Below are positions 1 to 64,000 of a stretch of 64,000 nucleotides of DNA, one piece after another. The notes under the pieces are model-generated. The model was not told where the DNA came from, made no database searches, and saw nothing but the letters and a program-made list of their open reading frames with translations. The stretch comes from Eukaryota sp. TZLM1-RC. Its lineage: Eukaryota > Protista > Metamonada: BaSk clade. The position numbers and the translations under genes are program-made. The stretch's first letter is position 1, and the number at the start of each line of letters is the position of its first letter. The DNA is taken from positions 1,054,001 through 1,118,000 of the forward strand of contig JAUPSS010000006.1 in NCBI GenBank assembly GCA_040285825.1, given 5' to 3'.

Positions 1-719
1 ATAATTTACCTCATAATTTAATTTGTAAATGTTCTCGAGAAATTACAACTACTCATTTGTTAAATTGTAAACATTTTATTACTTTTAGAAGCAAGGTTCA
101 TGATGCTGTAAGAGACCAGTTATATTGTATGTGTAAATCTCATAGAATTGAATCCTTCTTGGAACCTCTGTTGTCAAATCTGTTTTGATGCTGAAAATGA
201 TTTTCATAAGAATAATAGAGGTGATGTCATATTACCTGGATTAGATGGAAGCTTCATTTTATTGGATGTAATGTCTGTTGATCCTTGTAATGCCTCAAAT
301 GAAAGGCTTGTTAATTCTGAAATTCATAATCCCCTTTCAAATGCTGAAAATTTTAAATTCAAAAATACAATGAACCTTTGTCCAAATTGGCCAGTCTACA
401 GCATGCAAAAATACAATTTGTATCCATTTGTATTTTTCCCTTTTTGGTTCACTTGCACCAACTGCTTTTACGTTTTTTTGGATGATTTTGGAAATGATTG
501 TAAAGAGAAGAACTGGCAGAAATTTCAACAGATTGTTTTTGGCAAAATAGAATTGTGTTTTCTATTTTTAAGGGAATGTTGAAGATGGTTTCTGATGCTT
601 TGCTTTCTCTTGGATCTCACTATGAGAGTTGCATCTAGTGTTTTTGTTTTGGGAGAGATGGATTTTTTTAGATGTTGATTTATAGGTTTAGAATAAAATT
701 AAATTTTTTAAAAAAAAAA
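1..719 (+). mobile_element. Family A RLE non-LTR retrotransposon, 3' part (zinc finger/RLE, 3' UTR, poly(A)); runs off the window start
   Basis: Encodes CKC..HLLNC, RSKVHD, EPLL, RGDVILPG and ..GEMDFLDVDL*; AATAAA and an A-tract at about 690-719. Confidence 0.9.
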
Positions 720-737
720 TTGTGCCAGAAATTGAAG

Positions 738-3484
738 GATCCCAGTAGAAATAAGTCCCGCCAGCACAATCCCCTTCTCAATGGAAATGAGAAATTTTTA
801 CTTCTGAATTGAAAAATAATAAGTGGAATATTTCATCCTTCTGGAAATATTTTGCTAGAAAAAACAAAAATTGTTTTAAGAAAAAATTTGGAAATAGAAA
901 AATTGTAAAAATCAAAAATTTGCCGTAAATTGTGCTTACGTGGTCGTTATGGTGCCGCAAAGCAGTCTTTGTTTTTCCTCTTCTTTGGCTGATGCAAACT
1001 CTGATACCCTTGAAAAACTTCAAAAGTTGCATCCTCAAGAAAATTTCAAGTGCAGCAAGCCTGAAGTGTGTCCTTTTTGGATTGAAAATCCTATTACTGC
1101 AATTGAAGTTCTTACAGCTATTCAAAAAAATTACCTAAGGGGAAAGCAGCAGGCCCATCTGGAATTTCTTTTGATCTCTTAAAAATAGCGTGTTCCAGTG
1201 TTCCCCGAAATTGCTGATGATCTAGCCCACTATTTTCAACAATTAATTGTTTTGAAAATTAATCCTCCATTTGAATTACTCATAGCACGTCTGATTGCTT
1301 TAGTAAAGCCTGGAAACGGAATCAAACCTGATGGAATACGCCCAATTGCTGTTGGTGAATCTCTTTCTCGTTTGCTAGCATCAATTGTCTTCGATCGTGT
1401 CAAAGACAAAGCTTCTACATTTTTTTGAATCCTCATCAATTTGGAATCAAAACAATTGATGGTGCTTCTGTTGCTGCTATTGCCTCTGATACCTTTTTTT
1501 AATGCAGAGGAAAATAATTTTATTTTTAATCTCGACTTTAAAAATGCTTTTAATTCTGTAAAGCGAGAAGCAATTTTTGAAGTTATTAAATCTGATTTTC
1601 CTGAGCTATCGAGTTTTTTTCTACCATTTTTATGGTAAAAGAATCAGATTTAATTTTTAATTCATTTGCTCTTAAATCATCTTCTGGAGTGAAGCAGGGA
1701 GATCCTTTAGGCCCATTATTGTTTTTGTTTAGCTATTCACAAAACTTTAAATATCATTAAGCAAAAAAATACCCTTCTATAAAAATAGTTGCTTATATGG
1801 ATGATATATCCTTGATTGGTTCATTTGATTTACTAGAATTGGTTGCTCAAGAAATTGCCGATTCATATGAAAATATTGGGCTTCATCTTAATGCCAGCAA
1901 ATGCCTTCTGATTGGCTCTTCTGCTCAAGACCTCGTGATAAACGATTCTATTGTCCCTTTTACTAATTATAGTAGTGATGCTTTTTAAGTTCCTTGGTTG
2001 TTGGTTAGGAAATGTGCCTCAAATTCAGAATGAATTGCAAGTTATTTTGGAAAAAAATGAAAATTGAACTTGATTCAATTTCTTCTTTAGATATAGAAAA
2101 GCATATTAAATTTTTTTCATGCTTAAAAATTTGCTACACTGGGAGAATAACCCACATTTTTGAGATCTTGTGCTCCTTCCATAGCATTAGATTTTTGTCG
2201 TTCATTCAATTCATTGAGAACAGAATTTTTTTGCTGATTTATTGGATGTAGAACCAGGAATGTTGAAAAAGTCACTTATTTTCTTCAGCAAATTTGGGGG
2301 TATTGGATTTACTAAATCTTCAATTTTGTGTCAATCAGCATTCTTGGGTGGTGGCAAAAATTTTATTTATGAATTTTCTCGTAGATTTCCTGATGATTCT
2401 CATCTGTTAGTCCCCAATTGTAGTCCCTATTTGTATGAGTTATCTTGTGAACTTGAAAAATTACCGCCACAAATTTGGACCAAATGTTTTCCTCAATCAA
2501 TTCAAGAAATTCCAAACCGATCTCTATTTAATTTACAGTTTTGCTGTAAAAAGCTTCAACAAAAATTGTCAAAGATTTTTTTGAAAGCTTGGATTTTGAT
2601 GTTAGACTTGGCTTGGCCAAGAAAAGAATCCCGCTTTTGCAAATCTTTTTACAAGATATGTGTGACAGTACTTCTTCTGCCTTAGTAACAACAATTCCAC
2701 AAGTTTATGGTACTCTCTTATCCGATTCTGCTTGGACTCTGAATATGAGATTTCGTTCCTTTATCTGGCCTGATAATTTACCTCATAATTTAATTTGTAA
2801 ATGTTCTCGAGAAATTACAACTACTCATTTGTTAAATTGTAAACATTTTATTACTTTTTAGAAGCAAGGTTCATGATGCTGTAAGAGACCAGTTATATTG
2901 TATGTGTAAATCTCATAGAATTGAATCCTTCTTGGAACCTCTGTTGTCAAATCTGTTTGATGCTGAAAATGATTTTCATAAGAATAATAGAGGTGATGTC
3001 ATATTACCTGGATTAGATGGAAGCTTCATTTTATTGGATGTAATGTCTGTTGATCCTTGTAATGCCTCAAATGAAAGGCTTGTTAATTCTGAAATTCATA
3101 ATCCCCTTTCAAATGCTGAAAATTTTAAATTCAAAAAAATACAATGAACCTTTGTCCAAATTGGCCAGTCTACAGCATGCAAAATACAATTTGTATCCAT
3201 TTGTACTTTCCCTTTTTGGTTCACTTGCACCAACTGCTTTAGGTTTTTGGATGATTTTGAAATGATTGTAAAGAGAAGAACTGGCAGAAATTTCAACAGA
3301 TTGTTTTGGCAAAATAGAATTGTGTTTTCTATTTTTAAGGGAATGTTGAAGATGGTTTCTGATGCTTTGCTTTCTCTTGGATCTCACTATGAGAGAGTTG
3401 CATCTAGTGTTTTTGTTTTGGGAGAGATGGATTTTTTTAGATGTTGATTTATAGGTTTAGAATAAAATTAAATTTTAAAAAAAA
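738..3484 (+). mobile_element. Family A, long 5'-truncated copy (about 2.75 kb; RT plus RLE)
   Basis: PKGKAAGPSGI, DGIRPIAVGE, LDFKNAFNSVKR, GVKQGDPLGP, AYMDD and RLE motifs across homopolymer frameshifts; poly(A) ends at 3484. Confidence 0.92.
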
Positions 3485-4063
3485 GTAGTTTAATAATAAA
3501 TTAAAATTTTTCATTAACAAAATACAATGAACCTTTGTCCAAATTGGCCAGTCTACAGCATGCAAAATACAATTTGTATCCATTTGTACTTTCCCTTTTT
3601 GGTTTACTTGCACGAACTGCTTTAGGTTTTTGGATGATTTTGAAATGATTGTAAAAAGGTGTTGGATTCAATTCATCAAAATATTTGACCAAAGCTGCAT
3701 TAATTGGTGGTGGAAAAAATTTTGTATTTGAATTCTCTAGAAGATATCCTTTTGCCGAAAATCTTCTTGAAACTACAAATAGCTTATTCCTCGATAACTT
3801 AAGAGAAGAAATATCCAGTTTATCTCCCGACTTATGGCAATCATGTTTCCCCATATCCATTCAAGAAATTCCAGACAGAAGTTTGTATTCATTAAAATTT
3901 GCGTTGAAAAAGCTCCAACGACATCTTTTGAGAAAATTTGAAAGCAAGGATTTTATTGTTCGACTTAGCACGGCTAAGAAAGAAAAATCCTGCTTTTGCA
4001 AATTTTTGATTGATTTGAAGGACAGTTCATCTGCAGTTTTGATAAATCAAATTCCCCAGATTT

Positions 4064-7000
4064 TTTTTTTATTTAAATTTAATTTTATTCTAAACCTATA
4101 AATCAACATCTAAAAAAATCCATCTCTCCCAAAACAAAAACACTAGATGCAACTCTCTCATAGTGAGATCCAAGAGAAAGCAAAGCATCAGAAACCATCT
4201 TCAACATCCCCTTAAAAATAGAAAACACAATTCTATTTTGCCAAAAACAATCTGTTGAAATTTCTGCCAGATCTTCTCTTTACAATCATTTCAAAATCAT
4301 CCAAAAACGTAAAGCAGTTGGTGCAAGTGAACCAAAAAGGGAAAATACAAATGGATACAAATTGTATTTTTGCATGCTGTAGACTGGCCAATTTGGACAA
4401 AGGTTCATTGTATTTTTGAATTTAAAATTTTCAGCATTTGAAAGGGGATTATGAATTTCAGAATTAACAAGCCTTTCATTTGAGGCATTACAAGGATCAA
4501 CAGACATTACATCCAATAAAAATGAAGCTTCCATCTAATCCAGGTAATATGACATCACCTCTATTATTCTTATGAAAATCATTTTCAGCATCAAACAGAT
4601 TTGACAACAAAGGTTCCAAGAAGGATTCAATTCTATGAGATTTACACATACAATATAACTGGTCTCTTACAGCATCATGAACCTTGCTTCTAAAAGTAAT
4701 AAAATGTTTACAATTTAACAAATGAGTAGTTGTAATTTCTCGAGAACATTTACAAATTAAATTATGAGGTAAATTATCAGGCCAGATAAAGGAACGAAAT
4801 CTCATATTCAGAGTCCAAGCAGAATCGGATAAGAGAGTACCATAAACTTGTGGAATTGTTGTTACTAAGGCAGAAGAAGTACTGTCACACATATCTTGTA
4901 AAAGATTTGCAAAAGCGGGATTCTTTTTCTTGGCCAAGCCAAGTCTAACATCAAAATCCAAGCTTTCAAAAATCTTTGACAATTTTTGTTGAAGCTTTTT
5001 ACAGCAAAACTGTAAATTAAATAGAGATCGGTTTGGAATTTCTTGAATTGATTGAGGAAAACATTTGGTCCAAATTTGTGGCGGTAATTTTTCAAGTTCA
5101 CAAGATAACTCATACAAATAGGGACTACAATTTTTTTTTTAAAAAAACTGGAATATTTATTGAGATAAAAATAACCATCTAGAATTCAATATCCTCCAAA
5201 CAAGCGTCACTATTACTGAACCTACTCACAGCATTACGTTCATATTCTACACCAATAGCTAAAAGTGCCTTTGAAATCATTGTTGGAATAGACTTGAAAA
5301 TGCAAAAAACAATTCTATTTAACCAGAAAGTGGAGTTCATTGTTTTACCAGACCTATTCAGTAACACTTTTTTAAAATTTTCCAAAAAGTGCAAGCCTGA
5401 AGGTCCAATATTGCCAAAAAGAGAAATTGCAAACGGCACAAACTGATATTTCACATGTTCCACTCTACCTAACTGTGCCAAAGGTTCTTCATATTTTTTT
5501 ATCTTCTTTTTTTCGGCGTTAGATAACGGCGAGTCAGCGGAATACACTAAACGAGCAGCAGAATTTTTGCAAACATCCACTGAGACAACGTCTACAACAT
5601 TGAGAACACCATCGATCCCTGGAGCTACTAAATCTGCCCTTCTTTTACCAAAGGAATCATCAGTTTGATCTGAAGACAGCTTACGTACTAGTGGCTCAAT
5701 AAATGCCTCTATATTGAAACTTTTTGCACATGGCATATAATTGATCACGAACTGAGTCATGAACAAGTGAGCGATAAGTTATGAAATACTTACAGTTTAA
5801 AATATGGGAAAGCGTAACAACACTCTTGCAGCGACAAATTAAATCATTTGGCAATGAGCAAGGCCATAGAAAACATCTCAATCTCATTGCAGTGGTCCAT
5901 TGGTGATCATTAAGTAGAAGGCCGTAAATGTTGGGAATTTGGGAGATTAAGCAACTTGAGCAACTGTCTTCAAGATCAATCAAAAAGTTTGCAAAAACGG
6001 GATTTTTTTCCTTAGCCAAGCTAAGACGTACAATATAATCCAAGTTTTCTAAAACTTTCAAAATTTTTTCTGCAATTTTGCAAAAGTCAATGGTAAGGAG
6101 AGCAAGCTTCTTGAAGGAAGTTCCACAATATCAGAGGGGAAACATTTAGCCCAAATATTGGGTGAAAGAGTTTCAATTTCCTGTTGCAAAGAAATAAGAT
6201 AGGAGCTGCCACAATTTTCAATGAGATGAATTTTTTCAGGAAAACGATTCACAAATTCATAAATAAAATTCTTTCCACCTCCAATAAAGGCAGCTTTACA
6301 AAGGTAGCTTGACTTATGAAAATCAACACCACCAAAATTTGTACCACAAAAAATGTGGCTTCGTAACTGAGATGCATCAATTTCCAATAATTTTGCTAAA
6401 AAATTAGTTCTTTGTTCATTAAAAATGCGACAGAACTCCAAGGAAATTGATGGTGATGTTGATCTCAAAATATGAGTAAATTTTCCAGAATAACAGATTT
6501 TGAGGAAAAAGAATTTCAAATGTTTCTCAATATTTAAATTTTCTATTGATTCTAATTCATTTCCAAATTGAGTCAACAGAGTCGAAAGTTGGCTTTTCAC
6601 TTCATCAATATTGAAGGAAGTTCCACAATATCAGAGGGGAAACATTTAGCCCAAATATTGGGTGAAAGAGTTTCAATTTCCTGTTGCAAAGAAATAAGAT
6701 AGGAGCTACAATTGGGGACTAACAGATGAGAATCATCAGGAAATCTACGAGAAAATTCATAAATAAAATTTTTGCCACCACCCAAGAATGCTGATTGACA
6801 CAAAATTGAAGATTTAGTAAAACCAATACCACCCAAATTTGCTGAAGAAAATAAATGGCTTTTCAACATTCCTGGTTCTACATCCAATAAATCAGCAAAA
6901 AATTCTGTTCTCAATGAATTAAAAGAACGACAAAAATCTAATGCTATGGAAGGAGCACAAGATCTCAAAATGTGGGTTATTCTCCCAGTGTAGCAAATTT

Positions 7001-7798
7001 TAAGCATGAAAAATTTAATATGCTTTTCTATATCTAAAGAAGAAATTGAATCAAGTTCAATTTTCATTTTTTCCAAAATAACTTGCAATTCATTCTGAAT
7101 TTGAGGCACATTTCCTAACCAACAACCAAGGAACTTAAAAGCATCACTACTATAATTAGTAAAAGGGACAATAGAATCGTTTATCACGAGGTCTTGAGCA
7201 GAAGAGCCAATCAGAAGGCATTTGCTGGCATTAAGATGAAGCCCAATATTTTCATATGAATCGGCAATTTCTTGAGCAACCAATTCTAGTAAATCAAATG
7301 AACCAATCAAGGATATATCATCCATATAAGCAACTATTTTTATAGAAGGGTATTTTTGCTTAATGATATTTAAAGTTTTGTGAATAGCTAAACAAAACAA
7401 TAATGGGCCTAAAGGATCTCCCTGCTTCACTCCAGAAGATGATTTAAGACCAAATGAATTAAAAATTAAATCTGATTCTTTCCCATAAAAATGGTAGAAA
7501 AAACTCGATAGCTCAGGAAAATCAGATTTAATAACTTCAAAAATTGCTTCTCGCTTTACAGAATTAAAAGCATTTTTAAAGTCGAGATTAAAAATAAAAT
7601 TATTTTCCTCTGCATTAAAAAAGGTATCAGAGGCAATAGCAGCAACAGAAGCACCATCAATTGTTTTGATTCCAAATTGATGAGGATTCAAAAATGTAGA
7701 AGCTTTGTCTTTGACACGATCAAAGACAATTGATGCTAGCAAATGAGAAAGAGATTCACCAACAGCAATTGGGCGTATTCCATTCGTATTCCATTCGT
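4064..7798 (-). mobile_element. Family A 5'-truncated copy (RT plus RLE), interrupted by family C
   Basis: ORFs 6597-7742 (RT) and 4497-5117; T-tract at about 4062-4070; flanked by a 13-bp TSD. Confidence 0.9.
5133..6705 (-). mobile_element. Family C 5'-truncated RLE retrotransposon (RT thumb, zinc finger, RLE); only copy in the window
   Basis: ORFs 6058-6600, 5696-6061 and 5179-5766 (CRCK..HILNC, RRADLVAPG, ..DACLEDIEF*); TSD CTACAATT at 5125-5132 and 6706-6713. Confidence 0.88.
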
Positions 7799-8590
7799 AT
7801 TCCCCAGATTTTTGGCCTATTTTTGAATGACGACCAATGGACCACTGCTATGAGAATGCGTTGTTATTTATGGCCTTGTAATTTGCCCAATGATTTGTTT
7901 TGCAAATGTGGAGCTGGTTTAACATTATCACATTTATTTAATTGTAATAGATTTATTTCCTATCGTTCTACATTGCATGATGCAGTCAGAGATCAGATCC
8001 ATGCAATGTGTAATTCCTATCATATTGAATCTTTTGTAGAACCTTTGTTGAGGTCTCTTGATATAAATGAAAGCGCAAGAGATTCAGAATATGGAAAACG
8101 ACGTGCTGATGTTGTTGTGCCCTCGTTTGATGATGTTATGAATGTCAGTGGATGTTTGCAAGAAAAATGCCTTGAAAAATGCTCAATCTGAAGTATCCCC
8201 CCTTGATGACTCCAAATTGTACAAACGGAAAAAATATGCAAATCCTTTAAAAGAATTGAAACATGTTCGCCATGTAGATTACCAAATTCGCCCATTTGCT
8301 ATATCGTTGTATGGTCGTCTTGGAAAAACTGCTATGAATTTTATTGATGATTTTGAAAATCTTGTGAAAAGAAGAATGAATAAGCGTTTTGATCGTCGCT
8401 TGTGGCTAAATCGTATTGTTTTTACTATTTTCAAATCAATTCCTAAAATGATTTCGAAAGCTTTGATGTCTGTCAGTGCACATTACGAAGAAATTGCTGT
8501 TGTGAGGTTTGATGGTGTGGAAGCTTGTTTTGAAGATATTGACTTTTAGACTGTAGTTTAATAATAAATTAAAATTTTTCATTAACAAAA

Positions 8591-11247
8591 TACAATGAAC
8601 CTTTGTCCAAATTGGCCAGTCTACAGCATGCAAAATACAATTTGTATCCATTTGTACTTTCCCTTTTTGGTTTACTTGCACGAACTGCTTTAGGTTTTTG
8701 GATGATTTTGAAATGATTGTAAAAAGGTGTTGGATTCAATTCATCAAAATATTTGACCAAAGCTGCATTTATTGGTGGTGGAAAAAATTTTGTATTTGAA
8801 TTCTCTAGAAGATATCCTTTTGCCGAAAATCTTCTTGAAACTACAAATAGCTTATTCCTCGATAACTTAAGAGAAGAAATATCCAGTTTATCTCCCGACT
8901 TATGGCAATCATGTTTCCCCATATCCATTCAAGAAATTCCAGACAGAAGTTTGTATTCATTAAAATTTGCGTTGAAAAAGCTCCAACGACATCTTTTGAG
9001 AAAATTTGAAAGCAAGGATTTTATTGTTCGACTTAGCACGGCTAAGAAAGAAAATCCTGCTTTTGCAAATTTTTTGATTGATTTGAAGGACAGTTCATCT
9101 GCAGTTTTGATAAATCAAATTCCCCAGATTTTTGTCCTATTTTTGAATGACGACCAATGGACCACTGCTATGAGAATGCGTTGTTATTTATGGCCTTGTA
9201 ATTTGCCCAATGATTTGTTTTGCAAATGTGGAGCTGGTTTAACATTATCACATTTATTTAATTGTAATAGATTTATTTCCTATCGTTCTACGTTGCATGA
9301 TGCAGTCAGAGATCAAATCCATGCAATGTGTAATTCCTATCATATTGAATCTTTTGTAGAACCTTTGTTGAGGTCTCTTGATATAAATGAAAGCGTAAGA
9401 GATTCAGAATATGGAAAACGACGTGCTGATGTTGTTGTGCCCTCGTTTGATGATGTCATGAATGTTGTTGATGTCGTAACAGTGGATGTTTGCAAGAAAA
9501 ATGCCTTGAAAAATGCTCAATCTGAAGTATCCCCCCTTGATGACTCCGAATTGTACAAACGAAAAAAATATGCAAATCCTTTAAAAGAATTGAAACATGT
9601 TCGCCATGTAGATTACCAAATTCGCCCATTTGCTATATCGTTGTATGGTCGTCTTGGAAAAACTGCTATGAATTTTATTGATGATTTTGAAAATCTTGTG
9701 AAAAGAAGAATGAATAAGCGTTTTGATCGTCGCTTGTGGCTAAATCGTATTGTTTTTACTATTTTCAAATCAATTCCTAAAATGATTTCGAAAGCTTTGA
9801 TGTCTGTCAGTGCACATTACGAAGAAATTGCTGTTGTGAGGTTTGATGGTGTGGAAGCTTGTTTTGAAGATATTGACTTTTAGACTGTAGTTTAATAATA
9901 AATTAAAATTTTTCATTAACAAAATACAATGAACCTTTGTCCAAATTGGCCAGTCTACAGCATGCAAAATACAATTTGTATCCATTTGTACTTTCCCTTT
10001 TTGGTTTACTTGCACGAACTGCTTTAGGTTTTTGGATGATTTTGAAATGATTGTAAAAAGGTGTTGGATTCAATTCATCAAAATATTTGACCAAAGCTGC
10101 ATTTATTGGTGGTGGAAAAAATTTTGTATTTGAATTCTCTAGAAGATATCCTTTTGCCGAAAATCTTCTTGAAACTACAAATAGCTTATTCCTCGATAAC
10201 TTAAGAGAAGAAATATCCAGTTTATCTCCCGACTTATGGCAATCATGTTTCCCCATATCCATTCAAGAAATTCCAGACAGAAGTTTGTATTCATTAAAAT
10301 TTGCGTTGAAAAAGCTCCAACGACATCTTTTGAGAAAATTTGAAAGCAAGGATTTTATTGTTCGACTTAGCACGGCTAAGAAAGAAAATCCTGCTTTTGC
10401 AAATTTTTTGATTGATTTGAAGGACAGTTTTGATAAATCAAATTCCCCAGATTTTTGTCCTATTTTTGAATGACGACCAATGGACCACTGCTATGAGAAT
10501 GCGTTGTTATTTATGGCCTTGTAATTTGCCCAATGATTTGTTTTGCAAATGTGGAGCTGGTTTAACATTATCACATTTATTTAATTGTAATAGATTTATT
10601 TCCTATCGTTCTACGTTGCATGATGCAGTCAGAGATCAAATCCATGCAATGTGTAATTCCTATCATATTGAATCTTTTGTAGAACCTTTGTTGAGGTCTC
10701 TTGATATAAATGAAAGCGCAAGAGATTCAGAATATGGAAAACGACGTGCTGATGTTGTTGTGCCCTCGTTTGATGATGTCATGAATGTTGTTGATGTCGT
10801 AACAGTGGATGTTTGCAAGAAAAATGCCTTGAAAAATGCTCAATCTGAAGTATCCCCCCTTGATGACTCCGAATTGTACAAACGGAAAAAATATGCAAAT
10901 CCTTTAAAAGAATTGAAACATGTTCGCCATGTAGATTACCAAATTCGCCCATTTGCTATATCGTTGTATGGTCGTCTTGGAAAAACTGCTATGAATTTTA
11001 TTGATGATTTTGAAAATCTTGTGAAAAGAAGAATGAATAAGCGTTTTGATCGTCGCTTGTGGCTAAATCGTATTGTTTTTACTATTTTCAAATCAATTCC
11101 TAAAATGATTTCGAAAGCTTTGATGTCTGTCAGTGCACATTACGAAGAAATTGCTGTTGTGAGGTTTGATGGTGTGGAAGCTTGTTTTGAAGATATTGAC
11201 TTTTAGACTGTAGTTTAATAATAAATTAAAATTTTTCATTAACAAAA
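8591..11247 (+). repeat. Two head-to-tail 1.33-kb monomers (about 135 bp of family A plus about 1.19 kb of family B 3' fragment)
   Basis: The junction TACAATGAACC recurs at 8591, 9925 and 11248 (periods 1334 and 1323; the second unit has an 11-bp deletion near 10428). Confidence 0.93.
8753..9883 (+). CDS. Family B C-terminal ORF fragment (thumb/linker, CCHC finger, RLE); 5'-truncated, not an independent gene
   Basis: 376-aa open frame: CKCG..HLFNC, RSTLHD, EPLL, RRADVVVP, DVVTVD, ELYKRKKY. Confidence 0.8.
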   Translation: MTKAAFIGGGKNFVFEFSRRYPFAENLLETTNSLFLDNLREEISSLSPDLWQSCFPISIQEIPDRSLYSLKFALKKLQRHLLRKFESKDFIVRLSTAKKENPAFANFLIDLKDSSSAVLINQIPQIFVLFLNDDQWTTAMRMRCYLWPCNLPNDLFCKCGAGLTLSHLFNCNRFISYRSTLHDAVRDQIHAMCNSYHIESFVEPLLRSLDINESVRDSEYGKRRADVVVPSFDDVMNVVDVVTVDVCKKNALKNAQSEVSPLDDSELYKRKKYANPLKELKHVRHVDYQIRPFAISLYGRLGKTAMNFIDDFENLVKRRMNKRFDRRLWLNRIVFTIFKSIPKMISKALMSVSAHYEEIAVVRFDGVEACFEDIDF

Positions 11248-11466
11248 TACAATGAACCTTGTCCAAATTGGCCAGTCTACAGCATGCAAAATACAATTTG
11301 TATCCATTTGTACTTTCCCTTTTTGGTTCACTTGCACCAACTGCTTTACGTTTTTTGGATGATTTTGAAATGATTGTAAAAAGGTGTTGGATTCAATTCA
11401 TCAAAATATTTGACCAAAGCTGCATTTATTGGTGGTGGAAAAAATTTTGTATTTGAATTCTCTAGA

Positions 11467-14400
11467 TTTTTTCTCTATTTTTTTTCCTCTACATATAACC
11501 GTTTAACTTAAAACCTGGCTGAACCGAGATCATTGCTTCTATTCTTTCTTGTTGATGCCTGAATCAGTTTCTGATTCTAATGGAGTCAAAAGAAAGAACG
11601 ATAGTCAACAAGATGCTCAAGACGTCCTTTCCACCTCTCCTCCTCAACCTCTTCTCTCTTTATTTTTGGACAAAAAAAATTCTGATCAAGAATTTTTAGA
11701 CAATCACGATGAAAACAAAGTTTGTTCAAAAACAAAGCCACGCTCCTACAGATGCTCAAAGTGTCGACAACAGGGACATAATGCTCGAACATGCCCCAAT
11801 GTTGGAAAAAATGATGCGGCAAATTCTGAACCAAAATGTAAAAAGAAAAATTTATTAGAAGGAAAGAGTCTAAGGTAGAACCCATAAATAATGCTCCACA
11901 AATTGTTGCAAAACCAGTTTGCAACCGTTTAAAGCACAAAACTTGCAACACTTGTGGTATTTCTTTTAGAAAAAATGCAAAAGGAAAAACTTCTGACCGC
12001 TGCTTGAAATGCCGCATAGTTGATAACTACCATCCTCCTATAAGAATACCTCAAGAAATTCATCCGACCAAATGCAATGAATTTGCTTTCGTTTTTCAAA
12101 GATTTTTGGATCAATTATGTAAAGGAAAGTATGCTATCAATATTATTTGGGAATTTTTTGGTTCTTTTTGTCCTCCTTTTGAACAAAATTTTGTTAATAT
12201 TTCCGAAGATTTAACTAATATAGCACCGAGAAATCAGTCATCCGAGAAATTAAGTAAAATTTTTGAAGACAAATGCTTTGACAACAAATGGTCCAAGGCT
12301 TTGTCAGCTTTAAGTCCCGGAGTTAAAGCACCGAACAATGAAAATACAATAGATAAACTGAAAATACTTCATCCTTATGAAGACCCTATAATGGATCAAA
12401 ATTTTTACGGCACATACTGGGAAAATTATCCATTGATGCCATCAGAAGTTTTTTCGGTTATCAAAAAGAGACCTCGTGGTAAGTCTGCCGGACTTTCTGG
12501 TATTACTATTGATCATGTAAAAGCCGCGATTATTTCTTCAGAAGATTGCCTTGGTTTATTGACCAAATTTTTCAACCAAATATTATCTGGTCAACGCAAA
12601 TACCCAGAAGAATTAAGAAGTTCTCGTTTGACTGCACTTGTCAAAAATTCAAAAATGGATGTTCCTCCTATTGCAGTCTCTGAGAGCTTACACAATATTT
12701 TTTCTGCGTGTTGCTTAAGCAGGTTCAATGAAAAAGCTAAAAAGATTTTATTACCCTTTCAATATGGTATAAATACTACAGATGGAGTCTCTTCAGCGAT
12801 TTTTGCTACTGATGTCTTATTTCGTCAAAATGAATCCAATGTTTGCATGTCATTGGATTTTAGTAATGCTTTCAATTCACTAAGTCGTCGCAGTATCCAT
12901 GGTGCTCTATTGCAATATATGCCGGAATTAATACCATATTTTCAATCAACATATTGCACATATTCTAATTTACATTTTGGTAACAACATTTTGAGTTCAT
13001 CAAGTGGCGTAAAGCAAGGAGATCCGTTAGGACCTCTTTTGTTTTGTTTGGCCATTCATCCTATTCTACTGCAAATTCAAGAGATGTTTCCTTCACTAAA
13101 AATGATTGCATATATGGATGATGTTGTGCTTATTGGTGATTTAGATATTGTGAAAAAAGCAACTGTATGTTTTAAAGCATTATTTACCAAAATTGGTCTA
13201 GACTTGGCTTGGCCAAAACTAAAAATCCCGCTTTCGGTAATTTTTTAAAGGATATTCGTGATAGTTCAGCTGCTGCTTTAGTAACTCAAGTTCCCTCTGT
13301 TTATGGACTTTTGTTAAAAGACAATGAATGGCTTCTAAACATGCGTTTTCGTTGTTTTCTGTGGCCAAACAATTTGCCCAATCATTTAACTTGTAAATGT
13401 GGTAAACCTCTTTTGTTTACTCATCTTTTGAACTGTAAACATTTCATTACGTTTAGAAGCAAAGTGCATAATAACGTCAGGGACCAAATTTATGTAATGT
13501 GCAAATCATATCGTGTAGATTCCTTTTTAGAACCGCTGTTATCAAAATTAATTCTTGATGATCCCAATATTGATAGTATGCGTTACAACAGAGCTTCTAT
13601 GGGTCTGACTAGAGGTGATCTAGTTGTTCCTGGTTTAAATGGTAGTTTTACTATTTTTGGACGCCATGTCTATTGACCCTTGTAATTCCTCTAACGAACA
13701 TTTCATTAACTCGGATGTAAATAATCCTCTTCTTGCAGGCGAAAAATATAAAATTGCTAAATATGCGAAACCCATTTCCTCGGTTAATGAAAATTCTCAT
13801 GCCCAATATAATTTATGTCCATTTGTTTTTTCTTTGCTTGGATCTCTAGGTAAGGCTGCTATGGCTTTCCTTGAGGATTTTGTTGTAGTTGTAAAGGAAA
13901 GAACTGGAAGAATTTTCAATCGTGTTTACTGGCAAAACAGGATTGTATTTTCTATTTTTAAGGGAATGGTAACACTAATTTCTGATTCACTATCTTCTTT
14001 TTGGGAAATTTTCTGAATCTTTAGCGATTAATTGTTTTGATGTAGGGGAGGCAGGTTTTGAGGATGTGGAGTTTTAATTGTGTATTTCATATTTGTTGTT
14101 GAATAAAAAGTTTTAGTTAAAAAAAAAATTGGTCTCCGACTTAATTTACTTAAATGTGTTTTGTTATCGAATTCTCCAGTTTCCACAATAATTGATGATA
14201 TTGAAATTCAAGCCAAATTATATTCAATTGATGCTATTCGTCATTTGGGTTCGTTTTTAGGAAATAATGATGAAATTACCAAAAAATTGTTTGAAAAGTT
14301 GAACTCAATTTCTGACAAAATTGACCGAATGATGAATTTAGATATAAAAAAACACATCAAATTTACCATTATAAGACTGTGTTTTTAGTTCCAATTTTAA

Positions 14401-15753
14401 TCATATATTTCGATCTACAAATCCTCTCGTCACTAGACCTTTGGCTCAAAAGTTTAATGAGTTACGTGCAAAAAGTTCTGTCTCAATTACTGGGATGTAA
14501 AATGTGTCAAATTCCAGATCATGCTTACCTTAGTCCACATTATGGTGGTTTAGGGTGGACGAAGGCTTCTATTCTTACCTCGTGTGCTTTTTGTTGGTGG
14601 ATGCAGAAATGCAATCTTTGAGTTTTCCGAAAGATTTGCAGATTGGGAAGATTTATTGATGACAACGCAAAAGTTCCACTGTTTTTGCATTAAATGAAGA
14701 AATTTCAAGAATTGATGTAGAAAAATGGGGTCGATGTTTTTCCCCAATCATTCAATGGCAATATTCCAGAAAAAAATGTTTTAAATTTGAAGTACACTCT
14801 TCGAACATTACAGAAAAAGATTGACTGGAATGTATGAAAAGATCTTTATAATAATATTTGCAGCTCGGCTGTTTTAAATCAAGATCTTCACTCATTGTTA
14901 TTGGAAAAGGGTGTTTGTGAAAACAAGGCGTCAGATTCTTCACTTTTTGTAACCATTGTACCACGAAGATTTGGATTGTGTGCCACTAATGAAGCATTTG
15001 TAACAAAAATGAGATTATATTTGAACATCCCCATTAACCAATTATTATCAAAAGAAAAATGTATTTGTTCGAATTCACCTCAACTCACTTTGCGCCATGC
15101 TCTAAATTGCTCTAAATTGATAACTTATCGTTCTTCATTACATGATGCTGTTAGAGACACTGTTTTCAATATGGCACAAACTGCTAGGATATCGTGTATC
15201 AAAGAGCCCCTGCTGAAGGAAACACTTTCTCTGAATAATTTTGGTTCTGATGACAGAGGTGATGTATACTGTGATTGGATTGATAATTCTGAAGCTATTG
15301 TTGACTTTGTCTCATGTAATGTTGCAAACGATACTTTGGTTCACAGAAGAAAACTTAATCCTGTGGCTGCTCTGGATTTTAAAGCAAAAGAAAAACATAG
15401 AAAATATGATAAAGAAATTGAAGATGCAAATGTCGATAGAAATACACAGCTGGTTTTTATTGCTTTCCCATTTTCGATAAATGGAAGATTATCAGTTGAA
15501 GCAGAAACTTTTTTGGATGACTTCCAAAAAATGGTGAAAGAAAAAACAATGAAAAGATTTGATATTTTTTTATGGCGTTCACGGACTCAATTTGCCATTA
15601 TTAATAGATTACCGCGGTTTTTCAATCGAATTAGAGAAGCTTTAGCTAGACAGCAAGCAAATCAAGATTTTGTAGAGGAAATCTTGGTTTAATGATAGTC
15701 GTCCCATTAGTTATGATTTAATTTAATCAAGTGTGCAAATTCAATAAATACAA
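11467..15753 (+). mobile_element. Family D full-length element, copy 1 (about 3.35 kb), interrupted by a family E fragment
   Basis: Pyrimidine-rich 5' end; ATG at 11555 (MPESVSDS); CSKCRQQGHNARTC knuckle; RT; RGDVYCD RLE; stop at 15692; TSD GAATTCTCTAGA at 11455-11466 and 15754-15765. Confidence 0.93.
13200..14124 (+). mobile_element. Family E 5'-truncated copy inserted in D
   Basis: Nearly identical to the 3' 0.9 kb of 54383-57802; poly(A); TSD AAAATTGGTCT at 13189-13199 and 14125-14135. Confidence 0.92.
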
Positions 15754-16881
15754 GAATTCTCTAGAAGATATCCTTTTGCCGAAAATCTTCTTGAAACTAC
15801 AAATAGCTTATTCCTCGATAACTTAAGAGAAGAAATATCCAGTTTATCTCCCGACTTATGGCAATCATGTTTCCCCATATCCATTCAAGAAATTCCAGAC
15901 AGAAGTTTGTATTCATTAAAATTTGCGTTGACAAAGCTCCATCGACATCCTTTGAGAAAATTTGAAAGCAAGGATTTTATTGTTCGACTTAGCACGGCTA
16001 AGAAAGAAAATCCTGCTTTTGCAAATTTTTTGATTGATTTGAAGGACAATTCATCTGCAGTTTTGATAAATCAAATTCCCCAGATTTTTGGCCTATTTTT
16101 GAATGACGACCAATGGACCACTGCTATGAGAATGCGTTGTTATTTATGGCCTTGTAATTTGCCCAATGATTTGTTTTGCAAATTGTGGAGCTGGTTTAAC
16201 ATTATCACATTTATTTAATTGTAATAGATTTATTTCCTATCGTTCTACGTTGCATGATGCAGTCAGAGATCAAATCCATGCAATGTGTAATTCCTATCAT
16301 ATTGAATCTTTTGTAGAACCTTTGTTGAGGTCTCTTGATATAAATGAAAGCGTAAGAGATTCAGAATATGGAAAACGACGTGCTGATGTTGTTGTGCCCT
16401 CGTTTGATGATGTCATGAATGTTGTTGATGTCGTAACAGTGGATGTTTGCAAGAAAAATGCCTTGAAAAATGCTCAATCTGAAGTATCCCCCCTTGATGA
16501 CTCCGAATTGTACAAACGGAAAAAATATGCAAATCCTTTAAAAGAATTGAAACATGTTCGCCATGTAGATTACCAAATTTGCCCATTTGCTATATCGTTG
16601 TATGGTCGTCTTGGAAAAACTGCTATGAATTTTATTGATGATTTTGAAAATCTTGTGAAAAGAAGAATGAATAAGCGTTTTGATCGTCGCTTGTGGCTAA
16701 ATCGTATTGTTTTTACCATTTTCAAATCAATTCCTAAAATGATTTCGAAAGCTTTGATGTCTGTCAGTGCACATTACGAAGAAATTGCTGTTGTGTGGTT
16801 TGATGGTGTGGAAGCTTGTTTTGAAGATATTGACTTTTAGACTGTAGTTTAACAATAAATTAAAATTTTTCATTAACAAAA
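15754..16881 (+). mobile_element. Family B fragment (rest of the monomer after D copy 1)
   Basis: ORFs 15907-16218 and 16166-16840, ending EACFEDIDF*. Confidence 0.9.
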
Positions 16882-17189
16882 TACAATGAACCTTTGTCCA
16901 AATTGGCCAGTCTACAGCATGCAAAATACAATTTGTATCCATTTGTACTTTCCCTTTTTGGTTTACTTGCACGAACTGCTTTAGGTTTTTGGATGATTTT
17001 GAAATGATTGTAAAAAGGTGTTGGATTCAATTCATCAAAATATTTGACCAAAGCTGCATTTATTGGTGGTGGAAAAAATTTTGTATTTGAATTCTCTAGA
17101 TTTTTTCTCTATTTTTTTTTCCTCTACATATAACCGTTTAACTTAAAACCTGGCTGAACCGAGATCATTGCTTCTATTCTTTCTTGTTG

Positions 17190-20100
17190 ATGCCTGAATC
17201 AGTTTCTGATTCTAATGGAGTCAAAAGAAAGAACGATAGTCAACAAGATGCTCAAGACGTCCTTTCCACCTCTCCTCCTCAACCTCTTCTCTCTTCATTT
17301 TTGGACAAAAAAAATTCTGATCAAGAATTTTTAGACAATCACGATGAAAACAAAGTTTGTTCAAAAACAAAGCCACGCTCCTACAGATGCTCAAAGTGTC
17401 GACAACAGGGACATAATGCTCGAACATGCCCCAATGTTGGAAAAAATGATGCGGCAAATTCTGAACCAAAATGTAAAAGAAAATTTATTAGAAGGAAAGA
17501 GTCTAAGGTAGAACCCATAAATAATGCTCCACAAATTGTTGCAAAACCAGTTTGCAACCGTTTAAAGCACAAAACTTGCAACACTTGTGGTATTTCTTTT
17601 TAGAAAAAAATGCAAAAGGAAAAACTTCTGACCGCTGCTTGAAATGCCGCATAGTTGATAACTACCATCCTCCTATAAGAATACCTCAAGAAATTCATCC
17701 GACCAAATGCAATGAATTTGCTTTCGTTTTTCAAAGATTTTTGGATCAATTATGTAAAGGAAAGTATGCTATCAATATTATTTGGGAATTTTTTTGGTTC
17801 TTTTTGTCCTCCTTTTTGAACAAAATTTTGTTAATATTTCCGAAGATTTAACTAATATAGCACCGAGAAATCAGTCATCCGAGAAATTAAGTAAAATTTT
17901 TGAAGACAAATGCTTTGACAACAAATGGTCCAAGGCTTTGTCAGCTTTAAGTCCCGGAGTTAAAGCACCGAACAATGAAAATACAATAGATAAACTGAAA
18001 ATACTTCATCCTTATGAAGACCCTATAATGGATCAAAATTTTTACGGCACATACTGGGAAAATTATCCATTGATGCCATCAGAAGTTTTTTTCGGTTATC
18101 AAAAAGAGACCTCGTGGTAAGTCTGCCGGACTTTCTGGTATTACTATTGATCATGTAAAAGCCGCGATTATTTCTTCAGAAGATTGCCTTGGTTTATTGA
18201 CCAAATTTTTCAACCAAATATTATCTGGTCAACGCAAATACCCAGAAGAATTAAGAAGTTCTCGTTTGACTGCACTTGTCAAAAATTCAAAAATGGATGT
18301 TCGTCCTATTGCAGTCTCTGAGAGCTTACACAATATTTTTTCTGCGTGTTGCTTAAGCAGGTTCAATGAAAAAGCTAAAAAGATTTTATTACCCTTTCAA
18401 TATGGTATAAATACTACAGATGGAGTCTCTTCAGCGATTTTTGCTACTGATGTCTTATTTCGTCAAAATGAATCCAATGTTTGCATGTCATTGGATTTTA
18501 GTAATGCTTTCAATTCACTAAGTCGTCGCAGTATCCATGGTGCTCTATTGCAATATATGCCGGAATTAATACCATATTTTCAATCAACATATTGCACATA
18601 TTCTAATTTACATTTTGGTAACAACATTTTTGAGTTCATCAAGTGGCGTAAAGCAAGGAGATCCGTTAGGACCTCTTTTGTTTTGTTTGGCCATTCATCC
18701 TATTCTACTGCAAATTCAAGAGATGTTTCCTTCACTAAAAATGATTGCATATATGGATGATGTTGTGCTTATTGGTGATTTAGATATTGTGAAAAAAGCA
18801 ACTGTATGTTTTAAAGAATTATTTACCAAAATTGGTCTCCGACTTAATTTACTTAAATGTGTTTTTGTTATCGAATTCTCCAGTTTCCACAATAATTGAT
18901 GATATTGAAATTCAAGCCAAATTATATTCAATTGATGCTATTCGTCATTTGGGTTCGTTTTTAGGAAATAATGATGAAATTACCAAAAAATTGTTTGAAA
19001 AGTTGAACTCAATTTCTGACAAAATTGACCGAATGATGAATTTAGATATAAAAAAACACATCAAATTTACCATTATAAGACTGTGTTTTAGTTCCAATTT
19101 TAATCATATATTTCGATCTACAAATCCTCTCGTCACTAGACCTTTGGCTCAAAAGTTGAATGAGTTACGTGCAAAAGTTCTGTCTCAATTACTGGGATGT
19201 AAAATGTTTCAAATTCCAGATCATGCTTACCTTAGTCCACATTATGGTGGTTTAGGGTGAACGAAGGCTTCTATTCTTACCTCGGGTGCTTTTGTTGGTG
19301 GATGCAGAAATGCAATCTTTGAGTTTTCCGAAAGATTTGCAGATTGGGAAGATTTATTGATGACAACGCAAAGTTCCACTGTTTTTGCATTAAATGAAGA
19401 AATTTCAAGAATTGATGTAGAAAAATGGGGTCGATGTTTTCCCCAATCATTCAATGGCAATATTCCAGAAAAAAATGTTTTAAATTTGAAGTACACTCTT
19501 CGAACATTACAGAAAAGATTGACTGGAATGTATGAAAAAGATCTTTATAATAATATTTGCAGCTCGGCTGTTTTAAATCAAGATCTTCACTCATTGTTAT
19601 TGGAAAAGGGTGTTTGTGAAAACAAGGCGTCAGATTCTTCACTTTTTGCAACCATTGTACCACGAAGATTTGGATTGTGTGCCACTAATGAAGCATTTGT
19701 AACAAAAATGAGATTATATTTGAACATCCCCATTAACCAATTATTATCAAAAGAAAAATGTATTTGTTCGAATTCACCTCAACTCACTTTGCGCCATGCT
19801 CTAAATTGCTCTAAATTGATAACTTATCGTTCTTCATTACATGATGCTGTTAGAGACACTGTTTTCAATATGGCACAAACTGCTAGGATATCGTGTATCA
19901 AAGAGCCCCTGCTGAAGGAAACACTTTCTCTGAATAATTTTGGTTCTGATGATAGAGGTGATGTATACTGTGATTGGATTGATAATTCTGAAGCTATTGT
20001 TGACTTTGTCTCATGTAATGTTGCAAACGATACTTTGGTTCACAGAAGAAAAACTTAATCCTGTGGCTGCTCTGGATTTTTAAAGCAAAAGAAAAACATA

Positions 20101-20396
20101 GAAAATATGATAAAAGAAATTGAAGATGCAAATGTCGATAGAAATACACAGCTGGTTTTTATTGCTTTCCCATTTTCGATAAATGGAAGATTATCAGTTG
20201 AAGCAGAAACTTTTTTGGATGACTTCCAAAAAATGGTGAAAAGAAAAAAACAATGAAAAGATTTGATATTTTTTTATGGCGTTCACGGATTCAATTTGCC
20301 ATTATTAATAGATTACCGCGGTTTTTCAATCGAATTAGGGAAGCTTTAGCTAGACAGCAAGCAAATCAAGATTTTGTAGAGGAAATCTTGGTTTAA
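17190..20396 (+). CDS. Family D polyprotein (about 1065 aa: zinc knuckle, RT, CCHC, RLE), with homopolymer frameshifts and one TGG>TGA at about 19258
   Basis: Consecutive ORF pieces from 17184 to 20058 continue to ..FVEEILV*; motifs DVRPIAV, LDFSNAFNS, AYMDD, RHLGS. Confidence 0.85.
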
Positions 20397-20412
20397 TGAT
20401 AGTCGTCCCATA

Positions 20413-22407
20413 TTTTTTTTTTAAAAAAAATTAATTTTATTCTAAACCTATAAATCAACATCTAAAAAATCCATCTCTCCCAAAACAAAAACACTAGATG
20501 CAACTCTCTCATAGTGAGATCCAAGAGAAAGCAAAGCATCAGAAACCATCATCAACATCCCCTTAAAAATAGAAAACACAATTCTATTTTGCCAAAACAA
20601 TCTGTTGAAATTTCTGCCAGTTCTTCTCTTTACAATCATTTCAAAATCATCCAAAAAACGTAAAGCAGTTGGTGCAAGTGAACCAAAAAGGGAAAAATAC
20701 AAATGGATACAAATTGTATTTTTGCATGCTGTAGACTGGCCAATTTGGACAAAGGTTCATTGTATTTTTTTGAATTTAAAATTTTCAGCATTTGAAAGGG
20801 GATTATGAATTTCAGAATTAACAAGCCTTTCATTTGAGGCATTACAAGGATCAACAGACATTACATCCAATAAAATAAAGCTTCCATCTAATCCAGGTAA
20901 TATGACATCACCTCTATTATTCTTATGAAAATCATTTTCAGCATCAAACAGATTTGACAACAGAGGTTCCAAGAAGGATTCAATTCTATGAGATTTACAC
21001 ATACAATATAACTGGTCTCTTACAGCATCATGAACCTTGCTTCTAAAAAGTAATAAAATGTTTACAATTTAACAAATGAGTAGTTGTAATTTCTCGAGAA
21101 CATTTACAAATTAAATTATGAGGTAAATTATCAGGCCAGATAAAGGAACGAAATCTCATATTCAGAGTCCAAGCAGAATCGGATAAGAGAGTACCATATA
21201 CTTGCGGAATTGTTGTTACTAAGGCAGAAGAAGTACTGTCACACATATCTTGTAAAAGATTTGCAAAAGCGGGATTCTTTTTCTTGGCCAAGCCAAGTCT
21301 AACATCAAAATCCAAGCTTTCAAAAATCTTTGACAATTTTTGTTGAAGCTTTTTACAGCAAAACTGTAAATTAAATAGAGATCGGTTTGGAATTTCTTGA
21401 ATTGATTGAGGAAAGCATTTGGTCCAAATTTGTGGCGGTAATTTTTCAAGTTCACAAGATAACTTATACAAATAGGGACTACAATTGGGGACTAACAGAT
21501 GGGAATCATCAGGAAATCTACGAGAAAATTCATAAATAAAATTTTGCCACCACCCAAGAATGCTGATTGACACAAAATTGAAGATTTAGTAAATCCAATA
21601 CCCCCAAATTTGCTGAAGAAAAATAAATGGCTTTTCAACATTCCTGGTTCTACATCCAATAAATCAGCAAAAAAATTCTGTTCTCAATGAATTAAAAGAA
21701 CGACAAAAATCTAATGCTATGGAAGGAGCACAAGATCTCAAAATGTGGGTTATTCTCCCAGTGTAGCAAATTTTAAGCATAAAAAAATTTAATATGCTTT
21801 TCTATATCTAAAGAAGAAATTGAATCAAGTTCAATTTTCATTTTTTCCAAAATAACTTGCAATTCATTCTGAATTTGAGGCACATTTCTAACCAACAACC
21901 AAGGAACTTAAAAAGCATCACTACTATAATTAGTAAAAGGGACAATAGAATCGTTTATCACGAGGTCTTGAGCAGAAGAGCCAATCAGAAGGCATTTGCT
22001 GGCATTAAGATGAAGCCCAATATTTTCATATGAATCGGCAATTTCTTGAGCAACCAATTCTAGTAAATCAAATGAACCAATCAAGGATATATCATCCATA
22101 TAAGCAACTATTTTTATAGAAGGGTATTTTTGCTTAATGATATTTAAAGTTTTGTGAATAGCTAAACAATACAATAATGGGCCTAAAGGGTCACCTTGCT
22201 TCACACCAGAAGATGATTTAAGAGCAAATGAATTAAAAATTAAATCTGATTCTTTACCATAAAAATGGTAGAAAAAACTCGATAGCTCAGGAAAATCAGA
22301 TTTAATAACTTCAAAAATTGCTTCTCGCTTTACAGAATTAAAAGCATTTTTAAAGTCGAGATTAAAAATAAAATTATTTTCCTCTGCATTAAAAAAGGTA
22401 TCAGAAG
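20413..22407 (-). mobile_element. Family A 5'-truncated copy
   Basis: RT ORF 21908-22417 and RLE pieces; TSD GTCGTCCCATA at 20402-20412 and 22408-22418. Confidence 0.9.
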
Positions 22408-22463
22408 GTCGTCCCATAAGTTATGATTTAATTTAATCAAGTGTGCAAATTCAATAAATACAA

Positions 22464-23596
22464 GAATTCTCTAGAAGATATCCTTTTGCCGAAAATCTTC
22501 TTGAAACTGCAAATAGCTTATTCCTCGATAACTTAAGAGAAGAAATATCCAGTTTATCTCCCGACTTATGGCAATCATGTTTCCCCATATCCATTCAAGA
22601 AATTCCAGACAGAAGTTTGTATTCATTAAAATTTGCGTTGAAAAAGCTCCAACGACATCTTTTGAGAAAATTTGAAAGCAAGGATTTTATTGTTCGACTT
22701 AGCACGGCTAAGAAAGAAAATCCTGCTTTTGCAAATTTTTTGATTGATTTGAAGGACAATTCATCTGCAGTTTTGATAAATCAAATTCCCCAGATTTTTG
22801 GCCTATTTTTGAATGACGGCCAATGGACCACTGCTATGAGAATGCGTTGTTATTTATGGCCTTGTAATTTGCCCAATGATTTGTTTTGCAAATTGTGGAG
22901 CTGGTTTAACATTATCACATTTATTTAATTGTAATAGATTTATTTCCTATCGTTCTACGTTGCATGATGCAGTCAGAGATCAAATCCATGCAATGTGTAA
23001 TTCCTATCATATTGAATCTTTTGTAGAACCTTTGTTGAGGTCTCTTGATATAAATGAAAGCGTAAGAGATTCAGAATATGGAAAACGACGTGCTGATGTT
23101 GTTGTGCCCTCGTTTGATGATGTCATGAATGTTGTTGATGTCGTAACAGTGGATGTTTGCAAGAAAAATGCCTTGAAAAATGCTCAATCTGAAGTATCCC
23201 CCCTTGATGACTCCGAATTGTACAAACGGAAAAAATATGCAAATCCTTTAAAAGAATTGAAACATGTTCGCCATGTAGATTACCAAATTTGCCCATTTGC
23301 TATATCGTTGTATGGTCGTCTTGGAAAAACTGCTATGAATTTTTATTGATGATTTTTGAAAATCTTGTGAAAAAGAAGAATGAATAAGCGTTTTGATCGT
23401 CGCTTGTGGCTAAATCGTATTGTTTTTACTATTTTCAAATCAATTCCTAAAATGATTTCGAAAGCTTTGATGTCTGTCAGTGCACATTACGAAGAAATTG
23501 CTGTTGTGTGGTTTGATGGTGTGGAAGCTTGTTTTTGAAGATATTGACTTTTTAGACTGTAGTTTAACAATAAATTAAAATTTTTCATTAAAAAAA
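22464..23596 (+). mobile_element. Family B fragment (rest of the monomer after D copy 2)
   Basis: ORFs 22617-22928 and 22876-23349; shares the LKDNSS variant with 15754-16881. Confidence 0.9.
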
Positions 23597-23617
23597 TACA
23601 ATGAACCTTTGGATTTT

Positions 23618-26600
23618 TTTAATTTTAATTTAATTTTATTCAAAACCTATAAATCAACATCTAAAAATCCATCTCTCCCAGAACAAAAACACTAGATGCA
23701 ACTCTCTCATAGTGAGATCCAAGAGAAAGCAAAGCATCAGAAACCATCTTCAACATCCCCTTAAAAATAGAAAACACAATTCTATTTTGCCAAAACAATC
23801 TGTGGAAATTTCTGCCAGTTCTTCTCTTTACAATCATTTCAAAATCATCCAAAAAAACGTAAAAGCAGTTGGTGCAAGTGAACCAAAAAGGGAAAATACA
23901 AATGGATACAAATTGTATTTTGCATGCTGTAGACTGGCCAATTTGGACAAAGGTTCATTGTATTTTTTGAATTTAAAATTTTCAACATTTGAAAGGGGAT
24001 TATGAATTTCAGAATTAACAAGCCTTTCATTTGAGGCATTACAAGGATCAACAGACATTACATCCAATAAAATGAAGCTTCCATCTAATCCAGGAAATAT
24101 GACATCACCTCTATTATTCTTATGAAAATCATTTTCAGCATCAAACAGATTTGACAACAGAGGTTCCAAGAAGGATTCAATTCTATGAGATTTACACATA
24201 CAATATAACTGGTCTCTTACAGCATCATGAACCTTGCTTCTAAAAGTAATAAAATGTTTACAATTTAACAAATGAGTAGTTGTAATTTCTCGAGAACATT
24301 TACAAATTAAATTATGAGGTAAATTATCAGGCCAGATAAAGGAACGAAATCTCATATTCAGAGTCCAAGCAGAATCGGATAAGAGAGTACCATAAACTTG
24401 TGGAATTGTTGTTACTAAGGCAGAAGAAGTACTGTCACACATATCTTGTAAAAGATTTGCAAAAGCGGGATTCTTTTTCTTGGCCAAGCCAAGTCTAACA
24501 TCAAAATCCAAGCTTTCAAAAATCTTTGACAATTTTTGTTGAAGCTTTTTACAGCAAAACTGTAAATTAAAAAGGGATCGGTTTGGAATTTCTTGAATTG
24601 ATTGAGGAAAACATTTGGTCCAAATTTGTGGCGGCAATTTTTCAAGTTCACAAGATAACTCATACAAATAAGGACTGCAATTGGGAACTAACAGATGAGA
24701 ATCATCAGGAAATCTACGAGAAAATTCATAAATAAAATTTTTGCCTCCACCCAAGAATGCTGATTGACACAAAATTGAAGATTTAGTAAATCCAATACCA
24801 CCCAAATTTGCTGAAGAAAATAAATGGCTTTTCAACATTCCTGGTTCTACATCCAATAAATCAGCAAAAAATTCTGTTCTCAATGAATTAAAAGAACGAC
24901 AAAAATCTAATGCTATGGAAGGAGCACAAGATCTCAAAATGTGGGTTATTCTCCCAGTGTAGCAAATTTGTTAGACTTGGCTTGGCCAAGAAAAAGAATC
25001 CCGCTTTTGCAAATCTTTTACAAGATATGTGTGACAGTACTTCTTCTGCCTTAGTAACAACAATTCCACAAGTTTATGGTACTCTCTTATCCGATTCTGC
25101 TTGGACTCTGAATATGAGATTTCGTTCCTTTATCTGGCCTGATAATTTACCTCATAATTTAATTTGTAAATGTTCTCGAGAAATTACAACTACTCATTTG
25201 TTAAATTGTAAACATTTTATTACTTTTAGAAGCAAGGTTCATGATGCTGTAAGAGACCAGTTATATTGTATGTGTAAATCTCATAGAATTGAATCCTTCT
25301 TGGAACCTCTGTTGTCAAATTTGTTTGATGCTGAAAATGATTTTCATAAGAATAATAGAGGTGATGTCATATTACCTGGATTAGATGGAAGCTTCATTTT
25401 ATTGGATGTAATGTCTGTTGATCCTTGTAATGCCTCAAATGAAAGGCTTGTTAATTCTGAAATTCATAATCCCCTTTCAAATGCTGAAAATTTTAAATTC
25501 AAAAAAATACAATGAACCTTTGTCCAAATTGGCCAGTCTACAGCATGCAAAAATACAATTTGTATCCATTTGTATTTTCCCTTTTGGTTCACTTGCACCA
25601 ACTGCTTTACGTTTTTTTGGATGATTTTTGAAATGATTGTAAAGAGAAGAACTGGTAGAAATTTCAACAGATTGTTTTGGCAAAATAGAATTGTGTTTTC
25701 TATTTTTAAGGGGATGTTGAAGATGGTTTCTGATGCTTTGCTTTCTCTTGGATCTCACTATGAGAGAGTTGCATCTAGTGTTTTTGTTTTGGGAGAGATG
25801 GATTTTTAGATGTTGATTTATAGGTTTAGAATAAAATTAAATTTAAAAAAAAAAGTGTAGCAAATTTTAAGCATAAAAAATTTAATATGCTTTTCTATAT
25901 CTAAAGAAGAAATTGAATCAAGTTCAATTTTCATTTTTTCCAAAATAACTTGCAATTCATTCTGAATTTGAGGCACATTTCCTAACCAACAACCAAGGAA
26001 CTTAAAAGCATCACTACTATAATTAGTAAAAGGGACAATAGAATCGTTTATCACGAGGTCTTGAGCAGAAGAGCCAATCAGAAGGCATTTGCTGGCATTA
26101 AGATGAAGCCCAATATTTTCATATGAATCGGCAATTTCTTGAGCCACCAATTCTAGTAAATCAAATGAACCAATCAAGGATATATCATCCATATAAGCAA
26201 CTATTTTTATAGAAGGGTATTTTTGCTTAATGATACTTAAAGTTTTGTGAATAGCTAAACAAAACAATAATGGGCCTAAAGGATCTCCCTGCTTCACTCC
26301 AGAAGATGATTTAAGAGCAAATGAATTAAAAATTAAATCTGATTCTTTACCATAAAAATGGTAGAAAAAACTCGATAGCTCAGGAAAATCAGATTTAATA
26401 ACTTCAAAAATTGCTTCTCGCTTTTACAGAATTAAAAGCATTTTTTAAAGTCGAGATTAAAAATAAAATTATTTTCCTCTGCATTAAAAAGGTATCAGAG
26501 GCAATAGCAGCAACAGAAGCACCATCAATTGTTTTTGATTCCAAATTGATGAGGATTCAAAAATGTAGAAGCTTTGTCTTTGACACGATCGAAGACAATT

Positions 26601-26706
26601 GATGCCAGCAAACGAGAAAGAGATTCACCAACAGCAATTGGGCGTATTCCATCAGGTTTGATTCCGTTTCCAGGCTTTACTAAAAGCAATCAGACGTGCT
26701 GCGAGT
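23618..26706 (-). mobile_element. Family A 5'-truncated copy, interrupted by A(+)
   Basis: ORFs 25818-26297 and 23834-24937; TSD AACCTTTGGATTTT at 23604-23617 and 26707-26720. Confidence 0.9.
24970..25853 (+). mobile_element. Family A 0.88-kb 3' fragment nested in A(-)
   Basis: TSD AGTGTAGCAAATTT at 24956-24969 and 25854-25867; poly(A). Confidence 0.9.
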
Positions 26707-27962
26707 AACCTTTGGATTTTGATGTTAGACTTGGCTTGGCCAAGAAAAAGAATCCCGCTTTTGCAAATCTTTTTACAAGATATGTGTGACAGTACTTCTT
26801 CTGCCTTAGTAACAACAATTCCACAAGTTTATGGTACTCTCTTATCCGATTCTGCTTGGACTCTGAATATGAGATTTCGTTCCTTTATCTGGCCTGATAA
26901 TTTACCTCATAATTTAATTTGTAAATGTTCTCGAGAAATTACAACTACTCATTTGTTAAATTGTAAACATTTTATTACTTTTTAGAAGCAAGGTTCATGA
27001 TGCTGTAAGAGACCAGTTATATTGTATGTGTAAATCTCATAGAATTGAATCCTTCTTGGAACCTCTGTTGTCAAATCTGTTTGATGCTGAAAATGATTTT
27101 CATAAGAATAATAGAGGTGATGTCATATTACCTGGATTAGATGGAAGCTTCATTTTATTGGATGTAATGTCTGTTGATCCTTGTAATGCCTCAAATGAAA
27201 GGCTTGTTAATTCTGAAATTCATCATCCCCTTTCAAATGCTGAAAATTTTAAATTCAAAAAATACAATGAACCTTTGTCCAAATTGGCCAGTCTACAGCA
27301 TGCAAAATACAATTTGTATCCATTTGTATTTTCCCTTTTTGGTTCACTTGCACCAACTGCTTTACGTTTTTTGGATGATTTTGAAATGATTGTAAAGTGA
27401 AGAACTGGCCATGTAGTGTGCCATGTAGTGTGCCAAATGATTTGATTTGTCGTTGTGGTCAGCTCATTAATCTGAATCATTTATTTAATTGCAAATTTAA
27501 TATTACATATCGCTCAGTTGTTCACGATGCTGTTAGAGACCAACTATACGCTATGTGCAAAAGCCATCACATTGAAGCTTTTGTTGAACCACTTGTGCGA
27601 AGGTTGTCATCTGAAAATGAAAATGAAAATACTTTTGGGAAACGCCGTGCTGATTTAATTACCCCTGCGTCTGATGGTGTTATTAAAGTTGTTGATGTTG
27701 TCACTGTTGATGTTTGTAAAGACTCAGCAATTGACTTTGCTAAAAGAGATGAAACTCCACTTTGCTTTGCTGAAAAGAGCAAAAATCAAAAAGTACAATG
27801 AACCCTTATCTCAGCTAGGACGTGTTGAGCATGTTAAGTATCAGTTGGTTCCATTTGCTGTTTCTCTTTTTGGTAACATTGGAATATCTGGCATTAAATT
27901 TCTTGAAGGTTTCAGAAGTTTAATAAAAGAAAGAGCAGGAAAAGAATTGAACTTCAATTTCT

Positions 27963-30695
27963 TTTTTTTTTACCAAAATTTTAATTTTATTCAAAACCTA
28001 TAAATCAACATCTAAAAAAATCCATCTCTCCCAGAACAAAAACACTAGATGCAACTCTTTCATAGTGAGATCCAAGAGAAAGCAAAGCATCAGAAACCAT
28101 CTTCAACATCCCCTTAAAAATAGAAAAACACAATTCTATTTTTGCCAAAACAATCTGTTGAAATTTCTGCCAGTTCTTCTCTTTACAATCATTTCAAAAT
28201 CATCCAAAAAAACGTAAAGCAGTTGGTGCAAGTGAACCAAAAGGGAAAATACAAATGGATACAAATTGTATTTTTGCATGCTGTAGACTGGCCAATTTAG
28301 ACAAAGGTTCATTGTATTTTTTTGAATTTAAAATTTTCAGCATTTGAAAGGGGATCATGAATTTCAGAATTAACTAGCCTTTCATTTGAGGCATTACAAG
28401 GATCAACAGACATTACATCCAATAGAATGAAGCTTCCATCTAATCCAGGTAATATGACATCACCTCTATTATTCTTATGAAAATCATCTTCAGCATCAAA
28501 CAGATTTGACAACAGAGGTTCCAAGAAGGATTCAATTCTATGAGATTTACACATACAATATAACTGGTCTCTTACAGCATCATGAACCTTGCTTCTAAAA
28601 AGTAATAAAATGTTTACAATTTAACAAATGAGTAGTTGTAATTTCTCGAGAACATTTACAAATTAAATTATGAGGTAAATTATCAGGCCAGATAAAGGAA
28701 CGAAATCTCATATTCAGAGTCCAAGCAGAATCGGATAAGAGAGTACCATAAACTTGTGGAATTGTTGTTACTAAGGCAGAAGAAGTACTGTCACACATAT
28801 CTTGTAAAAAGATTTGCAAAGCGGGATTCTTTTTCTTGGCCAAGCCAAGTCTAACATCAAAATCCAAGCTTTCAAAAATCTTTGACAATTTTTGTTGAAG
28901 CTTTTTACAGCAAAACTGTAAATTAAAAAGAGATCGGTTTGGAATTTCTTGAATTGATTGAGGAAAACATTTGGTCCAAATTTGTGGCGGCAATTTTTCA
29001 AGTTCACAAGATAACTCATACAAATAGGGACTGCAATTGGGAACTAACAGATGAGAATCATCAGGAAATCTACGACAAAATTCATAAATAAAATTTTTGC
29101 CACCACCCAAGAATGCTGATTGACACAAAATTGAAGATTTAGTAAATCCAATACCCCCCAAATTTGCTGAAGAAAATAAGTGACTTTTCAACATTCCTGG
29201 TTCTACATCCAATAAATCAGCAAAAAATTCTGTTCTCAATGAATTGAATGAACGACAAAAATCTAATGCTATGGAAGGAGCACAAGATCTCAAAATGTGG
29301 GTTATTCTCCCAGTGTAGCAAATTTTAAGCATGAAAAATTTAATATGCTTTTCTATATCTAAAGAAGAAATTGAATCAAGTTCAATTTTCATTTTTTCCA
29401 AAATAACTTGCAATTCATTCTGAATTTGAGGCACATTTCCTAACCAACAACCAAGGAACTTAAAAGCATCACTACTATAATTAGTAAAAGGGACAATAGA
29501 ATCGTTTATCACGAGGTCTTGAGCAGAAGAGCCAATCAGAAGGCATTTGCTGGCATTAAGATGAAGCCCAATATTTTCATATGAATCGGCAATTTCTTGA
29601 GCAATTAATTCTAGTAAATCAAATGAACCAATCAAGGATATATCATCCATATAAGCAACTATTTTTATAGAAGGGTATTTTTGCTTAATGATATTTAAAG
29701 TTTTGTGAATAGCTAAACAAAACAATAATGGGCCTAAAGGATCTCCCTGCTTCACTCCAGAAGATGATTTAAGAGCAAATGAATTAAAATTAAATCTGAT
29801 TCTCTACCATAAAAATGGTAGAAAAAAACTCGATAGCTCAGGAAAATCAGATTTAATAACTTCAAAAATTGCTTCTCGCTTTACAGAATTAAAAGCATTT
29901 TTAAAGTCGAGATTAAAAATAAAATTATTTTCCTCTGCATTAAAAAAGGTATCAGAGGCAATAGCAGCAACAGAAGCACCATCAATTGTTTTGATTCCAA
30001 ATTGATGAGGATTCAAAAATGTAGAAGCTTTGTCTTTGACACGATCGAAGACAATTGATGCTAGCAAACGAGAAAGAGATTCACCAACAGCAATTGGGCG
30101 TATTCCATCAGGTTTGATTCCGTTTCCAGGCTTTACTAAAGCAATCAGACGTGCTGCGAGTAATTCAAATGGAGGATTAATTTTCAAAACAATTAATTGT
30201 TGAAAATAGTGGGCTAGATCATCAGCAATTTCGGGAACACTGGAACACGCTATTTTTAAGAGATCAAAAGAAATTCCAGATGGGCCTGCTGCTTTCCCCT
30301 TAGGTAATTTTTGAATAGCTGTAAGAACTTCAATTGCAGTAATAGGATTTTCAATCCAAAAAGGACACACTTCAGGCTTGCTGCACTTGAAATTTTCTTG
30401 AGGATGCAACTTTTGAAGTTTTTCAAGGGTATCAGAGTTTGCATCAGCCAAAGAAGAGGAAAACAAAGACTGCTTTGCGGCACCATAACGACCACGTAAG
30501 CACAATTTACGGCAAATTTTTGATTTTACAATTTTTCTATTTCCAAATTTTTTCTTAAAACAATTTTTGTTTTTTCTAGCAAAATATTTCCAGAAGGATG
30601 AAATATTCCACTTATTATTTTTCAATTCAGAAGTAAAATTTCTCATTTCCATTGAGAAGGGGATTGTGCTGGCGGGACTTATTTCTACTGGGATC
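27963..30695 (-). mobile_element. Family A long 5'-truncated copy (about 2.73 kb) nested in F
   Basis: ORFs 29804-30652, 28595-29755 and 28309-28554; TSD CTTCAATTTCT at 27952-27962 and 30696-30706. Confidence 0.92.
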
Positions 30696-30714
30696 CTTCA
30701 ATTTCTGGCACAAT

Positions 30715-31131
30715 TTTTTTTTTAAAAAAAATTTAATTTTATTCTAAACCTATAAATCAACATCTAAAAAATCCATCTCTCCCAAAACAAAAACACTAGA
30801 TGCAACTCTCTCATAGTGAGATCCAAGAGAAAGCAAAGCATCAGAAACCATCTTCAACATCCCCTTAAAAATAGAAAACACAATTCTATTTTGCCAAAAC
30901 AATCTGTTGAAATTTCTGCCAGTTCTTCTCTTTACAATCATTTCAAAATCATCCAAAAAACGTAAAGCAGTTGGTGCAAGTGAACCAAAAAGGGAAAATA
31001 CAAATGGATACAAATTGTATTTTGCATGCTGTAGACTGGCCAATTTGGACAAAGGTTCATTGTATTTTTTGAATTTAAAATTTTCAGCATTTGAAAGGGG
31101 ATTATGAATTTCAGAATTAACAAGCCTTTCA
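30715..31131 (-). mobile_element. Family A 0.42-kb 3' fragment nested in F
   Basis: TSD TCTGGCACAAT at 30704-30714 and 31132-31142. Confidence 0.9.
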
Positions 31132-31331
31132 TCTGGCACAATAGAATTGTTTTCAGTATTCTTAAAGCAATTCCAGAAATGTTGACCAAAGCACTGTTAC
31201 AATTAGGAATAGAGTATGAAAATCGCGCGCTTAAAAGATTTGATGATGTTGATGCGTGTATTGAGGATATTGAGTTCTAGTTTTTTGTTTAATGTTTTGT
31301 TAGCGTTGAAAATAAATTTATCCTATTTTGT

Positions 31332-31635
31332 TTTTTTTTAATTTAATTTTAATTTATTTTCAAAACCACAGTCTAAAAGTCTATATCTTCAAAACAAGCT
31401 TCCACACCATCAAACCTTACAGCAGCAATGTTTTCATAATGTGCACTGACAGACATTAAAGCTTTCGAAATCATTTTAGAAATTGATTTGAAAATAGTAA
31501 AAACAATACGATTTAGCCACAAGCGACGATCAAAACGCTTATTCATTCTTTTTTTCACAAGATTTTCAAAATCATCAATAAAATTCAAAGCAGTTTTTCC
31601 AAGACGACCATACAACGATATAGCAAATGGGCAAT
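31332..31635 (-). mobile_element. Family B (variant B2) 0.3-kb 3' fragment in the F 3' UTR
   Basis: KTALNF and HYENIAAVRF variants; TSD TCCTATTTTGT at 31321-31331 and 31636-31646. Confidence 0.88.
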
Positions 31636-31860
31636 TCCTATTTTGTAAAAAAAAGAACTGGCAGAAATTTCAACAGATTGTTTTGGCAAAATAGAATTGT
31701 GTTTTCTATTTTTAAGGGGATGTTGAAGATGGTTTCTGATGCTTTGCTTTCTCTTGGATCTCACTATGAGAGAGTTGCATCTAGTGTTTTTGTTTTGGGA
31801 GAGATGGATTTTTTAGATGTTGATTTATAGGTTTTGAATAAAATTAAATTTTAAAAAAAA

Positions 31861-33190
31861 TGAACCTTTGTCCAAATTGGCCAGTCTACAGCATGCAAAA
31901 TACAATTTGTATCCATTTGTACTTTCCCTTTTTGGTTCACTTGCACCAACTGCTTTACGTTTTTTGGATGATTTTGAAATGATTGTAAAAAGGTGTTGGA
32001 TTCAATTCATCAAAATATTTGACCAAAGCTGCATTTATTGGTGGTGGAAAAAATTTTGTATTTGAATTCTCTAGAAGATATCCTTTTGCCGAAAATCTTC
32101 TTGAAACTACAAATAGCTTATTCCTCGATAACTTAAGAGAAGAAATATCCAGTTTATCTCCCGACTTATGGCAATCATGTTTCCCCATATCCATTCAAGA
32201 AATTCCAGACAGAAGTTTGTATTCATTAAAATTTGCGTTGAAAAAGCTCCAACGACATCTTTTGAGAAAATTTGAAAGCAAGGATTTTATTGTTCGACTT
32301 AGCACGGCTAAGAAAGAAAATCCTGCTTTTGCCAATTTTTTGATTGATTTGAAGGACAGTTCATCTGCAGTTTTGATAAATCAAATTCCCCAGATTTATG
32401 GTCTATTTTTGAATGACGACCAATGGACCACTGCTATAAGAATGCGTTGTTATTTATGGCCTTGTAATTTGCCCAATGATTTGTTTTGTAAATGTGGAGC
32501 TGGTTTGACATTATCACATTTATTTAATTGTAATAGATTTATTTCCTATCGTTCTACGTTGCATGATGCAGTCAGAGATCAAATCCATGCAATGTGTAAT
32601 TCCTATCATATTGAATCTTTTGTAGAACCTTTGTTGAGGTCTCTTGATATAAATGAAAGCGTAAGAGATGCAGAATATGGAAAACGACGTGCTGATGTTG
32701 TTGTGCCCTCGTTTGATGATGTCATGAATGTTGTTGATGTCGTAACAGTGGATGTTTGCAAGAAAAATGCCTTGAAAAATGCTCAATCTGAAGTATCCCC
32801 CCTTGATGACTCCGAATTGTACAAACGGAAAAAATATGCAAATCCTTTAAAAGAATTGAAACATGTTCGCCATGTAGATTACCAAATTTGCCCATTTGCT
32901 ATATCGTTGTATGGTCGTCTTGGAAAAACTGCTATGAATTTTATTGATGATTTTGAAAATCTTGTGAAAAGAAGAATGAATAAGCGTTTTGATCGTCGCT
33001 TGTGGCTAAATCGTATTGTTTTTACTATTTTCAAATCAATTCCTAAAATGATTTCGAAAGCTTTGATGTCTGTCAGTGCACATTACGAAGAAATTGCTGT
33101 TGTGTGGTTTGATGGTGTGGAAGCTTGTTTTGAAGATATTGACTTTTAGACTGTAGTTTAACAATAAATTAAAATTTTTCATTAAAAAAA
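31861..33190 (+). repeat. Scaffold monomer (short A segment plus family B fragment; ORF 32019-33149)
   Basis: Same A/B junction GATTGTAAAAAGGTGTTGG as in the other monomers. Confidence 0.9.
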
Positions 33191-33216
33191 TACAATGAAC
33201 CTTTGGATTTTTTTTT

Positions 33217-33220
<4 letters not shown>

Positions 33221-33255
<35 letters not shown>

Positions 33256-35614
33256 TTTAATTTTATTCTAAACCTATAAATCAACATCTAAAAAATCCAT
33301 CTCTCCCAAAACAAAAACACTAGATGCAACTCTCTCATAGTGAGATCCAAGAGAAAGCAAAGCATCAGAAACCATCTTCAACATCCCCTTAAAAATAGAA
33401 AACACAATTCTATTTTGCCAAAACAATCTGTTGAAATTTCTGCCAGTTCTTCTCTTTACAATCATTTCAAAATCATCCAAAAAACGTAAAGCAGTTGGTG
33501 CAAGTGAACCAAAAAGGGAAAATACAAATGGATACAAATTGTATTTTGCATGCTGTAGACTGGCCAATTTGGACAAAGGTTCATTGTATTTTTGAATTTA
33601 AAATTTTCAGCATTTGAAAGGGGATTATGAATTTCAGAATTAACAAGCCTTTCATTTGAGGCATTACAAGGATCAACAGACATTACATCCAATAAAATAA
33701 AGCTTCCATCTAATCCAGGTAATATGACATCACCTCTATTATTCTTATGAAAATCATTTTCAGCATCAAACAGATTTGACAACAGAGGTTCCAAGAAGGA
33801 TTCAATTCTATGAGATTTACACATACAATATAACTGGTCTCTTACAGCATCATGAACCTTGCTTCTAAAAAGTAATAAAATGTTTACAATTTAACAAATG
33901 AGTAGGTGTAATTTCTCGAGAACATTTACAAATTAAATTATGAGGTAAATTATCAGGCCAGATAAAGGAACGAAATCTCATATTCAGAGTCCAAGCAGAA
34001 TCGGATAAGAGAGTACCATATACTTGCGGAATTGTTGTTACTAAGGCAGAAGAAGTACTGTCACACATATCTTGTAAAAAGATTTGCAAAAGCGGGATTC
34101 TTTTTCTTGGCCAAGCCAAGTCTAACATCAAAATCCAAGCTTTCAAAAATCTTTGACAATTTTTGTTGAAGCTTTTTACAGCAAAACTGTAAATTAAATA
34201 GAGATCGGTTTGGAATTTCTTGAATTGATTGAGGAAAGCATTTGGTCCAAATTTGTGGCGGTAATTTTTCAAGTTCACAAGATAACTCATACAAATAGGG
34301 ACTACAATTGGGGACTAACAGATGAGAATCATCAGGAAATCTACGAGAAAATTCATAAATAAAATTTTTGCCACCACCCAAGAATGCTGATTGACACAAA
34401 ATTGAAGATTTAGTAAAACCAATACCACCCAAATTTGCTGAAGAAAATAAATGGCTTTTCAACATTCCTGGTTCTACATCCAATAAATCAGCAAAAAATT
34501 CTGTTCTCAATGAATTAAAAGAACGACAAAAATCTAATGCTATGGAAGGAGCACAAGATCTCAAAATGTGGGTTATTCTCCCAGTGTAGCAAATTTTAAG
34601 CATGAAAAATTTAATATGCTTTTCTATATCTAAAGAAGAAATTGAATCAAGTTCAATTTTCATTTTTTCCAAAATAACTTGCAATTCATTCTGAATTTGA
34701 GGCACATTTCCTAACCAACAACCAAGGAACTTAAAAGCATCACTACTATAATTAGTAAAAGGGACAATAGAATCGTTTATCACGAGGTCTTGAGCAGAAG
34801 AGCCAATCAGAAGGCATTTGCTGGCATTAAGATGAAGCCCAATATTTTCATATGAATCGGCAATTTCTTGAGCAACCAATTCTAGTAAATCAAATGAACC
34901 AATCAAGGATATATCATCCATATAAGCAACTATTTTTATAGAAGGGTATTTTTGCTTAATGATATTTAAAGTTTTGTGAATAGCTAAACAAAACAATAAT
35001 GGGCCTAAAGGATCTCCCTGCTTCACTCCAGAAGATGATTTAAGACCAAATGAATTAAAAATTAAATCTGATTCTTTCCCATAAAAATGGAAGAAAAAAA
35101 CTCGACAGCTCAGGAAAATCAGATTTAATAACTTCAAAAATTGCTTCTCGCTTTACAGAATTAAAAGCATTTTTAAAGTCGAGATTAAAAATAAGATTAT
35201 TTTCCTCTGCATTAAAAAAGGTATCAGAGGCAATAGCAGCAACAGAAGCACCATCAATTGTTTTGATTCCAAATTGATGAGGATTCAAAAATGTAGAGGC
35301 TTTGTCTTTGACACGATCGAAGACAATTGATGCCAGCAAACGAGAAAGAGATTCACCAACAGCAATTGGGCGTATTCCATCAGGTTTGATTCCGTTTCCA
35401 GGCTTTACTAAAGCAATCAGACGTGCTGCGAGCAATTCAAATGGAGGATTTATTTTCAAAACAATTAATTGTTGAAAATAGTGGGCTAGATCATCAGAAA
35501 TTTCGGGAGCACTGGAACACGCTATTTTTAAGAGATCAAAAGAAATTCCAGATGGGCCTGCTGCTTTCCCCTTAGGTAATTTTTGAATAGCTTTAAGAAC
35601 CTCAATTGCAATAA
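33221..35614 (-). mobile_element. Family A 5'-truncated copy with a long (about 30 nt) poly(A), inserted into the tail of another A
   Basis: ORFs 35055-35459, 34061-35137 and 33274-33576; approximate TSD TTTTTTAATTTT. Confidence 0.85.
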
Positions 35615-36969
35615 TTTTTTAATTTTAATTTTAATTTTATTCAAAACCTATAAATCAACATCTAAAAAATCCATCTCTCCCAGAACAAAAACACTAGATG
35701 CAACTCTCTCATAGTGAGATCCAAGAGAAAGCAAAGCATCAGAAACCATCTTCAACATCCCCTTAAAAATAGAAAACACAATTCTATTTTGCCAAAACAA
35801 TCTGTGGAAATTTCTGCCAGTTCTTCTCTTTACAATCATTTCAAAATCATCCAAAAAACGTAAAGCAGTTGGTGCAAGTGAACCAAAAGGGAAAATACAA
35901 ATGGATACAAATTGTATTTTTGCATGCTGTAGACTGGCCAATTTGGACAAAGGTTCATTGTATTTTTTGAATTTAAAATTTTCAGCATTTGAAAGGGGAT
36001 TATGAATTTCAGAATTAACAAGCCTTTCATTTGAGGCATTACAAGGATCAACAGACATTACATCCAATAAAATGAAGCTTCCATCTAATCCAGGTAATAT
36101 GACATCACCTCTATTATTCTTATGAAAATCATTTTCAGCATCAAACAGATTTGACAACAGAGGTTCCAAGAAGGATTCAATTCTATGAGATTTACACATA
36201 CAATATAACTGGTCTCTTACAGCATCATGAACCTTGCTTCTAAAAGTAATAAAATGTTTACAATTTAACAAATGAGTAGTTGTAATTTCTCGAGAACATT
36301 TACAAATTAAATTATGAGGTAAATTATCAGGCCAGATAAAGGAACGAAATCTCATATTCAGAGTCCAAGCAGAATCGGATAAGAGAGTACCATAAACTTG
36401 TGGAATTGTTGTTACTAAGGCAGAAGAAGTACTGTCACACATATCTTGTAAAAAGATTTGCAAAAGCGGGATTCTTTTTCTTGGCCAAGCCAAGTCTAAC
36501 ATCAAAATCCAAGCTTTCAAAAATCTTTGACAATTTTTGTTGAAGCTTTTTACAGCAAAACTGTAAATTAAAAAGGGATCGGTTTGGAATTTCTTGAATT
36601 GATTGAGGAAAACATTTGGTCCAAATTTGTGGCGGCAATTTTTCAAGTTCACAAGATAACTCATACAAATAAGGACTGCAATTGGGAACTAACAGATGAG
36701 AATCATCAGGAAATCTACGAGAAAATTCATAAATAAAATTTTGCCTCCACCCAAGAATGCTGATTGACACAAAATTGAAGATTTAGTAAATCCAATACCA
36801 CCCAAATTTGCTGAAGAAAATAAATGGCTTTTCAACATTCCTGGTTCTACATCCAATAAATCAGCAAAAAATTCTGTTCTCAATGAATTAAAAGAACGAC
36901 AAAAATCTAATGCTATGGAAGGAGCACAAGATCTCAAAATGTGGGTTATTCTCCCAGTGTAGCAAATTT
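35615..36969 (-). mobile_element. Family A fragment, duplicate of 23618-24969
   Basis: Same diagnostic variants (RNFHRL, AAAGGGATC) and the same junction to A(+). Confidence 0.88.
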
Positions 36970-39362
36970 GTTAGACTTGGCATGGCCAAGAAAAAGAATC
37001 CCGCTTTTGCAAATCTTTTACAAGATATGTGTGACAGTACTTCTTCTGCCTTAGTAACAACAATTCCACAAGTTTATGGTACTCTCTTATCCGATTCTGC
37101 TTGGACTCTGAATATGAGATTTCGTTCCTTTATCTGGCCTGATAATTTACCTCATAATTTAATTTGTAAATGTTCTCGAGAAATTACAACTACTCATTTG
37201 TTAAATTGTAAACATTTTATTACTTTTAGAAGCAAGGTTCATGATGCTGTAAGAGACCAGTTATATTGTATGTGTAAATCTCATAGAATTGAATCCTTCT
37301 TGGAACCTTTGTTGTCAAATCTGTTTGATGCTGAAAATGATTTTCATAAGAATAATAGAGGTGATGTCATATTACCTGGATTAGATGGAAGCTTCATTTT
37401 ATTGGATGTAATGTCTGTTGATCCTTGTAATGCCCCAAATGAAAGGCTTGTTAATTCTGAAATTCATCATCCCCTTTCAAATGCTGAAAATTTTAAATTC
37501 AAAAAATACAATGAACCTTTGTCCAAATTGGCCAGTCTACAGCATGCAAAATACAATTTGTATCCATTTGTATTTTCCCTTTTTGGTTCACTTGCACCAA
37601 CTGCTTTACGTTTTTTGGATGATTTTGAAATGATTGTAAAGAGAAGAACTGGCCATGTAGTGTGCCATGTAGTGTGCCAAATGATTTGATTTGTCGTTGT
37701 GGTCAGCTCATTAATCTGAATCATTTATTTAATTGCAAATTTAATATTACATATCGCTCAGTTGTTCACGATGCTGTTAGAGACCAACTATACGCTATGT
37801 GCAAAAGCCATCACATTGAAGCTTTTGTTGAACCACTTGTGCGAAGGTTGTCATCTGAAAATGAAAATGAACATACTTTTGGGAAACGCCGTGCTGATTT
37901 AATTACCCCTGCGTCTGATGGTGTTATTAAAGTTGTTGATGTTGTCACTGTTGATGTTTGTAAAGACTCAGCAATTGACTTTGCTAAAAGAGATGAAACT
38001 CCACTTTGCTTTGCTGAAAAGAGCAAAATCAAAAAGTACAATGAACCCTTATCTCAGCTACTATTATCTTATTAATTCTGAAATTCATAATCCCCTTTCA
38101 AATGCTGAAAATTTTAAATTCAAAAAATACAATGAACCTTTGTCCAAATTGGCCAGTCTACAGCATGCAAAATACAATTTGTATCCATTTGTATTTTCCC
38201 TTTTTGGTTCACTTGCACCAACTGCTTTACGTTTTTTGGATGATTTTGAAATGATTGTAAAGAGAAGATCTGGCAGAAATTTCAACAGATTGTTTTGGCA
38301 AAATAGAATTGTGTTTTCTATTTTTAAGGGGATGTTGAAGATGGTTTCTGATGCTTTGCTTTCTCTTGGATCTCACTATGAGAGAGTTGCATCTAGTGTT
38401 TTTGTTTTGGGAGAGATGGATTTTTAAGATGTTGATTTATAGGTTTAGAATAAAATTAAATTTAAATAAAAAAAAACCCTTATCTCAGCTAGGACGTGTT
38501 GAGCATGTTAAGTATCAGTTGGTTCCATTTGCTGTTTCTCTTTTTGGTAACATTGGAATATCTGGCATTAAATTTCTTGAAGGTTTCAGAAGTTTAATAA
38601 AAGAAAGAGCAGGAAAAGAATTGAACTTCAATTTCTGGCACAATAGAATTGTTTTCAGTATTCTTAAAGCAATTCCAGAAATGTTGACCAAAGCACTGTT
38701 ACAATTAGGAATAGAGTATGAAAATCGCGCGCTTAAAAGATTTGATGATGTTGATGCGTGTATTGAGGATATTGAGTTCTAGTTTTTTGTTTAATGTTTT
38801 GTTAGCGTTGAAAATAAATTTATCCTATTTTGTTTTTTTTTAATTTAATTTTAATTTATTTTCAAAACCACAGTCTAAAAGTCTATATCTTCAAAACAAG
38901 CTTCCACACCATCAAACCTTACAGCAGCAATGTTTTCATAATGTGCACTGACAGACATTAAAGCTTTCGAAATCATTTTAGGAATTGATTTGAAAATAGT
39001 AAAAACAATACGATTTAGCCACAAGCGACGATCAAAACGCTTATTCATTCTTTTTTTCACAAGATTTTCAAAATCATCAATAAAATTCAAAGCAGTTTTT
39101 CCAAGACGACCATACAACGATATAGCAAATGGGCAATTCCTATTTTGTAAAAAAAAGAACTGGCAGAAATTTCAACAGATTGTTTTGGCAAAATAGAATT
39201 GTGTTTTCTATTTTTAAGGGGATGTTGAAGATGGTTTCTGATGCTTTGCTTTCTCTTGGATCTCACTATGAGAGAGTTGCATCTAGTGTTTTTGTTTTGG
39301 GAGAGATGGATTTTTTAGATGTTGATTTATAGGTTTTGAATAAAATTAAATTTTAAAAAAAA
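36970..39362 (+). mobile_element. A(+) fragment containing family F copy 2 (37654-39154), which carries A(+) 38061-38474 and B2(-) 38834-39137
   Basis: TSDs AAGAACTGGC (37644/39155), AACCCTTATCTCAGCTA (38044/38475) and TCCTATTTTGT (38823/39138). Confidence 0.87.
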
Positions 39363-40050
39363 TGAACCTTTGTCCAAATTGGCCAGTCTACAGCATGCAA
39401 AATACAATTTGTATCCATTTGTACTTTCCCTTTTTGGTTCACTTGCACCAACTGCTTTACGTTTTTTGGATGATTTTGAAATGATTGTAAAAAGGTGTTG
39501 GATTCAATTCATCAAAATATTTGACCAAAGCTGCATTTATTGGTGGTGGAAAAAATTTTGTATTTGAATTCTCTAGAAGATATCCTTTGCCGAAAATCTT
39601 CTTGAAACTACAAATAGCTTATTCCTCGATAACTTAAGAGAAGAAATATCCAGTTTATCTCCCGACTTATGGCAATCATGTTTCCCCATATCCATTCAAG
39701 AAATTCCAGACAGAAGTTTGTATTCATTAAAATTTGCGTTGAAAAAGCTCCAACAACATCTTTTGAGAAAATTTGAAAGCAAGGATTTTATTGTTCGACT
39801 TAGCACGGCTAAGAAAGAAAATCCTGCTTTTGCCAATTTTTTGATTGATTTGAAGGACAGTTCATCTGCAGTTTTGATAAATCAAATTCCCCAGATTTAT
39901 GGTCTATTTTTGAATGACGACCAATGGACCACTGCTATGAGAATGCGTTGTTATTTATGGCCTTGTAATTTGCCCAATGATTTGTTTTGTAAATGTGGAG
40001 CTGGTTTGACATTATCACATTTATTTAATTGTAATAGATATATTTCCTAT
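39363..40050 (+). repeat. Partial scaffold monomer (short A segment plus 5' half of the B fragment)
   Basis: Same A/B junction; cut at ATTTCCTAT by the A(-) tail. Confidence 0.85.
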
Positions 40051-40533
40051 TTTTTTTTAAAATTTAATTTTATTCAAAACCTACAAATCAACATCTAAAA
40101 AATCCATCTCTCCCAAAACAAAAACACTAGATGCAACTCTCTCATAGTGAGATCCAAGAGAAAGCAAAGCATCAGAAACCATCTTCAACATCCCCTTAAA
40201 AATAGAAAACACAATTCTGTTTTGCCAAAACAATCTGTTGAAATTTCTGCCAGTTCTTCTCTTTACAATCATTTCAAAATCATCCAAAAAACGTAAAGCA
40301 GTTGGTGCAAGTGAACCAAAAAGGGAAAATACAAATGGATACAAATTGTATTTTGCATGCTGTAGACTGGCCAATTTGGACAAAGGTTCATTGTATTTTT
40401 TGAATTTAAAATTTTCAGCATTTGAAAGGGGATTATGAATTTCAGAATTAACAAGCCTTTCATTTGAGGCATTACAAGGATCAACAGACATTACATCCAA
40501 TAAAATAAAGCTTCCATCTAATCCAGGTAATAT

Positions 40534-41636
40534 TTATTTTTTAATTAAATTTTAATTTATTTTCAAAACCACAGTCTAAAAGTCAATATCTTCAAAACAA
40601 GCTTCCACACCATCAAACCTTACAGCAGCAATGTTTTCATAATGTGCACTGACAGACATTAAAGCTTTCGAAATCATTTTAGGAATTGATTTGAAAATAG
40701 TAAAAACAATACGATTTAGCCACAAGCGACGATCAAAACGCTTATTCATTCTTTTTTTCACAAGATTTTCAAAATCATCAATAAAATTCAAAGCAGTTTT
40801 TCCAAGACGACCATACAACGATATAGCAAATGGGCAAATTTGGTAATCTACATGGCGAACATGTTTCAATTCTTTTAAAGGATTTGCATACTTTTTCCGT
40901 TTGTACAATTCGGAGTCATCAAGGGGGATACTTCGGATTGAGCATTTTTCAAGGCATTTTTCTTGCATACATCCACTGTTACGACATCAACAACATTCAT
41001 GACATCATCAAACGAGGGCACAACAACATCAGCACGTCGTTTTCCATATTCTGAATCTCTTACGCTTTCATTTATATCAAGAGACCTCAACAAAGGTTCT
41101 ACAAAAGATTCAATATGATAGGAATTACACATTGCATGGATTTGATCTCTGACTGCATCATGCAACGTAGAACGATAGGAAATATATCTATTACAATTAA
41201 ATAAATGTGATAATGTCAAACCAGCTCCACATTTACAAAACAAATCATTGGGCAAATTACAAGGCCATAAATAACAACGCATTCTCATAGCAGTGGTCCA
41301 TTGGTCGTCATTCAAAAATAGACCATAAATCTGGGGAATTTGATTTATCAAAACTGCAGATGAACTGTCCTTCAAATCAATCAAAAAATTGGCAAAAGCA
41401 GGATTTTCTTTCTTAGCCGTGCTAAGTCGAACAATAAAATCCTTGTTTTCAAAATTTTTCAAAAGATGTCGTTGGAGCTTTTTCAACGCAAATTTTAATG
41501 AATATAAACTTCTGTCTGGAATTTCTTGAATGGATATGGGGAAACATGATTGCCATAAGTCGGGAGATAAACTGGATATTTCTTCTCTTAAGTTATCCAG
41601 GAATATGCTATTTGTATTTTATATTTGTATTTTGGT
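40534..41636 (-). mobile_element. Family B (variant B2) 5'-truncated copy
   Basis: ORFs 40875-41486 and 40576-40968; TSD ATCCAGGTAATAT at 40521-40533 and 41637-41649. Confidence 0.9.
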
Positions 41637-41877
41637 ATCCAGGTAATATGACATCACCTCTATTATTCTTATGAAAATCATTTTCAGCATCAAACAGATT
41701 TGACAACAGAGGTTCCAAGAAGGATTCAATTCTATGAGATTTACACATACAATATAACTGGTCTCTTACAGCATCATGAACCTTGCTTCTAAAAGTAATA
41801 AAATGTTTACAATTTAACAAATGAGTAGTTGTAATTTCTCGAGAACATTTACAAATTAAATTATGAGGTAAATTATC

Positions 41878-43105
41878 TTTTTTTTTTGAAAAATTTTAAT
41901 TTATTATTAAACTACAGTCTAAAAGTCAATATCTTCAAAACAAGCTTCCACACCATCAAACCTCACAACAGCAATTTCTTCGTAATGTGCACTGACAGAC
42001 ATCAAAGCTTTCGAAATCATTTTGGGAATTGTTTTGAAAATAGTAAAAACAATACGATTTAGCCACAAGCGACGATCAAAACGCTTATTCATTCTTCTTT
42101 TCACAAGATTTTCAAAATCATCAATAAAATTCATAGCAGTTTTTCCAAGACGACCATACAACGATATAGCAAATGGGCAAATTTGGTAATCTACATGGCG
42201 AACATGTTTCAATTCTTTTAAAGGATTTGCATACTTTTTCCGTTTGTACAATTCGGAGTCATCAAGGGGGATACTTCGGATTGAGCATTTTTCAAGGCAT
42301 TTTTCTTGCAAACATCCACTGTTACGACATCAACAACATTCATGACATCATCAAACGAGGGCACAACAACATCAGCACGTCGTTTTCCATATTCTGAATC
42401 TCTTACGCTTTCATTTATATCAAGAGACCTCAACAAAGGTTCTACAAAAGATTCAATATGATAGGAATTACACATTGCATGGATTTGATCTCTGACTGCA
42501 TCATGCAACGTAGAACGATAGGAAATAAATCTATTACAATTAAATAAATGTGATAATGTCAAACCAGCTCCACATTTGCAAAACAAATCATTGGGCAAAT
42601 TACAAGGCCATAAATAACAACGCATTCTCATAGCAGTGGTCCATTGGTCGTCATTCAAAAATAGACCATAAATCTGGGGAATTTGATTTATCAAAACTGC
42701 AGATGAACTGTCCTTCAAATCAATCAAAAAATTGGCAAAAGCAGGATTTTCTTTCTTAGCGGTGCTAAGTCGAACAATAAAATCCTTTCTTTCAAATTTT
42801 TTCAAAAGATGTCGTTGGAGCTTTTTCAACGCAAATTTTAATGAATACAAACTTCTGTCTGGAATTTCTTGAATGGATATGGGGAAACATGATTGCCATA
42901 AGTCCGGAGATAAACTGGAAATTTCTTCTCTTAAGTTATCGAGGAATAGGCTATTTGTAGTTTCAAGAAGATTTTCGGCAAAAGGATATCTTCTGGAGAA
43001 TTCAAATACAAAATTTTTTCCACCACCAATAAATGCAGCTTTGGTCAAATATTTTGATGAATTGAATCCAACACCGCCAAGTTGAACATCAGAAATTAAA
43101 TAAAT
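41878..43105 (-). mobile_element. Family B 5'-truncated copy (longest B in the window)
   Basis: ISDVQLGGVGFNSSKYLTKAAF..; TSD TAAATTATC at 41869-41877 and 43106-43114. Confidence 0.9.
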
Positions 43106-44160
43106 TAAATTATCAGGCCAGATAAAGGAACGAAATCTCATATTCAGAGTCCAAGCAGAATCGGATAAGAGAGTACCATATACTTGTGGAATTGTTGTTA
43201 CTAAGGCAGAAGAAGTACTGTCACACATATCTTGTAAAAGATTTGCAAAAGCGGGATTCTTTTTCTTGGCCAAGCCAAGTCTAACATCAAAATCCAAGCT
43301 TTCAAAAATCTTTGACAATTTTTGTTGAAACTTTTTACAGCAAAACTGTAAATTAAATAGAGATCGGTTTGGAATTTCTTGAATTGATTGAGGAAAGCAT
43401 TTGGTCCAAATTTGTGGCGGTAATTTTTCAAGTTCATAAGATAACTCATACAAATAGGGACTACAATTGGGGACTAACAGATGAGAATCATCAGGAAATC
43501 TACGAGAAAATTCATAAATAAAATTTTTGCCACCACCCAAGAATGCTGATTGACACAAAATTGAAGATTTAGTAAATCCAATACCCCCCAAATTTGCTGA
43601 AGAAAATAAATGGCTTTTCAACATTCCTGGTTCTACATCCAATAAATCAGCAAAAAAATTCTGTTCTCAATGAATTAAAAGAACGACAAAAATCTAATGC
43701 TATGGAAGGAGCACAAGATCTCAAAATGTGGGTTATTCTCCCAGTGTAGCAAATTTTAAGCATAAAAAATTTAATATGCTTTTCTATATCTAAAGAAGAA
43801 ATTGAATCAAGTTCAATTTTCATTTTTTCCAAAATAACTTGCAATTCATTCTGAATTTGAGGCACATTTCCTAACCAACAACCAAGGAACTTAAAAGCAT
43901 CACTACTATAATTAGTAAAAGGGACAATAGAATCGTTTATCACGAGGTCTTGAGCAGAAGAGCCAATCAGAAGGCATTTGCTGGCATTAAGATGAAGCCC
44001 AATATTTTCATATGAATCGGCAATTTCTTGAGCAACCAATTCTAGTAAATCAAATGAACCAATCAAGGATATATCATCCATATAAGCAACTATTTTTATA
44101 GAAGGGTATTTTTGCTTAATGATATTTAAAGTTTTGTGAATAGCTAAACAAAACAATAAT

Positions 44161-45937
44161 ACCTCATAATTTAATTTGTAAATGTTCTCGAGAAATTACA
44201 ACTACTCATTTGTTAAATTGTAAACATTTTATTACTTTTAGAAGCAAGGTTCATGATGCTGTAAGAGACCAGTTATATTGTATGTGTAAATCTCATAGAA
44301 TTGAATCCTTCTTGGAACCTTTGTTGTCAAATCTGTTTGATGCTGAAAATGATTTTCATAAGTATAATAGAGGTGATGTCATATTACCTGGATTAGATGG
44401 AAGCTTCATTTTATTGGATGTAATGTCTGTTGATCCTTGTAATGCCTCAAATGAAAGGCTTGTTAATTCTGAAATTCATCATCCCCTTTCAAATGCTTTT
44501 TTTTATAATTTAATTTTATTCTAAACCTATAAATCAACATCTAAAAAATCCATCTCTCCCAAAACAAAAACACTAGATGCAACTCTCTCATAGTGAGATC
44601 CAAGAGAAAGCAAAGCATCAGAAACCATCTTCAACATCCCCTTAAAAATAGAAAACACAATTCTATTTTGCCAAAACAATCTGTTGAAATTTCTGCCAGT
44701 TCTTCTCTTTACAATCATTTCAAAATCATCCAAAAAACGTAAAGCAGTTGGTGCAAGTGAACCAAAAAGGGAAAATACAAATGGATACAAATTGTATTTT
44801 GCATGCTGTAGACTGGCCAATTTGGACAAAGGTTCATTGTATTTTTTGAATTTAAAATTTTCAGCATTTGAAAGGGGATTATGAATTTCAGAATTAACAA
44901 GCCTTTCATTTGAGGCATTACAAGGATCAACAGACATTACATCCAATAAAATGAAGCTTCCATCTAATCCAGGTAATATGACATCACCTCTATTATTCTT
45001 ATGAAAATCATTTTCAGCATCAAACAGATTTGACAACAGAGGTTCCAAGAAGGATTCAATTCTATGAGATTTACACATACAATATAACTGGTCTCTTACA
45101 GCATCATGAACCTTGCTTCTAAAAGTAATAAAATGTTTACAATTTAACAAATGAGTAGTTGTAAATTCTCGAGAACATTTACAAATTAAATTATGAGGTA
45201 AATTATCAGGCCAGATAAAGGAACGAAATCTCATATTCAGAGTCCAAGCAGAATCGGATAAGAGAGTACCACAAACTTGCGGAATTGTTGTTACTAAGGC
45301 AGAAGAAGTACTGTCACACATATCTTGTAAAAAGATTTGCAAAAGCGGGATTCTTTTTCTTGGCCAAGCCAAGTCTAACATCAAAATCCAAGCTTTCAAA
45401 AATCTTTGACAATTTTTGTTGAAGCTTTTTACAGCAAAACTGTAAATTAAATAGAGATCGGTTTGGAATTTCTTGAATTGATTGAGGAAAACATTTGGTC
45501 CAAATTTGTGGCGGTAATTTTTCAAGTTCACAAGATAACTCATACAAATAGGGACTACAATTCAAATGCTGAAAATTTTAAATTCAAAAATACAATGAAC
45601 CTTTGTCCAAAATGGCCCCTCTACAGCATGCAAAAATACAATTTGTATCCATTTGTATTTTCCCTTTTTGGTTCACTTGCACCAACTGCTTTACGTTTTT
45701 TGGATGATTTTGAAATGATTGTAAAGAGAAGAACTGGCAGAAATTTCAACAGATTGTTTTTGGCAAAATAGAATTGTGTTTTCTATTTTTAAGGGGATGT
45801 TGAAGATGGTTTCTGATGCTTTGCTTTCTCTTGGATCTCACTATGAGAGAGTTGCATCTAGTGTTTTTGTTTTGGGAGAGATGGATTTTTTTAGATGTTG
45901 ATTTATAGGTTTTGAATAAAATTAAATTTTAAAAAAA
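44161..45937 (+). mobile_element. Scaffold A(+) fragment containing A(-) 44498-45560
   Basis: TSD TTCAAATGCT at 44488-44497 and 45561-45570. Confidence 0.88.
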
Positions 45938-48038
45938 TGAACCTTTGTCCAAATTGGCCAGTCTACAGCATGCAAAAATACAATTTGTATCCATTTGTAC
46001 TTTCCCTTTTTGGTTCACTTGCACCAACTGCTTTACGTTTTTTGGATGATTTTGAAATGATTGTAAAAAGGTGTTGGATTCAATTCATCAAAATATTTGA
46101 CCAAAGCTGCATTTATTGGTGGTGGAAAAAATTTTGTATTTGAATTCTCTAGAAGATATCCTTTTGCCGAAAATCTTCTTGAAACTACAAATAGCTTATT
46201 CCTCGATAACTTAAGAGAAGAAATATCCAGTTTATCTCCCGACTTATGGCAATCATGTTTCCCCATATCCATTCAAGAAATTCCAGACAGAAGTTTGTAT
46301 TCATTAAAATTTGCGTTGAAAAAGCCCCAACGACATCTTTTGAGAAAATTTGAAAGCAAGGATTTTATTGTTCGACTTAGCACGGCTAAGAAAGAAAATC
46401 CTGCTTTTGCAAATTTTTTGATTGATTTGAAGGACAGTTCATCTGCAGTTTTGATAAATCAAATTCCCCAGATTTTTGGCCTATTTTTGAATGACGACCA
46501 ATGGACCACTGCTATGAGAATGCGTTGTTATTTATGGCCTTGTAATTTGCCCAATGATTTGTTTTGCAAATTGTGGAGCTGGTTTAACATTATCACATTT
46601 ATTTAATTGTAATAGATTTATTTCCTATCGTTCTACGTTGCATGATGCAGTCAGAGATCAAATCCATGCAATGTGTAATTCCTATCATATTGAATCTTTT
46701 GTAGAACCTTTGTTGAGGTCTCTTGATATAAATGAAAGCGTAAGAGATTCAGAATATGGAAAACGACGTGCTGATGTTGTTGTGCCCTCGTTTGATGATG
46801 TCATGAATGTTGTTGATGTCGTAACAGTGGATGTTTGCAAGAAAAATGCCTTGAAAAATGCTCAATCTGAAGTATCCCCCCTTGATGACTCCGAATTGTA
46901 CAAACGGAAAAAATATGCAAATCCTTTAAAAGAATTGAAACATGTTCGCCATGTAGATTACCAAATTTGCCCATTTGCTATATCGTTGTATGGTCGTCTT
47001 GGAAAAACTGCTATGAATTTTATTGATGATTTTGAAAATCTTGTGAAAAGAAGAATGAATAAGCGTTTTGATCGTCGCTTGTGGCTAAATCGTATTGTTT
47101 TTACTATTTTCAAATCAATTCCTAAAATGATTTCGAAAGCTTTGATGTCTGTCAGTGCACATTACGAAGAAATTGCTGTTGTGTGGTTTGATGGTGTGGA
47201 AGCTTGTTTTGAAGATATTGACTTTTAGACTGTAGTTTAACAATAAATTAAAATTTTTCATTAAAAAAATACAATGAACCTTTGGATTTTGATGTTAGAC
47301 TTGGCTTGGCCAAGAAAAAGAATCCCGCTTTTGCAAATCTTTTACAAGATATGTGTGACAGTACTTCTTCTGCCTTAGTAACAACAATTCCACAAGTTTA
47401 TGGTACTCTCTTATCCGATTCTGCTTGGACTCTGAATATGAGATTTCGTTCCTTTATCTGGCCTGATAATTTACCTCATAATTTAATTTGTAAATGTTCT
47501 CGAGAAATTACAACTACTCATTTGTTAAATTGTAAACATTTTATTACTTTTAGAAGCAAGGTTCATGATGCTGTAAGAGACCAGTTATATTGTATGTGTA
47601 AATCTCATAGAATTGAATCCTTCTTGGAACCTTTGTTGTCAAATCTGTTTGATGCTGAAAATGATTTTCATAAGAATAATAGAGGTGATGTCATATTACC
47701 TGGATTAGATGGAAGCTTCATTTTATTGGATGTAATGTCTGTTGATCCTTGTAATGCCTCAAATGAAAGGCTTGTTAATTCTGAAATTCATCATCCCCTT
47801 TCAAATGCTTTTTTTTATAATTTAATTTTATTCTAAACCTATAAATCAACATCTAAAAAATCCATCTCTCCCAAAACAAAAACACTAGATGCAACTCTCT
47901 CATAGTGAGATCCAAGAGAAAGCAAAGCATCAGAAACCATCTTCAACATCCCCTTAAAAATAGAAAACACAATTCTATTTTTTTTGGAGAATTTTTTTTT
48001 ATTAAATGAGCTAAATACTACGACAATTCAGAAATTCC

Positions 48039-50862
48039 TCATCCAACTACTCCACTACTAGTAGTCAATACTCCAAAAAGACACTGAACAACCAGCACAA
48101 AACCAAAAAGTACATGATTGACATTACTAAGCGGCCGTCTGGGATGCTCCAAGAGCGTTTTAAAGGCGACAGCAAGCTTTTTATCACACATACGATTATT
48201 TGAACCAGCAACAACATTTTTTTTTAATTTTAATTTTATTCAAAACCTATAAATCAACATCTAAAAAATCCATCTCTCCCAGAACAAAAACACTAGATGC
48301 AACTCTCTCATAGTGAGATCCAAGAGAAAGCAAAGCATCAGAAACCATCTTCAACATCCCCTTAAAAATAGAAAACACAATTCTATTTTGCCAAAACAAT
48401 CTGTTGAAATTTCTGCCACTTCTTCTCTTTACAATCATTTCAAAATCATCCAAAAAACGTAAAGCAGTTGGTGCAAGTGAACCAAAAAGGGAAAATACAA
48501 ATGGATACAAATTGTATTTTGCATGCTGTAGACTGGCCAATTTGGACAAAGGTTCATTGTATTTTTTGAATTTAAAATTTTCAGCATTTGAAAGGGGATT
48601 ATGAATTTCAGAATTAACAAGCCTTTCATTTGAGGCATTACAAGGATCAACAGACATTACATCCAATAAAATGAAGCTTCCATCTAATCCAGGTAATATG
48701 ACATCACCTCTATTATTCTTATGAAAATCATTTTCAGCATCAAACAGATTTGACAACAGAGGTTCCAAGAAGGATTCAATTCTATGAGATTTACACATAC
48801 AATATAACTGGTCTCTTACAGCAACATGAACCTTGCTTCTAAAAGTAATAAAATGTTTACAATTTAACAAATGAGTAGTTGTAATTTCTCGAGAACATTT
48901 ACAAATTAAATTATGAGGTAAATTATCAGGCCAGATAAAGGAACGAAATCTCATATTCAGAGTCCAAGCAGAATCGGATAAGAGAGTACCATAAACTTGT
49001 GGAATTGTTGTTACTAAGGCAGAAGAAGTACTGTCACACATATCTTGTAAAAGATTTGCAAAAGCGGGATTCTTTTTCTTGGCCAAGCCAAGTCTAACAT
49101 CAAAATCCAAGCTTTCAAAAATCTTTGACAATTTTTGTTGAAGCTTTTTACAGCAAAACTGTAAATTAAATAGAGATCGGTTTGGAATTTCTTGAATTGA
49201 TTGAGGAAAACATTTGGTCCAAATTTGTGGCGGTAATTTTTCAAGTTCACAAGATAACTCATACAAATAGGGACTACAATTGGGGACTAACAGATGAGAA
49301 TCATCAGGAAATCTACGAGAAAATTCATAAATAAAATTTTTGCCACCACCCAAGAATGCTGATTGACACAAAATTGAAGATTTAGTAAATCCAATACCCC
49401 CCAAATTTTTTTTTTTAAAAAATTTAATTTTTATTCTAAACCTATAAATCAACATCTAAAAAAATCCATCTCTCCCAAAACAAAAACACTAGATGCAACT
49501 CTCTCATAGTGAGATCCAAGAGAAAGCAAAGCATCAGAAACCATCTTCAACATCCCCTTAAAAATAGAAAACACAATTCTATTTTGCCAAAACAATCTGT
49601 TGAAATTTCTGCCAGTTCTTCTCTTTACAATCATTTCAAAATCATCCAAAAACGTAAAGCAGTTGGTGCAAGTGAACCAAAAAGGGAAAATACAAATGGA
49701 TACAAATTGTATTTTGCATGCTGTAGACTGGCCAATTTGGACAAAGGTTCATTATATTTTTTTGAATTTAAAATTTTCAGCATTTGAAAGGGGATTATGA
49801 ATTTCAGAATTAACAAGCCTTTCATTTGAGGCATTACAAGGATCAACAGACATTACATCCAATAAAATGAAGCTTCCATCTAATCCAGGTAATATGACAT
49901 CACCTCTATTATTCTTATGAAAATCATTTTCAGCATCAAACAGATTTGACAACAAAGGTTCCAAGAAGGATTCAATTCTATGAGATTTACACATACAATA
50001 TAACTGGTCTCTTACAGCATCATGAACCTTGCTTCTAAAAGTAATAAAATGTTTACAATTTAACAGATGAGTAGTTGTAATTTCTCGAGAATTTCCCCCC
50101 AAATTTGCTGAAGAAAATAAGTGACTTTTCAACATTCCTGGTTCTACATCCAATAAATCAGCAAAAAATTCTGTTCTCAATGAATTGAATGAACGACAAA
50201 AATCTAATGCTATGGAAGGAGCACAAGATCTCAAAATGTGGGTTATTCTCCCAGTATAGCAAATTTTAAGCATGAAAAATTTAATATGCTTTTCTATATC
50301 TAAAGAAGAAATTGAATCAAGTTCAATTTTCATTTTTTCCAAAATAACTTGCAATTCATTCTGAATTTGAGGCACATTTCCTAACCAACAACCAAGGAAC
50401 TTAAAAGCATCACTACTATAATTAGTAAAAGGGACAATAGAATCGTTTATCACGAGGTCTTGAGCAGAAGAGCCAATCAACATCCAATAAGAAGAGTGAG
50501 AATTCTATCTCAAGAACAACTATCCAAACCTTCAGTAAACAGATCACAAACTTTCTGCTTCCATTACTTAGCGGCCGTCTGAGAAGCTCCAAGAGCGGTT
50601 TAAAGGCGACAGCAAGCTTTTCATGAGAAGAGAAATGCGAACATCTGCTGATGGTCAAGTCAAATTGAACAAGAAACAAAATGCTTGTGAGAAGGGAACT
50701 AATGTGTCTCCAAATTGATGTTTCAAAGGATGATGTTATCAATGGAAAAACATTCAGTAGAGTCAACAAAGAAGAGGGAGACAACGTAGAGCAGTATGGA
50801 ATAATTGTTAAGAAAGCAATAGGAGGGCCTGGACCGTGAAAAGGGAGGTTTTCAACAATCAT
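48039..50862 (-). CDS. Reconstructed 185-aa hydrophobic ORF of element G (50862-50478 joined to 48211-48039); function unknown
   Basis: After removing the nested insertion and one CAACAT TSD copy, the frame runs MIVENLPFHG..FLLDV-VAGSNNRMCDKKLAVAFKTLLEHPRRPLSNVNHVLFGFVLVVQCLFGVLTTSSGVVG*. Confidence 0.5.
48122..48181 (-). repeat. 60-nt internal repeat of G, downstream copy
   Basis: 56/60 identical to 50562-50621. Confidence 0.9.
48218..50477 (-). mobile_element. Family A copy inserted in G, itself interrupted by A(-) 49409-50094
   Basis: TSD CAACAT at 48212-48217 and 50478-50483; inner TSD CCCCCCAAATTT at 49397-49408 and 50095-50106. Confidence 0.88.
50562..50621 (-). repeat. 60-nt internal repeat of G, upstream copy
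   Basis: CATTACTTAGCGGCCGTCTGAGAAGCTCCAAGAGCGGTTTAAAGGCGACAGCAAGCTTTT on the + strand. Confidence 0.9.
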
Positions 50863-53800
50863 GATGGAGAGGAAGGAAGTTCGACGCGGAAGGGGGGAAG
50901 AAAAAAAAGGCAATTCTATTTTGCCAAAACAATCTGTTGAAATTTCTGCCAGTTCTTCTCTTTACAATCATTTCAAAATCATCCAAAAAACGTAAAGCAG
51001 TTGGTGCAAGTGAACCAAAAAGGGAAAATACAAATGGATACAAATTGTATTTTGCATGCTGTAGACTGGCCAATTTGGACAAAGGTTCATTGTATTTTTT
51101 GAATTTAAAATTTTCAGCATTTGAAAGGGGATTATGAATTTCAGAATTAACAAGCCTTTCATTTGAGGCATTACAAGGATCAACAGACATTACATCCAAT
51201 AAAATGAAGCTTCCATCTAATCCAGGTAATATGACATCACCTCTATTATTCTTATGAAAATCATTTTCAGCATCAAACAGATTTGACAACAGAGGTTCCA
51301 AGAAGGATTCAATTCTATGAGATTTACACATACAATATAACTGGTCTCTTACAGCATCATGAACCTTGCTTCTAAAAGTAATAAAATGTTTACAATTTAA
51401 CAAATGAGTAGTTGTAAATTCTCGAGAACATTTACAAATTAAATTATGAGGTAAATTATCAGGCCAGATAAAGGAACGAAATCTCATATTCAGAGTCCAA
51501 GCAGAATCGGATAAGAGAGTACCACAAACTTGTGGAATTGTTGTTACTAAGGCAGAAGAAGTACTGTCACACATATCTTGTAAAAGATTTGCAAAAGCGG
51601 GATTCTTTTTCTTGGCCAAGCCAAGTCTAACATCAAAATCCAAGCTTTCAAAAATCTTTGACAATTTTTGTTGAAGCTTTTTACAGCAAAACTGTAAATT
51701 AAATAGAGATCGGTTTGGAATTTCTTGAATTGATTGAGGAAAACATTTGGTCCAAATTTGTGGCGGTAATTTTTCAAGTTCACAAGATAACTCATACAAA
51801 TAGGGACTACAATTCAAATGCTGAAAATTTTAAATTCAAAAAATACAATGAACCTTTGTCCAAAATGGCCCCTCTACAGCATGCAAAATACAATTTGTAT
51901 CCATTTGTATTTTCCCTTTTTGGTTCACTTGCACCAACTGCTTTACGTTTTTTGGATGATTTTGAAATGATTGTAAAGAGAAGAACTGGCAGAAATTTCA
52001 ACAGATTGTTTTGGCAAAATAGAATTGTGTTTTCTATTTTTAAGGGGATGTTGAAGATGGTTTCTGATGCTTTGCTTTCTCTTGGATCTCACTATGAGAG
52101 AGTTGCATCTAGTGTTTTTGTTTTGGGAGAGATGGATTTTTTAGATGTTGATTTATAGGTTTTGAATAAAATTAAATTTTAAAAAAAATGAACCTTTGTC
52201 CAAATTGGCCAGTCTACAGCATGCAAAATACAATTTGTATCCATTTGTACTTTCCCTTTTTGGTTCACTTGCACCAACTGCTTTACGTTTTTTGGATGAT
52301 TTTGAAATGATTGTAAAAAGGTGTTGGATTCAATTCATCAAAATATTTGACCAAAGCTGCATTTATTGGTGGTGGAAAAATTTTGTATTTGAATTCTCTA
52401 GAAGATATCCTTTTGCCGAAAATCTTCTTGAAACTACAAATAGCTTATTCCTCGATAACTTAAGAGAAGAAATATCCAGTTTATCTCCCGACTTATGGCA
52501 ATCATGTTTCCCCATATCCATTCAAGAAATTCCAGACAGAAGTTTGTATTCATTAAAATTTGCGTTGAAAAAGCCCCAACGACATCTTTTGAGAAAATTT
52601 GAAAGCAAGGATTTTATTGTTCGACTTAGCACGGCTAAGAAAGAAAATCCTGCTTTTGCAAATTTTTTGATTGATTTGAAGGACAGTTCATCTGCAGTTT
52701 TGATAAATCAAATTCCCCAGATTTTTGGCCTATTTTTGAATGACGACCAATGGACCACTGCTATGAGAATGCGTTGTTATTTATGGCCTTGTAATTTGCC
52801 CAATGATTTGTTTTGCAAATGTGGAGCTGGTTTAACATTATCACATTTATTTAATTGTAATAGATTTATTTCCTATCGTTCTACGTTGCATGATGCAGTC
52901 AGAGATCAAATCCATGCAATGTGTAATTCCTATCATATTGAATCTTTTGTAGAACCTTTGTTGAGGTCTCTTGATATAAATGAAAGCGTAAGAGATTCAG
53001 AATATGGAAAACGACGTGCTGATGTTGTTGTTCCCCCGTTTGATGATGTCATGAATGTTGTTGATGTCGTAACAGTGGATGTTTGCAAGAAAAATGCCTT
53101 GAAAAATGCTCAATCTGAAGTATCCCCCCTTGATGACTCCGAATTGTACAAACGGAAAAAATATGCAAATCCTTTAAAAGAATTGAAACATGTTCACCAT
53201 GTAGATTACCAAATTTGCCCATTTGCTATATCGTTGTATGGTCGTCTTGGAAAAACTGCTATGAATTTTATTGATGATTTTGAAAATCTTGTGAAAAGAA
53301 GAATGAATAAGCGTTTTGATCGTCGCTTGTGGCTAAATCGTATTGTTTTTACTATTTTCAAATCAATTCCTAAAATGATTTCGAAAGCTTTGATGTCTGT
53401 CAGTGCACATTACGAAGAAATTGCTGTTGTAAGGTTTGATGGTGTGGAAGCTTGTTTTGAAGATATTGACTTTTAGACTGTAGTTTAACAATAAATTAAA
53501 ATTTTTCATTAAAAAAATACAATGAACCTTTGGATTTTGATGTTAGACTTGGCTTGGCCAAGAAAAAAGAATCCCGCTTTTGCAAATCTTTTACAAGATA
53601 TGTGTGACAGTACTTCTTCTGCCTTAGTAACAACAATTCCACAAGTTTATGGTACTCTCTTATCCGATTCTGCTTGGACTCTGAATATGAGATTTCGTTC
53701 CTTTATCTGGCCTGATAATTTACCTCATAATTTAATTTGTAAATGTTCTCGAGAAATTACAACTACTCATTTGTTAAATTGTAAACATTTTGTTACTTTT

Positions 53801-54382
53801 AGAAGCAAGGTTCATGATGCTGTAAGAGACCAGTTATATTGTATGTGTAAATCTCATAGAATTGAATCCTTCTTGGAACCTTTGTTGTCAAATCTGTTTG
53901 ATGCTGAAAATGATTTTCATAAGAATAATAGAGGTGATGTCATATTACCTGGATTAGATGGAAGCTTCATTTTATTGGATGTAATGTCTGTTGATCCTTG
54001 TAATGCCTCAAATGAAAGGCTTGTTAATTCTGAAATTCATCATCCCCTTTCAAATGCTGAAAATTTTAAATTCAAAAAATACAATGAACCTTTGTCCAAA
54101 TTGGCCAGTCTACAGCATGCAAAATACAATTTGTATTTTCCCTTTTTGGTTCACTTGCACCAACTGCTTTACGTTTTTTGGATGATTTTGAAATGATTGT
54201 AAAGAGAAGAACTGGCAGAAATTTCAACAGATTGTTTTGGCAAAATAGAATTGTGTTTTCTATTTTTAAGGGGATGTTGAAGATGGTTTCTGATGCTTTG
54301 CTTTCTCTTGGATCTCACTATGAGAGAGTTGCATCTAGTGTTTTTGTTTTGGGAGAGATGGATTTTTTAGATGTTGATTTAT

Positions 54383-57300
54383 TTATTTTTTTTGGTTATT
54401 ATATTTTTATTCAACAACAAATATGAAATACACAATTAAAACTCCACATCCTCAAAACCTGCCTCCCCTACATCAAAACAATTAATCGCTAAAGATTCAG
54501 AAAATTTCCCAAAAGAAGATAGTGAATCAGAAATTAGTGTTACGATTCCCTTAAAAATAGAAAATACAATCCTGTTTTGCCAGTAAACACGATTGAAAAT
54601 TCTTCCAGTTCTTTCCCTTACAACTACAACAAAATCCTCAAGGAAAGCCATAGCAGCCTTACCTAGAGATCCAAGCAAAGAAAAAACAAATGGACATAAA
54701 TTATATTGGGCATGAGAATTTTCATTAACCGAGGAAATGGGTTTCGCATATTTAGCAATTTTATATTTTTCGCCTGCAAGAAGAGGATTATTTACATCCG
54801 AGTTAATGAAATGTTTGTTAGAGGAATTACAAGGGTCAATAGACATGGCGTCCAAAATAGTAAAACTACCATTTAAACCGGGAACAACTAGATCACCTCT
54901 AGTCAAACCCATAGAAGCTCTGTTGTAACGCGTACTATCAATATTGGGATCATCAAGAATTAATTTTGATAACAGCGGTTCTAAAAAGGAATCTACACGA
55001 TATGATTTGCACATTACATAAATTTGGTCCCTGACGTTATTATGCACTTTGCTTCTATACGTAATGAAATGTTTACAGTTCAAAAGATGAGTAAACAAAA
55101 GAGGTTTACCACATTTACAAGTTAAATGATTGGGCAAATTGTTTGGCCACAGAAAACAACGAAAACGCATGTTTAAAAGCCATTCATTGTCTTTTAGCAA
55201 AAGTCCATAAACAGAGGGAACTTGAGTTACTAAAGCAGCAGCAGAACTATCACGAATATCCTTTAAAAAATTACCGAAAGCGGGATTTTTAGTTTTGGCC
55301 AAGCCAAGTCTTACTTCATAATCCAAGCCTTCATATAATTTAACCAGATGGTGCTGAAGCTTTTTCAAGCAAAAACGTAAATTTGGAAGTGATCGAGTGG
55401 GAATTTCTTGAACGTTTTGAGGAAAACACTGAATCCAGATATCACTAGGCAAATTTTGTAATTCAAATTGCAGTTGATTCAAGTAAAAATTTGATTCACC
55501 ATTGATCAGATGAACATCAAAAGGGAACCTTTGGAAAAATTCAAAAACAAAATTTTTACCACCTCCCAAAAATGCTGCTTTACACAGAATCGAAGATTTG
55601 GTGAATCCAATTCCACCCAAATCTGCTGAACAAAATACATGACTTCGAATTAAAGATTCATTTACTTCTAATAAAAAAGAAAAAAATTTGACTCGAAGTT
55701 TGTTAAAAGATCTGCAAAAATTGAGAGATACCGAAGGGGGAGTTGACCTTAAAATATGAGTGAATTTTCCAGAATAACAAATTTTTAAAATAAAAAATTT
55801 GATGTGTTTCTCAATGTCACATTCAGCGATAAAACTAAGATCCTTGTCAAACTTCTCCAATAAATTGTTTAACTGGGAATAAATTTCATCCAAATTGCCA
55901 AGCCAACATCCAAGAAACTTAAAAAGCTTGTTGGTCATAATTGATAAAAGGAATCTGAGCTCCACCAATCATCAAAGATTGTTTTTCTCTACCAATCAAG
56001 AGACATTTAGATGGGTTCAAAGCTAAACCAATTTCTTTGTATTTCGCCGCAATGTCTTCAGAAACCCTAGAAATGCTTTCAAAAGAACCAATAATAGAAA
56101 TGTCATCCATATAGGCAACAATACGCAAATCAGGGAAATCTTGTTGTGTCATTTTAATAATATTATGAATAGCCAAACAAAACAGCAAAGGGCCAAGAGG
56201 ATCACCTTGTTTCACACCAGAAGAAGATTCAAGGGTAAAGGAGTCAAAAATTAAGTCTGATTTTTTCCATAAAATAAATAAAAATATGCAGAAAGTTCAG
56301 GAAAATCATGAAGAAGCACATCAAAAATACAATCACGTTTCACAGAATTGAAAGCATTTTTGAAATCCAAATTGAAAATATATTGATGTTGTTGACTATT
56401 GAAAAAAACATCTGAAGTCATTGAAGCAACAGAAGCACCTTCAACAGTTTTTATACCAAATTGGAAAGGCTTCAAATAGTCCCTTGCTTTAGTAGAAATT
56501 CTGTTGAAAATAAGTGAAGAAAGCAATCTGGTTAATGACTCTCCAATAGCAATTGGTCTAACTCCATCAGGCTTGTCACCTTTACCAGGTTTAACTAAAG
56601 CAACTAAACGGGCAGCAGTCAATTCATGCGGAGGAACATAATTCAAACACATTAAATTTTGAAAATAGGAAGCAAGATCCTCACAAATTTCAGGAGCATT
56701 TTTACAGGCAGTTTTCAACAAATCAAAGGAAATGCCTGAAGGACCAGCAGCTTTTCCTTTTGGTAATTTAGCAACGGCATTCAATACTTCTTGAGCCTGA
56801 AATGGATTTTCGAGCCAATATTGACAAATAGAAGGCCTACTGGGGCAAAAATTTTCAGTTGGATGGAGGGATTTTAATTTTCAACAGTTTCGAGATTGTT
56901 ATCAGCCAGTTTTCCCGAAAAAATATTTTTTAATCCGCTTCCATATCTACCTCTCAAAAACAATTTTCTTGCCTGAAAAGATGAATTAGCTTTTCCCTGT
57001 TTTGGTTTGTAATTAATTTTCTTCTTATTCTTTTTGGCAAAGAATTTCCAAAATCTTGTTATGTTCCATTTGTTTAATTTCAATTGCGAAGAAAAAGAAC
57101 GCATTTCCATTGACAAAGGAACAGAACTGGCAGGACTCACCTCTACAGGAATTTTAACAGGTGTACGAAGAGAATCACTTGTTTGACAGTCATAACAAAA
57201 CAATAGAGGGCGACCATTAGAAGAATTAGAGAGGAACTTTTTGCAAAAAGGACAACTATGCTTCAAGAAATTATCCGTAGGATCAGGAGCAACAGTTTTT

Positions 57301-57802
57301 GGTAAATGAGTTTGATCAATATTTAAATCATAATTAACATCATCAGCAGAAACATTGGGAACAGGAGGAAGATTTAGTTCGGATGGCGTTTGCAAACTAT
57401 TAACAATAGAAATATTGGTTTTCAGTCTCATTTTTTCGGTAATAATATCAGGACATTTTCTAATGTTATGACCAACCTTGCCACATTTGGAACAAGTATA
57501 TCTTCTTTTTTGCACTTTTTCAGGCGTAATATCAGGGGCATCACACAAAGGCAAAAAGTCTTTTTTAAAAATTTTCAAATTTTTTTGAGAAGAATTTCGA
57601 GCATAGCTTGAAGGGTGGGGAGAGTGGAGAAGTGAAGGGGATGAGCTTGATCTGATGGGTAGAATCTTTGCTTGGGTGTTCCAATCAGTATCAGAGTCAC
57701 TGTCAGTCACTGGCATCGTTTTGGCAAAGACACAGTACGACTGTGACTCCGTGACAGAAAGTGAAATATGAGAGGGTTGACTAAGGGAGGGAGAAAAAAA
57801 AA
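54383..57802 (-). mobile_element. Family E full-length RLE non-LTR retrotransposon (3.42 kb)
   Basis: Oligo-pyrimidine 5' end, about 85-nt 5' UTR, single ORF, AATAAA plus A-tail; TSD ATTTAT at 54377-54382 and 57803-57808. Confidence 0.93.
54436..57716 (-). CDS. Family E polyprotein (about 1090 aa: CCHC knuckle, Cys4 motif, RT, CCHC finger, RLE); breaks fall at homopolymers
   Basis: CSKCGKVGHNIRKC; CPFC..CYDC; DGVRPIAIGE; LDFKNAFNS; KQGDPLGP; AYMDD; KFLG; CKCG..HLLNC; RGDLVVP; EKYKIAKY; ..AGFEDVEF*. Confidence 0.9.
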
Positions 57803-60800
57803 ATTTATAGGTTTTGAATAAAATTAAATTTTAAAAAAAATGAACCTTTGTCCAAATTGGCCAGTCTACAGCATGCAAAATACAATTTGTATCCATTTGT
57901 ACTTTCCCTTTTTGGTTCACTTGCACCAACTGCTTTACGTTTTTTGGATGATTTTGAAATGATTGTAAAAAGGTGTTGGATTCAATTCATCAAAATATTT
58001 GACCAAAGCTGCATTTATTGGTGGTGGAAAAAATTTTGTATTTGAATTCTCTAGAAGATATCCTTTTGCCGAAAATCTTCTTGAAACTACAAATAGCTTA
58101 TTCCTCGATAACTTAAGAGAAGAAATATCCAGTTTATCTCCCGACTTATGGCAATCATGTTTCCCCATATCCATTCAAGAAATTCCAGACAGAAGTTTGT
58201 ATTCATTAAAATTTGCGTTGAAAAAGCCCCAACGACATCTTTTGAGAAAATTTGAAAGCAAGGATTTTATTGTTCGACTTAGCACGGCTAAGAAAGAAAA
58301 ATCCTGCTTTTGCAAATTTTTGATTGATTTGAAGGACAGTTCATCTGCAGTTTTGATAAATCAAATTCCCAGATTTTTGGCCTATTTTTGAATGACGACC
58401 AATGGACCACTGCTATGAGAATGCGTTGTTATTTATGGCCTTGTAATTTGCCCAATGATTTGTTTTTGCAAATGTGGAGCTGGTTTAACATTATCACATT
58501 TATTTAATTGTAATAGATTTATTTCCTATCGTTCTACGTTGCATGATGCAGTCAGAGATCAAATCCATGCAATGTGTAATTCCTATCATATTGAATCTTT
58601 TGTAGAACCTTTGTTGAGGTCTCTTGATATAAATGAAAGCGTAAGAGATTCAGAATATGGAAAACGACGTGCTGATGTTGTTGTTCCCCGTTTGATGATG
58701 TCATGAATGTTGTTGATGTCGTAACAGTGGATGTTTGCAAGAAAAATGCCTTGAAAAATGCTCAATCTGAAGTATCCCCCTTGATGACTCCGAATTGTAC
58801 AAACGGAAAAATATGCAAATCCTTTAAAAGAATTGAAACATGTTCACCATGTAGATTACCAAATTTGCCCATTTGCTATATCGTTGTATGGTCGTCTTGG
58901 AAAAACTGCTATGAATTTTATTGATGATTTTGAAAATCTTGTGAAAAGAAGAATGAATAAGCGTTTTGATCGTCGCTTGTGGCTAAATCGTATTGTTTTT
59001 ACTATTTTCAAATCAATTCCTAAAATGATTTCGAAAGCTTTGATGTCTGTCAGTGCACATTACGAAGAAATTGCTGTTGTAAGGTTTGATGGTGTGGAAG
59101 CTTGTTTTTGAAGATATTGACTTTTTAGACTGTAGTTTAACAATAAATTAAAATTTTTCATTAAAAAAATACAATGAACCTTTGGATTTTGATGTTAGAC
59201 TTGGCTTGGCCAAGAAAAAGAATCCCGCTTTTGCAAATCTTTTACAAGATATGTGTGACAGTACTTCTTCTGCCTTAGTAACAACAATTCCACAAGTTTA
59301 TGGTACTCTCTTATCCGATTCTGCTTGGACTCTGAATATGAGATTTCGTTCCTTTATCTGGCCTGATAATTTACCTCATAATTTAATTTGTAAATGTTCT
59401 CGAGAAATTACAACTACTCATTTGTTAAATTGTAAACATTTTGTTACTTTTAGAAGCAAGGTTCATGATGCTGTAAGAGACCAGTTATATTGTATGTGTA
59501 AATCTCATAGAATTGAATCCTTCTTGGAACCTTTGTTGTCAAATCTGTTTGATGCTGAAAATGATTTTCATAAGAATAATAGAGGTGATGTCATATTACC
59601 TGGATTAGATGGAAGCTTCATTTTATTGGATGTAATGTCTGTTGATCCTTGTAATGCCTCAAATGAAAGGCTTGTTAATTCTGAAATTCATCATCCCCTT
59701 TCAAATGCTGAAAATTTTAAATTCAAAAATACAATGAACCTTTGTCCAAATTGGCCAGTCTACAGCATGCAAAATACAATTTGTATTTTCCCTTTTGGTT
59801 CACTTGCACCAACTGCTTTACGTTTTTGGATGATTTTGAAATGATTGTAAAGAGAAGAACTGGCAGAAATTTCAACAGATTGTTTTGGCAAAATAGAATT
59901 GTGTTTTCTATTTTTAAGGGGATGTTGAAGATGGTTTCTGATGCTTTGCTTTCTCTTGGATCTCACTATGAGAGAGTTGCATCTAGTGTTTTTGTTTTGG
60001 GAGAGATGGATTTTTTTAGATGTTGATTTATAGGTTTTGAATAAAATTAAATTTTAAAAAAATGAACCTTTGTCCAAATTGGCCAGTCTACAGCATGCAA
60101 AAATACAATTTGTATCCATTTGTACTTTCCCTTTTTGGTTCACTTGCACCAACTGCTTTACGTTTTTGGATGATTTTTGAAATGATTGTAAAAAGGTGTT
60201 GGATTCAATTCATCAAAATATTTGACCAAAGCTGCATTTATTGGTGGTGGAAAAAATTTTGTATTTGAATTCTCTAGAAGATATCCTTTTGCCGAAAATC
60301 TTCTTGAAACTACAAATAGCTTATTCCTCGATAACTTAAGAGAAGAAATATCCAGTTTATCTCCCGACTTATGGCAATCATGTTTCCCCATATCCATTCA
60401 AGAAATTCCAGACAGAAGTTTGTATTCATTAAAATTTGCGTTGAAAAAGCCCCAACGACATCTTTTTGAGAAAATTTGAAAGCAAGGATTTTATTGTTCG
60501 ACTTAGCACGGCTAAGAAAGAAAAATCCTGCTTTTGCAAATTTTTGATTGATTTGAAGGACAGTTCATCTGCAGTTTTGATAAATCAAATTCCCCAGATT
60601 TTTGGCCTATTTTTGAATGACGACCAATGGACCACTGCTATGAGAATGCGTTGTTATTTATGGCCTTGTAATTTGCCCAATGATTTGTTTTTGCAAATGT
60701 GGAGCTGGTTTAACATTATCACATTTATTTAATTGTAATAGATTTATTTCCTATCGTTCTACGTTGCATGATGCAGTCAGAGATCAAATCCATGCAATGT

Positions 60801-62980
60801 GTAATTCCTATCATATTGAATCTTTTGTAGAACCTTTGTTGAGGTCTCTTGATATAAATGAAAGCGTAAGAGATTCAGAATATGGAAAACGACGTGCTGA
60901 TGTTGTTGTTCCCCCGTTTGATGATGTCATGAATGTTGTTGATGTCGTAACAGTGGATGTTTGCAAGAAAAATGCCTTGAAAAATGCTCAATCTGAAGTA
61001 TCCCCCCTTGATGACTCCGAATTGTACAAACGGAAAAAAATATGCAAATCCTTTAAAAGAATTGAAACATGTTCACCATGTAGATTACCAAATTTGCCCA
61101 TTTGCTATATCGTTGTATGGTCGTCTTGGAAAAACTGCTATGAATTTTATTGATGATTTTGAAAATCTTGTGAAAAGAAGAATGAATAAGCGTTTTGATC
61201 GTCGCTTGTGGCTAAATCGTATTGTTTTTACTATTTTCAAATCAATTCCTAAAATGATTTCGAAAGCTTTGATGTCTGTCAGTGCACATTACGAAGAAAT
61301 TGCTGTTGTAAGGTTTGATGGTGTGGAAGCTTGTTTTGAAGATATTGACTTTTAGACTGTAGTTTAACAATAAATTAAAATTTTTCATTAAAAAAATACA
61401 ATGAACCTTTGGATTTTGATGTTAGACTTGGCTTGGCCAAGAAAAAGAATCCCGCTTTTGCAAATCTTTTACAAGATATGTGTGACAGTACTTCTTCTGC
61501 CTTAGTAACAACAATTCCACAAGTTTATGGTACTCTCTTATCCGATTCTGCTTGGACTCTGAATATGAGATTTCGTTCCTTTATCTGGCCTGATAATTTA
61601 CCTCATAATTTAATTTGTAAATGTTCTCGAGAAATTACAACTACTCATTTGTTAAATTGTAAACATTTTGTTACTTTTTAGAAGCAAGGTTCATGATGCT
61701 GTAAGAGACCAGTTATATTGTATGTGTAAATCTCATAGAATTGAATCCTTCTTGGAACCTTTGTTGTCAAATCTGTTTGATGCTGAAAATGATTTTCATA
61801 AGAATAATAGAGGTGATGTCATATTACCTGGATTAGATGGAAGCTTCATTTTATTGGATGTAATGTCTGTTGATCCTTGTAATGCCTCAAATGAAAGGCT
61901 TGTTAATTCTGAAATTCATCATCCCCTTTCAAATGCTGAAAATTTTAAATTCAAAAAATACAATGAACCTTTGTCCAAATTGGCCAGTCTACAGCATGCA
62001 AAATACAATTTGTATTTTCCCTTTTTGGTTCACTTGCACCAACTGCTTTACGTTTTTTGGATGATTTTGAAATGATTGTAAAGAGAAGAACTGGCAGAAA
62101 TTTCAACAGATTGTTTTGGCAAAATAGAATTGTGTTTTCTATTTTTAAGGGGATGTTGAAGATGGTTTCTGATGCTTTGCTTTCTCTTGGATCTCACTAT
62201 GAGAGAGTTGCATCTAGTGTTTTTGTTTTGGGAGAGATGGATTTTTTAGATGTTGATTTATAGGTTTTGAATAAAATTAAATTTTAAAAAAAATGAACCT
62301 TTGTCCAAATTGGCCAGTCTACAGCATGCAAAATACAATTTGTATCCATTTGTACTTTCCCTTTTTGGTTCACTTGCACCAACTGCTTTACGTTTTTGGA
62401 TGATTTTGAAATGATTGTAAAAAGGTGTTGGATTCAATTCATCAAAATATTTGACCAAAGCTGCATTTATTGGTGGTGGAAAAAATTTTGTATTTGAATT
62501 CTCTAGAAGATATCCTTTTGCCGAAAATCTTCTTGAAACTACAAATAGCTTATTCCTCGATAACTTAAGAGAAGAAATATCCAGTTTATCTCCCGACTTA
62601 TGGCAATCATGTTTCCCCATATCCATTCAAGAAATTCCAGACAGAAGTTTGTATTCATTAAAATTTGCGTTGAAAAAGCCCCAACGACATCTTTTGAGAA
62701 AATTTGAAAGCAAGGATTTTATTGTTCGACTTAGCACGGCTAAGAAAGAAAATCCTGCTTTTGCAAATTTTTTGATTGATTTGAAGGACAGTTCATCTGC
62801 AGTTTTGATAAATCAAATTCCCCAGATTTTTGGCCTATTTTTGAATGACGACCAATGGACCACTGCTATGAGAATGCGTTGTTATTTATGGCCTTGTAAT
62901 TTGCCCAATGATTTGTTTTGCAAATGTGGAGCTGGTTTAACATTATCACATTTATTTAATTGTAATAGATTTATTTCCTA

Positions 62981-63277
62981 ATTTGTATCCATTTGTATTT
63001 TCCCTTTTTGGCTCACTTGCACCAACTGCTTTACGTTTTTTGGATGATTTTGAAATGATTGTAAAGAGAAGAACTGGCAGAAATTTCAACAGATTGTTTT
63101 GGCAAAATAGAATTGTGTTTTCTATTTTTAAGGGGATGTTGAAGATGGTTTCTGATGCTTTGCTTTCTCTTGGATCTCACTATGAGAGAGTTGCATCTAG
63201 TGTTTTTGTTTTGGGAGAGATGGATTTTTTAGATGTTGATTTATAGGTTTAGAATAAAATTAAATTTTAAAAAAAAA
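62981..63277 (+). mobile_element. Family A 0.3-kb 3' fragment inserted in B
   Basis: TSD AGATTTATTTCCTA at 62967-62980 and 63278-63291; poly(A). Confidence 0.9.
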
Positions 63278-64000
63278 AGATTTATTTCCTATCGTTCTAC
63301 GTTGCATGATGCAGTCAGAGATCAAATCCATGCAATGTGTAATTCCTATCATATTGAATCTTTTGTAGAACCATTGTTGGGGTCTCTTGATATAAATGAA
63401 AACGTAAGAGACTCAGAATATGCAAAACGACGTGCTGATGTTGTTGTGCCATCATTTGATGATTATCTTGAATGTTGTTGATGACGTAACAGTGGATGTT
63501 TGCAAGAAAAATGCACAATCCGAAGTATCCCCACTTGATGATTCAGAATTCTACAAACGAAAAAATATGCAAATCCTTTAAAAGAATTGAAACATGTTCG
63601 CCATGTAGATTACCAAATTTGCCCATTTGCTATATCGTTGTATAGTCGTCTTGGAAATACTGCTGTGAATTATATTGATGATTTTGAAAATCTTGTGAAA
63701 AGAAGAATGAATAAGCGTTTTGATCGTCGCTTGTGGCTAAATCGTATTGTTTTTACTATTTTCAAATCAATTCCTAAAATGATTTCGAAAGCTTTGATGT
63801 CTGTCAGTGCACATTACGAAGAAATTGCTGTTGTAAGGTTTGATGGTGTGGAAGCTTGTTTTGAAGATATTGACTTTTAGACTGTAGTTTAACAATAAAT
63901 TAAAATTTTTCATTAAAAAAATACAATGAACCATTGGATTTTGATGTTAGACTTGGCTTGGCCAAGAAAAAGAATCCCGCTTTTGCAAATCTTTTACATG

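Follow-up and report, generated by a model that had tools for sequence, protein, structure and literature searches.

A lineage-specific non-LTR retroposon family of Skoliomonas (TZLM1-RC) that lacks reverse transcriptase and carries an ancestral reading frame

Introduction

EhSINE1 of Entamoeba histolytica, whose partner EhLINE1 is an RLE-type LINE, is a non-autonomous element of ~500-600 bp flanked by TSDs (PMC2996970). Its transcripts are abundant and polyadenylated, it has no tRNA, 7SL or 5S head and no plausible ORF, and its length classes arise from a varying number of internal repeats (PMC2996970). The window analysed here, a 64-kb stretch of DNA of Eukaryota sp. TZLM1-RC, contains an insert, retroposon G, which resembles EhSINE1 in being non-autonomous and TSD-flanked, in having no tRNA, 7SL or 5S head, in its varying internal repeat number and in coexisting with RLE-type LINEs in an anaerobic protist. 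Unlike EhSINE1, G is largely occupied by an ORF. Its repeat is 63 nt long within a 174-nt period, against 26-27 nt in EhSINE1, and only its 5′ terminus is common with one LINE family, and no 3′ similarity to the LINEs sampled is seen.

G also resembles the processed pseudogenes mobilised by L1, with which it shares an mRNA-like anatomy, poly(A) tail dependence, TSDs and 5′ truncation. Those pseudogenes are dead-on-arrival copies of one gene, whereas G propagates itself, apparently from several sources. The L1 enzymes are APE-type, whereas those that would serve G are RLE-type. As in L1 3′ transduction, flank bases downstream of the poly(A) signal of G appear to be carried to the next insertion, but the tags of G are just 4-10 nt long. 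HAL1 (half-L1) and Drosophila HeT-A are non-autonomous elements which retain one ORF and use the RT of another element, and that ORF can be recognised as a homologue of ORF1/Gag and is under selection. The ORF of G, in contrast, has no similarity to any LINE ORF, and its omega is ~1. Mammalian snoRTs and platypus snoRTEs are snoRNA-derived, LINE-mobilised, A-tailed and TSD-flanked. G, likewise A-tailed and TSD-flanked, has a core that may derive from a small RNA, but it contains no canonical C/D or H/ACA unit and gives a sub-threshold match only.

Results

As shown in Table 1, the window copy of G is a single 663-nt insert on the minus strand that lies in two halves. The initial annotation had read the two stretches as parts of one insert, and this is borne out by the 12-bp TSD, by the later LINE with its own 6-bp TSD and by 13 loci at which the halves are contiguous. 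G lies inside a LINE, and a second LINE lies inside G. The empty target of G, the same 12 bases CAATTCTATTTT, is found unbroken at 48380-48391 in a neighbouring LINE copy. The rejoined frame has 185 codons, stays open over the junction and takes up 84% of the transcript; the 57 nt 3′ of the TGA contain AATAAA, A9, a TTCTCC tag and a terminal A-run. These coordinates agree with the layout first proposed (48-nt leader, ATG-to-TGA frame, AATAAA, A-tail). The peptide motif KLAVAFKxLLExxRRPLSN is indeed present twice, because an underlying 63-nt core is repeated at 92% identity. The initial annotation called the two stretches the only non-LINE ones in the window; as an indirect check of this, in the 64-kb window G matches nothing except itself. 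The joint of its halves across the inner LINE was found in none of the Logan contigs, which at 150-780 nt are too short to bridge it.

Table 1. Features of retroposon G and of the LINEs around it, in window positions.
Feature	Position	Strand	Remark
Left 12-bp TSD, CAATTCTATTTT	47970..47981	.	within host LINE family-A copy
G 3′ part	47982..48217	-	left of inner LINE
G terminal A-run	47982-47985	-	boundary with A-rich TSD ambiguous
G tag TTCTCC	47986-47991	-	
G A9 run	47992-48000	-	
G AATAAA	47998-48003	-	
G stop TGA	48039-48041	-	
G last 58 codons	48042-48215	-	
G second 63-nt core	48122-48184	-	
Inner LINE TSD CAACAT, 6 bp	48212-48217 and 50478-50483		flanks inner LINE
Inner LINE, family A, RLE-type, 5′-truncated	48218..50477	-	inserted later than G
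Inner LINE A9 tail	48218-48226	-	
Inner LINE ORF	48247-49455	-	
G junction-spanning codon	50484 + 48217-48216	-	
G 5′ part	50484..50910	-	right of inner LINE
G first 126 codons	50485-50862	-	start codon ATG included
G first 63-nt core	50562-50624	-	
G start ATG	50860-50862	-	
G pyrimidine-rich leader, 48 nt	50863-50910	-	begins CC, T8, CTTCCCCCCTTCC...
Right copy of 12-bp TSD, CAATTCTATTTT	50911..50922	.	
LINE family E 5′ terminus, T10 CTCCCTCCCTT	57783..57803	-	resembles first 20 or so bases of G

Databases were queried with the N-terminal piece of G and with naturally contiguous relatives; the halves were rejoined for local comparison only. The N-terminal piece finds P0001-P0012, all of them 'hypothetical protein P9112_...' of Eukaryota sp. 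TZLM1-RC. At 13 of 13 other loci (L001-L013, GCA_040285825.1) both halves are contiguous, with ~650 nt aligned at 90.2-98.6% identity to the rejoined G, and G is therefore a member of a multi-copy family. There are at least 13 independent insertions (the window copy and 12 others) on at least nine contigs, and one further copy was duplicated at the DNA level. The copies were located by way of annotated ORFs, which favours intact frames, and they do not amount to a census. In three Logan contig sets from one sample, word depth was ~14-29 on G and ~2-3 on contigs that are seemingly copy-specific, which suggests, as a rough figure, about ten young copies.

TSDs of 12 bp in the window copy, L004 and L006, 14 bp in L001, 10 bp in L008, 11 bp in L012 and 10-14 bp in L013 were identified. 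In L002, L003, L007, L009 and L010 the TSD is shorter or unclear, or the terminal A-run is lacking. Three copies are 5′-truncated (L004, L007, L011), and L006, L008 and L011 carry 12-25 nt of filler where their 5′ ends join the target. In most copies an A8-12 run follows the conserved family 3′ end. L012 carries a single core rather than two; the internal repeat number thus varies, and in this the comparison with EhSINEs made in the initial annotation holds.

Short 3′ tags sit between AATAAA and the tail, and their distribution agrees with the branching of the family tree. TTTAC(GAG) is seen nowhere but in the clade L001/L006/L007/L008 plus L002/L009 (bootstrap 99), GTCC and TTCTCC are present in the clade of the window copy, L013 and L004, and the old copies L010-L012 have one unique tag apiece. 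These clade-specific tags suggest that several copies, not one master, acted as sources. Because of the contiguous copies, TSDs, truncations, A-tails and clade-following tags, we regard G as part of a propagating non-autonomous family and not as a single retrocopy. G is a member of an RT-less, lineage-specific non-LTR retroposon family of ~650-660 bp in Skoliomonas (TZLM1-RC).

The LINE ORFs of the window show RT and RLE motifs, and RVT_1 was called on genes neighbouring some family loci; Pfam assigned no family to the LINE ORF fragments. No RT or LINE body was detected in G by blastn, tblastx or tblastn against the masked window and the loci. The 5′ terminus of G, a T-run followed by CTYCCYCCCTT, also stands at the start of LINE family E and is the sole sequence that G has in common with the LINEs. 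Within the window, the 5′ ends of E and G are the only places with a pyrimidine run of 15 nt or more that includes 5 or more C, and across 13 loci a related pyrimidine pattern was likewise confined to E and G 5′ ends. The 3′ ends of the window LINEs (AATAAA, 9-14 nt, then A8-12) have the same layout as that of G; beyond AATAAA and the A-run, the 3′ end of G has no similarity to the LINE families sampled in 135 kb. TSD candidates of the window LINEs are mostly ~11 bp (range 10 to 17), but the TSD of the complete E copy is only ~5 bp and that of the inner A copy 6 bp, against 10-14 bp for G. The E-like 5′ motif, the same 3′ layout and the same TSD range are circumstantial indications of a candidate link between G and the local LINEs. 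The lack of RT, the TSD-flanked copies and the resident LINEs support the proposal of a non-autonomous retroposon of the poly(A)/TSD type that is mobilised in trans.

Two known classes were tried and rejected. G is not a canonical SINE: no tRNA-, 7SL- or 5S-derived head was found by ARAGORN, or by Rfam even at E up to 10, and there is no 3′ tail common with LINEs in the 135 kb. Nor is it an ORF1-only LINE derivative of the HAL1/HeT-A type, as tblastn, tblastx and Pfam find no ORF1/Gag homology; against all the LINE copies sampled, the G ORF gave no match at E up to 1-10 by tblastn or tblastx.

The frame of G is far longer than its composition predicts. A run of 200 open codons had P of about 5e-4 in 20,000 composition-matched simulations, and the other two sense frames contain 17 stops each. 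The initial annotation had cautioned that a T-rich strand makes long ORFs easier to obtain by chance; this explains the ORF in part only, because the frame exceeds the expectation from composition. The 185-codon frame goes back to the ancestor of the family and is older than all its subfamilies. Of 13 independent copies, nine retain it intact and four have it broken, at different places: L010 has lost 1 nt, L011 and L013 have stops at codons 146 and 113 respectively, and L012 has 174-nt and 3-nt deletions with a 1-nt insertion. Frames broken at random in other copies had been named beforehand as evidence against coding, and these four copies provide it.

The 150 variants among the copies comprise 41 synonymous, 107 non-synonymous and 2 stop-creating changes, where 41.4, 103.6 and 5.0 are expected (omega about 1.04; P = 0.11 for the stop-creating variants). 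Singleton and shared variants were compared. The 36 variants present in at least two copies divide into 12 synonymous and 24 non-synonymous (expected 10.4 and 24.5; omega ~0.85), numbers that are also compatible with moderate constraint (omega ~0.5) in the source lineage. Variable sites are spread evenly over the codon positions (48/49/44), and NG86 dN/dS is 0.74 in frame, against 0.69 and 0.59 for the two shifted frames.

Pfam and PDB gave no match for the G proteins. The ESM Atlas model has a pLDDT of 0.48, and its neighbours all have TM below 0.5; with AlphaFold2 (pLDDT 46.7, pTM 0.32) the confidence was too low for a fold search. HMMER over 1.8 billion representatives recovered family members and one weak orphan only. 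When the protein searches were widened, using P0013 or a joint alignment as query, only the JGI orphans P0014 and P0015 came up, and tblastn found no relatives of P0013 in metagenomes.

The ORF may nevertheless be thought functional, encoding a small hydrophobic protein of 2-3 helices, which would be required to mobilise G or be of use to the host, or being kept open for RNA stability or ribosome binding whatever its residues. Its length, its share of the transcript with an end only 57 nt before the tail, its age, its retention in most copies, the hydrophobic segments at residues 104-132 and 156-185, base periodicity by codon position and the shortage of stop-creating variants all agree with this. 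We think it unlikely, since omega is near 1 and no different in the wrong frames, the two 63-nt cores differ only non-synonymously, no domain, named homologue or confident fold was obtained, and the sampling favours intact ORFs. Frame retention is moreover what neutrality predicts at such divergence, because only ~3% of mutations create stops. The ORF shows no sign of upkeep as a protein, its function is unsupported, and the suggestion that it is possibly protein-coding is not upheld. Composition makes 200 codons unlikely, so the frame was once held open by something, or still is; most probably it is left over from a founding mRNA or from an open tandem-repeat unit. It could also be kept open for translation itself, the residues being irrelevant, so that G is a translated, decay-proof pseudo-mRNA which brings its poly(A) tail beside ribosomes and hitches onto LINE enzymes, with the 63-nt core, conserved at the nucleotide level and common to G and the tandem repeats of P0013, as a functional RNA part. 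We hold this to be very unlikely; if true, it accounts for 200 stop-free codons alongside omega ~1.

A further reading concerns the origin of the repeats, namely that the body of G came from a small non-coding RNA gene arrayed in tandem, such as a C/D-box snoRNA cluster or the host transcript of one, and that the 'protein motif' is a translated nucleotide motif. The core is 92% alike between the units and the remainder of the 174-nt units only ~53%; the core is conserved at the nucleotide level, because all differences between its two copies are non-synonymous. Unit 1 gives a full-length Rfam match to the C/D snoRNA snoR71, with a CUGA D box and a terminal stem, but the score of 21.8 bits (E 0.05-0.1) is far under the gathering threshold of 40 bits, and its C box is broken. 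Unit 2 opens with a perfect GUGAUGA in most copies but has no D box. P0013, the only relative from outside, shares with P0014 and P0015 the motif in tandem units of ~60 aa in the same register as in G, and P0013 changes reading frame from one unit to the next, which is what ORFs predicted across non-coding repeats should show. There is weak evidence (z = 3.4) of a third, degenerate unit upstream at the DNA level (P = 0.003), with no support at the protein level. On the other side, the predicted folding does not surpass that of shuffled sequences (z about 0; between -1.0 and +0.3 for the core on both strands), Rfam found nothing in the window region and sub-threshold matches only in an intact copy, and the lack of tRNA, 5S or 7SL by ARAGORN and Rfam also speaks against this origin. 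A 19-mer of the core matched nothing rRNA-like among 241 million metagenome records; the 13 metagenome loci retrieved gave chance matches of 19-27 nt only. The comparison leaves out locus L022, which bears the name of a human-gut metagenome contig. Altogether a small-RNA origin appears quite improbable.

A one-off processed pseudogene of a host mRNA, the alternative offered in the initial annotation, would fit an anatomy like that of an mRNA (one ORF behind a short leader, then AATAAA, A-tail and TSD), but it fails against 13 independent insertions and subfamilies with heritable tags, and we find it hardly credible. The annotated proteins of the genome include no parent that is more distant or has introns, and every protein match fetched as DNA proved to be a retroposed copy.

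Discussion

We consider it likely that G belongs to a LINE-dependent, RT-less, mRNA-like family with an ancestral ORF that is not maintained as a protein today. Judged by its anatomy, G would be transcribed like an mRNA from its own 5′ terminus, the oligo-T and C-rich motif that only LINE family E shares, and the transcript would be cleaved and polyadenylated 8-14 nt past AAUAAA. Target-primed reverse transcription may then place a copy of it in A/T-rich targets, with the endonuclease and RT probably supplied in trans by the resident RLE-type LINEs. Flank bases of a source copy could become a permanent tag in its descendants, because the cleavage site lies past the old A-run. The founder of the family may possibly have been a host mRNA.

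In this free-living metamonad, G looks like a pol II-type, mRNA-like, non-autonomous element partnered with RLE-type LINEs. Copies of this mobile element stand in GenBank as at least 13 gene models (KAL0211096.1 and relatives); these should be masked or flagged, because they inflate the orphan-gene count in a lineage that is used for the study of deep eukaryote evolution. In this family a significantly long ORF is compatible with fully neutral substitution, and ORF length alone is therefore a poor criterion of coding in T-rich repeats. The heritable micro-tags allow source copies to be traced, and the nested insertions, G in a LINE and a LINE in G, give relative ages for LINE-only domains of the genome.

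Structure of the split insert

Two stretches of the window had been described in the initial annotation as halves of one insert, G, bounded by a target-site duplication (TSD) and split by a LINE. Both junctions were read and agree with this anatomy, whose coordinates are collected in the table. G had entered a LINE, cutting its ORF after ...FWQNRI, and another LINE was later inserted into G. The 12-base target site is also present uninterrupted at 48380-48391. After deletion of the inner LINE and one CAACAT, G is 663 nt long, and its ORF of 185 codons is composed of 126 codons in the first half, one across the junction and 58 in the second half. The last 57 nt contain AATAAA, a run of A9, TTCTCC and a terminal A-run which blends into the A-rich TSD. 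A 63-nt core is present twice, 174 nt apart and with 92% identity, and for this reason a peptide motif is seen twice in the translation. The listed 321-aa ORF at 50852-51817 (minus strand) is a chimera, in which the C-terminal coding region of the host LINE continues into the G leader and ends there.

When 100-bp tiles were matched against the window itself, the remainder of the 64 kb proved to be repeated LINE sequence. Besides G, tiles without a second within-window match were found only at 55401-57800 (5′ half of LINE E) and 5201-6600 (one LINE copy near 5.2-6.6 kb).

Features of the window copy of G and example LINE 3′ ends
Feature	Position	Strand	Remarks
G, whole span	47982-50910	minus	inside a minus-strand LINE copy
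TSD, left	47970-47981		CAATTCTATTTT; host LINE broken off after these 12 bases
TSD, right	50911-50922		same 12 bases; host LINE continues from here
Leader			48 nt, pyrimidine: CC, T8, CTTCCCCCCTTCC...
Start codon ATG	50860-50862
Stop codon TGA	48039-48041
Inner LINE	48218-50477		5′-truncated; interrupts G
Flanks of inner LINE	48212-48217 and 50478-50483		CAACAT
LINE 3′ ends laid out as in G	719, 3484, 25854, 38476	plus
LINE 3′ ends laid out as in G	47809, 44497, 27962, 54386	minus

G is a family of retroposed copies

A protein search with the N-terminal 126 residues of the window G returned four clusters, all annotated as 'hypothetical protein P9112_...' of Eukaryota sp. TZLM1-RC. The clusters comprise 12 distinct proteins, of which eight have 185 aa. 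Copies at 13 other loci (L001-L013), on nine contigs of assembly GCA_040285825.1, all align unbroken to the rejoined G over about 650 nt with 90.2-98.6% identity. The halves are thus contiguous in every one of them, and the rejoining was right. A gut-metagenome contig (L022) was excluded from the comparisons. Draft genomes of Skoliomonas litria and its relatives have been published, in which the isolate name TZLM1-RC is absent (PMC11316075).

L004 and L005 are a single insertion duplicated as DNA (3.3 kb), since element, TSD and flanks are identical; with the window copy counted, there are 13 independent insertions, which rules out that G is a single processed pseudogene. The two identical copies lie 3,294 bp apart on JAUPSS010000007.1 (1184036-1192887), and each has the same neighbouring genes, with ORFs of 139 and 219 aa. 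The retroposon was copied as part of a tandem segmental duplication of about 3.3 kb, which explains why one protein has two accessions, KAL0208329.1 and KAL0208332.1.

TSDs of 12 bp (window copy, L004, L006), 14 bp (L001), 10 bp (L008), 11 bp (L012), 10-14 bp (L013) and about 7 bp (L007, L011) were read; those of L002, L003, L009 and L010 are unclear. A T-run opens the full-length copies, 5′ truncation is seen in L004, L007 and L011, and the 5′ junctions of L006, L008 and L011 contain 12-25 nt of filler. At the 3′ end, all copies show the conserved ...TTTAATAAA and a few A; a tag of 3-12 nt usually comes next, then usually A8-12, and then the TSD. The exceptions are L003, with no tag, and L002, with a longer stretch of 22 nt and no A-run. 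In L009, G lies between two direct repeats of about 46 nt (ATCTATTAATAATGGCAAATT..., 2380-2455 and 3125-3190), one of them closer to its end of G than the other. Insertion was probably into a local tandem repeat, which leaves no clean TSD to be read.

Subfamilies and source copies

A maximum-likelihood tree was built on the shared body of the copies. It contains three groups: the old copies L010, L011 and L012, whose branches measure 4-6%; a clade that unites the window copy with L013 and L004; and L002 and L009 with L001, L006, L007 and L008 (bootstrap 99). The 3′ tags agree with these groups. TTTAC, which three copies have in the longer form TTTACGAG, is found only in the last clade, the clade with the window copy has GTCC and TTCTCC, and the three old copies have one unique tag each. 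The tail always starts 8-14 nt past AATAAA. The LINEs of the window end in the same way, with 9-14 variable nt between AATAAA and A8-12, and most of their candidate TSDs are about 11 bp long.

From this layout, G and the LINEs would both be polyadenylated at a site set by AAUAAA. Where the old tail was short, a few flanking bases of the source copy would be read in and then inherited as a tag. Since the tags follow the clades, several G copies would have been sources. With terminal branches of 0.3-1.6%, the family seems to have been active recently. The variable stretch before the LINE tail also differs among copies of one family (TTTT, TTTTTT, TTTAAAT, TTAT, ATTTTGGT...), and may be a lineage tag for source copies as in G.

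Substitutions in the ORF fit neutrality

G had been proposed as possibly protein-coding. An opening of 200 codons was seen only about 5 times per 10,000 in simulations of matched composition, each of the other two sense frames of G contains 17 stops, and the frame is older than all subfamilies and intact in 9 of the 13 independent copies. The variants among copies were compared with a null that assigned each change to a randomly drawn site of identical base. All 150 variants comprised 41 synonymous (41.4 expected), 107 non-synonymous (103.6) and 2 stop-creating changes (5.0), giving an omega of about 1.04. The 36 variants common to two or more copies, which read out the source lineages and not dead copies, comprised 12 (10.4), 24 (24.5) and 0 (1.0), respectively (omega about 0.85). 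Both wrong frames behaved like the ORF frame. Variable sites numbered 48, 49 and 44 at codon positions 1, 2 and 3, and dN/dS by the Nei-Gojobori method (NG86) was 0.74 in the ORF frame and 0.69 and 0.59 in the other two. Were omega 0.5 overall, about 66 synonymous changes would be expected where 41 were seen, and this value was rejected; it is compatible with the 36 shared variants alone. In the A-poor strand of G, stops result from only about 3% of mutations, so that neutrality itself predicts intact frames at 1-6% divergence. The four broken copies are broken in four different places.

The G protein has no family in Pfam and no relative in PDB. Its own model in the ESM Atlas has a pLDDT of 0.48, and AlphaFold2 with the family alignment gave a pLDDT of 46.7 and a pTM of 0.32. 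HMMER against 1.8 billion representatives returned nothing beyond the family and one weak orphan, P0013. On this evidence, we judge the ORF not to be maintained as a protein at present, and the proposal of a coding element was given up.

The core repeat

The two 174-nt units are 92% alike in the core and about 53% alike elsewhere. Since every core difference changes a residue, it is as nucleotides that the core is conserved or converted. L012 (2460-2930, protein P0004) is a one-core variant that has lost exactly one 174-nt unit between the 63-nt cores, so the cores recombine.

The orphan P0013 is a JGI metagenome protein (E 1.4e-4) with relatives P0014 and P0015, all on contigs of 1.3-1.4 kb from an AT-rich organism. 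The G motif is present in all three, in tandem units of about 60 aa with a change of reading frame from unit to unit; P0013 has three such units, in register with those of G. Frame changes of this kind are typical where ORFs have been called over tandem repeats that do not code. The DNA beneath the three proteins is probably a tandem repeat related to the G core.

In Rfam, unit 1 of an intact copy matched a C/D snoRNA family over its full length, below threshold (21.8 bits; threshold 40). Unit 1 has a D box and a terminal stem, with the C box broken; unit 2 begins with a perfect GUGAUGA in most copies and has no D box. Predicted folding of the core was unremarkable. As a lead and not a finding, the G body may descend from a small-RNA gene array.

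Relation to LINEs and to known systems

The functionally closest known system is EhSINE1 of Entamoeba (PMC2996970). Both elements are given as 500-600 bp (663 nt for the window G), are flanked by TSDs, are polyadenylated (for G as judged from its 3′ anatomy), have internal repeats in variable number and coexist with RLE-type LINEs; the one-core form of L012 has its parallel in the classes of EhSINE1 that differ in repeat number. No plausible ORF exists in EhSINE1 (PMC2996970), in contrast to the 185 codons of G. G is not a HAL1 or HeT-A-type element, its ORF being unrelated to LINE proteins, nor a canonical SINE, as there is no pol III-type head. The family is useful for annotation and for tracing retroposon source copies.

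Blastn, tblastn and tblastx of G against all LINEs of the window and loci (about 135 kb) detected no similarity except at the 5′ terminus, which rules out a deletion derivative of any of these LINEs; no 3′ sequence match to a LINE was found in the same sample. G starts with T8 CTTCCCCCCTT, and LINE family E with T7-10 CTCCCTCCCTT (window 57803; L007, L009 and L011). Pyrimidine runs of at least 15 nt with at least 5 C occur in the window only at the 5′ ends of E and G, and the related pattern in the loci is likewise confined to them. This suggests a common start signal, or common handling of the 5′ end, and makes family E a candidate relative or partner of G, short of proof. In L007 (2440-2490), only 7 nt separate a 5′-truncated G from the 5′ terminus of a family-E LINE in head-to-head orientation; nested insertion at one site and joining in the course of integration are both possible causes.
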